IMG/VR virus record: IMGVR_UViG_3300046010_015054
Span: 106,106-170,105 of that record
Source of the DNA: a virus
Length of the DNA stretch: 64,000 nucleotides
Reading direction: 5' to 3' (one strand)
Shown: positions 1 to 64,000 of the stretch, piece by piece
Numbering within the stretch: the stretch's first letter is position 1
Layout of the letters: the number at the start of each line of letters is the position of its first letter
The notes under the pieces: model-generated
Database searches by the model: none
The model's input: the letters and a program-made list of their open reading frames with translations, nothing else
Told to the model about the DNA's origin: nothing
Translations under genes and position numbers: made by a program

Positions 1-12402: not shown

Positions 12403-13622
12403 TATCCTATATAAATTGTCATTGGAACATTATTTAATTCTGATTTAGCGAATTCTGCTTCATCTTTTCTTCTTTCAAGACGTGCTTTACGAGAAGTTTC
12501 ATCAAAATATTCTCTTAAACGAGCTATTAATTTATCTTTTTCGTCTTTAGCAGCAGCAATTAAATCACCACCATTAAGTGTTACAGCTGCTCCTGGGATA
12601 GGGATTTGGGAATATTTATTTCTTACATATCCCAACATTTCTTTAGCTTGAGCTAAAGTATATTCAAATATCCAAGAACGACCTATAGAATTTATTTGAG
12701 AATAAACTGGGTTATTGTAAGGCATGTTAGATACATTTGTAATATATCCTGAACCTGATGCTCCACTACCAGTTTGTATAGAGTCTAAATATCTTTCACT
12801 CTTAATAATATATTCAAACCAGAAATTTACTCCATCATCTGCTGGAGTAGGTACTGGGAATACTTTAAGTTTATTATTTATAAGTTCAAAGCTATAAGCT
12901 GAGAATAAAATATCGTTTCCAAGTTCTACTTCTTGGATTGCTGCTACGTTGTATGATAAAGGTGTTACAAAGAAATTTGTACCGGCTCCATAACCAGCCA
13001 CACCACCTAAACCACCAAAGAAAGAGCCCCAACCGGCACCTAAACCAATACCACCTCCGTAGTAATAGTCTGCAGATGCAGGTACACCTTGATAAAAAAC
13101 TCTTTTAATTTCAAGCTCACTACCAGAAATACCTCGATCTTCAGCCCATTGATTTAAATCATATTCTTGTACACTACCTGTTAAAATAACAGATCCGCTA
13201 TACCAAGTTACATTACCCCCGGTTCCGGCTTCAGCACCATATTGTTCTGAAACTCTAATAATATTACTATAGTTTGGGGTAATACTAGCATTTTGAAAAG
13301 TATCTGGTGCTTCTTCTAGGGTCATTCCCTCGAAGTTTACAAGATTCTCTCTAACTAAATAAGCATAAAGTTCATTACCATAAACTGTAACCGCCATTTC
13401 AAAAGCAGTCCAAAAGTTTAAATCTTGTAATTCTACGTTTTCAATAGGCCATCCTAATCTTCTAGCACAGAAGTTTGTGACACTATTTGCATCATTTTGG
13501 AATTGTACATCATTATCATAAAACCCAAAAGGGGTAGGAGAAGGATACACATTCGATTGTGAAGTGTATAAATTTAAAGATTCTGTGAAATTTGAGGAGC
13601 CACTATATATAGGGATATTCAT
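12402..13622 (-). CDS. gp13: Neck protein, T4 gp13-like
   Basis: RRLGWPIENVEL near the N-terminus; WIFEYTLAQAKEMLG..R.KY..IPIPG..VTLNG at the C-terminus. Confidence 0.75.
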   Translation of the reverse strand: MNIPIYSGSSNFTESLNLYTSQSNVYPSPTPFGFYDNDVQFQNDANSVTNFCARRLGWPIENVELQDLNFWTAFEMAVTVYGNELYAYLVRENLVNFEGMTLEEAPDTFQNASITPNYSNIIRVSEQYGAEAGTGGNVTWYSGSVILTGSVQEYDLNQWAEDRGISGSELEIKRVFYQGVPASADYYYGGGIGLGAGWGSFFGGLGGVAGYGAGTNFFVTPLSYNVAAIQEVELGNDILFSAYSFELINNKLKVFPVPTPADDGVNFWFEYIIKSERYLDSIQTGSGASGSGYITNVSNMPYNNPVYSQINSIGRSWIFEYTLAQAKEMLGYVRNKYSQIPIPGAAVTLNGGDLIAAAKDEKDKLIARLREYFDETSRKARLERRKDEAEFAKSELNNVPMTIYIG

Positions 13623-13636
13623 TCTGCCTTTTTGTT

Positions 13637-13644
13637 ATAAATAT
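13637..13644 (-). promoter_or_regulatory. ATATTTAT putative late promoter
   Basis: Upstream of the neck genes. Confidence 0.65.
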
Positions 13645-13664
13645 CAAAAAGACAATAAATCAAA

Positions 13665-14387
13665 CTATTTTCTTGAAGTTCCTGATGTACCTAATTGTAC
13701 ACCTATTTCTTTAGCCTCTTCATAGTAATTAATTAAATCCCCAACAATAGGATCTCTATGGTTTTGCTTTAAAGTAATAGCCTCTAAATTTTTAATTTTT
13801 CTAGCTCCTTTATATAAGAATCTAAACCCAGAATCTTTTTTGTTTTTAAGGTCTACTTGAATATCGTCACCACAGATAATCATTTTAGATCGTAAACCTA
13901 TACGGGTTACAATCATTTCCATTTGCTCGTGGGTAACGTTTTGAGCTTCGTCTACAATAACAACACTATCAAGAAAAGTCCTACCGCGCATAAAAGATAA
14001 GGGTACAATTTCAAGAGATCCATCTTCGATAAGTTTTTCGACTTTGGTTTTATCATATAAGGCATACATGTTTTGGTAAATTGGTTGAATCCAGGGATCC
14101 ATCTTTTCTCTTAGATCTCCTGGTAGAAAACCTATTTCTTCTTTTGAAACTGTTGGACGTGTAATGATAATTTTATCTACCTCTCTCATAAATAATTTTT
14201 CGAGGGCAATTTGACACGCTAACAATGTTTTACCTGAACCGGCTGCTCCAGCTAATAATGTAACTGTACTTTGAAGTATTTTTGCTTTAGCTTCTTTTTG
14301 TTCTTGGTTTAATTCTATTTTAAATTTTATTGGGTTTTTTGGTTTACGTTTTTCTTTGAAAATATCTTCGTTAGATGTTGTATCCAT
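13665..14387 (-). CDS. phoH: PhoH-family ATPase
   Basis: GAAGSGKT Walker A, IIITRP, GFLPGDL.EK, FMRGRTF, DEAQN, GD..Q.D. Confidence 0.95.
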   Translation of the reverse strand: MDTTSNEDIFKEKRKPKNPIKFKIELNQEQKEAKAKILQSTVTLLAGAAGSGKTLLACQIALEKLFMREVDKIIITRPTVSKEEIGFLPGDLREKMDPWIQPIYQNMYALYDKTKVEKLIEDGSLEIVPLSFMRGRTFLDSVVIVDEAQNVTHEQMEMIVTRIGLRSKMIICGDDIQVDLKNKKDSGFRFLYKGARKIKNLEAITLKQNHRDPIVGDLINYYEEAKEIGVQLGTSGTSRK

Positions 14388-15105
14388 TTTTAAAATTTAT
14401 TTTTACTAGCTTATCTAAACCAGCATTTACGTGCATTGTATCTTCTAAAACTAATTCAAAGTCAAAACGTTCATCCAAAGGTAGAACTAAATCAACTTGA
14501 GACCCCCATCTAATTAATGAGAATCTTTCATTTTGGGCAAACACATCATATTGTTTGTTTGTAAAAGGAGCTATAACATTTACATCCTCATCTGCGATTT
14601 GTACTAAATGATATGAATAATCTAAAGATGGAACATAAATTTTGTTGTACATTCTTTCATTAAACTTTAAATAATCCATATTATTAGGATTAATTGCAGC
14701 ATTAAGAATGTCTTTTTCAACCGCTAACATGGGTTTATTTGTGCTTTCAATTGGGTCTAACGGCTTATACGTTAATACTCCCCCATATGGTATGCGATTA
14801 ATGTGAACGTCGTAGAACGACATAAAAATGCCTATAACTAAACTAGGTACGTTATAATCTTTATCACCTATAACATCCTGAAGTGTGTAGTTCATACCTT
14901 TAATTTCAACTACAGGCTCTGATGGGTCTGTAATAAATTTTTGGTAAAGAATTGTACCATCAGCAGGACTATAAAAATGTTCAAAATCTATATAGTTAGG
15001 ACGTAACGGGTCTCTAAAGAAGAATACATTTGATAATTCTCCGATAGGTAGTTTAGATAGTTCTTCTACTTCACCATCTAACCAATCTTCTAAATATTGG
15101 GCCAT
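14371..15105 (-). CDS. psd: Phosphatidylserine decarboxylase-like pyruvoyl enzyme (no obvious membrane anchor)
   Basis: FFFRDP, SPADG, IFMS.YDVH.NR.P, NER, QIA, and the self-cleavage motif WGSQVDL. Confidence 0.8.
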   Translation of the reverse strand: MAQYLEDWLDGEVEELSKLPIGELSNVFFFRDPLRPNYIDFEHFYSPADGTILYQKFITDPSEPVVEIKGMNYTLQDVIGDKDYNVPSLVIGIFMSFYDVHINRIPYGGVLTYKPLDPIESTNKPMLAVEKDILNAAINPNNMDYLKFNERMYNKIYVPSLDYSYHLVQIADEDVNVIAPFTNKQYDVFAQNERFSLIRWGSQVDLVLPLDERFDFELVLEDTMHVNAGLDKLVKINFKNGYNI

Positions 15106-16019
15106 TAAACTAAACTTTTAGTGTAATCTACGTAGTTAAGGTGCATTACCATACATGAAAGAAGAGCACCTGATTTCATATATTCTGAGATATTGAATAT
15201 AATAGGCTCCATTCCCTCGTTAGCACAAATTTTTTCTAGTGATTCAATCTTATGTTTTTCACCATCATACAATTCGTCTGTACGCTTTAATTCAGAAATG
15301 TTAGATGCTGCGAGAACCATATTTCCTAATCTTACAGCGTTTGTAATACCACCATATGCGTCATCAATATCAATATCAATGACCTCAGTTACAGATTCCA
15401 TAGCTTTAATTTCTTTAGGAGTAAAGAGTTCAGTACAAACTAAAGTTTTATCTTTAGATAATGGGAAAATAGAACAATCTAAGTGATATAGATATTCATC
15501 TACCATTTTAACGGGGATAATGTTCATATTAAATTGTTCAGCCATCCACTCATATGTTTTGATATCTGAACGAATTCCGTAACCACCAATGTAGATATTA
15601 TCGTGTAAGTATTTTAAATCTGCCTCGCCTTCCCATTTATGAGGACACATGTGAGTATTGTAACCCATTAAATCAAAAAATGGTTTACCTACTTTCTCTT
15701 CACCTTGTCTTGGTTCTGAGGTAAAGTTAGATAAGACTATATTGTTTGAATCTTTAATGTGGGGTAAATAAATGCCTAAATTAGCTACATATACTTGATC
15801 CTGGAAGTTACCAGCGCTTGGTAAAAGATAGGTTAAAGAAGCACCGGACATAAAATTATACAAGTCTAAAAATTGCTTGTAAGCTTTACCTCTATTGATT
15901 TTTAAATCTTCAGCTTCTAGTTCTTGCATCCAAACATTGTTTGGATTCGAGGTATCGAGCGTAAACGGGAAATTCATTACATAACTTGGTACCTGCAATT
16001 GCGAGGGAGTTTCTTTCAT
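15105..16019 (-). CDS. Pentein-superfamily amidinotransferase / arginine deiminase / DDAH-like enzyme
   Basis: DQVYVAN, R.GE, WEGEAD, YHLDC and C-terminal GALLSCM with the catalytic Cys. Confidence 0.85.
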   Translation of the reverse strand: MKETPSQLQVPSYVMNFPFTLDTSNPNNVWMQELEAEDLKINRGKAYKQFLDLYNFMSGASLTYLLPSAGNFQDQVYVANLGIYLPHIKDSNNIVLSNFTSEPRQGEEKVGKPFFDLMGYNTHMCPHKWEGEADLKYLHDNIYIGGYGIRSDIKTYEWMAEQFNMNIIPVKMVDEYLYHLDCSIFPLSKDKTLVCTELFTPKEIKAMESVTEVIDIDIDDAYGGITNAVRLGNMVLAASNISELKRTDELYDGEKHKIESLEKICANEGMEPIIFNISEYMKSGALLSCMVMHLNYVDYTKSLV

Positions 16020-16055
16020 TATAATACTTTTAAGTTATACTTACTTAGTTCCCCT

Positions 16056-16063
16056 ATAAATAT
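16056..16063 (-). promoter_or_regulatory. ATATTTAT putative late promoter
   Basis: Between a terminator and the amidinotransferase start. Confidence 0.65.
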
Positions 16064-16083
16064 AGTAAGGGTACTTAGAGTAG

Positions 16084-16108
16084 AAAAAGGCCTAGAAAAT
16101 TCTAGGCC
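16084..16108 (-). terminator. Rho-independent terminator
   Basis: GGCCTAGA-N4-TCTAGGCC hairpin followed by TTTTT on the minus strand. Confidence 0.7.
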
Positions 16109-16130
16109 CTTCTTTACAAATATTAAATTT

Positions 16131-16946
16131 TTATCCTATTCTACCAACAGTTAATATAACTGAAGGAACAGCAGGTCCTAAAGTAGGGGTTCCATTATAT
16201 AGAACAACAGCATTATTATCAGTGCCTGCCATTCTTAATTCATAATAATCTCCTGCTGAAGCTGAGAGATAAAAATTCCATGCAGCTACAGAGGAATCAT
16301 TAGATCCACCTCCTAAAGTAACTCCTGTATTACTATCATCAACATTATTTCCATTTTTTGCTAACCAAATATAAACTGTATTATTACTATTATTAGTTTT
16401 ACTTAATTGAGCTGAAAATTGAAGATCATAGATTCCAGTATTAGCTATTTTAATTTGGGTTTTATCTGAGCCACTAATACTAATACCACTAGCAAAGTCT
16501 GTGGTACTATAAGACATTGAATAAACTGTATTAGTTACTGATAAAGATATAGATGCTGTATGATACGCTGATAGATAATAATTAGTAACCCCACTACCAC
16601 CTGAAGTTCCACTAGAACCTGATGTTCCTGAAGAACCTGAAGAACCAGATGTTCCACTTCCTGAAGTTCCACTAGTACCACTTGAACCGGACGTCCCTGA
16701 AATACCCGATGTTCCTGAAGTACCATTTATACCTGATGTACCTGAAGTGCCTGCAACTCCTGAAGTACCCGAAGAACCAGAAGTACCACTACCTGATGTA
16801 CCTGAGGTTCCACTAGTACCTGATGTTCCGGAAAGAAATTGTGAATATTCTACTTGTTTTGTGACACTATCTTGAACTACAACAAATAATTCATCTCCTA
16901 CTAAAGGACCAGCTACAGGTAATTGAGATATAGGTAAATTAGGCAT
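16131..16946 (-). CDS. Short GTS-repeat virion protein with a C1q/BclA-CTD-like beta domain (head fibre/decoration candidate)
   Basis: N-terminal PISQLP motif, ~25 G-X-Y triplets, C-terminal ...IKIANTGIYDLQFSAQL...AGDYYELR. Lies two genes downstream of the MCP. Confidence 0.6.
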   Translation of the reverse strand: MPNLPISQLPVAGPLVGDELFVVVQDSVTKQVEYSQFLSGTSGTSGTSGTSGSGTSGSSGTSGVAGTSGTSGINGTSGTSGISGTSGSSGTSGTSGSGTSGSSGSSGTSGSSGTSGGSGVTNYYLSAYHTASISLSVTNTVYSMSYSTTDFASGISISGSDKTQIKIANTGIYDLQFSAQLSKTNNSNNTVYIWLAKNGNNVDDSNTGVTLGGGSNDSSVAAWNFYLSASAGDYYELRMAGTDNNAVVLYNGTPTLGPAVPSVILTVGRIG

Positions 16947-16948
16947 AA

Positions 16949-17194
16949 TTAAGTTATTATTATTTTGGAATTATCTTCTTGTAAAATATAAAATAAATTT
17001 TCTTGAAGCAAGAAATTTTCATCTTCGGTTAAATCAACATCTCCTTTATTTTGATACGTAATCCAATTTTGTCGAGCAATAGTTAATTCATATAAATATT
17101 GATTATAATATTTTACCTGTTCATTTAAAGGTAATTTTTTTATATGTTCAAATTGAACAAATTGTGGCCATAATATTTCTTCAAAAATATTCAT
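16949..17194 (-). CDS. Hypothetical virion-associated protein; start re-assigned to MNIFEE
   Basis: The track's upstream extension overlaps the MCP terminator and an ATATTTAT motif. C-terminal LLQE..ILQE repeat. Confidence 0.55.
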   Translation of the reverse strand: MNIFEEILWPQFVQFEHIKKLPLNEQVKYYNQYLYELTIARQNWITYQNKGDVDLTEDENFLLQENLFYILQEDNSKIIIT

Positions 17195-17217
17195 ATAATA
17201 TAAATATTGTAAAATGA

Positions 17218-17245
17218 AATAAGAAAGCCCCGCTTTCGCGGGGCT
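17218..17245 (-). terminator. Rho-independent terminator after the major capsid gene
   Basis: AGCCCCGC-GAAA-GCGGGGCT hairpin followed by a T-rich tract. Confidence 0.8.
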
Positions 17246-17268
17246 CTCCATTTCTATTCTAGGTTAGA

Positions 17269-19008
17269 TTAGAAGCTGGTTAAACCAGAAACGTAGATCT
17301 TACCATAGAATTCAGGACGTAACATCTTCTTAGCGTAGCGAGTCAAGAGACCTTTTCTTGGAGTGAAGGTTTCTGGATCGTAGATAAGAGGAGTCATGAT
17401 TAATGGAATGTAAGGAGCGAATACAGCACCAGCTTCCAAGAATTGAGTACCACGGAAGCCCATAAGAATTGTGTTTTCATTCATGTATGGGTTCTTGTAT
17501 ACAGTGTATCTGTTGTTGATAGCACCTGCTTTCTGTACACCAAAGGCGTAAGTCATTTTAGATACATCACCGTCAGAATTTGAAGCATATCCAGGGATAG
17601 ATTCAAGAACTGTAGCTACAGTTGGAGAACATACTAAGAAGTTTGCACCACCACGAAGAGTTAACTGGTGAATCTTGTTAGATAACTTCTGCATCTTAGT
17701 ACCAAGGGTTTGGAACCACTGGCCTTGAGTGTTGTAGTAACCACCGTTAGTAGCAGTTAACTGGCTAAAGTTATTAGTACCTGGATTGTAGAATTCGTTA
17801 GAAACTGCTGACCAGTACTCTGTACCTGCACCTGCGTCTTCAATTAACATGTCAAGGATTTCAAGGTCGATTTCAAGAGAAATGTACTCGCTCATGATGT
17901 TAGTTAATTCAGCTTCGGCGTCAAGAGCTTGGTAAGCATTAAGGTCTTGTGCGAATTCTGGAGTCCATACTGCTTTTAACTTCTTGGTCTTAGCAACAAT
18001 TGCTTGTGACTGCATCTGGATGTTGATCTGTGGGATCGCGATTTGAGTTGCGTCAAGAGAGTTAGGAATGGCGTATGTGTTATCAGCTTCAAAGTCACCG
18101 ATTTGGTATGGAGACATTGTAGTTGCCTTCTGGTAGAATACTTGGAAATTACCAGTAAGAGTACCAGCATTTAAAGCATTAACTGCAAGGTTTGCTAAAG
18201 CAGCTGAAGTTGTGAAGTAGAAACTAATAGTGTTAGCAGTGTAGTTGTAAGTAGTAAATGCTGGTAATAAGTTATCAGCAGTAAACGAACCTGAAACAGG
18301 AACGAAACCTCTTACGGCATCTGGATCAAAGTTAGGAAGCTCTGTAGTAGCAGTAGCAACAGTTACTTTTAAGATTTGATTAGCAGCTGCTGAAGCTGAT
18401 AATTCAGAATCAAAGTTTAACTGAGACCATAAAGAAGCAGAGGCCATAGATAATGAACCTGTACCTACTGATTCAGAGAACTGGTTGGTTGAGTAAGTAA
18501 ACTTACCAGCACCATAAAGACCACCAGTGTTGTTTTCAGCTAAGTTGCTAACACCAGTAGAGAATGGATATTGTGCAGATCCAGTGTTTCCGTAAAGTGA
18601 CTCACCAGCAGTAAATGGAGTTTTAGTATTACCATACTGGAAATCAAGGAAGAACACAAGGCCTGAAGGAAGGTTCATTGGCTGTACAGAAACGAATTCT
18701 TTAGCAGCGATTTGACCAAATACCTTACGTACCAATGGAAGAGCTACACCAGCCCATTCAGCACCTGTACCTACTGTGAAGGCACCAGCACCGTTACCTG
18801 AACCACCACCAGGGTTAGTTGAGGTTTCTACTACAAGCTGCTTAGCTTGGTTTTCAAGGATCATTGACATGTTGTTCTTGTCAGTCTCACTACCGAGACC
18901 TTCAAGTAAACCTGTCTTCTCCCACTTTGCAGCTAATTTAGCTGCGTCAGACTGAAGGTTTTTCCAACCAGCAGCTGATGACTCTAAAAGAGATTGAAGT
19001 TGTGACAT
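17269..19008 (-). CDS. gp23: Major capsid protein, T4 gp23-like
   Basis: KWEKTGLLEG, VSVQPM..PSGLVF, AKTKKLKA.WTPE.AQDL.AY, APYIPL, F.P.KG..TRY. Confidence 0.95.
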   Translation of the reverse strand: MSQLQSLLESSAAGWKNLQSDAAKLAAKWEKTGLLEGLGSETDKNNMSMILENQAKQLVVETSTNPGGGSGNGAGAFTVGTGAEWAGVALPLVRKVFGQIAAKEFVSVQPMNLPSGLVFFLDFQYGNTKTPFTAGESLYGNTGSAQYPFSTGVSNLAENNTGGLYGAGKFTYSTNQFSESVGTGSLSMASASLWSQLNFDSELSASAAANQILKVTVATATTELPNFDPDAVRGFVPVSGSFTADNLLPAFTTYNYTANTISFYFTTSAALANLAVNALNAGTLTGNFQVFYQKATTMSPYQIGDFEADNTYAIPNSLDATQIAIPQINIQMQSQAIVAKTKKLKAVWTPEFAQDLNAYQALDAEAELTNIMSEYISLEIDLEILDMLIEDAGAGTEYWSAVSNEFYNPGTNNFSQLTATNGGYYNTQGQWFQTLGTKMQKLSNKIHQLTLRGGANFLVCSPTVATVLESIPGYASNSDGDVSKMTYAFGVQKAGAINNRYTVYKNPYMNENTILMGFRGTQFLEAGAVFAPYIPLIMTPLIYDPETFTPRKGLLTRYAKKMLRPEFYGKIYVSGLTSF

Positions 19009-19029
19009 TTTGTTTATTGTTTTTTAAAA

Positions 19030-20283
19030 TTAAGATTTAATGATACCGGCAAGTTTCTGCCATCTCATAACTTGTTCTGTTGATTCAAGTATTGGTTGCT
19101 TATTGGTTGTTGGGGCAACACCAGCTGCTTTTGAAGCTAAACCTCTGATTGATTCATTAACAGGAGCTTTCTTTTCTTTAAGCTCGGTAGATAATGTTTC
19201 AAATACAAGTTTAGTTTCTTTAACTGTTGCTGCTTTATCAAAAGCTTGCAATACTTTTATCTTTTGGTTTTCTGTAAGATTCTTTGCTCTGAAAATCTTG
19301 TTAGTGTAAAGAAGTTTAGCATTTAAGAGTTTAACTTCATTTAAAGTTGAAGTTAATTCTTTAATGTTAGATTCCATTTCTTCTAAATCTTTTTCTTCTT
19401 TTCTAACATTAGAAGTAAAATTAGCAGGGAATACATCAGTTTTGTCAATAAATTTAAACATTTCATCATCGATTAAAGGACGACCTGCCGCAGCATTATC
19501 CTTTACTCTTTTAATGAACATATTTACTTTATCCATTACATTCTCATCCATTGCTTCTTCCATCTTTTTCTTAGATTTTTCATAATCAGCGATACCTTCT
19601 TCTTCAGCGGTGTCTTTTTTAATTTTACCACGCTTTCTAGAAGGAATATCACCTTTACCTCCGCCGTACATCTCATTCATAGTTTCTTCTTCAGCATCCA
19701 CTTCAATGTCCATATCCATTTCCATGTCATCTTCAGCTTCAAAGTTTTCACCGGCTTCAATTTCACCAGCTTTAACCATATCTTCGATTACGTCTTCAAT
19801 AAGAGCTTTTAAATCTTCTTCGCTCATATCCTCTAGGTCGATTTCTTCTTCTTCGCCAGCTTCTTTACCTTTTTCGAATTCGTATTTTTCGTCGTCACCG
19901 ACATACTTTTCTTCTTGGTCTTCAGCTTCGTTAAGTTGAGATTCTTCCTCGAGTTCTGCAAGGAGTTCTTCAAGATCCATCTCTTCTTCCATATCTGCTT
20001 CTCTCATCTTTTCGGTTTCCTTTTCAGGTTTATCATCGCCTTTAAGATCTTTACGCATCACTGGATTAGACATTTTCTCTTTGAGCTCCTCTTCTTCGTT
20101 GTACATCTCTTGACCTTCATAAGCTTCATCTTCGTCAAGTTCGGCAATTTTTGCCTTTAACTTTTCCGCAAGATAGGGAGCAAATGTTTCCTCAAGAGCT
20201 GCCTTGGCATTTGCGATGGCGGCTTCTTTTACAGCTTTAGCATCGGCAATGGCCTCGTTAAGTAGTTCTCTACTATTACTCAT
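19030..20283 (-). CDS. Prohead core / scaffolding protein, gp22-like
   Basis: Very acidic coiled-coil protein between protease and MCP, with many L/I/M-x-E sites. ATG at 20283 preferred over TTG at 20292. Confidence 0.75.
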   Translation of the reverse strand: MSNSRELLNEAIADAKAVKEAAIANAKAALEETFAPYLAEKLKAKIAELDEDEAYEGQEMYNEEEELKEKMSNPVMRKDLKGDDKPEKETEKMREADMEEEMDLEELLAELEEESQLNEAEDQEEKYVGDDEKYEFEKGKEAGEEEEIDLEDMSEEDLKALIEDVIEDMVKAGEIEAGENFEAEDDMEMDMDIEVDAEEETMNEMYGGGKGDIPSRKRGKIKKDTAEEEGIADYEKSKKKMEEAMDENVMDKVNMFIKRVKDNAAAGRPLIDDEMFKFIDKTDVFPANFTSNVRKEEKDLEEMESNIKELTSTLNEVKLLNAKLLYTNKIFRAKNLTENQKIKVLQAFDKAATVKETKLVFETLSTELKEKKAPVNESIRGLASKAAGVAPTTNKQPILESTEQVMRWQKLAGIIKS

Positions 20284-20414
20284 TGTCCACAAAATTTGTT
20301 TGGGGGATACGTTTATTAAGAAACGTAATAAGGGTTATAATCACGGATGTCATATAAATTCATGACATATTACGATGATACGTATATCAAGATCTCTAAA
20401 AATCGCATCATATG

Positions 20415-20442
20415 AAAAAAATGGCCTTCCCGAAGGAAGGCC
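20415..20442 (-). terminator. Rho-independent terminator after the prohead protease
   Basis: GGCCTTCC-TTCG-GGAAGGCC (cUUCGg tetraloop) followed by ATTTTTTT. Confidence 0.8.
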
Positions 20443-20467
20443 GCCCAAGGTAGCGCCCGAGGGAGAT

Positions 20468-21076
20468 TTATAAAACGGGACAGGTCCCGTTCGCACAAAG
20501 GATTTCAGTAAGTAATGAATTAACTTTTTGATATTTGTTAAACTTTACTTCTTCAATTCCTTCTTTAACTAAGTGCATGTATGAGCCTGGGTTAGATGGT
20601 GTTGAAACAAAGTCCCAACAAATAAGATTAAAGTCATCTTGTACTTCCATCATACCACCTGACATAGGTTTTAGTGAACCCTCACCACGTGAAGAAACAC
20701 CTACTACTACACCATTTTCAATAAGAGCTTTAAGGATATTTCCTGTTGCTGTAGGTAGGATTTCAATTTTACCCATAACTTCATCCCCATCCCACCAAAC
20801 TTCTCTAATAATGTGTGATACATTTTTAAGGTTGATAATTGAAGAATCTGGGTGGTCTAATTCACCAGTTGCTCTATTTTCTTTGACTATATCTTGATAT
20901 TTGTCGATTTCTCTTTTCCAAATTTCAGGAGCATAGTATCTAGAGTTACCATTTTTAACACCAGCAGTAGCTAAAATACCCTCAACAAGAGGATTTCCAG
21001 CAGGTGTTTTAAGACCTTCAGTTAACTGAACTGGGTTAACTTTAAATAATTGGGTTTCAATTAAAACCTGTTTCAT
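20468..21076 (-). CDS. gp21: Prohead protease, T4 gp21-like
   Basis: N.N.R.Y, GELDHP, VSHII, GVSSRG.GS, WDFVSTPS. Confidence 0.92.
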   Translation of the reverse strand: MKQVLIETQLFKVNPVQLTEGLKTPAGNPLVEGILATAGVKNGNSRYYAPEIWKREIDKYQDIVKENRATGELDHPDSSIINLKNVSHIIREVWWDGDEVMGKIEILPTATGNILKALIENGVVVGVSSRGEGSLKPMSGGMMEVQDDFNLICWDFVSTPSNPGSYMHLVKEGIEEVKFNKYQKVNSLLTEILCANGTCPVL

Positions 21077-21747
21077 TTTTCTTCATTAATTTCTTTAGCG
21101 ATTTCTAAGATAGATTCTTTTAAATCACCATATCCTGAAGATTTGTATTTTCCAGTTGCTTCTTTAGGAGTGCCTAAACCAGGAGCTTCGGTTTGATATC
21201 CAATACCTTTAACACCGAATGCAGCATTTTTCATATAATAAAGACTATCTTTTGCCATGTTTTTTGCTACTATTCCTTTTAACTCGTCAACTGTCTTATC
21301 TTTATTTTTAGGATCTTTCATTTCAGCATAGTATCCTTCTAAGAAGGCTTCGCCGTAAATGTTATCAATATTTTTATAATCAGTATAATCGTATCCTGTT
21401 TCTTTATCTAAATCTTCTACTTCTTTAGAAACTTTTTTATTCTCAGCTTTAGTAGTTTGTTCATCTTTAGGTTTAGGAGCATCTACAGGATTTTCAGCTA
21501 CAGAAAATTCTTCACTTAAGAAGTTGTTAAATGTATTAAATGGGTCGATTGCAGGTTTAGATACAAGACCACCAATCATAGTAGCTTCTGTAATAATGCC
21601 TCTTTGTTTTAGGATAAGAGTAGTCTCACCAAATCCATAATGATTAGGAATTAGATTTGGGAATAATTTTTTGGCGTTTTTTAAGAACACATCTTTGTGC
21701 CCTTTGCCTTCTTTGATCAAATTATATTGATTTTGTAAACTTTTCAT
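21073..21747 (-). CDS. Hypothetical head-associated protein
   Basis: Lies in the head module; L/I-x-E sites (LIKE, ITE, LSE, LKE, INE). Confidence 0.6.
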   Translation of the reverse strand: MKSLQNQYNLIKEGKGHKDVFLKNAKKLFPNLIPNHYGFGETTLILKQRGIITEATMIGGLVSKPAIDPFNTFNNFLSEEFSVAENPVDAPKPKDEQTTKAENKKVSKEVEDLDKETGYDYTDYKNIDNIYGEAFLEGYYAEMKDPKNKDKTVDELKGIVAKNMAKDSLYYMKNAAFGVKGIGYQTEAPGLGTPKEATGKYKSSGYGDLKESILEIAKEINEEK

Positions 21748-22028
21748 TCTTCTGGCTTTAATATGTCCTTAATATCTTTCAAATAGTCTAAGACTAAGTC
21801 TGTTGGGGTAATAATGCTATAATTGGGACTTTTTTTATAATAAGCTAAAGTCTTTTTTTGAGCATCGCGTAACATAGGTTTTAATTCACTCATTTGCTTT
21901 TCAATTTCTTGAAACGCTAAAATTCTTTTTTTAATAAAGTCTTTTTTACCTTGGTCGGCATTAAGACCATTTAAATACTTATCTAAAGAATTAACACCTT
22001 CCATAATTATACATATTTGGTTCCCCAA
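21744..22028 (-). CDS. Hypothetical protein
   Basis: Tightly packed ORF in the head module; start uncertain. Confidence 0.5.
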   Translation of the reverse strand: MGNQICIIMEGVNSLDKYLNGLNADQGKKDFIKKRILAFQEIEKQMSELKPMLRDAQKKTLAYYKKSPNYSIITPTDLVLDYLKDIKDILKPEE

Positions 22029-22324
22029 AGATACTTAGTGTCTATGGCTTTTGATTGAGCTGCTAATTTTTTAGGATTTACTAATTTGTATTTCCAAGCT
22101 TTAACGTAATAATTGTCTGTAACTCCTTTGGGTCCTGCTTTAGGACCAGGTCCTAATGTTGCACCTGGATCAGCTTCTGGAAGGGGTTGTTTTTTAGTTT
22201 TCTTAAATGCAAATGGAGTAGCATATTGAGCACCTGTACCAGGTGTAAAAGAAGCAGACCCCATTGTTCCTGAGGTCTCGTCTACTTTCTTAGCTAATTT
22301 GTATTTATAGTGTTGATTTGCCAT
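22007..22324 (-). CDS. Hypothetical basic head-associated protein
   Basis: G.GAQYATPFAF motif; overlaps both neighbours. Confidence 0.55.
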   Translation of the reverse strand: MANQHYKYKLAKKVDETSGTMGSASFTPGTGAQYATPFAFKKTKKQPLPEADPGATLGPGPKAGPKGVTDNYYVKAWKYKLVNPKKLAAQSKAIDTKYLWGTKYV

Positions 22325-23174
22325 TTATACTTCTAAATTCTTCTAAGAGTTCAGCATACATTAGAAGGTTAGTTATATCTTCATTAGTAATAGGAGTAGG
22401 TTTTTCAATCTCCTTAATTAAAGATAAAACTTCTTCAAGTTTAATAGCGACAACTTTATTATCAACTCCTTTTAAGATAGTATTGAGTTCTTCTTTAATT
22501 AAATTTACTCTTTCGTTATAGAAAGTTTTTAATTTAGACGTAGACTCAACTGAAGTGATAAATTCTTTTAGAATTTCTTTTTGGCTGGGATAGAGGTTGG
22601 CGTATTTACCATTGAATTTTTCAAGCATTAATTTGTATGCTAAAATTCTAACGTCTTGATCCTGATTTTTAAATTCCTCTAGGATATCATTTGTTACTTT
22701 TTCTTCTGAAATAGGTGAAGAACTAAGATATTCTAAAAGAGTTATTTTATTGTTTACAATTAACTCAGGATTTATGAATTCTGAGGAATTGGTAATTTCT
22801 AATAGATTATAGAAAGAGGCAAATGCTTTGTAATTAGGAATTTTATATTTAAAAAATTCTTCTAAGTTATAATGTTTTTTAATCTCATTAATAAGATTAT
22901 ATTTTTCTCTTCTAAGAATACTTCTATTTAATTTAACTGAACTTTCAAGTAAAGTGTTAACTAACATATTAGCTTGAGACTCATGTAATTGAGTGTTTTT
23001 ATTTAAAGCTTCGTATAATTTTAATTCTTTACCTAATTCACTTTTAGCAAAAAAAGTCTTAATGATATTAAGCGCTTGAGAATTTGCACCATTTAGGGTA
23101 TCTGCTGTTACTTGTCTTACAAGTAACTCAAATAGGATACCGGTATTCTTATATTTTGAATGTTTAATATTCAT
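22305..23174 (-). CDS. Hypothetical head-module protein downstream of portal
   Basis: 289-aa helical ORF with its own ATATTTAT motif. Confidence 0.65.
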   Translation of the reverse strand: MNIKHSKYKNTGILFELLVRQVTADTLNGANSQALNIIKTFFAKSELGKELKLYEALNKNTQLHESQANMLVNTLLESSVKLNRSILRREKYNLINEIKKHYNLEEFFKYKIPNYKAFASFYNLLEITNSSEFINPELIVNNKITLLEYLSSSPISEEKVTNDILEEFKNQDQDVRILAYKLMLEKFNGKYANLYPSQKEILKEFITSVESTSKLKTFYNERVNLIKEELNTILKGVDNKVVAIKLEEVLSLIKEIEKPTPITNEDITNLLMYAELLEEFRSINGKSTL

Positions 23175-23211
23175 TCCTAAATCAGGATTTCTTATAAATA
23201 TATCAGGATTC

Positions 23212-25104
23212 TTACTCAGTTAAATTAGATTCATCTAATAATGACTCTTTATTTTTGTCACTTTCAAACACTAATTGTTTAGATAAACTTTCAATTAACG
23301 TTCTGTTTTTAGCGAATACTGATTTAGCATTTTCTAAGGCTAAAGGTGATCCACCTTTAAAATTAGTTCTACCAAATTCTTCTTGGTCGTCAACTTTCAT
23401 TGACTTAACACCTAATCTATCCTTACCAAAATTATCATCTTGAGTATTTCTATCTGATGATTTTTCTTCAGGGCGGCCTAATGGTACTTTTTCATCATAT
23501 CCATCAGGTACTGAGTTAGCTTCATATCTTCCTTTACCATATAAAGAAGCTAAATCGTGTGGGGTACCATAAGATTTACCTGTTTCTAATGGGTCATTAC
23601 CTTCATCAGCAATTTGTTGATTACGGAAAGCACGTTTTTGGTCTTCAATAATAAGATCTCTATATTCATCGAATTGATCTTCACTGAAGTGGAACACATT
23701 ATCGTAAATCCAATCTGTTGGAAGGATTTTACTATCTAAAATATCTTTAGCTAATGCTACTTTTTCTTTTAATAATGCAATTTTTTCCTGATCGTAAATA
23801 ATTGAAGGAGTAGTTAAACTTAACTCGAAATTAGTTAATTGTTCTCCATCATATCCTTGTGTGTATAAGTGTACTAAACCAATTTTATACAATTCAGATA
23901 ATACAATCTTTTGGATACGTTCAATTGTACGAGCAAATCGAATATCTTCAGCAGCTAATGTAGCTTTACCTGTCAAATCTTTCTCGTAACCCATAAACGC
24001 TTTAGGTACCTTAAGAGCAGCAAATAATTTGTCTCTTAAGTAAGCAACGTCTTCAATACCATTGTATTCTAGACCTTTTGTAGTATCGATTTTAGTTGCC
24101 GTGTCATTACCTCTTACTGGAATGAAGAAATCCTCAAGGATATTCTGCATGTTATATTTTAAGTTATATTCACCAGTATTGGGATCCATTAACGGAGTTT
24201 TCTTCATATTGTTGATTGTCTTCTGCATGAAAGCATCAACTTCTTGTGGTGGGATGTTACCTACGTTAATATAGAAAACACGTTTTTCTGGGGCGCGAGC
24301 AATTCTGTGAATAAGCATCGCATCTTCCATTAACACATATTGCTTAAATAAACGACGTGCTGGTTCTAAGTAAGAACGACCATAAGGAAGATAATTTACA
24401 TCCGTAATTAAACGAAAGTGAGCAATCTCATAATTGTCAAATTTAATTTGATTAGCCGTATCTATTTTTTCATTTGGAGTAGCATAGTAACCAGAACCTC
24501 CAGTAAAGTAACCATCTGGGTTGTAGAGGAATTCTACTTTAGATGGGTTTTTAGGGTCAAAATTTTCTTTTCTTTGAATGTGGTAAGCAGTATAAGGAAT
24601 AACATTGTATACTCCGAATTTTTCTGCAATTTCTAATTTGATAAAGAAATCACCATACTTACACATTTGACGAATCCAAGACCATAGGTTGAATTCGATA
24701 TTTAAAACATCATAGAATAAATTGTATAAAGTTTTTTGAATATCTTCATCACTACTTCTAATTTGAAGTACCTCACCCATATCATTTTTTAGGGTACATT
24801 CGTCCGCTACAATATCAAGAGCAGAAGCAATAATTGCATCTGTATCCATCTGATCGTAATCACCATATAGATAAGTTCTATAATATTGATAGTTAAGGTT
24901 AAATTGTTGTGCTAAAAGAGATGTAGCTGCGGGGTTGGTATAAATTTTACCAAATCTATCTACAACTGAGTTGGTTTGGAATTCACCTGTGGTTTGAATT
25001 CTATCTGGGTCAATAACTTTTAATTGACCATCTCCTTCACTACGAATAATAACGTCCGTAGAGAAGAGTCTTCTTAACCTTGAAAATATATCAGTTTGTG
25101 CCAT
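23212..25104 (-). CDS. gp20: Portal protein, T4 gp20-like
   Basis: LMEDAMLIHRIARAPEKRVFYINVGN, EDFFIPVRG, DVAYLRDKLFAALKVP. Confidence 0.95.
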   Translation of the reverse strand: MAQTDIFSRLRRLFSTDVIIRSEGDGQLKVIDPDRIQTTGEFQTNSVVDRFGKIYTNPAATSLLAQQFNLNYQYYRTYLYGDYDQMDTDAIIASALDIVADECTLKNDMGEVLQIRSSDEDIQKTLYNLFYDVLNIEFNLWSWIRQMCKYGDFFIKLEIAEKFGVYNVIPYTAYHIQRKENFDPKNPSKVEFLYNPDGYFTGGSGYYATPNEKIDTANQIKFDNYEIAHFRLITDVNYLPYGRSYLEPARRLFKQYVLMEDAMLIHRIARAPEKRVFYINVGNIPPQEVDAFMQKTINNMKKTPLMDPNTGEYNLKYNMQNILEDFFIPVRGNDTATKIDTTKGLEYNGIEDVAYLRDKLFAALKVPKAFMGYEKDLTGKATLAAEDIRFARTIERIQKIVLSELYKIGLVHLYTQGYDGEQLTNFELSLTTPSIIYDQEKIALLKEKVALAKDILDSKILPTDWIYDNVFHFSEDQFDEYRDLIIEDQKRAFRNQQIADEGNDPLETGKSYGTPHDLASLYGKGRYEANSVPDGYDEKVPLGRPEEKSSDRNTQDDNFGKDRLGVKSMKVDDQEEFGRTNFKGGSPLALENAKSVFAKNRTLIESLSKQLVFESDKNKESLLDESNLTE

Positions 25105-25109
25105 ATCTA

Positions 25110-25117
25110 ATAAATAT
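25110..25117 (-). promoter_or_regulatory. ATATTTAT putative late promoter
   Basis: Overlaps the terminase stop; upstream of portal. Confidence 0.65.
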
Positions 25118-26685
25118 TATAACAACCATCTTAAATCCTCATTTTGCCCATTTACTTTATGGTTATAAGGATTTTCAATTTGACGGCCGTATGCGAATTG
25201 TGGTTGATCTCTTCTTTGAATGTTATTTAAAGCACTTCGAGTTAGATCTAAGTTTTGTTGTTGGAATTTAAGTGAGGTATCTCTTAAGAACATACCAATG
25301 CCAAATGGCATTACTAAGTCATCATTATACCCTGTTTGAGCTTCGGGACGACCATTCTTCCAAACAAATACTTTCATTTCTTCAAGTAAACGCTTTGAAC
25401 GAATAGTTACACTTTTATCTCCCACGAACTCTCTAAATTTATTAACTACTAATGGTCGGGTTCTCATTGACATTGTAAAACCAGGAACCATATTTGAGTC
25501 ATTTTCATATGATTTAAGATACGACTCAGCTGTTAATTGATCACTCTTAGGTGAGTGATAGAGGTTTCTATATCCTCTTTCTATTACGGCTTCAATAGTT
25601 GCCCAACCAATTGAAGCGTTTTCAATAACAAGAAGTGCGTTATTGTATTCAGTAGCAATTGCTACTAAAAGAAAACCAAATTCTCTAGTAGGTAATTGAC
25701 CCTTATATTCTGCTACTTGTATATTAGTTTCAATATCAATTACGTGGAATGTAGAAAAGTCTTTACCATCACCACGAGCAACGTCTGCTAATACCATATA
25801 ATCTCTAGAATAATCAGCAGGTTCCCAAACCCATAAATTTTGGTCTACACCTCGTCTTTCAACTGGATCTTTAATAGTAGTTTCTTTAATAAATTCTAAC
25901 CACTCTGGGTAGAATACTACATCACCTGAAGTGCTAAAGTCACAGTCACATTCTTGTGCTGCTAATCTAGGGTCACCAAGTAATTCGTCTTGTCGTTTTC
26001 GCCAAGCTTCATCTCGTTCAGGGTGTACAAACCAAGGTAATTTGATAGGTAAGAAGTCGTTCTCTCCCGATTCCGCTCTCACCCATGTCTGGTGGAACCA
26101 GTTTCCAGTTCCATAAGGGGTAGAAAGTACTATTGCTCCACCACCCGTTGCTAGTGTTTGTTGTGCTGATGCCCATATTTCTCCAATTCCTTCAATAAAC
26201 GCAGCCTCGTCAATCAACAGAAGAGATACTGCTTCTGATCGACCTGCATCACTTGATGCTGAAGTTGCTTTAATTTGAGATCCGTTACTTAATCGAAGGG
26301 ATAATTTATTGTTTTCGTCTGCTGTTATTTTTAACCATGAAGGTAGATTATCAAACATGAATTTTACTTTCGTAACCATGTTACGAGCAGTTTCCTGTTT
26401 AGTTGCGATACAGAGTACGTTTTTATCTTTATGGAATAACATTAACCATAAAGAATAACCTGCGGCTAAGGTTGAAATGCCTAACTGACGAGATTTAAGT
26501 ACAACTGAGTATGGGTTATCTCTCCAAAGGTGTAATGCCTTTTCTTGGAAAGGATATAAATTAAAATACACCCTACCTCTTTGTGGGTGTTGAATATAAC
26601 AATATTTACGCATAAAGTGTGCTGGGTCAGTAGCACACTTAATATATTCTTGTTGGATTATTTGTCTTAAATTACTATCACTCAT
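25117..26685 (-). CDS. gp17: Terminase large subunit, T4 gp17-like
   Basis: LYPFQ, KSRQLGIST, LLIDEAAF Walker B, STPYG, nuclease DVARGDG.D and C-terminal DDLVM. Confidence 0.95.
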   Translation of the reverse strand: MSDSNLRQIIQQEYIKCATDPAHFMRKYCYIQHPQRGRVYFNLYPFQEKALHLWRDNPYSVVLKSRQLGISTLAAGYSLWLMLFHKDKNVLCIATKQETARNMVTKVKFMFDNLPSWLKITADENNKLSLRLSNGSQIKATSASSDAGRSEAVSLLLIDEAAFIEGIGEIWASAQQTLATGGGAIVLSTPYGTGNWFHQTWVRAESGENDFLPIKLPWFVHPERDEAWRKRQDELLGDPRLAAQECDCDFSTSGDVVFYPEWLEFIKETTIKDPVERRGVDQNLWVWEPADYSRDYMVLADVARGDGKDFSTFHVIDIETNIQVAEYKGQLPTREFGFLLVAIATEYNNALLVIENASIGWATIEAVIERGYRNLYHSPKSDQLTAESYLKSYENDSNMVPGFTMSMRTRPLVVNKFREFVGDKSVTIRSKRLLEEMKVFVWKNGRPEAQTGYNDDLVMPFGIGMFLRDTSLKFQQQNLDLTRSALNNIQRRDQPQFAYGRQIENPYNHKVNGQNEDLRWLL

Positions 26686-26689
26686 AGTA

Positions 26690-27082
26690 TTATAGTTGAA
26701 GTATAGAGAACATTGTTACAACTCCACTTCCAAATCCTATCATAGTCCCATTCCAAAACTTTGCTTTTTTAGCTTGTTTTAAAGCTTTGATTTCGCTTTC
26801 TTTTAATTTTATAATCTCACCTAAAGTAGTTATTTCAACTTCTTTATTTTGAATAAGATTACTTAAATTTTCTATTTGTTCTATTTGTAACTTTACTTTA
26901 GTTTCAGTAGCAAATAATTTTTCTTGACTATATTGGAGTTCAAGTTTACAATCGTTATATTTTGTAATAGCATTAACAATTGTTGAGCGAGGAACTGAGA
27001 TTAGGTCAGTTGAAGAGTTCTGTGAAAGTGCTGGAAAGCTCAGTATCAGACATAGCATTAAGCTTAGCAGTGTTCTTAGCAT
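26690..27082 (-). CDS. Membrane/secreted coiled-coil protein, possible spanin partner
   Basis: N-terminal signal peptide, coiled coil, C-terminal hydrophobic segment; overlaps the upstream gene by 77 nt. Confidence 0.45.
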   Translation of the reverse strand: MLRTLLSLMLCLILSFPALSQNSSTDLISVPRSTIVNAITKYNDCKLELQYSQEKLFATETKVKLQIEQIENLSNLIQNKEVEITTLGEIIKLKESEIKALKQAKKAKFWNGTMIGFGSGVVTMFSILQL

Positions 27083-27356
27083 TTTGTTTCTTTAATTTAA
27101 TTAATTCGGCTTCTTTTTTTGTAATATCTTTATTTATTTGAGCTATTCTATCTTTTATACGATCATTTAATGCTAAAATAGAGTCGTTTGAACTATGTAA
27201 TTCGTCTATTTGTTGTTCGTATTTTTTTTCCTGCTCTTTAAGTAGTCTTTCGTATTCTTTTTTATACGAATTACTTAAAAATAAATGTTGAAAAATCATA
27301 GTTAATACTAAAATAATAATAACTACAAATTGTGGATTATTTTTTATCCAATTCAT
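27006..27356 (-). CDS. Inner-membrane spanin (Rz)-like protein
   Basis: Single N-terminal TM segment followed by a long coiled coil. Confidence 0.45.
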   Translation of the reverse strand: MNWIKNNPQFVVIIILVLTMIFQHLFLSNSYKKEYERLLKEQEKKYEQQIDELHSSNDSILALNDRIKDRIAQINKDITKKEAELIKLKKQNAKNTAKLNAMSDTELSSTFTELFN

Positions 27357-27378
27357 TAGTGTGTTTTCTTTATAAATA

Positions 27379-27909
27379 TTACAAAGAAAGCGCCTTCTTC
27401 ACCTGCTTTATTCGTTCTTCAGTATCACCTTTAATTTCACAATAATTTTTTATTCTGTGTTTATACTTAGATATAGTACTTTGAATAATAAAATTAATTA
27501 AGTTTCTATATTCAAGATCAGTTTCTCGAACACCATTATCCTCCATTTCTACTCCTTCGGGTGATACATAAAATATATAATCGTATTCTGGGAGTAAATT
27601 AGCAGCTAGATTAGCAAAATCTTCAGCATCATTATAATTTATTGATTTAGCTGCTCGTGCAAATGAGATAATATCAATAATAGTACGATCTGTAATAATG
27701 TTATCGTGCATTAATTCACTAGCACGTTCTGCTAGGAACACACATTGACCCTTTAATGTGGAATCTGTATTTAAAGGGATTCCCATCTCCATTAAGTATT
27801 TAGAACGTTCAGTTCTAAACATATAATCCTTAAATTCCGGTAACTCTTTTAATGCATTTACAAGTGTAGTTTTACCTACACTCATAGTACCACAAAAACC
27901 TATTTTCAT
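27379..27909 (-). CDS. P-loop nucleotide kinase / NadR-type AAA_28 ATPase
   Basis: GTMSVGKTTL, ITDRT..D, EDNGVRE. Confidence 0.75.
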   Translation of the reverse strand: MKIGFCGTMSVGKTTLVNALKELPEFKDYMFRTERSKYLMEMGIPLNTDSTLKGQCVFLAERASELMHDNIITDRTIIDIISFARAAKSINYNDAEDFANLAANLLPEYDYIFYVSPEGVEMEDNGVRETDLEYRNLINFIIQSTISKYKHRIKNYCEIKGDTEERIKQVKKALSL

Positions 27910-28286
27910 TGACTATCTCCTTTAAATACTCTATAACTATCTTCTTCGTAATGTTTAGTGGATACCTCAAAAATTGTCGCACCTTGAGTAAGTGCTTTTA
28001 ATTGGTGAGGTTGTCCAATCTCTAAATCTACAACATCTCCTTGAGAGATAATAGTTGATTGTACTGAGGCTTTTTCAGTGTCAATCCAGCTATATTCAAA
28101 TTCTCCTTCAGCTACGTACCATGATTCTTCTTTAATCAAATGGTAGTGCATTGAAAATTTTTTACCTTTTTCAAATACAAGTAGCTTACCACAATATGCT
28201 TCGTGATTAACAATCCAAAGCTCGTGTCCCCAAGCTTTCTTGTGAATATCTCCTTTACGTGGAATTGGTTGATATTTGTGACCCAT
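27906..28286 (-). CDS. Cupin (mannose-6-phosphate isomerase-like)
   Basis: K.WG.E, SMHYH..KEE.WYV..G, H.L.A, EVST. Confidence 0.75.
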   Translation of the reverse strand: MGHKYQPIPRKGDIHKKAWGHELWIVNHEAYCGKLLVFEKGKKFSMHYHLIKEESWYVAEGEFEYSWIDTEKASVQSTIISQGDVVDLEIGQPHQLKALTQGATIFEVSTKHYEEDSYRVFKGDSQ

Positions 28287-28558
28287 TAAAATCTTGTAGT
28301 TCCTTTCATTGAAGCATTTTTATACCAAGGTAAGCCTTCTCTATCTTTGCGTGCTTGGCTCCATTCTTCAAGGGTTAATTGTTTCCCGTATAAATAATAT
28401 TCTTTCTTAAGCTCACTTTCTTCTCCTTCAATAGGTTGAACTGCAGGCCCTTCCCAGTTATGATATTTCCAAGCTTCGCTTCCGCTTTCTCTAAAGAAGT
28501 AGTGATGTGCTCCTTTAGATTTCATTCTTTTTTCTTCGTAAATTGTTTCTTTTTTCAT
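28286..28558 (-). CDS. Hypothetical protein
   Basis: HNWEGPA..EYYLYG motif; translationally coupled to both neighbours. Confidence 0.6.
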   Translation of the reverse strand: MKKETIYEEKRMKSKGAHHYFFRESGSEAWKYHNWEGPAVQPIEGEESELKKEYYLYGKQLTLEEWSQARKDREGLPWYKNASMKGTTRF

Positions 28559-29919
28559 ACGTAATGGCTAATAAATTCTGGGTATTCTTTGTCTCTAAGA
28601 TAATAAGAGAGAATGTCTTCGGCAACATAAATTGCTTGAGCTCCTGATACTGTAATACCACGAGCACTTAATGCATCACCTACAAAGTGTACATTTGAGA
28701 ACTTGGTAAGAGACAAGTTGCGGTAGTTTACAAGTGGTTCAGGAGATAGATATTTTACTTCAGGAATGTAAATACCCCAATCATCTTCTAATGTTGGGAA
28801 TACTTTTTTCATATCCTCGATAAAGTCCATAATGTAAGTCCAATACTCACCCATTACATGTTCTACTCCACTTAAAAATTCAATTTGATAAGCAGATACT
28901 CCATTACCTTCTGAGGTAGTTGAAGGAACTCGAGTAGGTGAATAATACAAACCAGTACCATTAAACTGGAGCTTGTTTACAACATCACGCGACCAAGCAA
29001 ATGGATCTTCAATACCATTAATTTCCATCAAGATACCAAAATTGGTCATATCGTTTCGGTAACGCATGTCTTTTTTAGCGTGACCATTGTAGCTGTGATC
29101 ACCATATGTTTCTTCTACAGCAACATAAGCTGCGTTATTGTTTGTACAGAATGAGCGAAGCGAAACACCTTTATCTTCAAATTTGCGATACAACTTAAAG
29201 TCGTATGAAATGTCGATTAGTTTTTGGAAGTGTTTTTGTGGTGCTTCAAATCGAACTCCAATCTGGACTGATTTGGGTTCGTCTGGTAATTCGTATTGGT
29301 GGGCTAGCTCTTGAGCAAAGTCAATACCTGATTTACCTACTGCAAAAATAAGTTCATCGTAAAAAATGGAATCATTATCCATAGTTGCAAATTCAGGTTT
29401 AACCGAATGCATTACAACCTCGTTGTGTCTAAAATTGATACTGGTTACTTTAGTTTCCCATTTAAACTCTACTCCTTTAGACACTAAATAATCGTACCAG
29501 TTTTTAGCGATTTCAGATAGATAATCTGTACCTACGTGCCAAACGGGAAACAATCGTAAACCGAAATATGGTTTAATAAATTCTGGTTCTGATTCTGGGT
29601 TTGAACACTGTACTTCCTCTGGTTTAGGATGGAAACGCTTAAAATTGGTGATGACTTGATCCATCAATTCCATTGCTTTTTCCTCACCACAATACTTAGA
29701 CAATTGACCTCCAATTGCTGTGTGATAAGTTAGTTTACCATCAGACCAACCACCTGCACCCAAGAAACCAGTCATTACTTCTTCTGGTTTGCGATTGTAT
29801 GGGTCTTTACCCATATCAATGATTGTGATTAGTTCACCAGGATAACCTTTGTCTACAAGCTTAGTAGCAGCATTCACTCCTGCTACACCTGCACCTACGA
29901 TTACAATTTGTTTTTCCAT
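28555..29919 (-). CDS. FAD-dependent oxidoreductase
   Basis: IVGAGVAG Rossmann motif, GAGGWSDGKL, IGVRFE, RSFCTN, NGH, FVGD..RGI..SG. Confidence 0.85.
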   Translation of the reverse strand: MEKQIVIVGAGVAGVNAATKLVDKGYPGELITIIDMGKDPYNRKPEEVMTGFLGAGGWSDGKLTYHTAIGGQLSKYCGEEKAMELMDQVITNFKRFHPKPEEVQCSNPESEPEFIKPYFGLRLFPVWHVGTDYLSEIAKNWYDYLVSKGVEFKWETKVTSINFRHNEVVMHSVKPEFATMDNDSIFYDELIFAVGKSGIDFAQELAHQYELPDEPKSVQIGVRFEAPQKHFQKLIDISYDFKLYRKFEDKGVSLRSFCTNNNAAYVAVEETYGDHSYNGHAKKDMRYRNDMTNFGILMEINGIEDPFAWSRDVVNKLQFNGTGLYYSPTRVPSTTSEGNGVSAYQIEFLSGVEHVMGEYWTYIMDFIEDMKKVFPTLEDDWGIYIPEVKYLSPEPLVNYRNLSLTKFSNVHFVGDALSARGITVSGAQAIYVAEDILSYYLRDKEYPEFISHYV

Positions 29920-29944
29920 ATTTTTACTTATTACACATTAAGAT

Positions 29945-30030
29945 AATAAAAAAAGCCGTAGCCTCAAAATTGAGGCCACAGCTCTCTAAAAAAATTTTAA
30001 AAAATTTTCGACGGGCTATGAATCCGTCTG
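29945..30030 (-). promoter_or_regulatory. Structured leader/attenuator candidate: hairpin plus intrinsic terminator
   Basis: GACGG-AUUCAUAGC-CCGUC hairpin, then a ~13-14-bp terminator stem and U tract just upstream of the FAD oxidoreductase. Confidence 0.55.
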
Positions 30031-30035
30031 TAAGT

Positions 30036-30155
30036 TTATTTACTTAATTTACTTAAGATTGCCTGATTTTCGGCTATTCTTTTTGCAAATTTAAGTTGTG
30101 TTTTTTTATTAACCGGCTTTTTGCCTTTTATTCTTTTTGCTTCTGATTTTGCCAT
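30036..30155 (-). CDS. Small basic protein (39 aa); missing from the ORF track
   Basis: MAKSEAKRIKGKKPVNKKTQLKFAKRIAENQAILSKLSK. Confidence 0.5.
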   Translation of the reverse strand: MAKSEAKRIKGKKPVNKKTQLKFAKRIAENQAILSKLSK

Positions 30156-30243
30156 TTTTCCTGATTGTATAATACACACCTGCTCCGAAGTGAAAAGTAA
30201 GATAAATTATAAAAAAAGATATTATAATTACCTGCTCATTCAT
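30109..30243 (-). CDS. Small single-TM protein (44 aa); missing from the ORF track
   Basis: MNEQVIIISFFIIYLTFHFGAGVYYTIRK...; ATG directly abuts the upstream stop. Confidence 0.4.
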   Translation of the reverse strand: MNEQVIIISFFIIYLTFHFGAGVYYTIRKNGKIRSKKNKRQKAG

Positions 30244-30387
30244 TTATTTTCCTTGTCCTCTGTAAGCTTTTTTGTAAAGTTTACTTGATTTAAGATTTGA
30301 TGTCTTAGTTTTAGCATGAACACCTGGTCTGTTGACTTCGGGTTTTTCTTGGAACGTGTTGGCGGTTTGTGCCTTAATTTTAGCCAT
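30244..30387 (-). CDS. Small basic protein ending KKAYRGQGK (47 aa); missing from the ORF track
   Basis: MAKIKAQ...RPGVHAKTK...YKKAYRGQGK; a YRGQG ending recurs in small proteins of T4-like phages. Confidence 0.65.
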   Translation of the reverse strand: MAKIKAQTANTFQEKPEVNRPGVHAKTKTSNLKSSKLYKKAYRGQGK

Positions 30388-30655
30388 CTATTTTTTCAAT
30401 TGATATTAGTAACTTACCTTCACCTTTTATAGCTCTGTGCCATTGGTGTCTTGGGATAAATATTCGCATCCCTAGTTCTAGTTCAGTAGGTAAGTTATCA
30501 TCTAATTGAAAAGCCCAACCTTTACCTACTTCTAAAATTGTAATAAGACGTCCTTCATCATCACGATGCCAAAGGAGTTCGATGGGATCTATATTCTCAT
30601 CGAACTCTCTTATAATGTTTTGGTCTGTTACCTCTAAATCTTTGTAAGGCCTCAA
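30380..30655 (-). CDS. Small cupin-like protein
   Basis: WHRD.E, W.FQLD..LP, IP..QWHR.IKG. Confidence 0.6.
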   Translation of the reverse strand: MRPYKDLEVTDQNIIREFDENIDPIELLWHRDDEGRLITILEVGKGWAFQLDDNLPTELELGMRIFIPRHQWHRAIKGEGKLLISIEKIDG

Positions 30656-31008
30656 TTCAAATATTTTAATTTATAAAGAGTAGACTCAATCAAAGTCATG
30701 ATTTCATCGATCTGATTTTGTAAGTATGAATCTTCTACAGGTTGTCTTAAAATACCAACTGTTTTAGCTAAAGCTTCAAAATAAGTAATTATTTGTTGTT
30801 TATTAGTATAACCTAACATTTGAAAAGTAGTATACCCGTTTATAATACCATATTTACCTTGATAAGTTTCTACTAAACCATCAACTAAATCGTCAATACC
30901 CTCATAATAACCTTGTAATGCTTTATGTTCAGCAAATGAAGTAGTTTGCAAGTGAAAAATATGCACTTGAGTTTGAGAGTGAAATAAGTAAGAGATTAAT
31001 TTTTCCAT
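30652..31008 (-). CDS. Ferritin/Dps-like four-helix protein (DUF5856-like)
   Basis: HIFHLQT.SFAEHKAL..YY..D.LVE.YQG, NQIDEI..LI..TLYKL. Confidence 0.7.
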   Translation of the reverse strand: MEKLISYLFHSQTQVHIFHLQTTSFAEHKALQGYYEGIDDLVDGLVETYQGKYGIINGYTTFQMLGYTNKQQIITYFEALAKTVGILRQPVEDSYLQNQIDEIMTLIESTLYKLKYLN

Positions 31009-31009
31009 A

Positions 31010-31657
31010 TTACCAGAATCCTGAGAAGTTTGATTTGAGTCCTAAAAGTTTAGCATAACGTGGTAAACGGCAGCTCCAATATGAGGCTTTTGTTCTATCT
31101 TTTTTATTGGGGCAATCGTGTCGAGCAGAAAACGCTTTACGTGCTTGTGGGTTATTTATCTTAGCTGATAAACCTGTTGTATCACCAAATGATACTTTTT
31201 TAATTCCGCCACCTGGTTTTCTTACATAAACGTAGAATTTTTTAGAGCCACCACGTTTTGGTTTACCAATTGGAGGGTTTTTCTTTTTCTTATCAGCCTC
31301 GTTTATTTCTTCTATTTCTTCAAAGATAAAATCTAAAGGAACTCTTTGACCATTATATTCTCCAAAATGTCCTAAGTCTGTTTCTATAAGAATATCTAAA
31401 TCATCACCTTTTACTTCTAAAAGATCACGAGAGTAAAGCATTCTTGCTTCTTCCCACAATTTAAAATATTTCTCGGACCCGGCACGAAATAGATGTTCTG
31501 TAAGCGGTTTTTTATTGTCTATATGGTAAAGTATACCTTCAGACAGCCCAGTGCGTGCTACGAGTTGTTCATTTAACATAGGAGCTTTAGAGCAACCCCC
31601 ACAACCACAACTGCAGCTTTTCTGTTCTGAGATTTTTTGTTTATCCATGGCACTCAT
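31010..31657 (-). CDS. Probable internal head protein with a basic C-terminal domain (DUF5754-like)
   Basis: KKFYVYV..KKVSFGD..ARK.F.ARH.C..YWSC after an INE site; CSCGCGGC near the N-terminus. Confidence 0.6.
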   Translation of the reverse strand: MSAMDKQKISEQKSCSCGCGGCSKAPMLNEQLVARTGLSEGILYHIDNKKPLTEHLFRAGSEKYFKLWEEARMLYSRDLLEVKGDDLDILIETDLGHFGEYNGQRVPLDFIFEEIEEINEADKKKKNPPIGKPKRGGSKKFYVYVRKPGGGIKKVSFGDTTGLSAKINNPQARKAFSARHDCPNKKDRTKASYWSCRLPRYAKLLGLKSNFSGFW

Positions 31658-31669
31658 ATGCCATAAATA

Positions 31670-32776
31670 TTATAAAGTGAAGTAAATTTGCTGATCTAGA
31701 CCCTTTTTACCATCCCAAACAAGACATTCAGCTGAGCGCTTTGAACCAACGTAGCCATGGCTGTAATGCCAAGCGTCGTTTCCTGAAAGTGAGCTCATAT
31801 AACGAATTATAACACCACTATATTCGTGGGCTGATTTGTATTTGATTTCCTGTTTATGGTGGATATGTCCTAAATGAAATTCTCTATATTTTGTAGCTCC
31901 CCATTCTAATGGGTTTTCTTGAGCCATAATAAGAGGAAGGTCATTTACTTTTTCTTTATCTCCGTGAGTAAAACCTAATAAAATATCTTCGTATTTGTAG
32001 TATTTTCTAGGAGCTGCAAGGTTATTCACGTTTACATTCTCGTTGTTGTGAAACCAACCCTGTAATGAGTCACCTAAATAGAAAATTTTCTCGTAATCGT
32101 GGTTACCCGGGATCATAATAATATCAACTGGAGCGATTTGAGTAAGCTTGTTGATATTCTCAATTAATAATTGACGGCCTTTTCTAAAAATGTGTTGCCA
32201 ACGAGTATCGTTTTCCTGTGGTGTACCTTTTGTAGTACGGTTGTAAGGGTAAGAATAATCCGAGTTAAAAAAATCGTTGCCAATTGGAACTACAAATCTA
32301 TCAACGTTTACATTTTTAACAGACTCAACAAAATGATCAATGCAATCGTTAAAAATACCCATTGCAATTTTTAAATCGTAATCCTGATTAGTTTCTTCTC
32401 TCCAAGCAAATTTACCCAAGTGAAGGTCAAAAATGTTAATTTCAACCATTTTTTTAGGTTTACTACTTACATTTTTATATTCAATTTTTTTAACAACCGG
32501 AGATAGAGCTTGTAAATCTTCAATAAACTCGGCTTTAATTTCATCTAATCTTTTAGATTCAATTTTGCTTCTAAGCCAAATTTTTACTTGGAAGAGAGGG
32601 GTTGTAGCAATTACACCATCTGGTGTTTTAGCTCCAACTTCCCAAGAGTTAACAATTTGTTTTTCTATTTCCCAATACTCTAATGAGATATCGTGTGCGT
32701 TCAGTAACTGATCTACAGTAACTATTCTGTCAGTAATCTGACTTGATAATTCTTTATTAGCCATAGTATTATTCAT
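31670..32776 (-). CDS. Calcineurin-like metallophosphoesterase
   Basis: DLHLG, GND, GNHD, HGD, GHIH motifs. Confidence 0.85.
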   Translation of the reverse strand: MNNTMANKELSSQITDRIVTVDQLLNAHDISLEYWEIEKQIVNSWEVGAKTPDGVIATTPLFQVKIWLRSKIESKRLDEIKAEFIEDLQALSPVVKKIEYKNVSSKPKKMVEINIFDLHLGKFAWREETNQDYDLKIAMGIFNDCIDHFVESVKNVNVDRFVVPIGNDFFNSDYSYPYNRTTKGTPQENDTRWQHIFRKGRQLLIENINKLTQIAPVDIIMIPGNHDYEKIFYLGDSLQGWFHNNENVNVNNLAAPRKYYKYEDILLGFTHGDKEKVNDLPLIMAQENPLEWGATKYREFHLGHIHHKQEIKYKSAHEYSGVIIRYMSSLSGNDAWHYSHGYVGSKRSAECLVWDGKKGLDQQIYFTL

Positions 32777-32800
32777 CTACTTGAAAATAAGAAGGCATCT

Positions 32801-32995
32801 TTAAGATGCCAACCTATTGTTGTAGAATTTTTCTAGTATAAAGTAATCTGATTCTAGAAGCCCTAAATGCTTGATAAGATTTTTATCGGCTTCCTTATTA
32901 AAATCAATATAACCCAAACTAAGTTCTAACCAGTAATCTAAAATTCTAGCGTAAACTTCGTTTTCAAATTTATTAAACCTTTGCTTTAAGTGCAT
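32801..32995 (-). CDS. Hypothetical protein
   Basis: Short ORF overlapping the upstream gene. Confidence 0.45.
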   Translation of the reverse strand: MHLKQRFNKFENEVYARILDYWLELSLGYIDFNKEADKNLIKHLGLLESDYFILEKFYNNRLAS

Positions 32996-33497
32996 CTATA
33001 TCTCTACTTAGTTTATTATTGGCCGCGCTCAATCTTTGAGTAATTTTAGACCAATATCCTTTTAGAGTATTAACGATTCTGTCTAAAACACTTTGTTCTT
33101 CAATTTTCTGAACACCGATTGTAGAAGCAATACGAGATGTTTTTGCTGTCGCTTCAATTGAATCGTCAACAATTTTTCTCATGGCTGGGTTAATTCTTTC
33201 TTTAACCCAATCTAAAGCTTCTTTATAAGCGAATGAAGTTCTTTCATAGCCTTTTCTCTTGATAGTAACAAGAATATTTTCAACTTCAAGAGCTTTGTCT
33301 TTAGTCTCGTCGAGTTCGTCTAAAACAGGACGAATAACTTCTTCTAGACCCTTATATCTTTTCTCTAATAATTTAAGTTTAGCAGTTATCTGATCGATCT
33401 CGTCAGATAATTCTGCAAATTCTTTAATTTGAGCTGTTAATTCAGGGTCGTCAACTTTAACCTCTTGAATATTTTTGTAAATATCTGTTAAATTCAT
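32973..33497 (-). CDS. Hypothetical coiled-coil protein (probable head cargo)
   Basis: ATATTTAT upstream; N-terminal MNLTDIYKNIQE. Confidence 0.6.
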   Translation of the reverse strand: MNLTDIYKNIQEVKVDDPELTAQIKEFAELSDEIDQITAKLKLLEKRYKGLEEVIRPVLDELDETKDKALEVENILVTIKRKGYERTSFAYKEALDWVKERINPAMRKIVDDSIEATAKTSRIASTIGVQKIEEQSVLDRIVNTLKGYWSKITQRLSAANNKLSRDIDALKAKV

Positions 33498-33508
33498 GAT
33501 AATAAATA

Positions 33509-33973
33509 TTATGCAGCTGCTGTTTCTTCACCGGCTGCCGGAGTTTCTATAGATTTTTCAGTAGCAGTTGTAGTAGTTTCGGTTTTAGTTTCAGTTGCTT
33601 CTTCTTTAGTTCCGTATCTTAAAATACGAGAAATAGCATTTGTTCCATTTTGTAACTCGTTAATGTTTAACAAGTAATATTTTTTACCTTCAATTTGAGC
33701 AATCCAACTCTTAGTAGTGTATATAAGATAGAATGTTTGCCCGTTTTTAAGGTTTATACGAAACGTAGTAGGCTTAGGAGCAACCCAATCGATGCTATCG
33801 ACAAAAACTTTAAAGTCTGCTGTCATAAGCTTTACTAAAATGTCCTTTAATTCAGGAAATTTAGTCAGCTCGTCAGAAGCTGTTTCGCCATAGTCTGAGA
33901 TAGCTCCTTTGGGCTTTCCGTAGACTTGGCGAGCAACTACTTTAATTTTTTCTTTAAGTTCTTCAGCTGTCAT
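33509..33973 (-). CDS. Hypothetical protein
   Basis: MTAEELKEKIK leader; WVAPKPTTFRI.L.NG domain; Thr/Glu-rich tail. Confidence 0.6.
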   Translation of the reverse strand: MTAEELKEKIKVVARQVYGKPKGAISDYGETASDELTKFPELKDILVKLMTADFKVFVDSIDWVAPKPTTFRINLKNGQTFYLIYTTKSWIAQIEGKKYYLLNINELQNGTNAISRILRYGTKEEATETKTETTTTATEKSIETPAAGEETAAA

Positions 33974-35712
33974 TATTTTTTCTGTTTAGCAGTTGGGCCT
34001 TTACCTCCACCTTTTGCTTTGTATGCTGCTACAGCACCGGCAATTGCTTTGGCTGCTTTTTCAGATTTACCTTGACCTTTGATTTTTTTAACTAATTTCT
34101 CGTATGATTCTTCCAAAGACATTCTATTATAAGTTTCTTGATCTTCGTATCTAAAACGATCTCCATCTTTCATAGGACCTATAATATCATTAAATTTAGG
34201 TAAACCATATGTCCAAGTGTGGTCAATGATTGGGTGGTCTTTATAAAGATTATCTTCAGGACCTAATATTTTAGCTAACTTATAACCAGCAGCTTCCATT
34301 TTTGAGATAAATGAATCTAAATTTTCATCTTTAATAGCACCTTTTGTACTTACAGCTAAAAAACTTTCATTTACGTTAGATTCTTCCATTTTACCTCCAG
34401 GAATCTTTTTAGACCAGTAGCCTTTAGGTAAACCTTCTTCTAAGTATGGTTTTAAGATTTTTTTAGCAGCTTCCATATTACCATCATTCATAGCTTTTCT
34501 AGCTTGTTTGATGTTGTTTTGGTCGTCGGCTGATTTGTTTTTGTTTAATGCTTTTTGAATAGCAGCTGCTAGTTTTTCTTCGCCACTAATTTTTTCTTCA
34601 TCAATAACGTCTTCGGCAGAAGCAACACCTACCATAGCATCGATTTCTGGTTCTTTTAGTTCGAAATCAAGATAGTGTTTAGCTTTACTCATTTTAGAAG
34701 CAGCATCTGTGATCATAGCTTGCCACCATGCTGGGAAGTCTACTTCACCCATACCTTCAAATTGATCTACCATCTGGTAAAGCTCCATAGCATATTTTCC
34801 AATACGATATAGTTCGCCCTTGATCATGTGTGGTTCGTCGTCTTCGTGGCCTAAGTCAAGATCTTCAGAAACTACGGATTGATAAGGAATAGAACCTCCT
34901 GATTTTAATTTAAGATATATACCATCAATTCCGGCTATTTCATCTTCAACTTCACCTTTGGGAGAACTCCATTTGATTTTATCTCCTACTTTATATTTAG
35001 ACATATTTTTTTCTTCTAAAGGTCTTCCTTCGTCATCATATGACATAAAAATTTCATCTTCGTCATCTAATTGAGCTTGGTCTGGGTCGTATTTTCCTTC
35101 CATAGGTGTTACTTTAGCTCCTACTCTTTTTAATTCTTCTTCTTCTTGTGGGGTTAAAGCTTGCACTTCAGAATCACCAGTAGGACCAGTGATTTTTCTA
35201 AGTCCTTTAGTTTCTTTAACGCCTTTTTTAGCTATTGCTTTTTCAATAGCTTCACCACGTTTTTCTTCATAAGAAGAAAGTTCGCCGTCTTTATTTAAGT
35301 CGGCTTTTTTAGGGTTTTTTAGCTCTTCGTCTAAATCAGCTACTAACTTTTTAACGTCAGGACCATACCCTAACGCCTTAGCTTTTTTATACAAGTCTTC
35401 GATAGCGTCCATCATAGCAGAAGCGTCCTGGAGATCTCTCATTGCTTCGTAATCTTCAGGTTCAAAGTATTCCATTCTTTCTTCTTTGACTCCTTCTTTT
35501 TTCATTAAAGCTGCTTTAACAGCTTCTTTAATTCTATTTTCGTTCATTTCTTTGACTTGTTTTTTAGCACGTTTTACAGCTGTTCCGTACATAACGCTTT
35601 CAGCATCCTTACCATAACGCTTGACAAATTCGCGTTTATTGGATTTAAGATCTTTTACGATCTCTTCCTTACGCTTTTCTTCAGCTTTGGTAAGACTGCG
35701 TTCGTTGAGCAT
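33973..35712 (-). CDS. Modular acidic/basic probable internal head polyprotein
   Basis: Short modules separated by V/L/M-x-E sites; includes an EF-hand-like DLNKDGELSSYE. Confidence 0.6.
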   Translation of the reverse strand: MLNERSLTKAEEKRKEEIVKDLKSNKREFVKRYGKDAESVMYGTAVKRAKKQVKEMNENRIKEAVKAALMKKEGVKEERMEYFEPEDYEAMRDLQDASAMMDAIEDLYKKAKALGYGPDVKKLVADLDEELKNPKKADLNKDGELSSYEEKRGEAIEKAIAKKGVKETKGLRKITGPTGDSEVQALTPQEEEELKRVGAKVTPMEGKYDPDQAQLDDEDEIFMSYDDEGRPLEEKNMSKYKVGDKIKWSSPKGEVEDEIAGIDGIYLKLKSGGSIPYQSVVSEDLDLGHEDDEPHMIKGELYRIGKYAMELYQMVDQFEGMGEVDFPAWWQAMITDAASKMSKAKHYLDFELKEPEIDAMVGVASAEDVIDEEKISGEEKLAAAIQKALNKNKSADDQNNIKQARKAMNDGNMEAAKKILKPYLEEGLPKGYWSKKIPGGKMEESNVNESFLAVSTKGAIKDENLDSFISKMEAAGYKLAKILGPEDNLYKDHPIIDHTWTYGLPKFNDIIGPMKDGDRFRYEDQETYNRMSLEESYEKLVKKIKGQGKSEKAAKAIAGAVAAYKAKGGGKGPTAKQKK

Positions 35713-35715
35713 AGT

Positions 35716-35889
35716 TTATTTTGCTTTATCTTCAGCTACAGAAGCTTGACGATATTCAGTTACAAGTTTTTTAATTTCACCTAAAACTTTACGTGCACGT
35801 CCGTGTGCTGCTTTAGATTTACCTGCGTGTTCTGCTTTAAAAGTTTCGTATAAAGCTTCAATTTTTTCGAAAATTTCAGTTGTGTTCAT
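35716..35889 (-). CDS. Histone H1-like Hc1-family protein (57 aa); missing from the ORF track
   Basis: MNTTEIFEKIEALYETFKAEHAGKSKAAHGRARKVLGEIKKLVTEYRQASVAEDKAK matches the K.A..RARK....K....R..S pattern. Confidence 0.75.
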   Translation of the reverse strand: MNTTEIFEKIEALYETFKAEHAGKSKAAHGRARKVLGEIKKLVTEYRQASVAEDKAK

Positions 35890-35908
35890 AATTTTGATTA
35901 TTTATAGA

Positions 35909-37309
35909 TTATTTAATTATTTTTTTGAATAATGGAAACATTGATTCATTCATTGAAGATTTTTTATCATCTTTCATGTCTTTTTCTAAAGCGTCAATAT
36001 GTTCAGCATCATCAGCTTCAGCATCTTTGTAGTATTCTTTTTTACCTTCACCTAATCCAGTCATAGCTACTGATAAGATATCATCATAGTTATTTTTAAA
36101 GAAAGTGTAGTCTAATTGTCTAGGGAATGATCTGGGCATATCTAAGTATGATTGTGCTAATTCCTCAACATCATAAGATCCTTCATCCATTAGGTGTTGA
36201 GCATAATCACGAATCATTTCTTCGGTTGCTTCATATTCTAACCCCTTACCAATATTTTTTACTAAATCACCTTCAGCTTCTTTAACTACGAAATCACGAG
36301 TAAAGAAGGTAATTGTGTTACCAATCTGCTGGATGAGTTTTTCGTTGCCTATTTCTTGAGCAGCTTGTAGAGCTTGGTCAAGGTGACCTTGAATTTCTTT
36401 TTCTGTATCTGTAAGAGTAGGTTCTTCAGCTGCAGGTGCTGCTGGTTCGTCAACATTAACGTCAACTTTTTCTACGTCTGTTACTTCTTCTTCTGCTTCT
36501 TCTAAACCCTCATAGAAATCAGAGTATAATTTAGATAAACCTACATCAGGATCGCCAAATTCCATATCTGAATCTTCAGTAATTTCTTCTGCTAATTCGT
36601 TTAAGATATTTTGACGAATCATTTCTTTTAATTCTTCTTTTGTCATTTTATTTGATTTCATTTCTTTAATCATCTTGCCATCTACTTTAGTTACTTTACT
36701 TAAAGGCTTTTTAAATGTTGTTGAGCCGTCGATAGTAACAAAAACAGATTCTCTGTCAGGTGCTATGTTTTTAACGTAATAAGTTTTATTATCACCTACA
36801 AACACTAATCTAGTGTCTTTACCAATATTATAGGTTTTGATCATTTTTTCTACATCCATACCTGAAATAGCTTCTTCTAGATTATCTTCTTGTGTTGAGA
36901 ATATTACTTCACCTTCAGGAGTTACTGAACCCACTTTAGCACTTTTATTAGCTAAATTGCGAATTACAAAAAAGTCTTCATCAAGACCTTCTTCTGACTT
37001 GATAATAAAAGAGCCACCAGCGTAATCACCTAAGTAATTTTCAATACCAAATCCGTTAATATCTTTCCAATCTTCACCTGGAGTATTAGGTCCTGCTTTT
37101 GTATCAAGATCAAAGTAAGCTCCTCTAGAGTCCATTTGTAATGATCCAGGTTGAACCGAATATATAAGACCTAAATCGTCTGTTTCAGTAAAATGATCAG
37201 CTACTTTTTGAGCAACTTTATCCGGGTTTTTAGGGTATAATGAGATAAGCTCAATTGCTTCAGTAAGTCTATTTTTAGACAAATAATTTGTTAGATTAAA
37301 GTTGTTCAT
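35909..37309 (-). CDS. Modular acidic probable internal head protein
   Basis: MNNFNL..YL...LTE leader; many L/I/V/M-x-E sites. Confidence 0.6.
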   Translation of the reverse strand: MNNFNLTNYLSKNRLTEAIELISLYPKNPDKVAQKVADHFTETDDLGLIYSVQPGSLQMDSRGAYFDLDTKAGPNTPGEDWKDINGFGIENYLGDYAGGSFIIKSEEGLDEDFFVIRNLANKSAKVGSVTPEGEVIFSTQEDNLEEAISGMDVEKMIKTYNIGKDTRLVFVGDNKTYYVKNIAPDRESVFVTIDGSTTFKKPLSKVTKVDGKMIKEMKSNKMTKEELKEMIRQNILNELAEEITEDSDMEFGDPDVGLSKLYSDFYEGLEEAEEEVTDVEKVDVNVDEPAAPAAEEPTLTDTEKEIQGHLDQALQAAQEIGNEKLIQQIGNTITFFTRDFVVKEAEGDLVKNIGKGLEYEATEEMIRDYAQHLMDEGSYDVEELAQSYLDMPRSFPRQLDYTFFKNNYDDILSVAMTGLGEGKKEYYKDAEADDAEHIDALEKDMKDDKKSSMNESMFPLFKKIIK

Positions 37310-37698
37310 TGCTTTAATTTTTTAATAAGTTCAGCAGCTGTTTTTTTCTTATCAGCAACTTCGTTTTTAGCAGTACGGAAAGCTTCCATAGCATCCTTCA
37401 TTTCTTTAATAGAATCTTGATAAGCTTTTAACGCCTCAGTTCCCGCTCTACGTGCATCAGACTTTTGCTTATAAACACCTAAGATGTTTTTAATTTCTAA
37501 GCCACCTTTAATTTGAAGAGCAAATTCTGGAAGAGTTAATTCGTATACTACGTCTTCCATTTCTGAGTTTTGGTCTGGTTTTTCAACGATAAAGAATTTA
37601 CCAATCTCGTCTACAGGAATACTTTGCACTTCGGCAATTTGCCCTGCTTCCTCTTCGATGGCTTCTTTGATGAGTTGTTTAAAGTCTGATAGTTTCAT
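37306..37698 (-). CDS. Hypothetical protein (probable head cargo)
   Basis: MKLSDFKQLIKEAIEEE leader; ATATTTAT upstream. Confidence 0.6.
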   Translation of the reverse strand: MKLSDFKQLIKEAIEEEAGQIAEVQSIPVDEIGKFFIVEKPDQNSEMEDVVYELTLPEFALQIKGGLEIKNILGVYKQKSDARRAGTEALKAYQDSIKEMKDAMEAFRTAKNEVADKKKTAAELIKKLKQ

Positions 37699-37712
37699 AT
37701 GTGATAAATATG

Positions 37713-38006
37713 TTATTTTTTGGACTGATATGTTCCTTTTTTGTATTTTGCTTTTTCTGTGTTAGAAACAAATTGTTTACCTTTACGTGATGCTGCTGCT
37801 TTTTTACGAGATGTTTTAGCACGTTCGGCTTTAGATAACGATTGAGCTTTTTTACGAGGTAAGCAACGTGTAGTTGCATCACCTTTTTTCATAGTACCAC
37901 AAGGGCCTGTAATATTACCTTGAGTATCAATACGCACCCAGTCCTCTTTTTTGAACCAGTCGCGTAGTGACTCTGAAATTAGCTCTTGTAGACGTTCGTG
38001 GGTCAT
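37713..38006 (-). CDS. Small basic protein (DUF5872-like)
   Basis: SLRDWFKKEDWV..GPCG..RCLP..KA.SLS..ER motif after an ISE site. Confidence 0.6.
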   Translation of the reverse strand: MTHERLQELISESLRDWFKKEDWVRIDTQGNITGPCGTMKKGDATTRCLPRKKAQSLSKAERAKTSRKKAAASRKGKQFVSNTEKAKYKKGTYQSKK

Positions 38007-38446
38007 TATTTTTCTCCTTTACGTTCTTGCCATTCGTAAGAGATAGTATCTTTTACAATAGGACCACCTTTAGCCCATGTTCTACAAGTACGAGCTGAAT
38101 GGCATTTAAAACTATGCATCCAGCAATATCCTAATCTTCCATCATCATCTGATAGAGGACCAGGCATACAATCTTCCATTCTAGGAGAAATATCAAAAGC
38201 AGCACAATTACCACAAAGTGATTGTTTAGCTGCTTCAACTGTTGTATCCCAATGTTCAGCTAACTCGTCCCAGAAATCTCCAGGTTCGTCAACATTTAAA
38301 GGACCATATTTGATATAATCTGCTTTAATAGCTGAGTCCCTGTTTTGAGTATTTAACTCAAGGTCTTGAGTTGGGAGAGGACAAGCCATTAAAGCTTCAT
38401 AAAGCTTACCTTCTTGTAAGTATCTTTTTATATCAAAATTATCCAT
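38006..38446 (-). CDS. Cys-rich protein, possibly metal/Fe-S binding
   Basis: CGNCAAF...C...GYC...FKC...RTC..W; leader MDNFDIKRYLQE. Confidence 0.6.
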   Translation of the reverse strand: MDNFDIKRYLQEGKLYEALMACPLPTQDLELNTQNRDSAIKADYIKYGPLNVDEPGDFWDELAEHWDTTVEAAKQSLCGNCAAFDISPRMEDCMPGPLSDDDGRLGYCWMHSFKCHSARTCRTWAKGGPIVKDTISYEWQERKGEK

Positions 38447-40485
38447 TATTTTTTCTTTTTAGATCTACCAGACATTTGCCCTTTACATACTTTAACAGCG
38501 CGACCTGAGAGATAAGCGGATGATTTTTCACCAGCTGCTTTTCTTCTTTTAATATATGCTTTACCAGCAGGGCAAAGTTCCTCATATATCATTCCTTCAC
38601 CTAATTTAATAGTTTCTTGAAGTTTTTTCTTTAATTCTGGGATAAGTCCTTTCTGGATGAATTGATTGAGATTTATAGTTCTAGTTTCTCCATCTTCATC
38701 TTGAATGGTTATGGTATATTCGTCAGAATCTAATACTTTATATCTGTTACCATAATAATTTACCATTTTACCTTTTAATTTAGAGAAAGTTTCAGCCGAA
38801 ATTCTATCTCCAAATCCTTTAGTTACCTCATCCATTCTACGTCTCATATAGTCAGATTGTTCAAATTCATCCTCACTATAATCACCAGAACGTCTTTTCA
38901 TGTAGTCGGTTTCTTCGTAATCTTCTTCTTCAAAATCGTCTTCATCAAAATCACTACTGTCGAGGACTTCAATATCTTGAGACATTAAATCGTAGTAAAA
39001 ATCGTAAATACCATTTAAGTTGTTAGAGGCGTAAACATTTGAACCATATAGTTCAATAGGAAAATCACTATATTGATCTCTAAATATATCTAATGCTTTA
39101 CGAGCATCACGAACTGATACTTCAATAAAGTATCTTTCGTCTAATTGACCACCCATTGCTTCACCTACTTTTTTATATCCTACTTCTGAATATTCGTTGT
39201 AGGTGCTGTTTTTATCCTCTTCAAGATTATATGAATCTAATTCGTCTAAAAGTTCTCTTAAAGTATTAACATTAATCATTTGGATTTTATCCAAAAGTGA
39301 TTCGTCACCTAATTTTGCTCTTAAATCTGCAAATTGTTTAGGAGCGGGACCAAATTTAGGATTACTTATTCTTGGATCGTTGGTAGCTTCGTCTAAATTT
39401 TCTTCTTGATTTTCTTCGTATACACTCTTAAACTGAGCAAATGTGCGAACTGGTTCATCGTATAATTCTACAGTTTCGTATTCTGTATTAATACGAATTT
39501 CTGAACCTTGGAAGGTCATATCTAAAATAAGAGTGTCGTAGTTTTTACCAATTGCGGTTCCACCGACAATTCTTTTACCTACTTTTTCAGCCCAACCCGC
39601 TACAGTTTTAACTAAAGATGAAACACCTTTTCTTTTAGCAAATTCAGCAATATTTGAAGGAACATAAGCTTCATTTAATTCACCTTCTTTCATTGATGTT
39701 TTTACAACACTTTTAAGATTAGCTTTTTCGATGAAATCTTCAAATTTAGCATTCAATTCCTCTGATTGATTTTCAGGTTTATAAATTGCTGTAAATGGTT
39801 GAGATAGACTTTTAGGATCCATATCATATTCCACACCCATATTATCTAATTGGCTTTGGAGGAATTTGATCATATTTTTTGCTGCTTCTTGATAACCCCA
39901 TTTTCCACCTTCTTTTACTGAGTTATCTGTAGATAAAAGACGCATATTATCTATATCGGTAATAGATTCTTTACCGGTTATAGTATTTTTAACTTTCATC
40001 TTATCATCTTGAATAGCTAATACTTTGAAATCGAAGCCTTGAACTGTATTACCTACAATATCACCTACTTTAATAGGTCTTTTATTTTTTCTTGAGTATT
40101 CAGCACTAACTTCTTCTAAACCTGTTTCTCTACGATATTGAGCTGCGTCTTTTTCCATTTCGTCTTTCGTCATTTGATTTAAAAATGCTGCTTTAGGGTC
40201 TTCAGGTAGAGAACTAATTTCACCTTTTTTAAATTTTTCAAGATAATATGCTTTAGCTTGATCATCTAAAGACATCATTTCTTCTAAAGGTTTAGAAAAA
40301 AATTCTTGTATTTTATTTAAATTTTCCATTGTATAATCTTCTTCTACTCTTGCAGTCTTTAAAAATGATTTAACTAAGCTTAAGTCATCGTAATCCCATT
40401 CTCTTTCAGGTTTTCTGAAGAGATAGTTGTCTGTTTGTTTTAAACGGGATAAAGCTTTTTTTATTTTAAGTCCTAAAGGTTCCAT
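38446..40485 (-). CDS. Modular probable internal head polyprotein
   Basis: Modules bounded by LEE/VKE/LNE/LDE/MDE; basic C-terminal module LCPAGKAY..SAYLSGRAVKVCKG. Confidence 0.6.
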   Translation of the reverse strand: MEPLGLKIKKALSRLKQTDNYLFRKPEREWDYDDLSLVKSFLKTARVEEDYTMENLNKIQEFFSKPLEEMMSLDDQAKAYYLEKFKKGEISSLPEDPKAAFLNQMTKDEMEKDAAQYRRETGLEEVSAEYSRKNKRPIKVGDIVGNTVQGFDFKVLAIQDDKMKVKNTITGKESITDIDNMRLLSTDNSVKEGGKWGYQEAAKNMIKFLQSQLDNMGVEYDMDPKSLSQPFTAIYKPENQSEELNAKFEDFIEKANLKSVVKTSMKEGELNEAYVPSNIAEFAKRKGVSSLVKTVAGWAEKVGKRIVGGTAIGKNYDTLILDMTFQGSEIRINTEYETVELYDEPVRTFAQFKSVYEENQEENLDEATNDPRISNPKFGPAPKQFADLRAKLGDESLLDKIQMINVNTLRELLDELDSYNLEEDKNSTYNEYSEVGYKKVGEAMGGQLDERYFIEVSVRDARKALDIFRDQYSDFPIELYGSNVYASNNLNGIYDFYYDLMSQDIEVLDSSDFDEDDFEEEDYEETDYMKRRSGDYSEDEFEQSDYMRRRMDEVTKGFGDRISAETFSKLKGKMVNYYGNRYKVLDSDEYTITIQDEDGETRTINLNQFIQKGLIPELKKKLQETIKLGEGMIYEELCPAGKAYIKRRKAAGEKSSAYLSGRAVKVCKGQMSGRSKKKK

Positions 40486-40494
40486 ATAATATTT

Positions 40495-41070
40495 TTAATC
40501 AAGTGAGCCTGCTCCTCTTGGGTCTGGTCCTGATATGCTTGTTGGTTCTTTATCTTTCCAAATTGGTTCCCAAGTAGCATTATTACCTTGTTGAAAAACT
40601 TTAATTCCAGCTAAATCATCTCTATACACAGATACAAATCCTCTAATTTCATCAGCTGCTAAACTTGTTGCTAATCCTTGAAGTGTTTTAGTTTTTCTTA
40701 AACCTCTAATATTAGGACTTATATAATTTTCTAAATCATATATGAGATCTGAGAGTTCACCTATAGCTCTACCTTCTTGGTTAGGTAATTCTCTATCATT
40801 TTTCCAAGTATATTCAGCTTCATTTAAAGTCTCATTCATACCTAACTCAGCATTTAAAACATTCATAAATGCTCCAAAATTTTGAGAGCCGTATTCTTCT
40901 TTTAAAATTTTAGCTACGGCTAAAGCAAAATCCATGTAAGATAGATTTTTATCTACTACATCGATTGCTTTATTGATTTCTGTGGCTACTTGATCAGCTG
41001 TGCTTTCTAGTAGATTTGCCTCTGCTAGGTATCTTTGTTTGTTCCACTTCGCTACGTCGAAATTGTTCAT
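40495..41070 (-). CDS. Hypothetical protein (probable head cargo)
   Basis: MNNFDVAKWNKQRYLAEANLLES leader; internal MNETLNEAE. Confidence 0.6.
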   Translation of the reverse strand: MNNFDVAKWNKQRYLAEANLLESTADQVATEINKAIDVVDKNLSYMDFALAVAKILKEEYGSQNFGAFMNVLNAELGMNETLNEAEYTWKNDRELPNQEGRAIGELSDLIYDLENYISPNIRGLRKTKTLQGLATSLAADEIRGFVSVYRDDLAGIKVFQQGNNATWEPIWKDKEPTSISGPDPRGAGSLD

Positions 41071-41227
41071 TTTCTTCTTGTTTAGTTTCTTCTATAATTT
41101 CTTCTTTTACCTCTTCTTGGGGTGGAGGAGGTGGAACATGTTGCTTTACGTAAGTGTCTTTAGAAAATCGACCTACTCCAACGTTTCGGTTAATGTTTCT
41201 AAAGATGTCTCCCGGATTAGACTTCAT
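40994..41227 (-). CDS. Small hypothetical protein
   Basis: ATATTTAT 12 nt upstream of the ATG; poly-Pro tract. Confidence 0.45.
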   Translation of the reverse strand: MKSNPGDIFRNINRNVGVGRFSKDTYVKQHVPPPPPQEEVKEEIIEETKQEENEQFRRSEVEQTKIPSRGKSTRKHS

Positions 41228-41245
41228 GTAGTTTTCTTATAAATA

Positions 41246-41824
41246 TTAGTCTTTCTTTAAACTTTGCAGGAATTTAATAGTGTCTTCCTTCTGTTTTAAG
41301 AGTAAATTTTTACTTGAACCAACCCATTTTTCAACGTCACCCGCTTCTGTAATAAAGGATTGATTATCTTGGTTTTGGATTTCTTCGTTTATCCATTCTT
41401 CAAATTCCTTCATAACACCATCTAAGCCCTGGTTGTTAACTTTCTTTTGATAAGCTTCCCATTGCCCTGAAGTTCTGAGGTGGGTTTCAAAGTCTATTTG
41501 GCAATCAAAGCAGTGTTGGTATAGTTGAAACCATTTTTTGTCTAAATGGGGTTTCATTTTCTTTTTACATGAAGGGCAAAAAAGAGGAAAGTTGACAGCT
41601 TCACGTGCTTTATCCAGTTTTGTAACATTTTGTTTAATACCATCTTTAATAGTCCAGGTTTTCCCGTCTAATTCCCAAATATCACCCTCTTTGTGTACCT
41701 CAGAATTTTCTTTAGTAAAACCAACAGATGTACTTACTTTATCACCATATTTTTTAGTAACAAGATTTCGGAGACGTTGTACATCTTTTTCTTTAAATTC
41801 TTTTTTTAAAACATTATCTTTCAT
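41246..41824 (-). CDS. Hypothetical Zn-finger protein
   Basis: EGDIWE..GK.WTIKDG, CPSC...CFDC. Confidence 0.65.
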   Translation of the reverse strand: MKDNVLKKEFKEKDVQRLRNLVTKKYGDKVSTSVGFTKENSEVHKEGDIWELDGKTWTIKDGIKQNVTKLDKAREAVNFPLFCPSCKKKMKPHLDKKWFQLYQHCFDCQIDFETHLRTSGQWEAYQKKVNNQGLDGVMKEFEEWINEEIQNQDNQSFITEAGDVEKWVGSSKNLLLKQKEDTIKFLQSLKKD

Positions 41825-41828
41825 ATAA

Positions 41829-43073
41829 CTATTTTTTTATGCTATCTGTCCATTTACGAAGCATGATGTTTCCTTTTTCGTAAGCATCTCTTTCGATTTG
41901 CTCTAAATAATCATCTTCGTGAGTATTTGTAGTTTTTATTTTACCAGTTCCAACTTCACCATTTAAATTTTGTTCGTGATGCACCATCTCGTGGGCGAAT
42001 GAACGTAATATATCTTTTGGGTGTCTCCCCATTGTATATAAAACAATTGTAGCATTTGCAGGATCATAGAAGGCAGTCATGCCTAAAGGATCTTTTGCAT
42101 TTACTTCATCATCTTCTATAAATTTTACACTAGGGAAAGGTTTAATATTCATCCCATTCTCGTACATGTATTGTGAGAGTTCTGGGATAAATTTTTTATA
42201 TCCTGATCCATAAGGTACTGCTGATCCTTCAGCTTCTTTAAGTTTTTGAAGGCGCTGTGTTTTTTCCTTAGATGCTTCTTTACGTGTTTCTATATAATCT
42301 AAACCACGCTTTAAACGGGCTTTAGTCTCAGGGTCTTTAGCGTTTTGGTAAGCCGCTCTAACACGCTGGTGAATCAAGTTAATAACCTGAGACTGGCGAG
42401 CGTGTGATTTGGCTTTAAAAGAAGCTGAGTTAAGTGTATCTACAATATCTTCTTTTGTTTTAAATTTTATAGAGACAGTGTCTGATGGGTCTTCATCTGT
42501 ATAGAGTCTACGACCTGATCCTTTTGGTTTTTTGCCTGTACCAGTTTTAGGATCTGCTTCTTCTAAACCCATAGCTAACTCACGAGCAAATTGACTTAAA
42601 CCAAATGGATCTTTTACTTTACCACTTGGGTTATTTTGCTTTTTGTAATCATCCATATTTTTATCGGATGTTTTTTGGCCATCTTCTTCTAATTCTTTAG
42701 TCTCAATCTTCTTTAATTTAGAATAGTAGTTAGGATCTTCATAAATGTGATCCATAGCAATTTCGCGAGCTATACTTTTGTCTGTAGTATGCTCCATTTC
42801 TGTTTTGATACCCTGATCTAATTTTTTCTTTATAGATTGAAGGGGCATTTTATGATATTTTGCTAAATCTTGTAAAGTTAAACCTTTAGCTTTTCCACCG
42901 GGTATTTTTTCTTCTTTCATTTGACTTTTTTTCCAAGCTTCTAATTTTGCGGGTTCATATTTCATGGTTTGATTGTCTAAACCACAATTATGACATAAAT
43001 AAGGATCAGGATCTGTTAAAGTATCTGTTTGCCAAGGATGACCACAATTAAAACAAGTAACATTTACTATCAT
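41829..43073 (-). CDS. Multi-module protein: Zn ribbon + DUF5661-like + HEXXH metallopeptidase-like domain
   Basis: CFNC..CHNC; G.K.EMEHT...A.EIAMDH..E.P.YY.KL; RSFAHEMVHHEQ...E.DAY. Confidence 0.65.
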   Translation of the reverse strand: MIVNVTCFNCGHPWQTDTLTDPDPYLCHNCGLDNQTMKYEPAKLEAWKKSQMKEEKIPGGKAKGLTLQDLAKYHKMPLQSIKKKLDQGIKTEMEHTTDKSIAREIAMDHIYEDPNYYSKLKKIETKELEEDGQKTSDKNMDDYKKQNNPSGKVKDPFGLSQFARELAMGLEEADPKTGTGKKPKGSGRRLYTDEDPSDTVSIKFKTKEDIVDTLNSASFKAKSHARQSQVINLIHQRVRAAYQNAKDPETKARLKRGLDYIETRKEASKEKTQRLQKLKEAEGSAVPYGSGYKKFIPELSQYMYENGMNIKPFPSVKFIEDDEVNAKDPLGMTAFYDPANATIVLYTMGRHPKDILRSFAHEMVHHEQNLNGEVGTGKIKTTNTHEDDYLEQIERDAYEKGNIMLRKWTDSIKK

Positions 43074-43873
43074 GATTGAAGGAAATCTTTTATTTTAGTC
43101 TTTACTTCTTCTTTAGATACAGAATTATCTAAAATATCTTGACTTTTCATGTTTGCGTTCCAATCCTCTATAAATGCCTTATTTTCAGCATCTATTTTAT
43201 CTTCATACGCTTGATCCTTTGCTGATTTGGGTGTTGAGTCTTTAGGTGCAAACTGGTCTACGTATAATTTTTTTATGTCTTCGTAAGATGATAATGTAAA
43301 AGGTTTATCATCGTTTACAACCGAGATAAAATTGTCGCCAAAAATATCTCTATACTTGGCGTAATTTTTTGTGACATTTGCCCAAGTTTTAAGGACAATG
43401 TCTGGTGGAAGGCTTCTTTCAAGGCCTTTAGATTTGTCAAAACGTTTTTCATTTCTTTTAAGTGCTTTTTTAAGTGAAGCGTGAACGTACACCATTAAAA
43501 CATCGTAACCAGCTAACATGAGTCTATTTCTAAGTTCAGCTACATTTTTAAGTGAACCAGAAGCATTGTCTAATACAATGTTTTCTTTATTATCTATAGC
43601 TTGATTTAAAGCTTCATTGTAGGTTTTGATAGCCTGTTGCATACCTGTTGCGGCTTTGCTTCTAGACTCTTTACCTGCATTCTTTAAATCGAAAGAAACT
43701 CCTGCATTTTTTAGATTTTCTTTATAGTAATCGTCTATGTTTAATACTTTTAAGTTGAAATCTTTTATATAATCGTCAACTAAAGAACTCTTCCCTGCAC
43801 CCGGAGCACCAGCAAGTATGATGGCTTTGGGTCTAGAGGAGAGTTCTTCCAGTAATTGAACAAGACTGATCAT
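43070..43873 (-). CDS. Zeta-toxin/AAA_33-like P-loop kinase
   Basis: AIILAGAPGAGKS, NIDD, IVLD..S, GY.V.MVYV, A..RN..R..R.LP. Confidence 0.75.
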   Translation of the reverse strand: MISLVQLLEELSSRPKAIILAGAPGAGKSSLVDDYIKDFNLKVLNIDDYYKENLKNAGVSFDLKNAGKESRSKAATGMQQAIKTYNEALNQAIDNKENIVLDNASGSLKNVAELRNRLMLAGYDVLMVYVHASLKKALKRNEKRFDKSKGLERSLPPDIVLKTWANVTKNYAKYRDIFGDNFISVVNDDKPFTLSSYEDIKKLYVDQFAPKDSTPKSAKDQAYEDKIDAENKAFIEDWNANMKSQDILDNSVSKEEVKTKIKDFLQS

Positions 43874-43889
43874 TCAAACGCGTTTGCGT

Positions 43890-43897
43890 ATAAATAT
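43890..43897 (-). promoter_or_regulatory. ATATTTAT putative late promoter
   Basis: Overlaps the exonuclease stop; upstream of the zeta-like kinase. Confidence 0.65.
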
Positions 43898-44685
43898 CAA
43901 GCTTCTAATTTAACTGATAAAGGAAAACTTTCAAATGCTGGTTTAGCGTCTGGATTTTCAAGGTGGTATAGGTCTAGAATTTTTTGGAAGAAACCCCAAT
44001 TCTCTTCTATTGAACGAGATGATTCGTAAACTTCCCAACCTTTACCTTGAATTTTCTTTCCTGATTTGTCTGGTCCTCTTTTGGCTGATTTAAGCCATAA
44101 GATACCAGTACGTGTAACTTTTTCCTCAAATGTTTCGTTCCACATTTTAGCGTAAGCTGCAATTTGAAGGTCTTGGCTAGTGTGGAGGCTGTTTGAGGTT
44201 TTGATATCCAAAATCCAAATCTCGTCATTTATCTCTAGAACCAAATCACACGTTCCTGCAATTTCAGCTTCATCTGAGAATAAGTGAATTTCACTTTCGA
44301 TAAGGGTAGGTTTAACTTGCTTCCAAAACTCATCAAATTTAAGGATATTTTTCCAAACATCCATTGAGTATTTTGCTTCGCCGTACTCGTTTAACCAGGT
44401 AAGTTCTTTACCAAGTAGGTAATCTTCAATCGCTTCGTGTACTTGAGTACCTTCATTTGCTGCTTTTCTAACAATAATATCGGAGTTGTGCCCAACATCT
44501 TTCAACCAATTTTCAAAAAACTTGTTTTTAGGAAAATATTGTAAGACTGAGGTGATTGAAGGGTAGTATTTTTCTCCCTTTTTGTAAAAACGTGTGTCTA
44601 AAAAGTTTACCTGCTTTGCGTCTTGGTCAATTTCTAATACTCTTGTAACGCTTTTTTTATAGATTTTAGCTCCTTGTTCTATCAT
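43897..44685 (-). CDS. PD-(D/E)XK exonuclease
   Basis: YPSITSVL, GTQVH, E..L, AGTCDL, DIKTS, Q.AAY. Confidence 0.85.
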   Translation of the reverse strand: MIEQGAKIYKKSVTRVLEIDQDAKQVNFLDTRFYKKGEKYYPSITSVLQYFPKNKFFENWLKDVGHNSDIIVRKAANEGTQVHEAIEDYLLGKELTWLNEYGEAKYSMDVWKNILKFDEFWKQVKPTLIESEIHLFSDEAEIAGTCDLVLEINDEIWILDIKTSNSLHTSQDLQIAAYAKMWNETFEEKVTRTGILWLKSAKRGPDKSGKKIQGKGWEVYESSRSIEENWGFFQKILDLYHLENPDAKPAFESFPLSVKLEA

Positions 44686-45614
44686 AATAGTTCTATCTTC
44701 CTTGACATTAGGTCAAAGGTATTAATTGGATATGTTTCTTGAATAAGTTTTGTAAAGTGTTCAAACCCCATTTCATTCGGATCTTTTTCATCCAGGTCAA
44801 CGATATAAACTTCTTTTCCCTCCGCCAAGAGTAGTTCAGCAAATTTTAAAGCATCTTTTTGAGCGTCTTTATCTAACGCAATATACACTTTTTCTACTTG
44901 AGAAGTTACAATACGCTTCATCAAGTTTGCTTGTATATGTTTTCCTAACAGCGGGATCGCATTGCGTTTGATAGAGATTGCGTCAAATGGTCCTTCGCAC
45001 AATATAAGCGGTGAAGACCAATTTATAAACAGTTCAAATGGCACAATATTCTTGCCAATAGGCGGATTCTTGTATTTTACTGGGGAGTTTGGGTTAAAGT
45101 TTCGAGCAACAAAATAGTTTAGTTTCCCGAATTCGTTGTATGAGGGTACGATAATCATTTTATCGTATTTTCCTCCTTCACAATAACCTATATTGTATCG
45201 AAGAATATCTGCTTTGGTAATACCTCGTTTTTTAAGATAAGTAAGGGCGTGCCTTCCTATAATATCGTTTTCGGTAATTTCAGATAAGGGTTTAAACTCT
45301 TCAGGAAGTTTAACTTCCTCTAGGGTTTGAATTTGTTCGTCTTTGTATGAGGATTTTACTAAACTACGTAATTCGTTTAGTTTATCTTCAGACGCACCGA
45401 TTTGTTTAAAAAGAGTTATAAGTTTTACTCCTTTCTTTCCGCACACCCAACAATGCCACGGGTTTTTATCCCCATTCCCTTCACTAAAGTTTACCTCTAG
45501 TTTAGGTTTGTGGTGATGGCAGAATGGACAGGTGTGGGCTTGGTTTCCTCTAGCAGTTGGTTTTCCAGGTCCTAAGACAGAATTGACCAGCGCTACAAGG
45601 AGTTGATTTACCAT
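44682..45614 (-). CDS. DNA primase (Zn finger + TOPRIM)
   Basis: CPFC..WHCWVC, YL.KRGI, KYKNP, CEGPFD, LDKDA, KDPNE. Confidence 0.9.
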   Translation of the reverse strand: MVNQLLVALVNSVLGPGKPTARGNQAHTCPFCHHHKPKLEVNFSEGNGDKNPWHCWVCGKKGVKLITLFKQIGASEDKLNELRSLVKSSYKDEQIQTLEEVKLPEEFKPLSEITENDIIGRHALTYLKKRGITKADILRYNIGYCEGGKYDKMIIVPSYNEFGKLNYFVARNFNPNSPVKYKNPPIGKNIVPFELFINWSSPLILCEGPFDAISIKRNAIPLLGKHIQANLMKRIVTSQVEKVYIALDKDAQKDALKFAELLLAEGKEVYIVDLDEKDPNEMGFEHFTKLIQETYPINTFDLMSRKIELL

Positions 45615-45637
45615 ACATTTAATGTACGAAAAACCCT

Positions 45638-46078
45638 TTACCCTGCAAAATCTTTAGTATAAAATTTTCCTAAAATATTGTCGTTGTAGAATTCTTCTGG
45701 TTTTTCAAGTACAGAATAAACAAACAAATATTTTGTTTCAAAATACGTAAGTTGTTTTTTGTCTTTTGCCAGTTGAATAATAGAACGTTCAAAGTCGTCT
45801 GAGTTGGTTTTTAATTCTTCAATGAGAATTTTATTTGAACCCCAATAGGTTTTCCAATCTGATTCTTTTACTGTAAGACGATATGAAGGACGGCGTCCTT
45901 GTCCCTCTATTTCTGCTAGTTCTTTTTTGGTAAGTTTTTTCTTTACGCTGTGGTACAGCACTTTTTTACCAATATAAGCTTTGCCAGTTTTTTTATTGAG
46001 GACCCTATAAACAAAACCAAAGGTGCCGTATGGGAACTGATCAATGTCAGTGATTTCTTCACCATTATATTTCCACAT
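45638..46078 (-). CDS. GIY-YIG-family endonuclease-like protein
   Basis: GFVY......GKAYIGKK, Y.GS, E, YN.NI. Confidence 0.7.
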   Translation of the reverse strand: MWKYNGEEITDIDQFPYGTFGFVYRVLNKKTGKAYIGKKVLYHSVKKKLTKKELAEIEGQGRRPSYRLTVKESDWKTYWGSNKILIEELKTNSDDFERSIIQLAKDKKQLTYFETKYLFVYSVLEKPEEFYNDNILGKFYTKDFAG

Positions 46079-46093
46079 AATTTATTTTTTATA

Positions 46094-47443
46094 TTATAAC
46101 GTCCATGCAGGAACATAGTAAGGATTTCCACCAATAGTAACTCTAATCCAGCCTGCTGCTGTGTATCCTGTATTATCTGGTACTTGTGCTGATTCAAATC
46201 CAAAAGAGGCAGGAGCATTACTTACAAGAGTAATAGTACCAAAACCAGTTCCGTTTGAACCTGATGTACCTGATGTACCTGAAGTACCATTTACACCTGA
46301 AAGACCTGAAGTGCCTGATGTACCAACACCTGAAGTACCTGATGTGCCTGAAGTACCTAAACCAGAAGTACCACTACTTCCTGAAGTGCCACTAGTACCT
46401 GAAACCCCAGACGTTCCTGAAGTACCATTATTTCCTGAAAGGCCTGAAGAACCTGAGGTACCCGAAGTGCCGCTAGTACCTACACCTGAAGTTCCTGATG
46501 AACCAGAAGTACCACTAGTACCTAATCCAGATGTTCCTGAAGTACCACTTACACCACTTGTTCCTGAAGTCCCATTCACGCCACTTAAACCAGATGTGCC
46601 AGATGTACCTGAAGTACCTACACCTGAAGTTCCTGATGAGCCAGAGGAGCCAGAACTACCAGAGGTACCTGATGTGCCTAAGCCAGATGAACCTGATGAG
46701 CCAGAAGTTCCAGAAGTACCATTTATACCAGATAAGCCTGAAGAACCAGAAGTACCTGAAGTTCCGGTACCAGAAGTTCCTGAAGAACCTGATGAACCTG
46801 AACTACCTGAGGTACCAATGCCTGAAGTACCTGAAGTACCATTTGAACCACTTGTTCCAGAAGTACCATTTATTCCAGATAGACCAGATGAGCCTGAACT
46901 GCCAGAAGATCCTGAACTGCCTGAAGTACCAGAGGAGCCTGAAGAACCAGAACTACCTGAAGTACCTGAGCTACCTAGACCAGATGAGCCTGAAGAACCA
47001 GATGTGCCTGAAGTTCCGTTTATACCTGAAAGACCTGAAGAACCCGAACTTCCACTTGAGCCGGATGAACCGGATGAACCTGATGAACCATCTGTACCTG
47101 ACGTACCTGAAGTACCTGAACTACCTAAGCCAGAAGTACCTGAGGTACCATTAATTCCACTTGATCCTGAACTACCAGATGTACCTGAAGTACCTGATGT
47201 ACCATTTCCTGAGGTTGTGTAGTGAAGTTGTCCAGTTGAGTTACTTATGACAACTGTACTATAACCTGCTCCAGCAACTTCTGTAGTTCCAACAAGACTA
47301 AGAGATCCAGTAACATCTAAACTACCACTAACTGTAATGTCATAATCACTAGTACCCGTAAAGGCCTGAACCATTTGATTTACTTGTGAGGCAAAAATAA
47401 TTTGTCCATCAACAATACCAGAAGTACTTAGTGTATTAGCCAT
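46094..47443 (-). CDS. GTS/GSS-repeat virion fibre protein (449 aa)
   Basis: About 320 aa of G-X-Y with GLSGINGTS markers, between short beta-rich ends; ATATTTAT upstream. Confidence 0.75.
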   Translation of the reverse strand: MANTLSTSGIVDGQIIFASQVNQMVQAFTGTSDYDITVSGSLDVTGSLSLVGTTEVAGAGYSTVVISNSTGQLHYTTSGNGTSGTSGTSGSSGSSGINGTSGTSGLGSSGTSGTSGTDGSSGSSGSSGSSGSSGSSGLSGINGTSGTSGSSGSSGLGSSGTSGSSGSSGSSGTSGSSGSSGSSGSSGLSGINGTSGTSGSNGTSGTSGIGTSGSSGSSGSSGTSGTGTSGTSGSSGLSGINGTSGTSGSSGSSGLGTSGTSGSSGSSGSSGTSGVGTSGTSGTSGLSGVNGTSGTSGVSGTSGTSGLGTSGTSGSSGTSGVGTSGTSGTSGSSGLSGNNGTSGTSGVSGTSGTSGSSGTSGLGTSGTSGTSGVGTSGTSGLSGVNGTSGTSGTSGSNGTGFGTITLVSNAPASFGFESAQVPDNTGYTAAGWIRVTIGGNPYYVPAWTL

Positions 47444-47468
47444 CGATCTAAAAGTGTGTTATGCCGTA

Positions 47469-47476
47469 ATAAATAT
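47469..47476 (-). promoter_or_regulatory. ATATTTAT putative late promoter
   Basis: Upstream of the 449-aa GTS protein. Confidence 0.65.
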
Positions 47477-47478
47477 CG

Positions 47479-48534
47479 TTATAAATCTAAATTTACTAAA
47501 ATTGTTGTATCTGTTGTTTGCGATGTTGGAACAGGTTGAGATAATTTTCCTACCGCTATTAGATTTTGAGCTTCATCGTATAAACCAACAGTTGTAACGT
47601 AAGGTGCGAAATAAGAACCAGTTAAAGCATCTAAGAGTTGACCATTTCCAGGTTCATAGAAATAACTTCCAGTCCATTCAAACACACTACCACTAGCTTG
47701 AGCTGATGGGTTTAATGTAGCATTAAATTCTGCAGGTTGTATAGTGCATTTGTATTGAGTTTCATATATCGTCATAGAAGACGAGAATGAACACGTAATT
47801 GAACCTGTAATCAGCGCACTAATGCCTGGTAAGAATATAGCACCATAAGATGCAGTAGCATAGATTCCCGAGGCATATAAGAAACCTCCAGAACCACCTG
47901 CACCTGCAGAGAATGAAGACGAGTTTGTTAAAATTATAAGCCCGTGAGTATAGATAACATTACCATAGTTAACATTACTACCAGAAACCAAAAGGTTTCC
48001 TTCACCATCATCTTGTAGAATAAAACTACCAGATTGAATAACTAAACTATTAGGAGCTATATAATCTCCAAATATTTTTGAAGGAATAGAGATAACACCA
48101 ATTGTATCTCCAGAACCTGTTGGTAAAAATCTAGTAGGAGTTAAAGTACTTTGTAAAAAATTATCGTATAAAGGACCTGAACCTGATACTCCTGAACTAG
48201 TAAAAGTATCTCCTGAACCTGAAGGTCCAGCTCCAGGTATTAAAACTCTTAAATTTGCTGGGTCTCCTGTAGTTGAAAATTGATAGTTTGAATAATATAA
48301 TTGCTTTACAGAATCATATATTAAAGCTTGATATTCAACTTGATTAACACCTGTAGTGATATTTGAGCCATAGTTAACATTCCAAGGTATATTTTTACCA
48401 AAGAATCTTTCTATACCAACATATTCACCATTGGATTGAGTGTAAAAACTTGATGTAGTAAAAGTAAACCCTTTGTTGACCAGAAATGGTGCAACAATTA
48501 AATCAGAAGCTAAAAATTGTTTCCAAGCACTCAT
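47479..48534 (-). CDS. Baseplate/tail structural protein with a tail-collar-type C-terminal motif
   Basis: PYVTTVGLYD...LIAVGKLSQP; paralogous to the upstream gene. Confidence 0.6.
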   Translation of the reverse strand: MSAWKQFLASDLIVAPFLVNKGFTFTTSSFYTQSNGEYVGIERFFGKNIPWNVNYGSNITTGVNQVEYQALIYDSVKQLYYSNYQFSTTGDPANLRVLIPGAGPSGSGDTFTSSGVSGSGPLYDNFLQSTLTPTRFLPTGSGDTIGVISIPSKIFGDYIAPNSLVIQSGSFILQDDGEGNLLVSGSNVNYGNVIYTHGLIILTNSSSFSAGAGGSGGFLYASGIYATASYGAIFLPGISALITGSITCSFSSSMTIYETQYKCTIQPAEFNATLNPSAQASGSVFEWTGSYFYEPGNGQLLDALTGSYFAPYVTTVGLYDEAQNLIAVGKLSQPVPTSQTTDTTILVNLDL

Positions 48535-48537
48535 TCA

Positions 48538-49581
48538 TTAGAAGTTCAGCTTAACGCGGATTAATGCTTCTTTTGTAAAATCTTTAACTAGAGGTCTAGA
48601 TAATTTAGCTACAGCTAACAACTCGTTTGAATCATTGTATAAACCTACAGTTGTAATATATGTTTGTGGGTTGTTGATGAATGTAGAGTAAATAACTTCA
48701 CCTGTACTTGCACTAATAAACGAAGGGTTAGTTGTGTAGTTAAATTCAAAGTTTTGTGGTCTTATGTAAACATAATCTGATGTTACATTTTCTTGGGAGT
48801 TAAGACCAAAACTATCACCTGTGCTAATAGCTCTATACATGATCATATTGTTAAGACCATTTGCAATATTTGAGCTACCAGTTTGAGGAGCTAAAGCAAT
48901 ACCACCTGCAGCTACAGGTAATTGAAGAGCTTTTGCGTTTAATAAAATTGTACCCATATCAGGAACAAACCAACCATAAGAACCAGAGACTGTATAACCA
49001 GCTGCAGAAGCACCTGCTAAAGCAGTAGTAGTTGTAGCAGTACCATTTGAGCCTGAAACGATCTGATAAACTCTAGTACCATTGATGTAAGGTACTACTG
49101 AAAGATCATTACTATTATCTGTTAAGTATAAAGTAGTGTTTGCTGCTGATCCTGAAAGTACTAAGTTTAAGGATCCTGGGAGTAAAGATTGTTTATAATT
49201 TGCTCTTTCTACTGAAACTGCAAAGAATTGTGAACTAGTTACTGATCCAAATAAAAAGCTTGAGTTTTCATCTTCAAGAATAAGGTTTCTATATTGACCA
49301 TATAATGTTCTTGAAGGGCTTAGATTTGGAATAGCAGAGTTATAGGCAGTTGAACCTGAACCATTTGCATCACAATATCCAATAAAAAATTGGATAGAGG
49401 CGCTATCATAGGTTGCTACAGTATTGTAAACTGCTAAAACATATTCTCCCTGTGAGCTAGCTTCTTGAGTAGAAGAAGTAAAGAAAGCTGTTAATGTGTT
49501 AATATCATTAGACCAGCAAGGAGCAGTTACAGAATCTGCTGATACTAAAAAATCTGTTGGATTTAATCTTTTAAATGACAT
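48538..49581 (-). CDS. Baseplate/tail structural protein with a tail-collar-type C-terminal motif
   Basis: EFN.T.NPS..TYITTVGLYND..ELLAVAKLSRP. Confidence 0.6.
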   Translation of the reverse strand: MSFKRLNPTDFLVSADSVTAPCWSNDINTLTAFFTSSTQEASSQGEYVLAVYNTVATYDSASIQFFIGYCDANGSGSTAYNSAIPNLSPSRTLYGQYRNLILEDENSSFLFGSVTSSQFFAVSVERANYKQSLLPGSLNLVLSGSAANTTLYLTDNSNDLSVVPYINGTRVYQIVSGSNGTATTTTALAGASAAGYTVSGSYGWFVPDMGTILLNAKALQLPVAAGGIALAPQTGSSNIANGLNNMIMYRAISTGDSFGLNSQENVTSDYVYIRPQNFEFNYTTNPSFISASTGEVIYSTFINNPQTYITTVGLYNDSNELLAVAKLSRPLVKDFTKEALIRVKLNF

Positions 49582-49588
49582 ATCTTAA

Positions 49589-50248
49589 TTATGCTGAAGT
49601 TTTAGTAATTGTTACAGGGATTGTAATGCGAGCTCCTGAATCTCTACCTACTACAGTTAAGGTAGCTTGTAAAATATTGTTGGAACCAAATAAAGTATTC
49701 ACAGTAGTGGCTGTCATGTTGATTGTAGTACCAACCACTGTTTTAGAGACGTTAGTTCCAATTGTTGTAGTGCTGTTTAGTGCGATAGCATCTGGTGTAT
49801 TAATACCTACCCCGTTAAATGTACTTAATACACGTACATCACTTATAGTAGCGGTATAACCATTGGTTTCGGTTGTGGTTAAGCCACCTAAATAGTTTAG
49901 AGTTTGAGGTGTAATAGCAAGTGAAGCACCTTGTTTTAATGTGATAGCGGAATATCCTAGGTCAAGTACCGGCATCTTAGCACTTCCACGAGGTAGTGTA
50001 GTTAACACATACTTCATTTCTTGAGTTACAAGAGGAAATGCTTCTAAAAGAGGCATGTTTTCGATTGCTTGACCATAGAAAGCTGAACCTGAAGGGTTGC
50101 TAGGGTTGTAAAGAGTATAATCGATTTCGTCATCAGATAAAGCAAATTGAGTGATACGGAATGTACCATCATTTTTTGCTAGTAACTCTCTACCCTTGTC
50201 CGTTAGGATAGCATCAACAGTTACGACTGAGTTATTTAAATATCCCAT
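49589..50248 (-). CDS. Baseplate/tail structural protein
   Basis: DAILTDKGRELLA...ITQFALSDDEIDY resembles the N-terminus of tail-collar fibre proteins. Confidence 0.6.
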   Translation of the reverse strand: MGYLNNSVVTVDAILTDKGRELLAKNDGTFRITQFALSDDEIDYTLYNPSNPSGSAFYGQAIENMPLLEAFPLVTQEMKYVLTTLPRGSAKMPVLDLGYSAITLKQGASLAITPQTLNYLGGLTTTETNGYTATISDVRVLSTFNGVGINTPDAIALNSTTTIGTNVSKTVVGTTINMTATTVNTLFGSNNILQATLTVVGRDSGARITIPVTITKTSA

Positions 50249-50268
50249 CTTATATTTTAGATTTTGTT

Positions 50269-50276
50269 ATAAATAT
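50269..50276 (-). promoter_or_regulatory. ATATTTAT putative late promoter
   Basis: Upstream of the tail-collar-type genes. Confidence 0.65.
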
Positions 50277-50291
50277 ATTAATTTTAGTTTT

Positions 50292-53200
50292 TTATATACC
50301 AGAAGTTGTTACTATAGAATTTAAATCACTCTTAATGGTAGGGCTAGCATTTGGCGTAATCAAGTTCCCTTTACCTACTCCTGAAAGAGTTGTTCCATTG
50401 AATGTTACAAAAGTTCCATCTGTAATAGCTTTCCAAATCAGACAGCCCGCAGCTGCATAGCTTGTTGCTAAACTAGAAGCATTAGCTCCCATTTCAAGAT
50501 TTACATTTACAGCTTTAGTAAGTATAAGTACATTTGAATGAGTTGCTGAAACTCTATCAATTTCATAAACACCATTATACTCTAAAGGATAAGCATAACT
50601 ACCATCTCCATTTATAGCATCATAAGTGTCATTAACAGATGTTAAACTTCCTGAAGCAGTAGTACCTAAATTATAGTAGATAGAAACAAACCATCTTTCT
50701 CCTGCTGATAGGCTAGCTGAAATTGTGCTTGTTATAGTAGCAGGGGTAGATCCTGTAACTGCAGCAATTGCTGATTCATAACCATTATTGTCTATACCAG
50801 GTATAGCTATAAGATTAGTTAAGAATCCACCAAATAATGATAAAGTACTAAATGAACCTGTTGTAGCTGCTCCTCCAAATAAAGATGAACCACTAGGAAT
50901 ATAATAAGATGAAACCGAAGGCACACCAAATTCAGAACTTAAAACGCGAGCTGTATTTGGTATGTTAGCTGTTGTAGTGCGTTGAGTAATTTGTGGCTGT
51001 GAGTTTGGTGGTAAATTACTCTGTACTGAGAATGAAAAGAATATATCTTGAGGAGATATAGTAGCTACTGAACTTGTTGTGTCAACATTAAGAATTTGGC
51101 TAAGTTTTAAAGCACCACCAGTTGCAATTTGTGGGTAAGTTCCACCACCCCAAGCAAATTCATAAATGTTTGTGTTAAATAGATCAATTGAAGGTTGACC
51201 TAAAGTTGTAGCTCCAATGTTATCATTTTGGTAGTTTTGAACTACAAATGACTGAGTAAGTGAAGTACTATTAAGATTGTCAGTTGTATTTTTACTACCT
51301 AAATATCTTGGTTCATTCCACCATAAAGAAGTATAGTTTGAATCAGGTACAGAAACAGGAGCTGCTGAACCTGAAAGAATAGCTAAAATATTAACTGGAA
51401 TGTTTTGGCTAGTAGCGTAATCAACTTCTTGAAGTTTTGTATTTGGTCTATTTTCAATAGCATTATTGAAAGTAGCATTATAATCGTTGTTTTGGAAAGG
51501 ACCAGTAGCATCTGTTACTTTAGGACTTAATACAAGTAACTGGTTTAAGAAAGTTTGGGGATCTGAAAGTAGGTATTGTGCTGAGTTTCCAGGGGCAAAT
51601 TCAAAGAAATAGTAGTTACCACCATCTCTAGGAGAAATTGTAATTGGATAGAATGTAAATCCTCTCCAAATAATAGATTCTACATTTGCTAAAGTTAAAT
51701 TATTACTTTCACTTGCTAAATCAATACTATTAATTTTAGCATATTGAATATAAGGAGGAAATTTTTCTGGTAATCCACTTGGGGTTGGATTTTGACTCCA
51801 AAAAGCAGCTTCCCCTGCTATAGGTACTACTGAGCTAATAAATGTAGCTGAAGAGGTAGGAGTACCACCTGCTCCATCTCCACCATATAGGCTTACATTA
51901 TAAGTAGTAGGAGTTGTATCTACTTGTTTAAAAGTATTTGGTAAATTAAGTTCACCACCATTATCAGTATTAATCCAAGAACCACTAAATTCTCCATTAT
52001 AAAATTCATCTTGTGAGGAATGAATTTGGATATCTAGCCCATAAGGGTTAATTATACTTTCAGACCAGCTTTGAGTTACACCATAAACATTGGATAAACC
52101 ATTAGCTATATAGTATGGATTTGTACTTAAACCATTTAAATTATTAGTTGAACCTCCGGCACCACCAGTAACAAATACCATTTCAATAGAACCGGTATAG
52201 TCAAATAAAGATGAAGTAACTAATGGTTGTGGGTATTTACTTCTTTCAAGTAAGTTTTGTTTTACAACAACACCTGATGCAAGACTTGTTCTAGCAGGAA
52301 CAAAATCTTTAACCATGTTGAATAAAGAGTTATCAAAGAATTTAATAAGTCTTATGTAGTCTGTAAAGTTGTAATTGCCTATATATTTTTCAAAATAGCT
52401 ATTTGCTAATTTATCTAAGTCTGGGTAAGTATCTGATCTGCTAAAGCGTTGTCTTGGGTCACCAATAAATTCTCCAATGTTGAAGAATCCTAGTTGATCC
52501 ATAATATCCTCATTTATTTCATTTTGAGGAGAAAATGCTACTTCAACATAATTTACATTGTTTGTATAATTATTTTCTTCTTGACTATTTTGTTGAATTT
52601 GAATGTAGCGAGATAAAGTATCCCCTGCAGGTAAAATTTCAGTTATGTTGTGTATCTTGTTAGAAACTATATTTTTGATACCAGCAACTGGTTGATCTAT
52701 ATAAATAGTTTCTGTATTTGCTACAAAATTTGAAGTAGTTCCAATATAAAAGTTACTATTATTATTATCAAATGAGGATGTAGCAACCCAAGATCCTGTA
52801 ACTTTAGGGTGAATTGAAACTGAGCTAGTGTATAATTCTCCACCTAAAGAAGCTCTAAATGCTAGTTCTAAAGGAGCACCATCCCAAGATGCTGCTTCAA
52901 TAGAATCAGGATTCATTGTTATATTTTCAAAGCTTACAGGAGCAATTTTTTTAGTATAGTATTTTACTTCTTGTAAAGATCCTGAGAAAATACTAAGTGT
53001 TGAGAATGGAGAGCCAAAATTGTTACCTAAAGATGCTGAGATAGAAGTATCCCAAGAAGCTAAAGTTCCTACTACAGAATGAGATTGTAAAAATCCTATT
53101 TGACTGCCATCATCTCCATTATAGATGTTGTTAGCAGCATATAAAGTAAATCTACCAGAGTTATCATCTACAGTAACAGCTGTAGTCCACCAACCTCCAT

Positions 53201-55331
53201 CAAAGAAAGGTAAGTATACTCTTGCAAATGTTGTAGGGTCTCCATTAAAATCTGGGTAGAATTTTAAGAAAGCATATTCGTTGTATGGGTTAATTATAGA
53301 TCCACTATAAGAACCTGAAGCATTTACTGAACCTGAATATTCTAGGGATAAAAGTGATCCTTGATCTGTTACAAAGATAGATTGGCTTGGATAAAGTCTA
53401 GCAGATTGAACACCTGCTGTTTTAAATCTTAAAGCAACAGTTTCAGGTCTTTTGTTTGTGTTAGGAGTTGTCCAAGCATTGTTTAATTGGAATTCTGTTC
53501 CTACCCAACCACCATCTTGATAAAAATCATAGGCATAATTAAATTTTTGCTGCCATAGATCCCAATCATTTGTATTAATTTTATCTTTACCTCCAAATTC
53601 AGATACTCTTAAAATTGTATCAGGAATACCATAAATTGTAATAAGAGCTTTCAAACCATCAACTGTACCTTTTCTTTTTAAAAGAAGTGGTAAAGCGTTG
53701 TATAATCTTTTGTAAGTTCTATAGTTTACATCTTCTAGAGGAATAGGTTCTGCAGAAGAAGTAACATAGTTTGTGATAAGCTCTGAGCCGGTAGGAGGTA
53801 AATATCCTCCTTCAGGATTATATCCTAAAAGAGCAATATAAAGATCGTTAGAACTAAAGTTATTTTGGTAAAGTTTAATACCAAATGACCTTAAAGCATC
53901 TGCTACAAGATCTTTTGAAATACCAAAGTTAATTCTATTATCGTTATCGTATCTATTTTCTAAATCTTTAACATAAAGCCAGGTATTGTCAAAACTTTGA
54001 CCAACCATGTTTGTAAATAAAACATAAGGCTCGTTCAAGCTATCATCTCTAACAAACTCAGGAATAACATAAAATAAGTTATTAACGTTATTTTTATCGT
54101 ATTCTTGAGCAACTATTGATTGAGAATTAAACCAATTTATACCAACAGACGAAGTTGTAGAGTATAAAATGTATGGAGGATTTCCATTTTGTTTAGGCCA
54201 TGTTGTAGAAGAAGATTCGTAGTATAGATAATATTCGTAACCATCAAAATTGCGAATAATATCATTAATTTGATAAGCTAAAATAGCTATAGAAGATGAA
54301 ACAGGTGCTGAACCTGCTACTGATCCTGTTATATTTGTAAATAAAGATTGGGAAGTTTGGTATTCTTCTAATAATCCTAATTTATACTGAAAATTAGATA
54401 GTCTTTGGTAAGCAGAAGAAAGATAGATAAAATTATTATAGCTTGAATAATCTACATTTATTTCAATTCCTTTTTCTTCAAGTAAACTATCTAATTGATT
54501 AAATGCTCCTGATACTGAGGTTTGAGTTAAAGATGAAAAATTAATATAATCTGTTGAATTATTAATTTCAGTTTTAACATTTAAGTTAGTATTGGGGCCT
54601 GAGATTTTAATAAAATCATCAGGTAAGTCAAATACTTGACTAATAGAAATTTGGTAAGCAACAGATTCTGCTGCTTGTTCTACAACCCAACATGTAGACT
54701 TTACTTGAAATTGAGTAGGTAGAGCCTCATAAAGTTTAATGAGGATGGTTGGATTTGTAGGATCAGATAAATCTGTTGTAATATTGTTTGCAATTACTAA
54801 CTGATTTGAACCAAAGTCTAAGTAAAAATCTTTGTAAAATTCTACACTTGCTTTAATTTCTGCTTCTAATTCTCTTGCTAAAGGAATAAAAACAACATCA
54901 GGAATAGTATTTGAATCTAATCTAATTTCTGTTCTATCTGAACTGATTTCAGAAATAAAAAAATTGTTATCTATTGAAGAGCTTAAACGAGTCTTTAAAA
55001 AATTGTAAACTGTTATAAATTCACCAACACCAAACCCATATTCAGCTGCATCTACAACCGGGTCAATATTAATAGTAGAATAATACCCTTTGTTTTGAAG
55101 ATTAGGATCATCAGTTACAGTAAAATCTGTAAAAGAAATAGCGGGAGTGTCTACTGGGTAGAGTAAATCTTTTTGTAGGGAAAATACAAAGTATTCTACA
55201 TAATCATTAGATTCTCCAAATCTACCATCAATAAGAGAACTATTGATTAGGGATTCATCCTGTAGAGTATATGTTTGTAACTCTAAGGTTCTAGGATCTA
55301 CGGGTAATACTTGTATTATTTGATCAGCCAT
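50292..55331 (-). CDS. Large baseplate wedge protein (gp7/P2 gpI-like core)
   Basis: LLLKRKGTVDGLKALITIYG motif, FVPARTSL; located in the baseplate module. Confidence 0.6.
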   Translation of the reverse strand: MADQIIQVLPVDPRTLELQTYTLQDESLINSSLIDGRFGESNDYVEYFVFSLQKDLLYPVDTPAISFTDFTVTDDPNLQNKGYYSTINIDPVVDAAEYGFGVGEFITVYNFLKTRLSSSIDNNFFISEISSDRTEIRLDSNTIPDVVFIPLARELEAEIKASVEFYKDFYLDFGSNQLVIANNITTDLSDPTNPTILIKLYEALPTQFQVKSTCWVVEQAAESVAYQISISQVFDLPDDFIKISGPNTNLNVKTEINNSTDYINFSSLTQTSVSGAFNQLDSLLEEKGIEINVDYSSYNNFIYLSSAYQRLSNFQYKLGLLEEYQTSQSLFTNITGSVAGSAPVSSSIAILAYQINDIIRNFDGYEYYLYYESSSTTWPKQNGNPPYILYSTTSSVGINWFNSQSIVAQEYDKNNVNNLFYVIPEFVRDDSLNEPYVLFTNMVGQSFDNTWLYVKDLENRYDNDNRINFGISKDLVADALRSFGIKLYQNNFSSNDLYIALLGYNPEGGYLPPTGSELITNYVTSSAEPIPLEDVNYRTYKRLYNALPLLLKRKGTVDGLKALITIYGIPDTILRVSEFGGKDKINTNDWDLWQQKFNYAYDFYQDGGWVGTEFQLNNAWTTPNTNKRPETVALRFKTAGVQSARLYPSQSIFVTDQGSLLSLEYSGSVNASGSYSGSIINPYNEYAFLKFYPDFNGDPTTFARVYLPFFDGGWWTTAVTVDDNSGRFTLYAANNIYNGDDGSQIGFLQSHSVVGTLASWDTSISASLGNNFGSPFSTLSIFSGSLQEVKYYTKKIAPVSFENITMNPDSIEAASWDGAPLELAFRASLGGELYTSSVSIHPKVTGSWVATSSFDNNNSNFYIGTTSNFVANTETIYIDQPVAGIKNIVSNKIHNITEILPAGDTLSRYIQIQQNSQEENNYTNNVNYVEVAFSPQNEINEDIMDQLGFFNIGEFIGDPRQRFSRSDTYPDLDKLANSYFEKYIGNYNFTDYIRLIKFFDNSLFNMVKDFVPARTSLASGVVVKQNLLERSKYPQPLVTSSLFDYTGSIEMVFVTGGAGGSTNNLNGLSTNPYYIANGLSNVYGVTQSWSESIINPYGLDIQIHSSQDEFYNGEFSGSWINTDNGGELNLPNTFKQVDTTPTTYNVSLYGGDGAGGTPTSSATFISSVVPIAGEAAFWSQNPTPSGLPEKFPPYIQYAKINSIDLASESNNLTLANVESIIWRGFTFYPITISPRDGGNYYFFEFAPGNSAQYLLSDPQTFLNQLLVLSPKVTDATGPFQNNDYNATFNNAIENRPNTKLQEVDYATSQNIPVNILAILSGSAAPVSVPDSNYTSLWWNEPRYLGSKNTTDNLNSTSLTQSFVVQNYQNDNIGATTLGQPSIDLFNTNIYEFAWGGGTYPQIATGGALKLSQILNVDTTSSVATISPQDIFFSFSVQSNLPPNSQPQITQRTTTANIPNTARVLSSEFGVPSVSSYYIPSGSSLFGGAATTGSFSTLSLFGGFLTNLIAIPGIDNNGYESAIAAVTGSTPATITSTISASLSAGERWFVSIYYNLGTTASGSLTSVNDTYDAINGDGSYAYPLEYNGVYEIDRVSATHSNVLILTKAVNVNLEMGANASSLATSYAAAGCLIWKAITDGTFVTFNGTTLSGVGKGNLITPNASPTIKSDLNSIVTTSGI

Positions 55332-55683
55332 TTTGAGATGTAGTGGTTTGAAGATCAGTTAATTGTTGTAGTATATCTAAGTTTTCTTGTCTAAGATCTG
55401 TAATCTCGTCAATTAAAGCTTGGATTTGATCGTCTACAATATTTGATGCTCCAATATATTCTTGACTAGTTTTTATTAAATATTCGTGTGAGTTTGTAAC
55501 TCCAAATTTAGGAATATCGAAGAATAAAGCTTGATAATAAGTGAAAAATTCATCAACAGAAGGAAGAACACTACCAGTTTCAGCAGTAGTTGTAACTAAC
55601 TGCGTAAAACTAGTGTTAATGGTTCTTTCATATTGAGTTTTAGAAAAAACCTGCTTATTAAGATTTACTCTTTCTTGGCTCAT
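55324..55683 (-). CDS. Hypothetical baseplate-module protein
   Basis: Overlaps both neighbours; C-terminal coiled coil. Confidence 0.6.
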   Translation of the reverse strand: MSQERVNLNKQVFSKTQYERTINTSFTQLVTTTAETGSVLPSVDEFFTYYQALFFDIPKFGVTNSHEYLIKTSQEYIGASNIVDDQIQALIDEITDLRQENLDILQQLTDLQTTTSQNG

Positions 55684-56816
55684 CCGTTAACAACTTTAAA
55701 ATTATATTCCATATCTTGTACTATAGTTGAACCACTAATAGTATATTGAAGTAATATAGTGTAATATCTTTCAGGTTGCAAGCCGTTCATATAAAGGAAG
55801 AAATAGCTTGATTCTTGGTCTGCGCTTAATTTTGTGTAATCTGGATCAAACGGAATTACGTATTCATTTGTATCTAAATCTTTGATAGCATATAAAGATG
55901 ATCCTGATGGTAAATAGAAATTTTGTGTGTAAAGTGAAGCTGTTTGGAATACAATTTCAGGATACTTAGGTCTACAATCCACTCTAAAACGTTGTATACT
56001 GCTAGAATAGAAGGTACCAGCATTGTTGGCGATTGATGCATAGACGTTGTCTGTAGGAACTATAATCTTATTAGAACCGGATATATTCCATGTGCTATCA
56101 TCCCACTTAAATTCTAATACTGGTGGGTAGATAGTATGTGTATCTACTGAGTAGTATTGAAGTACAGGTTGTACTGCTTTTGCAGAATTAAATTCAATAG
56201 AATCTTCCCATTTTACAAGGAAACCTTGGTTAACAAAATTTGAACTACTATACCATACACTTACTATATCTTTAACACCAACATTTAAGTCTTTATCACT
56301 ATGGTAAGTAAATGTTTGAGTTACAGGTAATTGAATTCCATTTGCAGATCCAGTATACCAAACTGCACCACCAGGGTTGCTAGTTTGCCAAGAGCCTGTT
56401 GTATAAGGTTGAAGACCACCTATGCTTGTAGGCCATAAAAGACCATTTGCGTAGTTTTGCCATCTCCAAGAAACACCATCTGTAGAAATAGGCTGATCTA
56501 AATATTTTCCTGTACCCATACCCCAGGATCCTGAAGCTGGGTATATTTCTAGAGTATAATCTAGATTGATGCTTTGAGCAGTAGCTATAAATAATTGAAA
56601 ATTCGCAGTCCAATCTGCGTTACCTACTAAATCATCTAAAACTGAGGTAATTTGGTCTTGGTTGAATTTTACTAAAAGTCTAGCTACTTGAGCACTACTA
56701 CTAAGAGCAAAATTAAGGTTTGTAGCATCTAAAATCTCATCTAATCCCGTATTCATGTTAGGGAATAGGGAATAAATCGTAGCGTCTTTTTCGGGGAAAA
56801 TTTTATATACTGCCAT
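55680..56816 (-). CDS. Virion structural protein (beta-sandwich, DNRLRE-like)
   Basis: KDATIYS....NTG.DEIL, W..G.G, NQGF, YS.DTHTIYPP.L...WDD. Confidence 0.55.
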   Translation of the reverse strand: MAVYKIFPEKDATIYSLFPNMNTGLDEILDATNLNFALSSSAQVARLLVKFNQDQITSVLDDLVGNADWTANFQLFIATAQSINLDYTLEIYPASGSWGMGTGKYLDQPISTDGVSWRWQNYANGLLWPTSIGGLQPYTTGSWQTSNPGGAVWYTGSANGIQLPVTQTFTYHSDKDLNVGVKDIVSVWYSSSNFVNQGFLVKWEDSIEFNSAKAVQPVLQYYSVDTHTIYPPVLEFKWDDSTWNISGSNKIIVPTDNVYASIANNAGTFYSSSIQRFRVDCRPKYPEIVFQTASLYTQNFYLPSGSSLYAIKDLDTNEYVIPFDPDYTKLSADQESSYFFLYMNGLQPERYYTILLQYTISGSTIVQDMEYNFKVVNG

Positions 56817-56817
56817 T

Positions 56818-58677
56818 TTATAATGTTACAATTCTTCCTTTAATATCAGTTGTTGGGTATTTTACTTCAAAAATCATTGGATCTAATGAAGGATATATAA
56901 CACCATTTACAGTAGCTCCATTTATGTCGTATGCGTATTGAGAATATCCGTTAGAAGTACCTACTTTATTAGATATAATTATATCTTTAATAGATTGAAC
57001 TCCAGGAACATTACTAATTAATACATAAAGATCACTTAAAATAATAGGTTGATTTATCTGCCAGTTTCTAATAGCAAATCTCTCAATTAAAGCATTTATA
57101 CATGCTAAAATAACATCATTTGAGTTGTAATTAGGTAACACAAGTATTTCAAAATCAACTCCTATGTTGATAATAAATGCGTCTTTAATGTTTACAGAAT
57201 CTCCAATAATTCTGTATTGTGCTAAATAAGTAGATAAATTTTGTTTTAAAGCATCACTAGCTACAGTTAAAGTACCATCGTTATTACTTGTTAAAACATA
57301 CAAGTCTAAAGTAGATGGTATTTCTCCTGGGAGAATGTTTTGTAGTTTAGTTTTTTCAATAAATGCTTTAGAAATACTACCATAAATGCTAGGTAAAGAT
57401 AAAGCTCTAACTAAATAATCTTCAGGAGTTACCGCTCTTAATTGAGTAGAGAAGTTTGCAAGTGTATTTTGTCTAATTTCTTCAATACTATCTCCATCTT
57501 GACCACCTGAAGCTGCTCTTGGATTATTTACAGCAACACTATTAAAGATAATATTTGCTTGAGATGCTGCTGAGCTAGGTAGATTGTTTAAGAATTGAAC
57601 ATTTGAAGTATTTAAAACAGTTAATACTCCTGAAGGGACATTGGCTATAACTCCACCTCCTGTTAAGTATCTAACAGTTAAAGTTGTATTAGAAGGAGCC
57701 AAACCATATGTGTTATTAAACATAAAGTTTGTAGGAGAGTATGCTGTTGTTAATTTACTTTGTTCAAATGGTAAACCTAAACCTACGTTATCAGGGTTAG
57801 GAACTATAACTTCAGTAATTTCGTTTGCAGTGCCAGCACCAAATTGTAATTCAAGAGATCCAGTATTAATAAAACGAGTACTAAATCTTCTAGGAACCTT
57901 TTTTAATCTTAGTAGATAAGGTACTTGAGCATTATTAGCACTAAAGTTAGGGTCATTTTGTGGAGTGTTTTGAATAGTATCAAAAATAGCATCTTCTGCT
58001 AAAGCAGGTACTTCATACCACTCGTTACCATCACTATCAAATATATCTAAAATTCCAATAAGTTGTTCGTCATTAATAACAACTGTTGCAAATTCTTGTG
58101 GAGTGCCAAAAGAGAATGTAGTTGTATTAATTGTAGCTGAAATTCCTCTTGCTGTTTTCTTTAAAAGATAGTATGAAGGTTGAGTACCTGTGTATGTAAA
58201 TACACTAATTTCTGTTGGATTATTTGAACTTGATACTGAAAAATCTACTTTGTCTTGAACTAAAAAGCTAATATTACTATCATTATTAGCTGAGACAACT
58301 GAATTTTGCTCAACAACTAAAGTGTAAGACCAATCTGGGTTTCCTGTAACAGAATTGGCTGGGAGTTGTTGATAAAAATCTATATCACAAGTAGCTACAC
58401 CCGTAACATTAGGTTTATATCCTAACATATAAGCTAAATTAAATAAATTAGCTGGTTCTCTTGTATATTGAAGATAAGTTTCTTGGATTTGATTATCTAA
58501 ATAGAAAGAAATTACATCACCTACATAAGCTGCCATTTCCATAAACATCATTCCTGGTGATGCTTCTGTAAAGTCGTTGTAGGTGGTTGGGAAATAAGTT
58601 TTGCTGTAATTAATTAAAGCTTGTCTTATCTGCCCAAAATCTTTGTTTATATATTGTATGTTTCTATTAGTTGCCAT
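56818..58677 (-). CDS. gp6: Baseplate wedge subunit, T4 gp6-like
   Basis: DF..IR..L, YNDF.E.SPG, AY.GD..SFY.D.Q, FG.G, Y..GGG, ASGG.D.DS.EEIR, RAVT.EDY. Confidence 0.85.
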   Translation of the reverse strand: MATNRNIQYINKDFGQIRQALINYSKTYFPTTYNDFTEASPGMMFMEMAAYVGDVISFYLDNQIQETYLQYTREPANLFNLAYMLGYKPNVTGVATCDIDFYQQLPANSVTGNPDWSYTLVVEQNSVVSANNDSNISFLVQDKVDFSVSSSNNPTEISVFTYTGTQPSYYLLKKTARGISATINTTTFSFGTPQEFATVVINDEQLIGILDIFDSDGNEWYEVPALAEDAIFDTIQNTPQNDPNFSANNAQVPYLLRLKKVPRRFSTRFINTGSLELQFGAGTANEITEVIVPNPDNVGLGLPFEQSKLTTAYSPTNFMFNNTYGLAPSNTTLTVRYLTGGGVIANVPSGVLTVLNTSNVQFLNNLPSSAASQANIIFNSVAVNNPRAASGGQDGDSIEEIRQNTLANFSTQLRAVTPEDYLVRALSLPSIYGSISKAFIEKTKLQNILPGEIPSTLDLYVLTSNNDGTLTVASDALKQNLSTYLAQYRIIGDSVNIKDAFIINIGVDFEILVLPNYNSNDVILACINALIERFAIRNWQINQPIILSDLYVLISNVPGVQSIKDIIISNKVGTSNGYSQYAYDINGATVNGVIYPSLDPMIFEVKYPTTDIKGRIVTL

Positions 58678-59084
58678 TATGCAAATTCAAGATTAATAGT
58701 ATCTCTTATATCAGTATTTGAGACATTGTATGTTATAGTTACTAAAATTGTATTGTAATCCGTATTTTGACTTACTATTAGATCGTCAATTACAACATTA
58801 GGAAAATTTCTTCTAATTTCTTCAGATACCATTTCCTCAACTCCATCTAAAGTTCTACTAGTAATTTGCTCAAAAATTATTGATCTTAAATTTGAGCCAA
58901 AGTTAGGATTTAATGGTCTTTCTCCTTTATTAGTTAAGAAAAAATTAATTAAATTATATTTTGTTGCCTCTCTTGTAGTATAGTTAGAGGTAAATACAGC
59001 ATTTCCAGAAAGAGGAAGATTAACCCCTACCGCATATCTCGGTTTTAAATCAATAGGGGCTATATTTCTTGCTCCGAATGCCAT
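58677..59084 (-). CDS. gp25: Baseplate wedge subunit, T4 gp25-like
   Basis: NL....T.KGERP.NP.FGS.L...IFE. Confidence 0.85.
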   Translation of the reverse strand: MAFGARNIAPIDLKPRYAVGVNLPLSGNAVFTSNYTTREATKYNLINFFLTNKGERPLNPNFGSNLRSIIFEQITSRTLDGVEEMVSEEIRRNFPNVVIDDLIVSQNTDYNTILVTITYNVSNTDIRDTINLEFA

Positions 59085-59461
59085 TATTTATTCATTAAGG
59101 CCATAATTTGGTCTAATCCTACAGTACCCTGAGGTAAAGATGAACCTTCAGCAGTTGTGTTTATACCTTGAGGTACTTGAAAAGAATTTAGGTTAGCAGT
59201 AGTCATAGAAATTGTATCTTGTCCTCTTCGCATATCTCCAATAATACTTTCCATCATAGCTCTTTTTTCAAGTGCTGATGTAGCTGAAGGTTGTGTGATA
59301 ACGGGAGAATTTGTTACCCCCATTCCGCCTACTCCAACAGGAGTACCTTCTAGAGTTAGTTTAGGTGCACGAACTGCTTCCAAAAGGATATCTTTTAGTT
59401 CCTCTTGAATAGCTTCTTTTACTGCTTCTTTGATTATTTTTTTAAAATCGGTCGACTTCAT
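59084..59461 (-). CDS. Hypothetical protein
   Basis: MKSTDFKKIIKEAVKEAIQEE leader; ATATTTAT upstream. Confidence 0.6.
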   Translation of the reverse strand: MKSTDFKKIIKEAVKEAIQEELKDILLEAVRAPKLTLEGTPVGVGGMGVTNSPVITQPSATSALEKRAMMESIIGDMRRGQDTISMTTANLNSFQVPQGINTTAEGSSLPQGTVGLDQIMALMNK

Positions 59462-59478
59462 AATAATAAATATTAAAT

Positions 59479-60426
59479 TTAATAAGCTTTTAAATTATCT
59501 CTGTCAATTATGAATTTTAATTCATTTATTAAAGTTTGTGGATTTGTTGTAAATGAAAGTTCTGATTCAAGTACAGGGATACCAAATTGATTTAGTGCTA
59601 AAGCTCTTAACTGATTAATAGTTGGACTAAATGCTACAGTTTCAATTTGAAAAGTAAAACCTTGATATGTGTTGTCTGGGGTGGTTGTTTCAACTGGTAA
59701 ATTGGGTAATTCTGAAAGAGTTACATTAGGGTTACATAATAAAATAAGTTTATCAAATTGTTGAAGTAAATTGATAATTTGAGTAAATACATTAACAGTG
59801 ATTGTTAATGGAATATTTACAGCACTTAATGTACTTTGTGCCTTTTCAACTTTAGGTTGAAAAACTCTAATTTGCTTTTGAACTAAATCTAAAGTAGAAA
59901 CTGCAGGTCCTAAAACAGGTGCAGGTAAAAGTCCAGTTGCAGTTGAAACAATAGTTGCAGTTTCAACACCAGAAGCAACTCTAAGAGCTGTATTTAATCC
60001 GTTTGTAATTTGAGATAAAGTAGTAATTGAATTATTAAGAGTACCAAATTGTGTATTTAATCTCGTTAATACTCCAACAATATTATCTCTAGTTGCTACT
60101 AATTGAGCTAATCTAGCAGGGGTAGGACAAAATCTTTCTTTTAAAACATTAGGATCTAAACCTTCACCTTCAGCTGTATTAAATTCTGGAAGGTTAAGTT
60201 CTTGGGATAAAGATTGTAATTTAGGAAGAACTAAAGTAATAGCTTTTTGTCCTAAATCTAAAACACGTTTTCCTAAAGCTGCTTGACCTTTAAGTTTTAA
60301 ATTATTAGGTACAGCATTTTCTATTAAATTAGCGGGCAGACTTTGCGATTTAGCTAATTCATTATTAGAATTAGTTAAAGAAGCACGTCGCTGTCTTTCA
60401 TTTTCTATTTGAGAAGGAGTTGCCAT
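59479..60426 (-). CDS. Hypothetical baseplate-module helical protein
   Basis: 315-aa ORF coupled to the gp5-like gene. Confidence 0.6.
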   Translation of the reverse strand: MATPSQIENERQRRASLTNSNNELAKSQSLPANLIENAVPNNLKLKGQAALGKRVLDLGQKAITLVLPKLQSLSQELNLPEFNTAEGEGLDPNVLKERFCPTPARLAQLVATRDNIVGVLTRLNTQFGTLNNSITTLSQITNGLNTALRVASGVETATIVSTATGLLPAPVLGPAVSTLDLVQKQIRVFQPKVEKAQSTLSAVNIPLTITVNVFTQIINLLQQFDKLILLCNPNVTLSELPNLPVETTTPDNTYQGFTFQIETVAFSPTINQLRALALNQFGIPVLESELSFTTNPQTLINELKFIIDRDNLKAY

Positions 60427-61643
60427 TATATAGTTCGTACAGAATTAGATAATAATGTTTGTAAACGTCCTTGTATGCTTCTAAATGCTATATTACTTAC
60501 TTGAGCTGCACTTCTTGTAGGTTCTAAAGGAACACCTGGGGTTAAGGTAGTCTGAAGTGATAAGTTTTGGGTTAAAGTGATTAATTCGTTAAGAATATCA
60601 CTAAGTACATTTACAGTATCATTACCATATAAAACTTGTTGAGTAGCATTTTTAGATCCTAAATAAACATCATTTCCTTGTAGAGTTATAGGACCCGTTG
60701 TATCAAAATTTATAGATTCAACTGCTGTAAATCCTATAGATTTTTGAGAAGAAAATAATAAATGATCTTGTGTTGTGTTGAATACTAATCGACCAGAATT
60801 TAAAATAATTTGCTTTCCAGCATATTGATCTGGGGCTGTAGGTTTAGCATTATCTGGATAGCTATAGTATTGGTTAATTTCAACTGCTTTAGATTGTAAT
60901 GGAATTTTTTGTGTACTTGCTAAATAAATTGAAGCATCATCACCATTTATTATATCAGTTTGAGGAACCCATGCAGGATCATTGGTATTAACCTGACCAT
61001 TTCTAATAATTGTAATAGGACTACCTACGGGTCCAACTGAGGACCAAGGATTTGCTTGAGGATTTTCAGCAGTACTTCCAAATCTAATACCTTGACCCCA
61101 CCTACCCTCATAAATTATATCTCCAGGATAGGCTCTAGATGGGTGAATATTATTTTGTTCTTCAAAACCAGGTCCTAAATCTAAAGCAGGTTCTTGATCT
61201 TCAATAACATTGCCTACACCTTGAAATGAAGTAAGATAATTTTTCTTTGTTTGAAGATTAGGATCTAAAGGATTTGGAGTTGCGTTTTGATGTGGTGTAT
61301 TCCAAAGATTAAAAACAGAAATATAATAAGATTTAAAATCCGAAACGTTTGTTTGACCTGTGATTTTATCTAAGCCTTGAACAAGTAAAACAACCTCATT
61401 TTTTAAAGGATATTGTTTAATATTTGGATAAAACGGACTAGCAATGTTGTATGTACCAAAAGAAACCCCTAAAGGATCTCTTACAAGTTCAAATTCTATT
61501 GTACCAATTGAAGTCCAACCTCCATATTGTTTAAATTTTGGATGAGTATCATCTAAGATAATATCTATAACTCTAACTGGGGTGAGTAGAGTTTCAATGT
61601 AAAAATTGGATTTTTGATTATCTTTTATAAAGGGGCTACCCAT
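60426..61643 (-). CDS. Baseplate hub/central spike protein (gp5/VgrG-like)
   Basis: OB-fold-like N-terminus (G.I.F..YPL.NEVV), GDIIYEGRWGQGIRFGST, beta-repeat region, V.LG...V.YG. Confidence 0.55.
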   Translation of the reverse strand: MGSPFIKDNQKSNFYIETLLTPVRVIDIILDDTHPKFKQYGGWTSIGTIEFELVRDPLGVSFGTYNIASPFYPNIKQYPLKNEVVLLVQGLDKITGQTNVSDFKSYYISVFNLWNTPHQNATPNPLDPNLQTKKNYLTSFQGVGNVIEDQEPALDLGPGFEEQNNIHPSRAYPGDIIYEGRWGQGIRFGSTAENPQANPWSSVGPVGSPITIIRNGQVNTNDPAWVPQTDIINGDDASIYLASTQKIPLQSKAVEINQYYSYPDNAKPTAPDQYAGKQIILNSGRLVFNTTQDHLLFSSQKSIGFTAVESINFDTTGPITLQGNDVYLGSKNATQQVLYGNDTVNVLSDILNELITLTQNLSLQTTLTPGVPLEPTRSAAQVSNIAFRSIQGRLQTLLSNSVRTI

Positions 61644-61972
61644 TATTTATTGAATTTTTCTATTTCAGCTAATAGTTGTTGTTTTTCTTCTTCAGAAATA
61701 GTTAAAGATTCACCTACACTTTCGGCTGCTAATGCTCTTTGAGCTAGGGCTGCCATTTTTATAAGAAGGTCGTCATTTTTAACCCCGATTTCAAGATATT
61801 CTTTAATTAGAGGTACTAAAAGTGTAGCATCTCCAATATCTTCAATCATTTCTTTCAACTCGTTAACAAGAGTCGAAACTTGTTTTTCTTTTTTCTTTTG
61901 GTTATTGTAGATTTCTTCCAAAACATTGGAAAAAGTCTTGGTCCCAAAAACAATTTTATCGAGTTGACTCAT
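61643..61972 (-). CDS. Hypothetical helical protein; start re-assigned to MSQLDK
   Basis: The ATATTTAT motif at 61984-61991 lies inside the track's N-terminal extension. Confidence 0.55.
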   Translation of the reverse strand: MSQLDKIVFGTKTFSNVLEEIYNNQKKKEKQVSTLVNELKEMIEDIGDATLLVPLIKEYLEIGVKNDDLLIKMAALAQRALAAESVGESLTISEEEKQQLLAEIEKFNK

Positions 61973-61983
61973 ACTTTTTGTGT

Positions 61984-61991
61984 ATAAATAT
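61984..61991 (-). promoter_or_regulatory. ATATTTAT putative late promoter
   Basis: Immediately after the sigma-like gene; heads the baseplate module. Confidence 0.65.
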
Positions 61992-61995
61992 TGAG

Positions 61996-62703
61996 TCAAG
62001 CAAACCTTACAACACCCGTGTCTAAATAAATAAGGTAAGCTTTCTGAAAAATTGCATAGAGGCGATTTGCTATTTTGGTAATTTGAGGAGTTTTAACATC
62101 AATCACCATTTCTCTAATGTAGATGTATAATGCTTTTTTGTTAAATACATCTAAATTTTCTCTTTTTCTAAAGAGTTCTAAAATAGCATCCGCAATTTGG
62201 GCGTCTGTTTCTTTAGGGAAGTGTTCAAATAGATTTTCTGTAGCATAGTTACAGAATTCATCTATAAAGAAAGATAATTTTTCTATATTGGGGCGTTCCT
62301 CATCAATAGTATACGAATGATTTTCATTTGTATATAATTCCTCAACAGGAGTTTTTTCTATTTTACGTTTGTAGTTTTTGGTATTTGAGATAATTAAATA
62401 TCTCTTTACAATTGTACCAAAATATGAATATGCCTTTGCTCCTCTTTCAGGATTAAATAAATGCATTTTAGTTAATAGAAATGCAATAATTTCATGTTGA
62501 AGATCCTCAATATTATCTACTTCAGTATGGTAGAATTTAAATGTGTGGATTATATTTTCGGTTAACTTGAAAAAAGCGTAGTGAATTTTTTCGTGGTATA
62601 TTTTTTCTTTTGTAGAAAAATCCAATGCTAAATTATAAGCTACTATTGCATCCTCGGTCTCCTGTGTAAAGTATTGAACACCTTTTTTTGGTTTAACATC
62701 CAT
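61996..62703 (-). CDS. Phage sigma factor, T4 gp55-like late sigma candidate
   Basis: N-terminal YFT, EDLQHE, FNPERGAKAYSYFGTIVKRYLI (sigma region 2-like; compare gp55 F.P...NPFAYFT). Confidence 0.6.
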   Translation of the reverse strand: MDVKPKKGVQYFTQETEDAIVAYNLALDFSTKEKIYHEKIHYAFFKLTENIIHTFKFYHTEVDNIEDLQHEIIAFLLTKMHLFNPERGAKAYSYFGTIVKRYLIISNTKNYKRKIEKTPVEELYTNENHSYTIDEERPNIEKLSFFIDEFCNYATENLFEHFPKETDAQIADAILELFRKRENLDVFNKKALYIYIREMVIDVKTPQITKIANRLYAIFQKAYLIYLDTGVVRFA

Positions 62704-62704
62704 A

Positions 62705-62977
62705 TTATCTTTTAAGTCTGTACTCTTTTAGTAGTTCGTTTAATAGTTTTAATCTTTCAAAAAAGAAACCTACCTCATCGTCAGAACTAAAAGTACCCTT
62801 TGTATCTATTTCCTGTACTCTTTTATTTATGAATTGTATAACCTCATCTATTTCATTGATGTGCTTCTCATAAGACACAACAACATCTTCTGCCTTCTCA
62901 TTTTTCTTAAGAAGGTTAAAGGTCGTGAATCCTAAGACCACGACCAGAACCGAAAGTATTATAATAGTTAATATCAT
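62705..62977 (-). CDS. Small membrane-anchored protein
   Basis: N-terminal TM segment; F.SDDEVG.FF. Confidence 0.6.
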   Translation of the reverse strand: MILTIIILSVLVVVLGFTTFNLLKKNEKAEDVVVSYEKHINEIDEVIQFINKRVQEIDTKGTFSSDDEVGFFFERLKLLNELLKEYRLKR

Positions 62978-63759
62978 AAATTGTCTAACATACTTCTTAA
63001 TCCTTCACTTTTTACTGAACTCAATGCTTTTTGTTTAGCCTGAGTGGGTTTAGGTGTAGGTTTCTGATTGTTTGAATTGAATGTACTACTACCTTTACTC
63101 TGAGGCACGGGATTTTTAAACTTAGGTAACCACTCCTGTTCAAACTCTATACGAGCTGCCATAAGATCTGCCTGGTGGATAATAAATGGTAAAGCTGTAC
63201 GTGGTTTTTGTTCTGGGAGATAACCCATAAGGTATTTCTTGTTAGCTTCATCATATAAACCATCATGTGTTTGGATGGCTACCATTTCATTAAAGCTATA
63301 AGAAACCCCATGAGACTGGAGGAGAAATAGTGAACGATCAGGAACTGAAGCAAATGATAGTTCTTTATTGAACATCCATTCTTCTCCTAATTTTTCTCTT
63401 CTCCATTGGTCAGTATTAGGAAGATAGGCTTCGTGTTGATCGTCACCCATTTTACCTAAATCGTGGTTTAAAGCGGAGAATACCAACTCTTCTTTAGTAT
63501 ATGTGGTAATGTCTGCTCCCATATCGGCCCACGTTTTATGAAGGGCTAGTGCGCATCTAATCACACGATTGACGTGATCTACATACCCACCTATAAAAGC
63601 ATTATGATATTCTTTTTTATGTGAAGCAGGCATCATTGAGATACGTTCTGCGTATTTCTCATAAAAAGCAAATAATTTTTCTTTTCTGGGTGATTGGATA
63701 TGATCTTGAATGTAACCTAAGAATTCAAGCCAATTTTTTTGGATTTGTTCTGCTTGCAT
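62974..63759 (-). CDS. HD-domain phosphohydrolase
   Basis: PAS...YH.A..GG..DH, HDLGK, HDG, HQAD. Confidence 0.85.
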   Translation of the reverse strand: MQAEQIQKNWLEFLGYIQDHIQSPRKEKLFAFYEKYAERISMMPASHKKEYHNAFIGGYVDHVNRVIRCALALHKTWADMGADITTYTKEELVFSALNHDLGKMGDDQHEAYLPNTDQWRREKLGEEWMFNKELSFASVPDRSLFLLQSHGVSYSFNEMVAIQTHDGLYDEANKKYLMGYLPEQKPRTALPFIIHQADLMAARIEFEQEWLPKFKNPVPQSKGSSTFNSNNQKPTPKPTQAKQKALSSVKSEGLRSMLDNL

Positions 63760-63765
63760 AAAAAC

Positions 63766-63939
63766 TTATTGGATATCTCTTTGGATCATATCTTTTATAT
63801 CTTGAAGTAAATCTTCAGCAGATGTGATTTGTTCTTGAAATTGTTGAGCAGTTGATTGGCGGGTAAGTAAAACACTCATAGTTTTTAATTTACCTTCGAT
63901 TTTTTCAATTTTTGAAATTGCTACTTCAGGAGTTCTCAT
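63766..63939 (-). CDS. Small hypothetical coiled-coil protein (57 aa); missing from the ORF track
   Basis: MRTPEVAISKIEKIEGKLK...DMIQRDIQ. Confidence 0.55.
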   Translation of the reverse strand: MRTPEVAISKIEKIEGKLKTMSVLLTRQSTAQQFQEQITSAEDLLQDIKDMIQRDIQ

Positions 63940-64000
63940 AATAATATATTTTAGGTTGAATGTACATAACCCCCCTTATCTCTCCTACCTTTCCTTCCCT

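Follow-up and report, generated by a model that had tools for sequence, protein, structure and literature searches.

A viral gene pair encoding a predicted ArgZ-like dihydrolase and a predicted soluble PSD-fold decarboxylase: a candidate two-enzyme route from arginine to putrescine

Introduction

Two coupled enzyme genes lie between the capsid and neck genes of an uncultured phage of approximately 170 kb, and they raise the question of what a virus might make with them. We have addressed this in a stretch of 64,000 nucleotides, referred to here as the window (IMG/VR record IMGVR_UViG_3300046010_015054, positions 106,106 to 170,105). A first-pass annotation of the same DNA had read gene 1 as an amidinotransferase and gene 2 as a phosphatidylserine decarboxylase (PSD) homologue, grouped both with a PhoH gene as an insulated late cassette, and proposed that they could act in sequence (seryl to aminoethyl to guanidinoethyl) on some non-lipid target, for instance a protein of the virion, a glycan, a nucleotide or a DNA base. 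Here, we re-examine the two proteins, their relatives and their neighbourhoods, and put forward a different substrate.

Results

Organization of the locus

Three coupled genes run from 16019 to 13665 on the minus strand (Table 1). Their reading frames and both gene overlaps are as first annotated: genes 1 and 2 share a TAATG stop/start at 15105 and genes 2 and 3 overlap by 17 nt (14371-14387). The genes lie 3' of a terminator-like hairpin with a T-run, found just past the stop codon of a collagen-like gene, and of a copy of the ATATTTATA motif, and this order of terminator, motif and gene 1 was confirmed. In the whole window there are 10 copies of the ATATTTATA 9-mer against 2.6 expected, a number that none of 100 shuffles reached, and every copy is on the coding strand; most copies stand 13-36 nt upstream of a start codon. 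The flanks also agree with the earlier reading, as a gp23-type capsid protein is encoded upstream and a head-tail adaptor (a weak match) downstream. However, the term 'insulated' is true of the 5' side only, where the hairpin lies, because no terminator follows PhoH.

Table 1. Positions of the three-gene locus and its flanking features in the window
Feature	Position	Strand	Description
Gene 1 (P0001, 304 aa)	15105..16019	-	Stand-alone pentein-fold enzyme; predicted ArgZ/AgrE-like guanidino-group dihydrolase
Gene 2 (P0002, 244 aa)	14371..15105	-	Soluble PSD-fold proenzyme with Gly201-Ser202 self-cleavage site; predicted pyruvoyl-dependent amino-acid decarboxylase
Gene 3 (P0003, 240 aa)	13665..14387	-	PhoH-like ATPase, lineage-specific neighbour
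Terminator-like hairpin + T-run	16084..16108	-	Stem GGCCTAGAA/TTCTAGGCC; ends the collagen-like gene's transcript
ATATTTATA motif	16055..16063	-	Probable promoter element of the phage, 36 nt before gene 1
Second ATATTTATA motif	13636..13644	-	14 nt upstream of neck gene
gp23-type capsid protein	17269..19008		Upstream flank
Head-tail adaptor (weak match)	12402..13622		Downstream flank

Gene 1 encodes an ArgZ/AgrE-like pentein

As an amidinotransferase the product of gene 1 would be atypical; sequence, profile and fold comparisons all place it closest to the arginine dihydrolases ArgZ and AgrE, from which its activity is predicted. Its best match is the N-terminal pentein domain of ArgZ (Synechocystis Sll1336) and AgrE (Anabaena Alr4995) (PDB 6juy, 6jv0, 6lrf), at 1.5e-17 by sequence (phmmer against PDB, Sll1336), 7e-29 by profile and 8e-22 by fold, the last being a Foldseek comparison with the AF2 model of P0001 (pLDDT 93.4; TM 0.80/0.89, rmsd 2.4). 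The same model matches the amidinotransferases HsvA, SxtG and AGAT at E ~1e-10, and there was no Pfam amidinotransferase match at E 0.01. Furthermore, P0001 has a Cys289/His179/Glu130 triad together with Asn80, the counterpart of ArgZ Asn71 (mutated in PDB 6juz), and it shares the motifs RQGEE, GYGxRS and YHLD with ArgZ and AgrE. Conservation of these four residues extends across 36 diverse sequences and 151 viral ones, the catalytic residues being kept throughout the viral relatives (66-100% identity). In the alignment N80, R104 and E107 are invariant, and E130, R150, H179 and C289 occur in at least 90% of rows. By analogy with DDAH and ArgZ, R104 and R150 would be the arginines that grip the substrate alpha-carboxylate. 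The Asp/His/Cys pentein motifs claimed earlier therefore hold in part: H179, D181 and C289 are kept, but the first 'Asp' is Asn80, as in ArgZ, at the site where transferases and DDAH have Asp. Being closer to the ArgZ hydrolase, with the ArgZ Asn and no Pfam amidinotransferase match, gene 1 does not sustain its original assignment.

The kinship with ArgZ and AgrE is nevertheless distant, with only 22-23% identity. The NCBIfam arginine dihydrolase model finds P0001 at 5.7e-23, yet under its cut-off, and the curated cut-offs are far off (NF052232, 81.5 versus 450 bits; NF052231, 79.8 versus 1025 bits); the NCBIfam DDAH model gives 77.5 bits against 81.5 for the ArgZ model. P0001 is a single domain and does not have the two-domain architecture of ArgZ/AgrE: the C-terminal ornithine-cyclodeaminase-type domain is missing, and its partner is a decarboxylase instead. 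Moreover, unlike ArgZ and AgrE, P0001-type proteins are found in phages and in non-cyanobacterial phyla.

Gene 2 encodes a soluble PSD-fold protein

Sequence and model together place the gene 2 product in a small subfamily with the PSD fold, an intact predicted pyruvoyl-forming Gly-Ser site and no membrane helices. P0002 matches PF02666 at 7.4e-22, above the gathering score, and database annotations label proteins of this type PSD. The SPADG, HINRIP and WGS motifs reported in the first pass are all present, and a hydrophobic N-terminus is likewise not seen, the N-terminus being acidic. The AF2 model (pLDDT 90) is best matched by E. coli PSD residues 39-252 (VIA Z 11.4), followed by PsiD (9.9) and Ao-ADC1 (9.7). 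At the level of curated families, all 13 PSD/Asd models fall under their cut-offs, the best NCBIfam PSD model giving 68.4 bits versus a cut-off of 183, and only 595 relatives were found by phmmer at E<=1e-3 among 1.84e9 representatives, so that ordinary PSDs are not reached. One gene 2 homologue is fused to the anti-defence Acb1.

In common with E. coli Psd (PDB 6l06/7cnw) and the short archaeal-type Asd/PSD proteins, P0002 has the fold and the SPADG and GS motifs, and its Asp49, His101 and Gly201-Ser202 correspond to E. coli Asp90, His144 and Gly253-Ser254, the Asp and His being residues required for processing. The membrane-binding helices and the acyl-chain contact residues are absent, however: L13, V37 and F41 of the E. 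coli enzyme fall in gaps, and the structural match begins at its residues 39-40. In addition, E. coli His147 is Arg104 in P0002, the phosphate-binding Ser166/Val167 region is replaced by a new loop with conserved N123, M126 and E130, and Ala203, beside the acyl-chain surface, is a subfamily-invariant Asp172. The E. coli enzyme is inactive towards substrates that lack acyl chains (PMC7952604), so a soluble version would have to use a different one.

There is precedent for such a change. Ao-ADC1 of Aspergillus oryzae (PDB 9JER/9JF5) is a PSD-fold pyruvoyl arginine decarboxylase without PSD activity (PMC12904898), and PsiD of Psilocybe (8x4q) is a PSD-fold tryptophan decarboxylase. Like P0002 they belong to PF02666; both are self-cleaving pyruvoyl enzymes whose substrates are free amino acids, not lipids. 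They differ from P0002 in their fungal origin, in their length (440-480 aa) and in an additional helical region at the N-terminus. Sequence kinship of P0002 to PsiD is not significant (E 0.1) and 9JER (Ao-ADC1) was not retrieved by the search, which suggests that P0002 is an independent bacterial and phage offshoot of the short PSD type, with a predicted substrate. We also attempted to tell ADC from ODC by fold and abandoned this, since the P0002 model gives Z 9.7-11.4 with each of E. coli PSD, PsiD and Ao-ADC1 and the fold does not discriminate between the two.

The two genes travel together, and PhoH does not travel with them

The first-pass annotation had suggested gene-neighbourhood co-occurrence as a check on the two enzymes acting as a functional pair, and the outcome is strongly positive. 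In a scan of bacterial genomes, with an alignment of 12 sequences as query, the pentein gene adjoins the PSD-like gene on one strand in 76 of 80 loci from more than 10 phyla, and the patristic distances of the two families are correlated (r = 0.89; Mantel 0/999). Across 50,697 phage records there were both genes or neither. The pair is adjacent in Bacteroides DAC phages, with flanks unrelated to those in the window; in Fletchervirus both genes are present, 43 kb apart. In bacteria the pair is spread largely along phylum boundaries and extends to the reduced 1.7-Mb genome of Ca. Glomeribacter.

Bacterial loci typically contain a conserved third gene, a MATE or ABC exporter (41 MATE and 14 ABC of 71). 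Some also have SpeE, ArgB, a PotD/PotF-like binding protein or an AguA-like agmatine deiminase nearby (the last in approximately seven loci), and some actinomycete loci lie near NRPS genes. No serine-attaching, acceptor-making or other modification enzyme was found to travel with the pair in the bacterial loci, and Rfam gave no riboswitch upstream of the operons in eight of them. Among five module-bearing genomes, none has SpeA above cut-off, and OKR_DC decarboxylases are missing in two. No publication describing the pair came up in the literature searches.

The third gene of the phage locus encodes a clear PhoH protein (PF02562, 2.3e-63; 213.9 bits versus a cut-off of 27) with the P-loop GAAGSGKT. 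PhoH follows the pair in most of approximately 150 related viral loci, but it is near the pair in 0 of 80 bacterial loci and is not next to it in DAC19 or NCTC12673; it is thus no part of the conserved unit, contrary to what its inclusion in the cassette had implied. In DAC19 and NCTC12673 the pair genes stand amid replication and nucleotide-metabolism genes, not structural genes. Since the Fletchervirus and DAC phages carry the pair in this setting, PhoH and the capsid context are lineage-specific, and the late, structural surroundings in our phage do not favour particle decoration.

Other genes of the phage

A 454-aa 'dehydrogenase' (28555-29919) was considered as a homospermidine synthase and set aside, as it has only a weak FAD-oxidoreductase match. 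The phage genome also carries QueC, QueD and FolE. Among Campylobacter viruses, the deoxyinosine base is presumably that of Fletchervirus. By its title, Crippen 2019 (cited in Cui 2023) describes deoxyinosine as the other Campylobacter-virus base, and 7-deazaguanine modification is carried by CP220-type phages (Cui 2023). A tie between the pair and 7-deazaguanine DNA modification was rejected on this ground and because the Flavobacterium phage immuto, which has the modification, is not among the matches of P0001 or P0002.

Discussion

From the folds, catalytic residues, gene coupling and neighbourhoods described above, we infer a substrate, a product and a purpose for the pair. Pyruvoyl decarboxylases require a free alpha-amino acid and penteins a guanidino group. 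Among common metabolites arginine alone would fit both enzymes, so we read the pair as a candidate arginine-to-putrescine route. On the evidence of sequences and models, the balance tips modestly towards genes 1 and 2 forming a two-enzyme module of this kind. Gene 1, as an ArgZ-type dihydrolase, would convert the guanidino group to an amine with release of CO2 and two NH3. Gene 2 would cleave itself at Gly201-Ser202 to form the pyruvoyl cofactor and would then remove the alpha-carboxyl group. The order arginine to ornithine to putrescine appears somewhat likelier than that through agmatine, because the two arginines with which related enzymes bind the alpha-carboxylate are both present in the pentein. 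Bacteria would usually send the product out through the adjoining MATE or ABC pump or pass it on to polyamine enzymes encoded nearby. As the phage lacks such a pump, the diamine would remain inside the infected cell and might there help to condense DNA during packaging, or aid translation; such uses would fit the position of the pair among the head genes, downstream of a promoter-like motif.

Several observations count against this route. It is out of the ordinary for a primary polyamine pathway to have an exporter beside it, and such a pump would also suit a specialised metabolite that is secreted; the AguA-like genes would be redundant with a dihydrolase; the two genes lie far apart in Fletchervirus; and SpeE, SpeD and the Sacchrp_dh family, as downstream polyamine enzymes, are all absent from the phage. 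Furthermore, both proteins are so far under the cut-offs of their nearest families (81 versus 450 and 68 versus 183 bits) that the substrate could differ.

The sequential modification originally proposed for virion proteins, glycans or DNA finds no support, given an ArgZ-like pentein and no serine-attaching or modification enzyme with the pair, and the [ST]GS enrichment offered as its correlate is explained by giant collagen-like Gly-X-Y proteins. In a general form it is a rival that we judge rather unlikely. The decarboxylase would turn some amino acid, such as serine-phosphate, aspartate or lysine, into an amine, and the pentein, as an amidinotransferase, would move an amidino group onto it from arginine, giving an agmatine-like, guanidinoethyl or arcaine-like cationic product that bacteria export and phages might use in, among other things, DNA or virion modification. 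The pentein superfamily does include amidinotransferases, among them the HsvA, SxtG and AGAT matches, and the conserved exporters would suit a secreted specialised product; the NRPS genes near some actinomycete loci and the Acb1 fusion also count in its favour. However, the ArgZ/AgrE matches are better by ten orders of magnitude, the family-invariant Asn80 stands where transferases and DDAH have Asp, Pfam finds no amidinotransferase, no enzyme that would attach serine or make an acceptor is conserved with the pair, and in other phages the pair lies outside structural modules.

Weak family scores leave room for another guanidino amino acid. Both enzymes are far under the arginine-specific and PSD-specific cut-offs, the DDAH and ArgZ models score nearly equally on P0001, and enzymes plus efflux resemble the layout of resistance cassettes; the module might degrade or detoxify, for example, homoarginine, canavanine, a methylarginine or an arginine antimetabolite, with the pump exporting the product and phages gaining protection from such a compound or exploiting it. 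We consider this improbable, as spread over more than 10 phyla, largely along their boundaries, and presence in the reduced Ca. Glomeribacter genome argue for a common substrate, and the neighbouring ArgB, SpeE and PotD-like genes point to arginine and polyamine metabolism. Least credible of all, and very improbable in our view, is that gene 2 is a genuine PSD boosting host phosphatidylethanolamine beside an unrelated arginine-catabolic auxiliary gene, their adjacency being without functional meaning. The PF02666 score, the structural match to E. coli PSD and the database names speak for it, but P0002 lacks the N-terminal amphipathic helices for membrane binding and the lipid-tail contacts, falls well short of the PSD equivalog cut-off and has a small set of relatives that does not reach ordinary PSDs; E. 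coli PSD itself is inactive without acyl chains, and adjacency in 76 of 80 loci with co-evolution cannot be chance.

The arginine-to-putrescine reading has parallels in purpose, if not in enzymes. Polyamine synthesis by enzymes that viruses encode is already established (Li et al. 2023, PMC9992855, PMC10407285), through ADC/AIH/NCPAH/HSS in PBCV-1 and SpeD-derived ornithine/arginine decarboxylases in phages, and, as proposed here, it would raise the diamine or polyamine supply. These systems likewise include pyruvoyl-dependent decarboxylases recruited from another family. However, the enzyme families are wholly different from ours, the route proposed here would need two enzymes rather than three, and PSD-like and ArgZ-like proteins are not mentioned in the virus polyamine survey (PMC9992855). 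According to the abstract of a July 2025 paper, there are only three routes from agmatine to putrescine, all with other enzymes (PMC12283126).

It is quite possible, if somewhat short of probable, that the whole picture is as follows: an undescribed route from arginine to putrescine, made of an ArgZ-like dihydrolase and a PSD-fold pyruvoyl decarboxylase of a new prokaryotic ornithine/arginine class, would exist as a mobile pair, most often accompanied by an exporter of its own, in more than 10 bacterial phyla; large phages would have acquired it on three or more occasions (in an abundant aquatic lineage, in Bacteroides DAC phages and in Campylobacter Fletchervirus), and here it would be expressed with head genes to provide the counter-ion when the 170-kb genome is packaged. 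This can be put to a direct test, as it concerns two small soluble proteins and there are cultured phage-host pairs (DAC19 with B. thetaiotaomicron, Fletchervirus with C. jejuni). The hypothesis also cautions against giving soluble PF02666 members the 'PSD' name. If correct, the route would be a fourth way of making putrescine. Thousands of bacterial and phage genes that currently bear the names 'phosphatidylserine decarboxylase', 'amidinotransferase' or 'DDAH' would gain a function, and phages of Bacteroides and Campylobacter, as well as abundant aquatic phages, would join the viruses that encode polyamine synthesis.

Results

The source virus record is 170,105 bp long and rated complete by CheckV; the window is its last 64 kb, and nearly all window genes lie on the minus strand, in the order terminase, portal, protease, capsid, small open reading frame (ORF), collagen-like gene, genes 1-3 and neck gene. 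The observation made in the first-pass annotation held as a whole, with the pentein (gene 1), PSD-like (gene 2) and PhoH (gene 3) ORFs recovered exactly at the coordinates listed in the table. A TAATG at 15105 is common to genes 1 and 2, genes 2 and 3 overlap by 17 nt, and the terminator, a hairpin with a T-run, lies at 16108-16084, 3' of the collagen-like gene; the 3' side of PhoH carries no terminator.

Ten copies of the 9-mer ATATTTATA lie in the window where 2.6 would be expected, a count reached by none of 100 shuffles. All are on the coding strand and most lie 13-36 nt ahead of a start codon, including one 36 nt upstream of gene 1 and one 14 nt upstream of the neck gene. Because the 9-mer is enriched, confined to the coding strand and close to starts, it is a real recurrent signal and probably a promoter element of the phage with very short leaders; we infer its 'late' action from the genes downstream of it. 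The small ORF that follows the capsid gene may be spurious, or its true start may lie further downstream, as its annotated start lies inside a strong terminator hairpin (17249-17222) and two ATATTTATA copies fall within it.

Features of the window, the wider phage record (G000:C1) and related loci
Feature	Coordinates	Strand	Remarks
Large terminase	25117-26685
Portal	23212-25104
Head protease	20468-21076
gp23-type capsid protein	17269-19008
100-aa ORF after capsid gene	16949-17251	-	no family match
Collagen-like protein	16131-16946		third collagen-like gene of window
Gene 1, pentein	15105-16019	-	304 aa
Gene 2, PSD-like	14371-15105	-	244 aa
Gene 3, PhoH	13665-14387	-	240 aa
Neck gene	12402-13622		weak head-tail adaptor match
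Giant collagen-like protein	2832-10760	-	2642 aa
Giant collagen-like protein	2-2809	-	at least 936 aa
ATATTTATA 9-mer	13636-13644, 16055-16063, 17091-17099, 17199-17207, 23193-23201, 27371-27379, 41238-41246, 43889-43897, 50268-50276, 61983-61991	-	all copies
FolE, QueD, QueC	G000:C1:60946-61485, 64376-64786, 65724-66386		outside window
Two dUTPase/dCTP-deaminase-like genes, one IMPDH/GMP-reductase-like gene	L004:6282-6800, 11396-11893, 11904-12878		Bacteroides phage DAC19
Hef homing endonuclease and PSD-like gene	L006:6731-8185		Fletchervirus
PSD-like gene and NRPS	L227:7884-8720, 11160-16717		Streptomyces stramineus

The coupling of genes 1 and 2 is real well beyond the window. About 150 IMG/VR contigs of its lineage (66-100% identity) have the order capsid, variable segment, pentein, PSD-like, PhoH, neck, with catalytic residues intact throughout. 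Among 50,697 phage records, the two proteins have the same distribution, occurring in about 40 Campylobacter Fletchervirus records and in 6 Bacteroides DAC/SJC phages; the sole further match was a weak DDAH-like one in a Xanthomonas phage. In DAC19 the two genes are adjacent in the window's order, with nothing else in 17 kb like the window; in the Fletchervirus NCTC12673 they are 43 kb apart. Scanning a single genome for each prokaryotic species yielded 80 bacterial loci (Actinomycetota, Verrucomicrobiota, Gemmatimonadota, Acidobacteriota, Pseudomonadota, Campylobacterota, Latescibacterota, Planctomycetota and others), in 76 of which a gene 1 homologue (39-69% identity) directly adjoins a PSD-like gene on the same strand, usually with the PSD-like gene first. 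In trees, the bacterial sequences form a clade, sorted largely by phylum, from which the phage-type sequences are excluded. The patristic distances of one protein are correlated with those of the other (r = 0.89, Mantel 0/999), partly through kinship alone; this correlation and the adjacency together show that the two genes form a single unit of inheritance and transfer. Several 'bacterial' MAG contigs (L164, L163, L165, L183 and L214) have the phage-type order, pentein then PSD-like. Since L164 (NZWA01000018.1) additionally has the capsid, protease and further genes of the window's phage lineage, it is a phage contig that was binned with a Flavobacteriales MAG, which hints at the host.

The neighbours of the pair vary. 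PhoH, counted as part of the cassette in the first-pass annotation, is near it in none of the 80 bacterial loci and is a lineage-specific neighbour. Within 3 kb, the 71 loci of bacterial order carry exporters, MATE in 41 and fused ABC in 14, several of the remaining loci being incomplete. Occasional neighbours are SpeE aminopropyltransferase, AguA-like agmatine deiminases and the acetylglutamate kinase ArgB, and in Verrucomicrobiales loci a PotD/PotF-like binding protein; an Rfam search for riboswitches upstream of the operons in 8 bacterial loci found none. In DAC19 the pair is flanked by dUTPase/DCD-like proteins, an IMPDH/GMP-reductase-like protein and two helicases, one DnaB-like and one of the DEAD type; the two dUTPase/dCTP-deaminase-like genes and the IMPDH/GMP-reductase-like gene are an unusual combination for nucleotide metabolism and may indicate modified DNA. 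In NCTC12673 the neighbours of the two genes are gp41 helicase, gp45 clamp, GroES and UvsW. The products of the bleomycin cluster end in polyamine-type amines. An ORF from that cluster (AF210249) is listed in the NCTC12673 record as similar to the phage's PSD-like gene, and in S. stramineus a PSD-like gene lacking a pentein partner adjoins an NRPS.

Gene 1 had no Pfam match at E 0.01, and its PHROGs family is of unknown function. By sequence, its sole relatives among solved structures are the cyanobacterial arginine dihydrolases ArgZ (Sll1336) and AgrE (Alr4995), at 1.5e-17 with the single sequence and 7e-29 with a profile. With 36 diverse homologues as input, AlphaFold gave a model (pLDDT 93.4) that matched the ArgZ N-domain (E 8e-22, TM 0.80/0.89, rmsd 2.4 Å) ahead of DDAH (3e-12) and amidinotransferases (about 1e-10). 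In the alignment, Cys289, His179, Glu130 and Asn80 correspond to ArgZ Cys264, His168, Glu118 and Asn71; DDAH and the transferases have Asp where ArgZ has Asn71. An ArgZ N71S mutant was trapped on a reaction intermediate, according to the title of PDB 6juz. Arg104 is invariant, within an RQGEE identical in ArgZ, and Arg150 (GYGxRS) is kept in at least 90% of alignment rows; we take their equivalents to bind the substrate alpha-carboxylate in DDAH structures. Since its best NCBIfam match, the arginine-dihydrolase model, scored 81 bits against a cut-off of 450, gene 1 is a distant single-domain relative rather than an ArgZ orthologue.

In gene 2, a match to PF02666 (7e-22) comes with the motifs SPADG, H-x-N-R-x-P and W-G-S. 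The PSD fold is seen in its model (pLDDT 90; Z 11.4 to E. coli PSD, 9.9 to PsiD, 9.7 to Ao-ADC1), with Asp49, His101 and Gly201-Ser202 equivalent to Asp90, His144 and Gly253-Ser254 of E. coli PSD. Nothing in gene 2 corresponds to the first 45 or so residues of that enzyme, which form its membrane helices and most of its acyl-chain contacts; in place of its phosphate-binding Ser166/Val167 region there is a loop in which Asn123, Met126 and Glu130 are conserved, and its Ala203 is replaced by an invariant Asp172 (residue roles from PMC7952604). Gene 2 misses every PSD equivalog model widely (68 vs 183 bits) and has only 595 relatives at E <= 1e-3 (phmmer, 1.84 billion cluster representatives). It belongs to a small, separate, soluble PSD-fold subfamily; the Gly-Ser site is present in all members and a hydrophobic N-terminus in none of those inspected. 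Among the homologues P0126, P0264, P0134 and P0128, some carry a LAGLIDADG intein; one has a fused Acb1 anti-CBASS domain and another fused VapB-like and ADP-ribosyltransferase domains, though such fusions could be artefacts of gene calling. The Fletchervirus PSD-like gene is overlapped at its end by a Hef homing endonuclease.

Discussion

The first-pass annotation suggested that the two enzymes could act in sequence, from seryl through aminoethyl to guanidinoethyl, and favoured virion decoration. Although their coupling is real, that decoration is unsupported. Its structural context had seemed to favour it, but the pair has other neighbours in DAC19, NCTC12673 and bacteria; the capsid-neck placement is therefore peculiar to the window's lineage and is no argument for virion decoration. 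The [ST]GS enrichment mentioned in that annotation is explained by the two giant collagen-like proteins, whose Gly-X-Y repeats are rich in Ser, Thr, Pro, Glu and Asp and whose genes have 45-52% G+C against about 33% elsewhere. As for DNA modification, no TGT/DpdA was Pfam-detectable in the phage; as FolE, QueD and QueC are present and related Flavobacterium and Cellulophaga phages have a divergent DpdA3 and G fully replaced by 7-deazaguanine (PMC10516641), this genome is probably modified likewise.

Pyruvoyl decarboxylases remove an alpha-carboxyl through a Schiff base with the substrate's free alpha-amino group, and a guanidino carbon is the point of attack for penteins that have a Cys-His-Glu triad. 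Most simply, the pair acts on L-arginine, the one common metabolite with both groups, as the only conserved partner is an exporter of small cations. By ArgZ-type chemistry, gene 1 would convert the guanidino group to an amine, CO2 and 2 NH3, and gene 2 would remove the alpha-carboxyl, for a net product of putrescine. The invariant Asp172 and Glu130, predicted near the pyruvoyl site of gene 2, would suit a cationic side chain, and the arginine and polyamine genes beside the bacterial pair agree with putrescine, as does the absence of SpeA from five module-bearing genomes, two of which also lack OKR_DC decarboxylases. The PSD fold is already known to use free amino acids: PsiD is a tryptophan decarboxylase, and Ao-ADC1 from Aspergillus oryzae, which lacks PSD activity, is a pyruvoyl enzyme that decarboxylates arginine (PMC12904898). 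The latter shows that the fold can take arginine. An order through agmatine would be an alternative; the pentein keeps both presumed carboxylate-binding arginines, which favours arginine to ornithine to putrescine. A two-step arginine-to-putrescine module is the best explanation, one that we hold with little more than even confidence.

By analogy with decarboxylase-antiporter systems, the bacterial pump suggests amine export. In the phage, no pump and no downstream polyamine enzymes were found, and the diamine would consequently accumulate inside the infected cell, where it could serve as a DNA counter-ion in packaging, a role that would fit the head-module promoter.

Virus-encoded polyamine synthesis is established, and a systematic survey mentions neither the gene 1 nor the gene 2 family (PMC9992855); full-text literature searches found no paper on the gene pair. 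Both folds and both chemistries are already known. What is new is the conserved combined module, and with it a predicted soluble PSD-fold amino-acid decarboxylase of prokaryotes and phages and a predicted stand-alone ArgZ-like enzyme.
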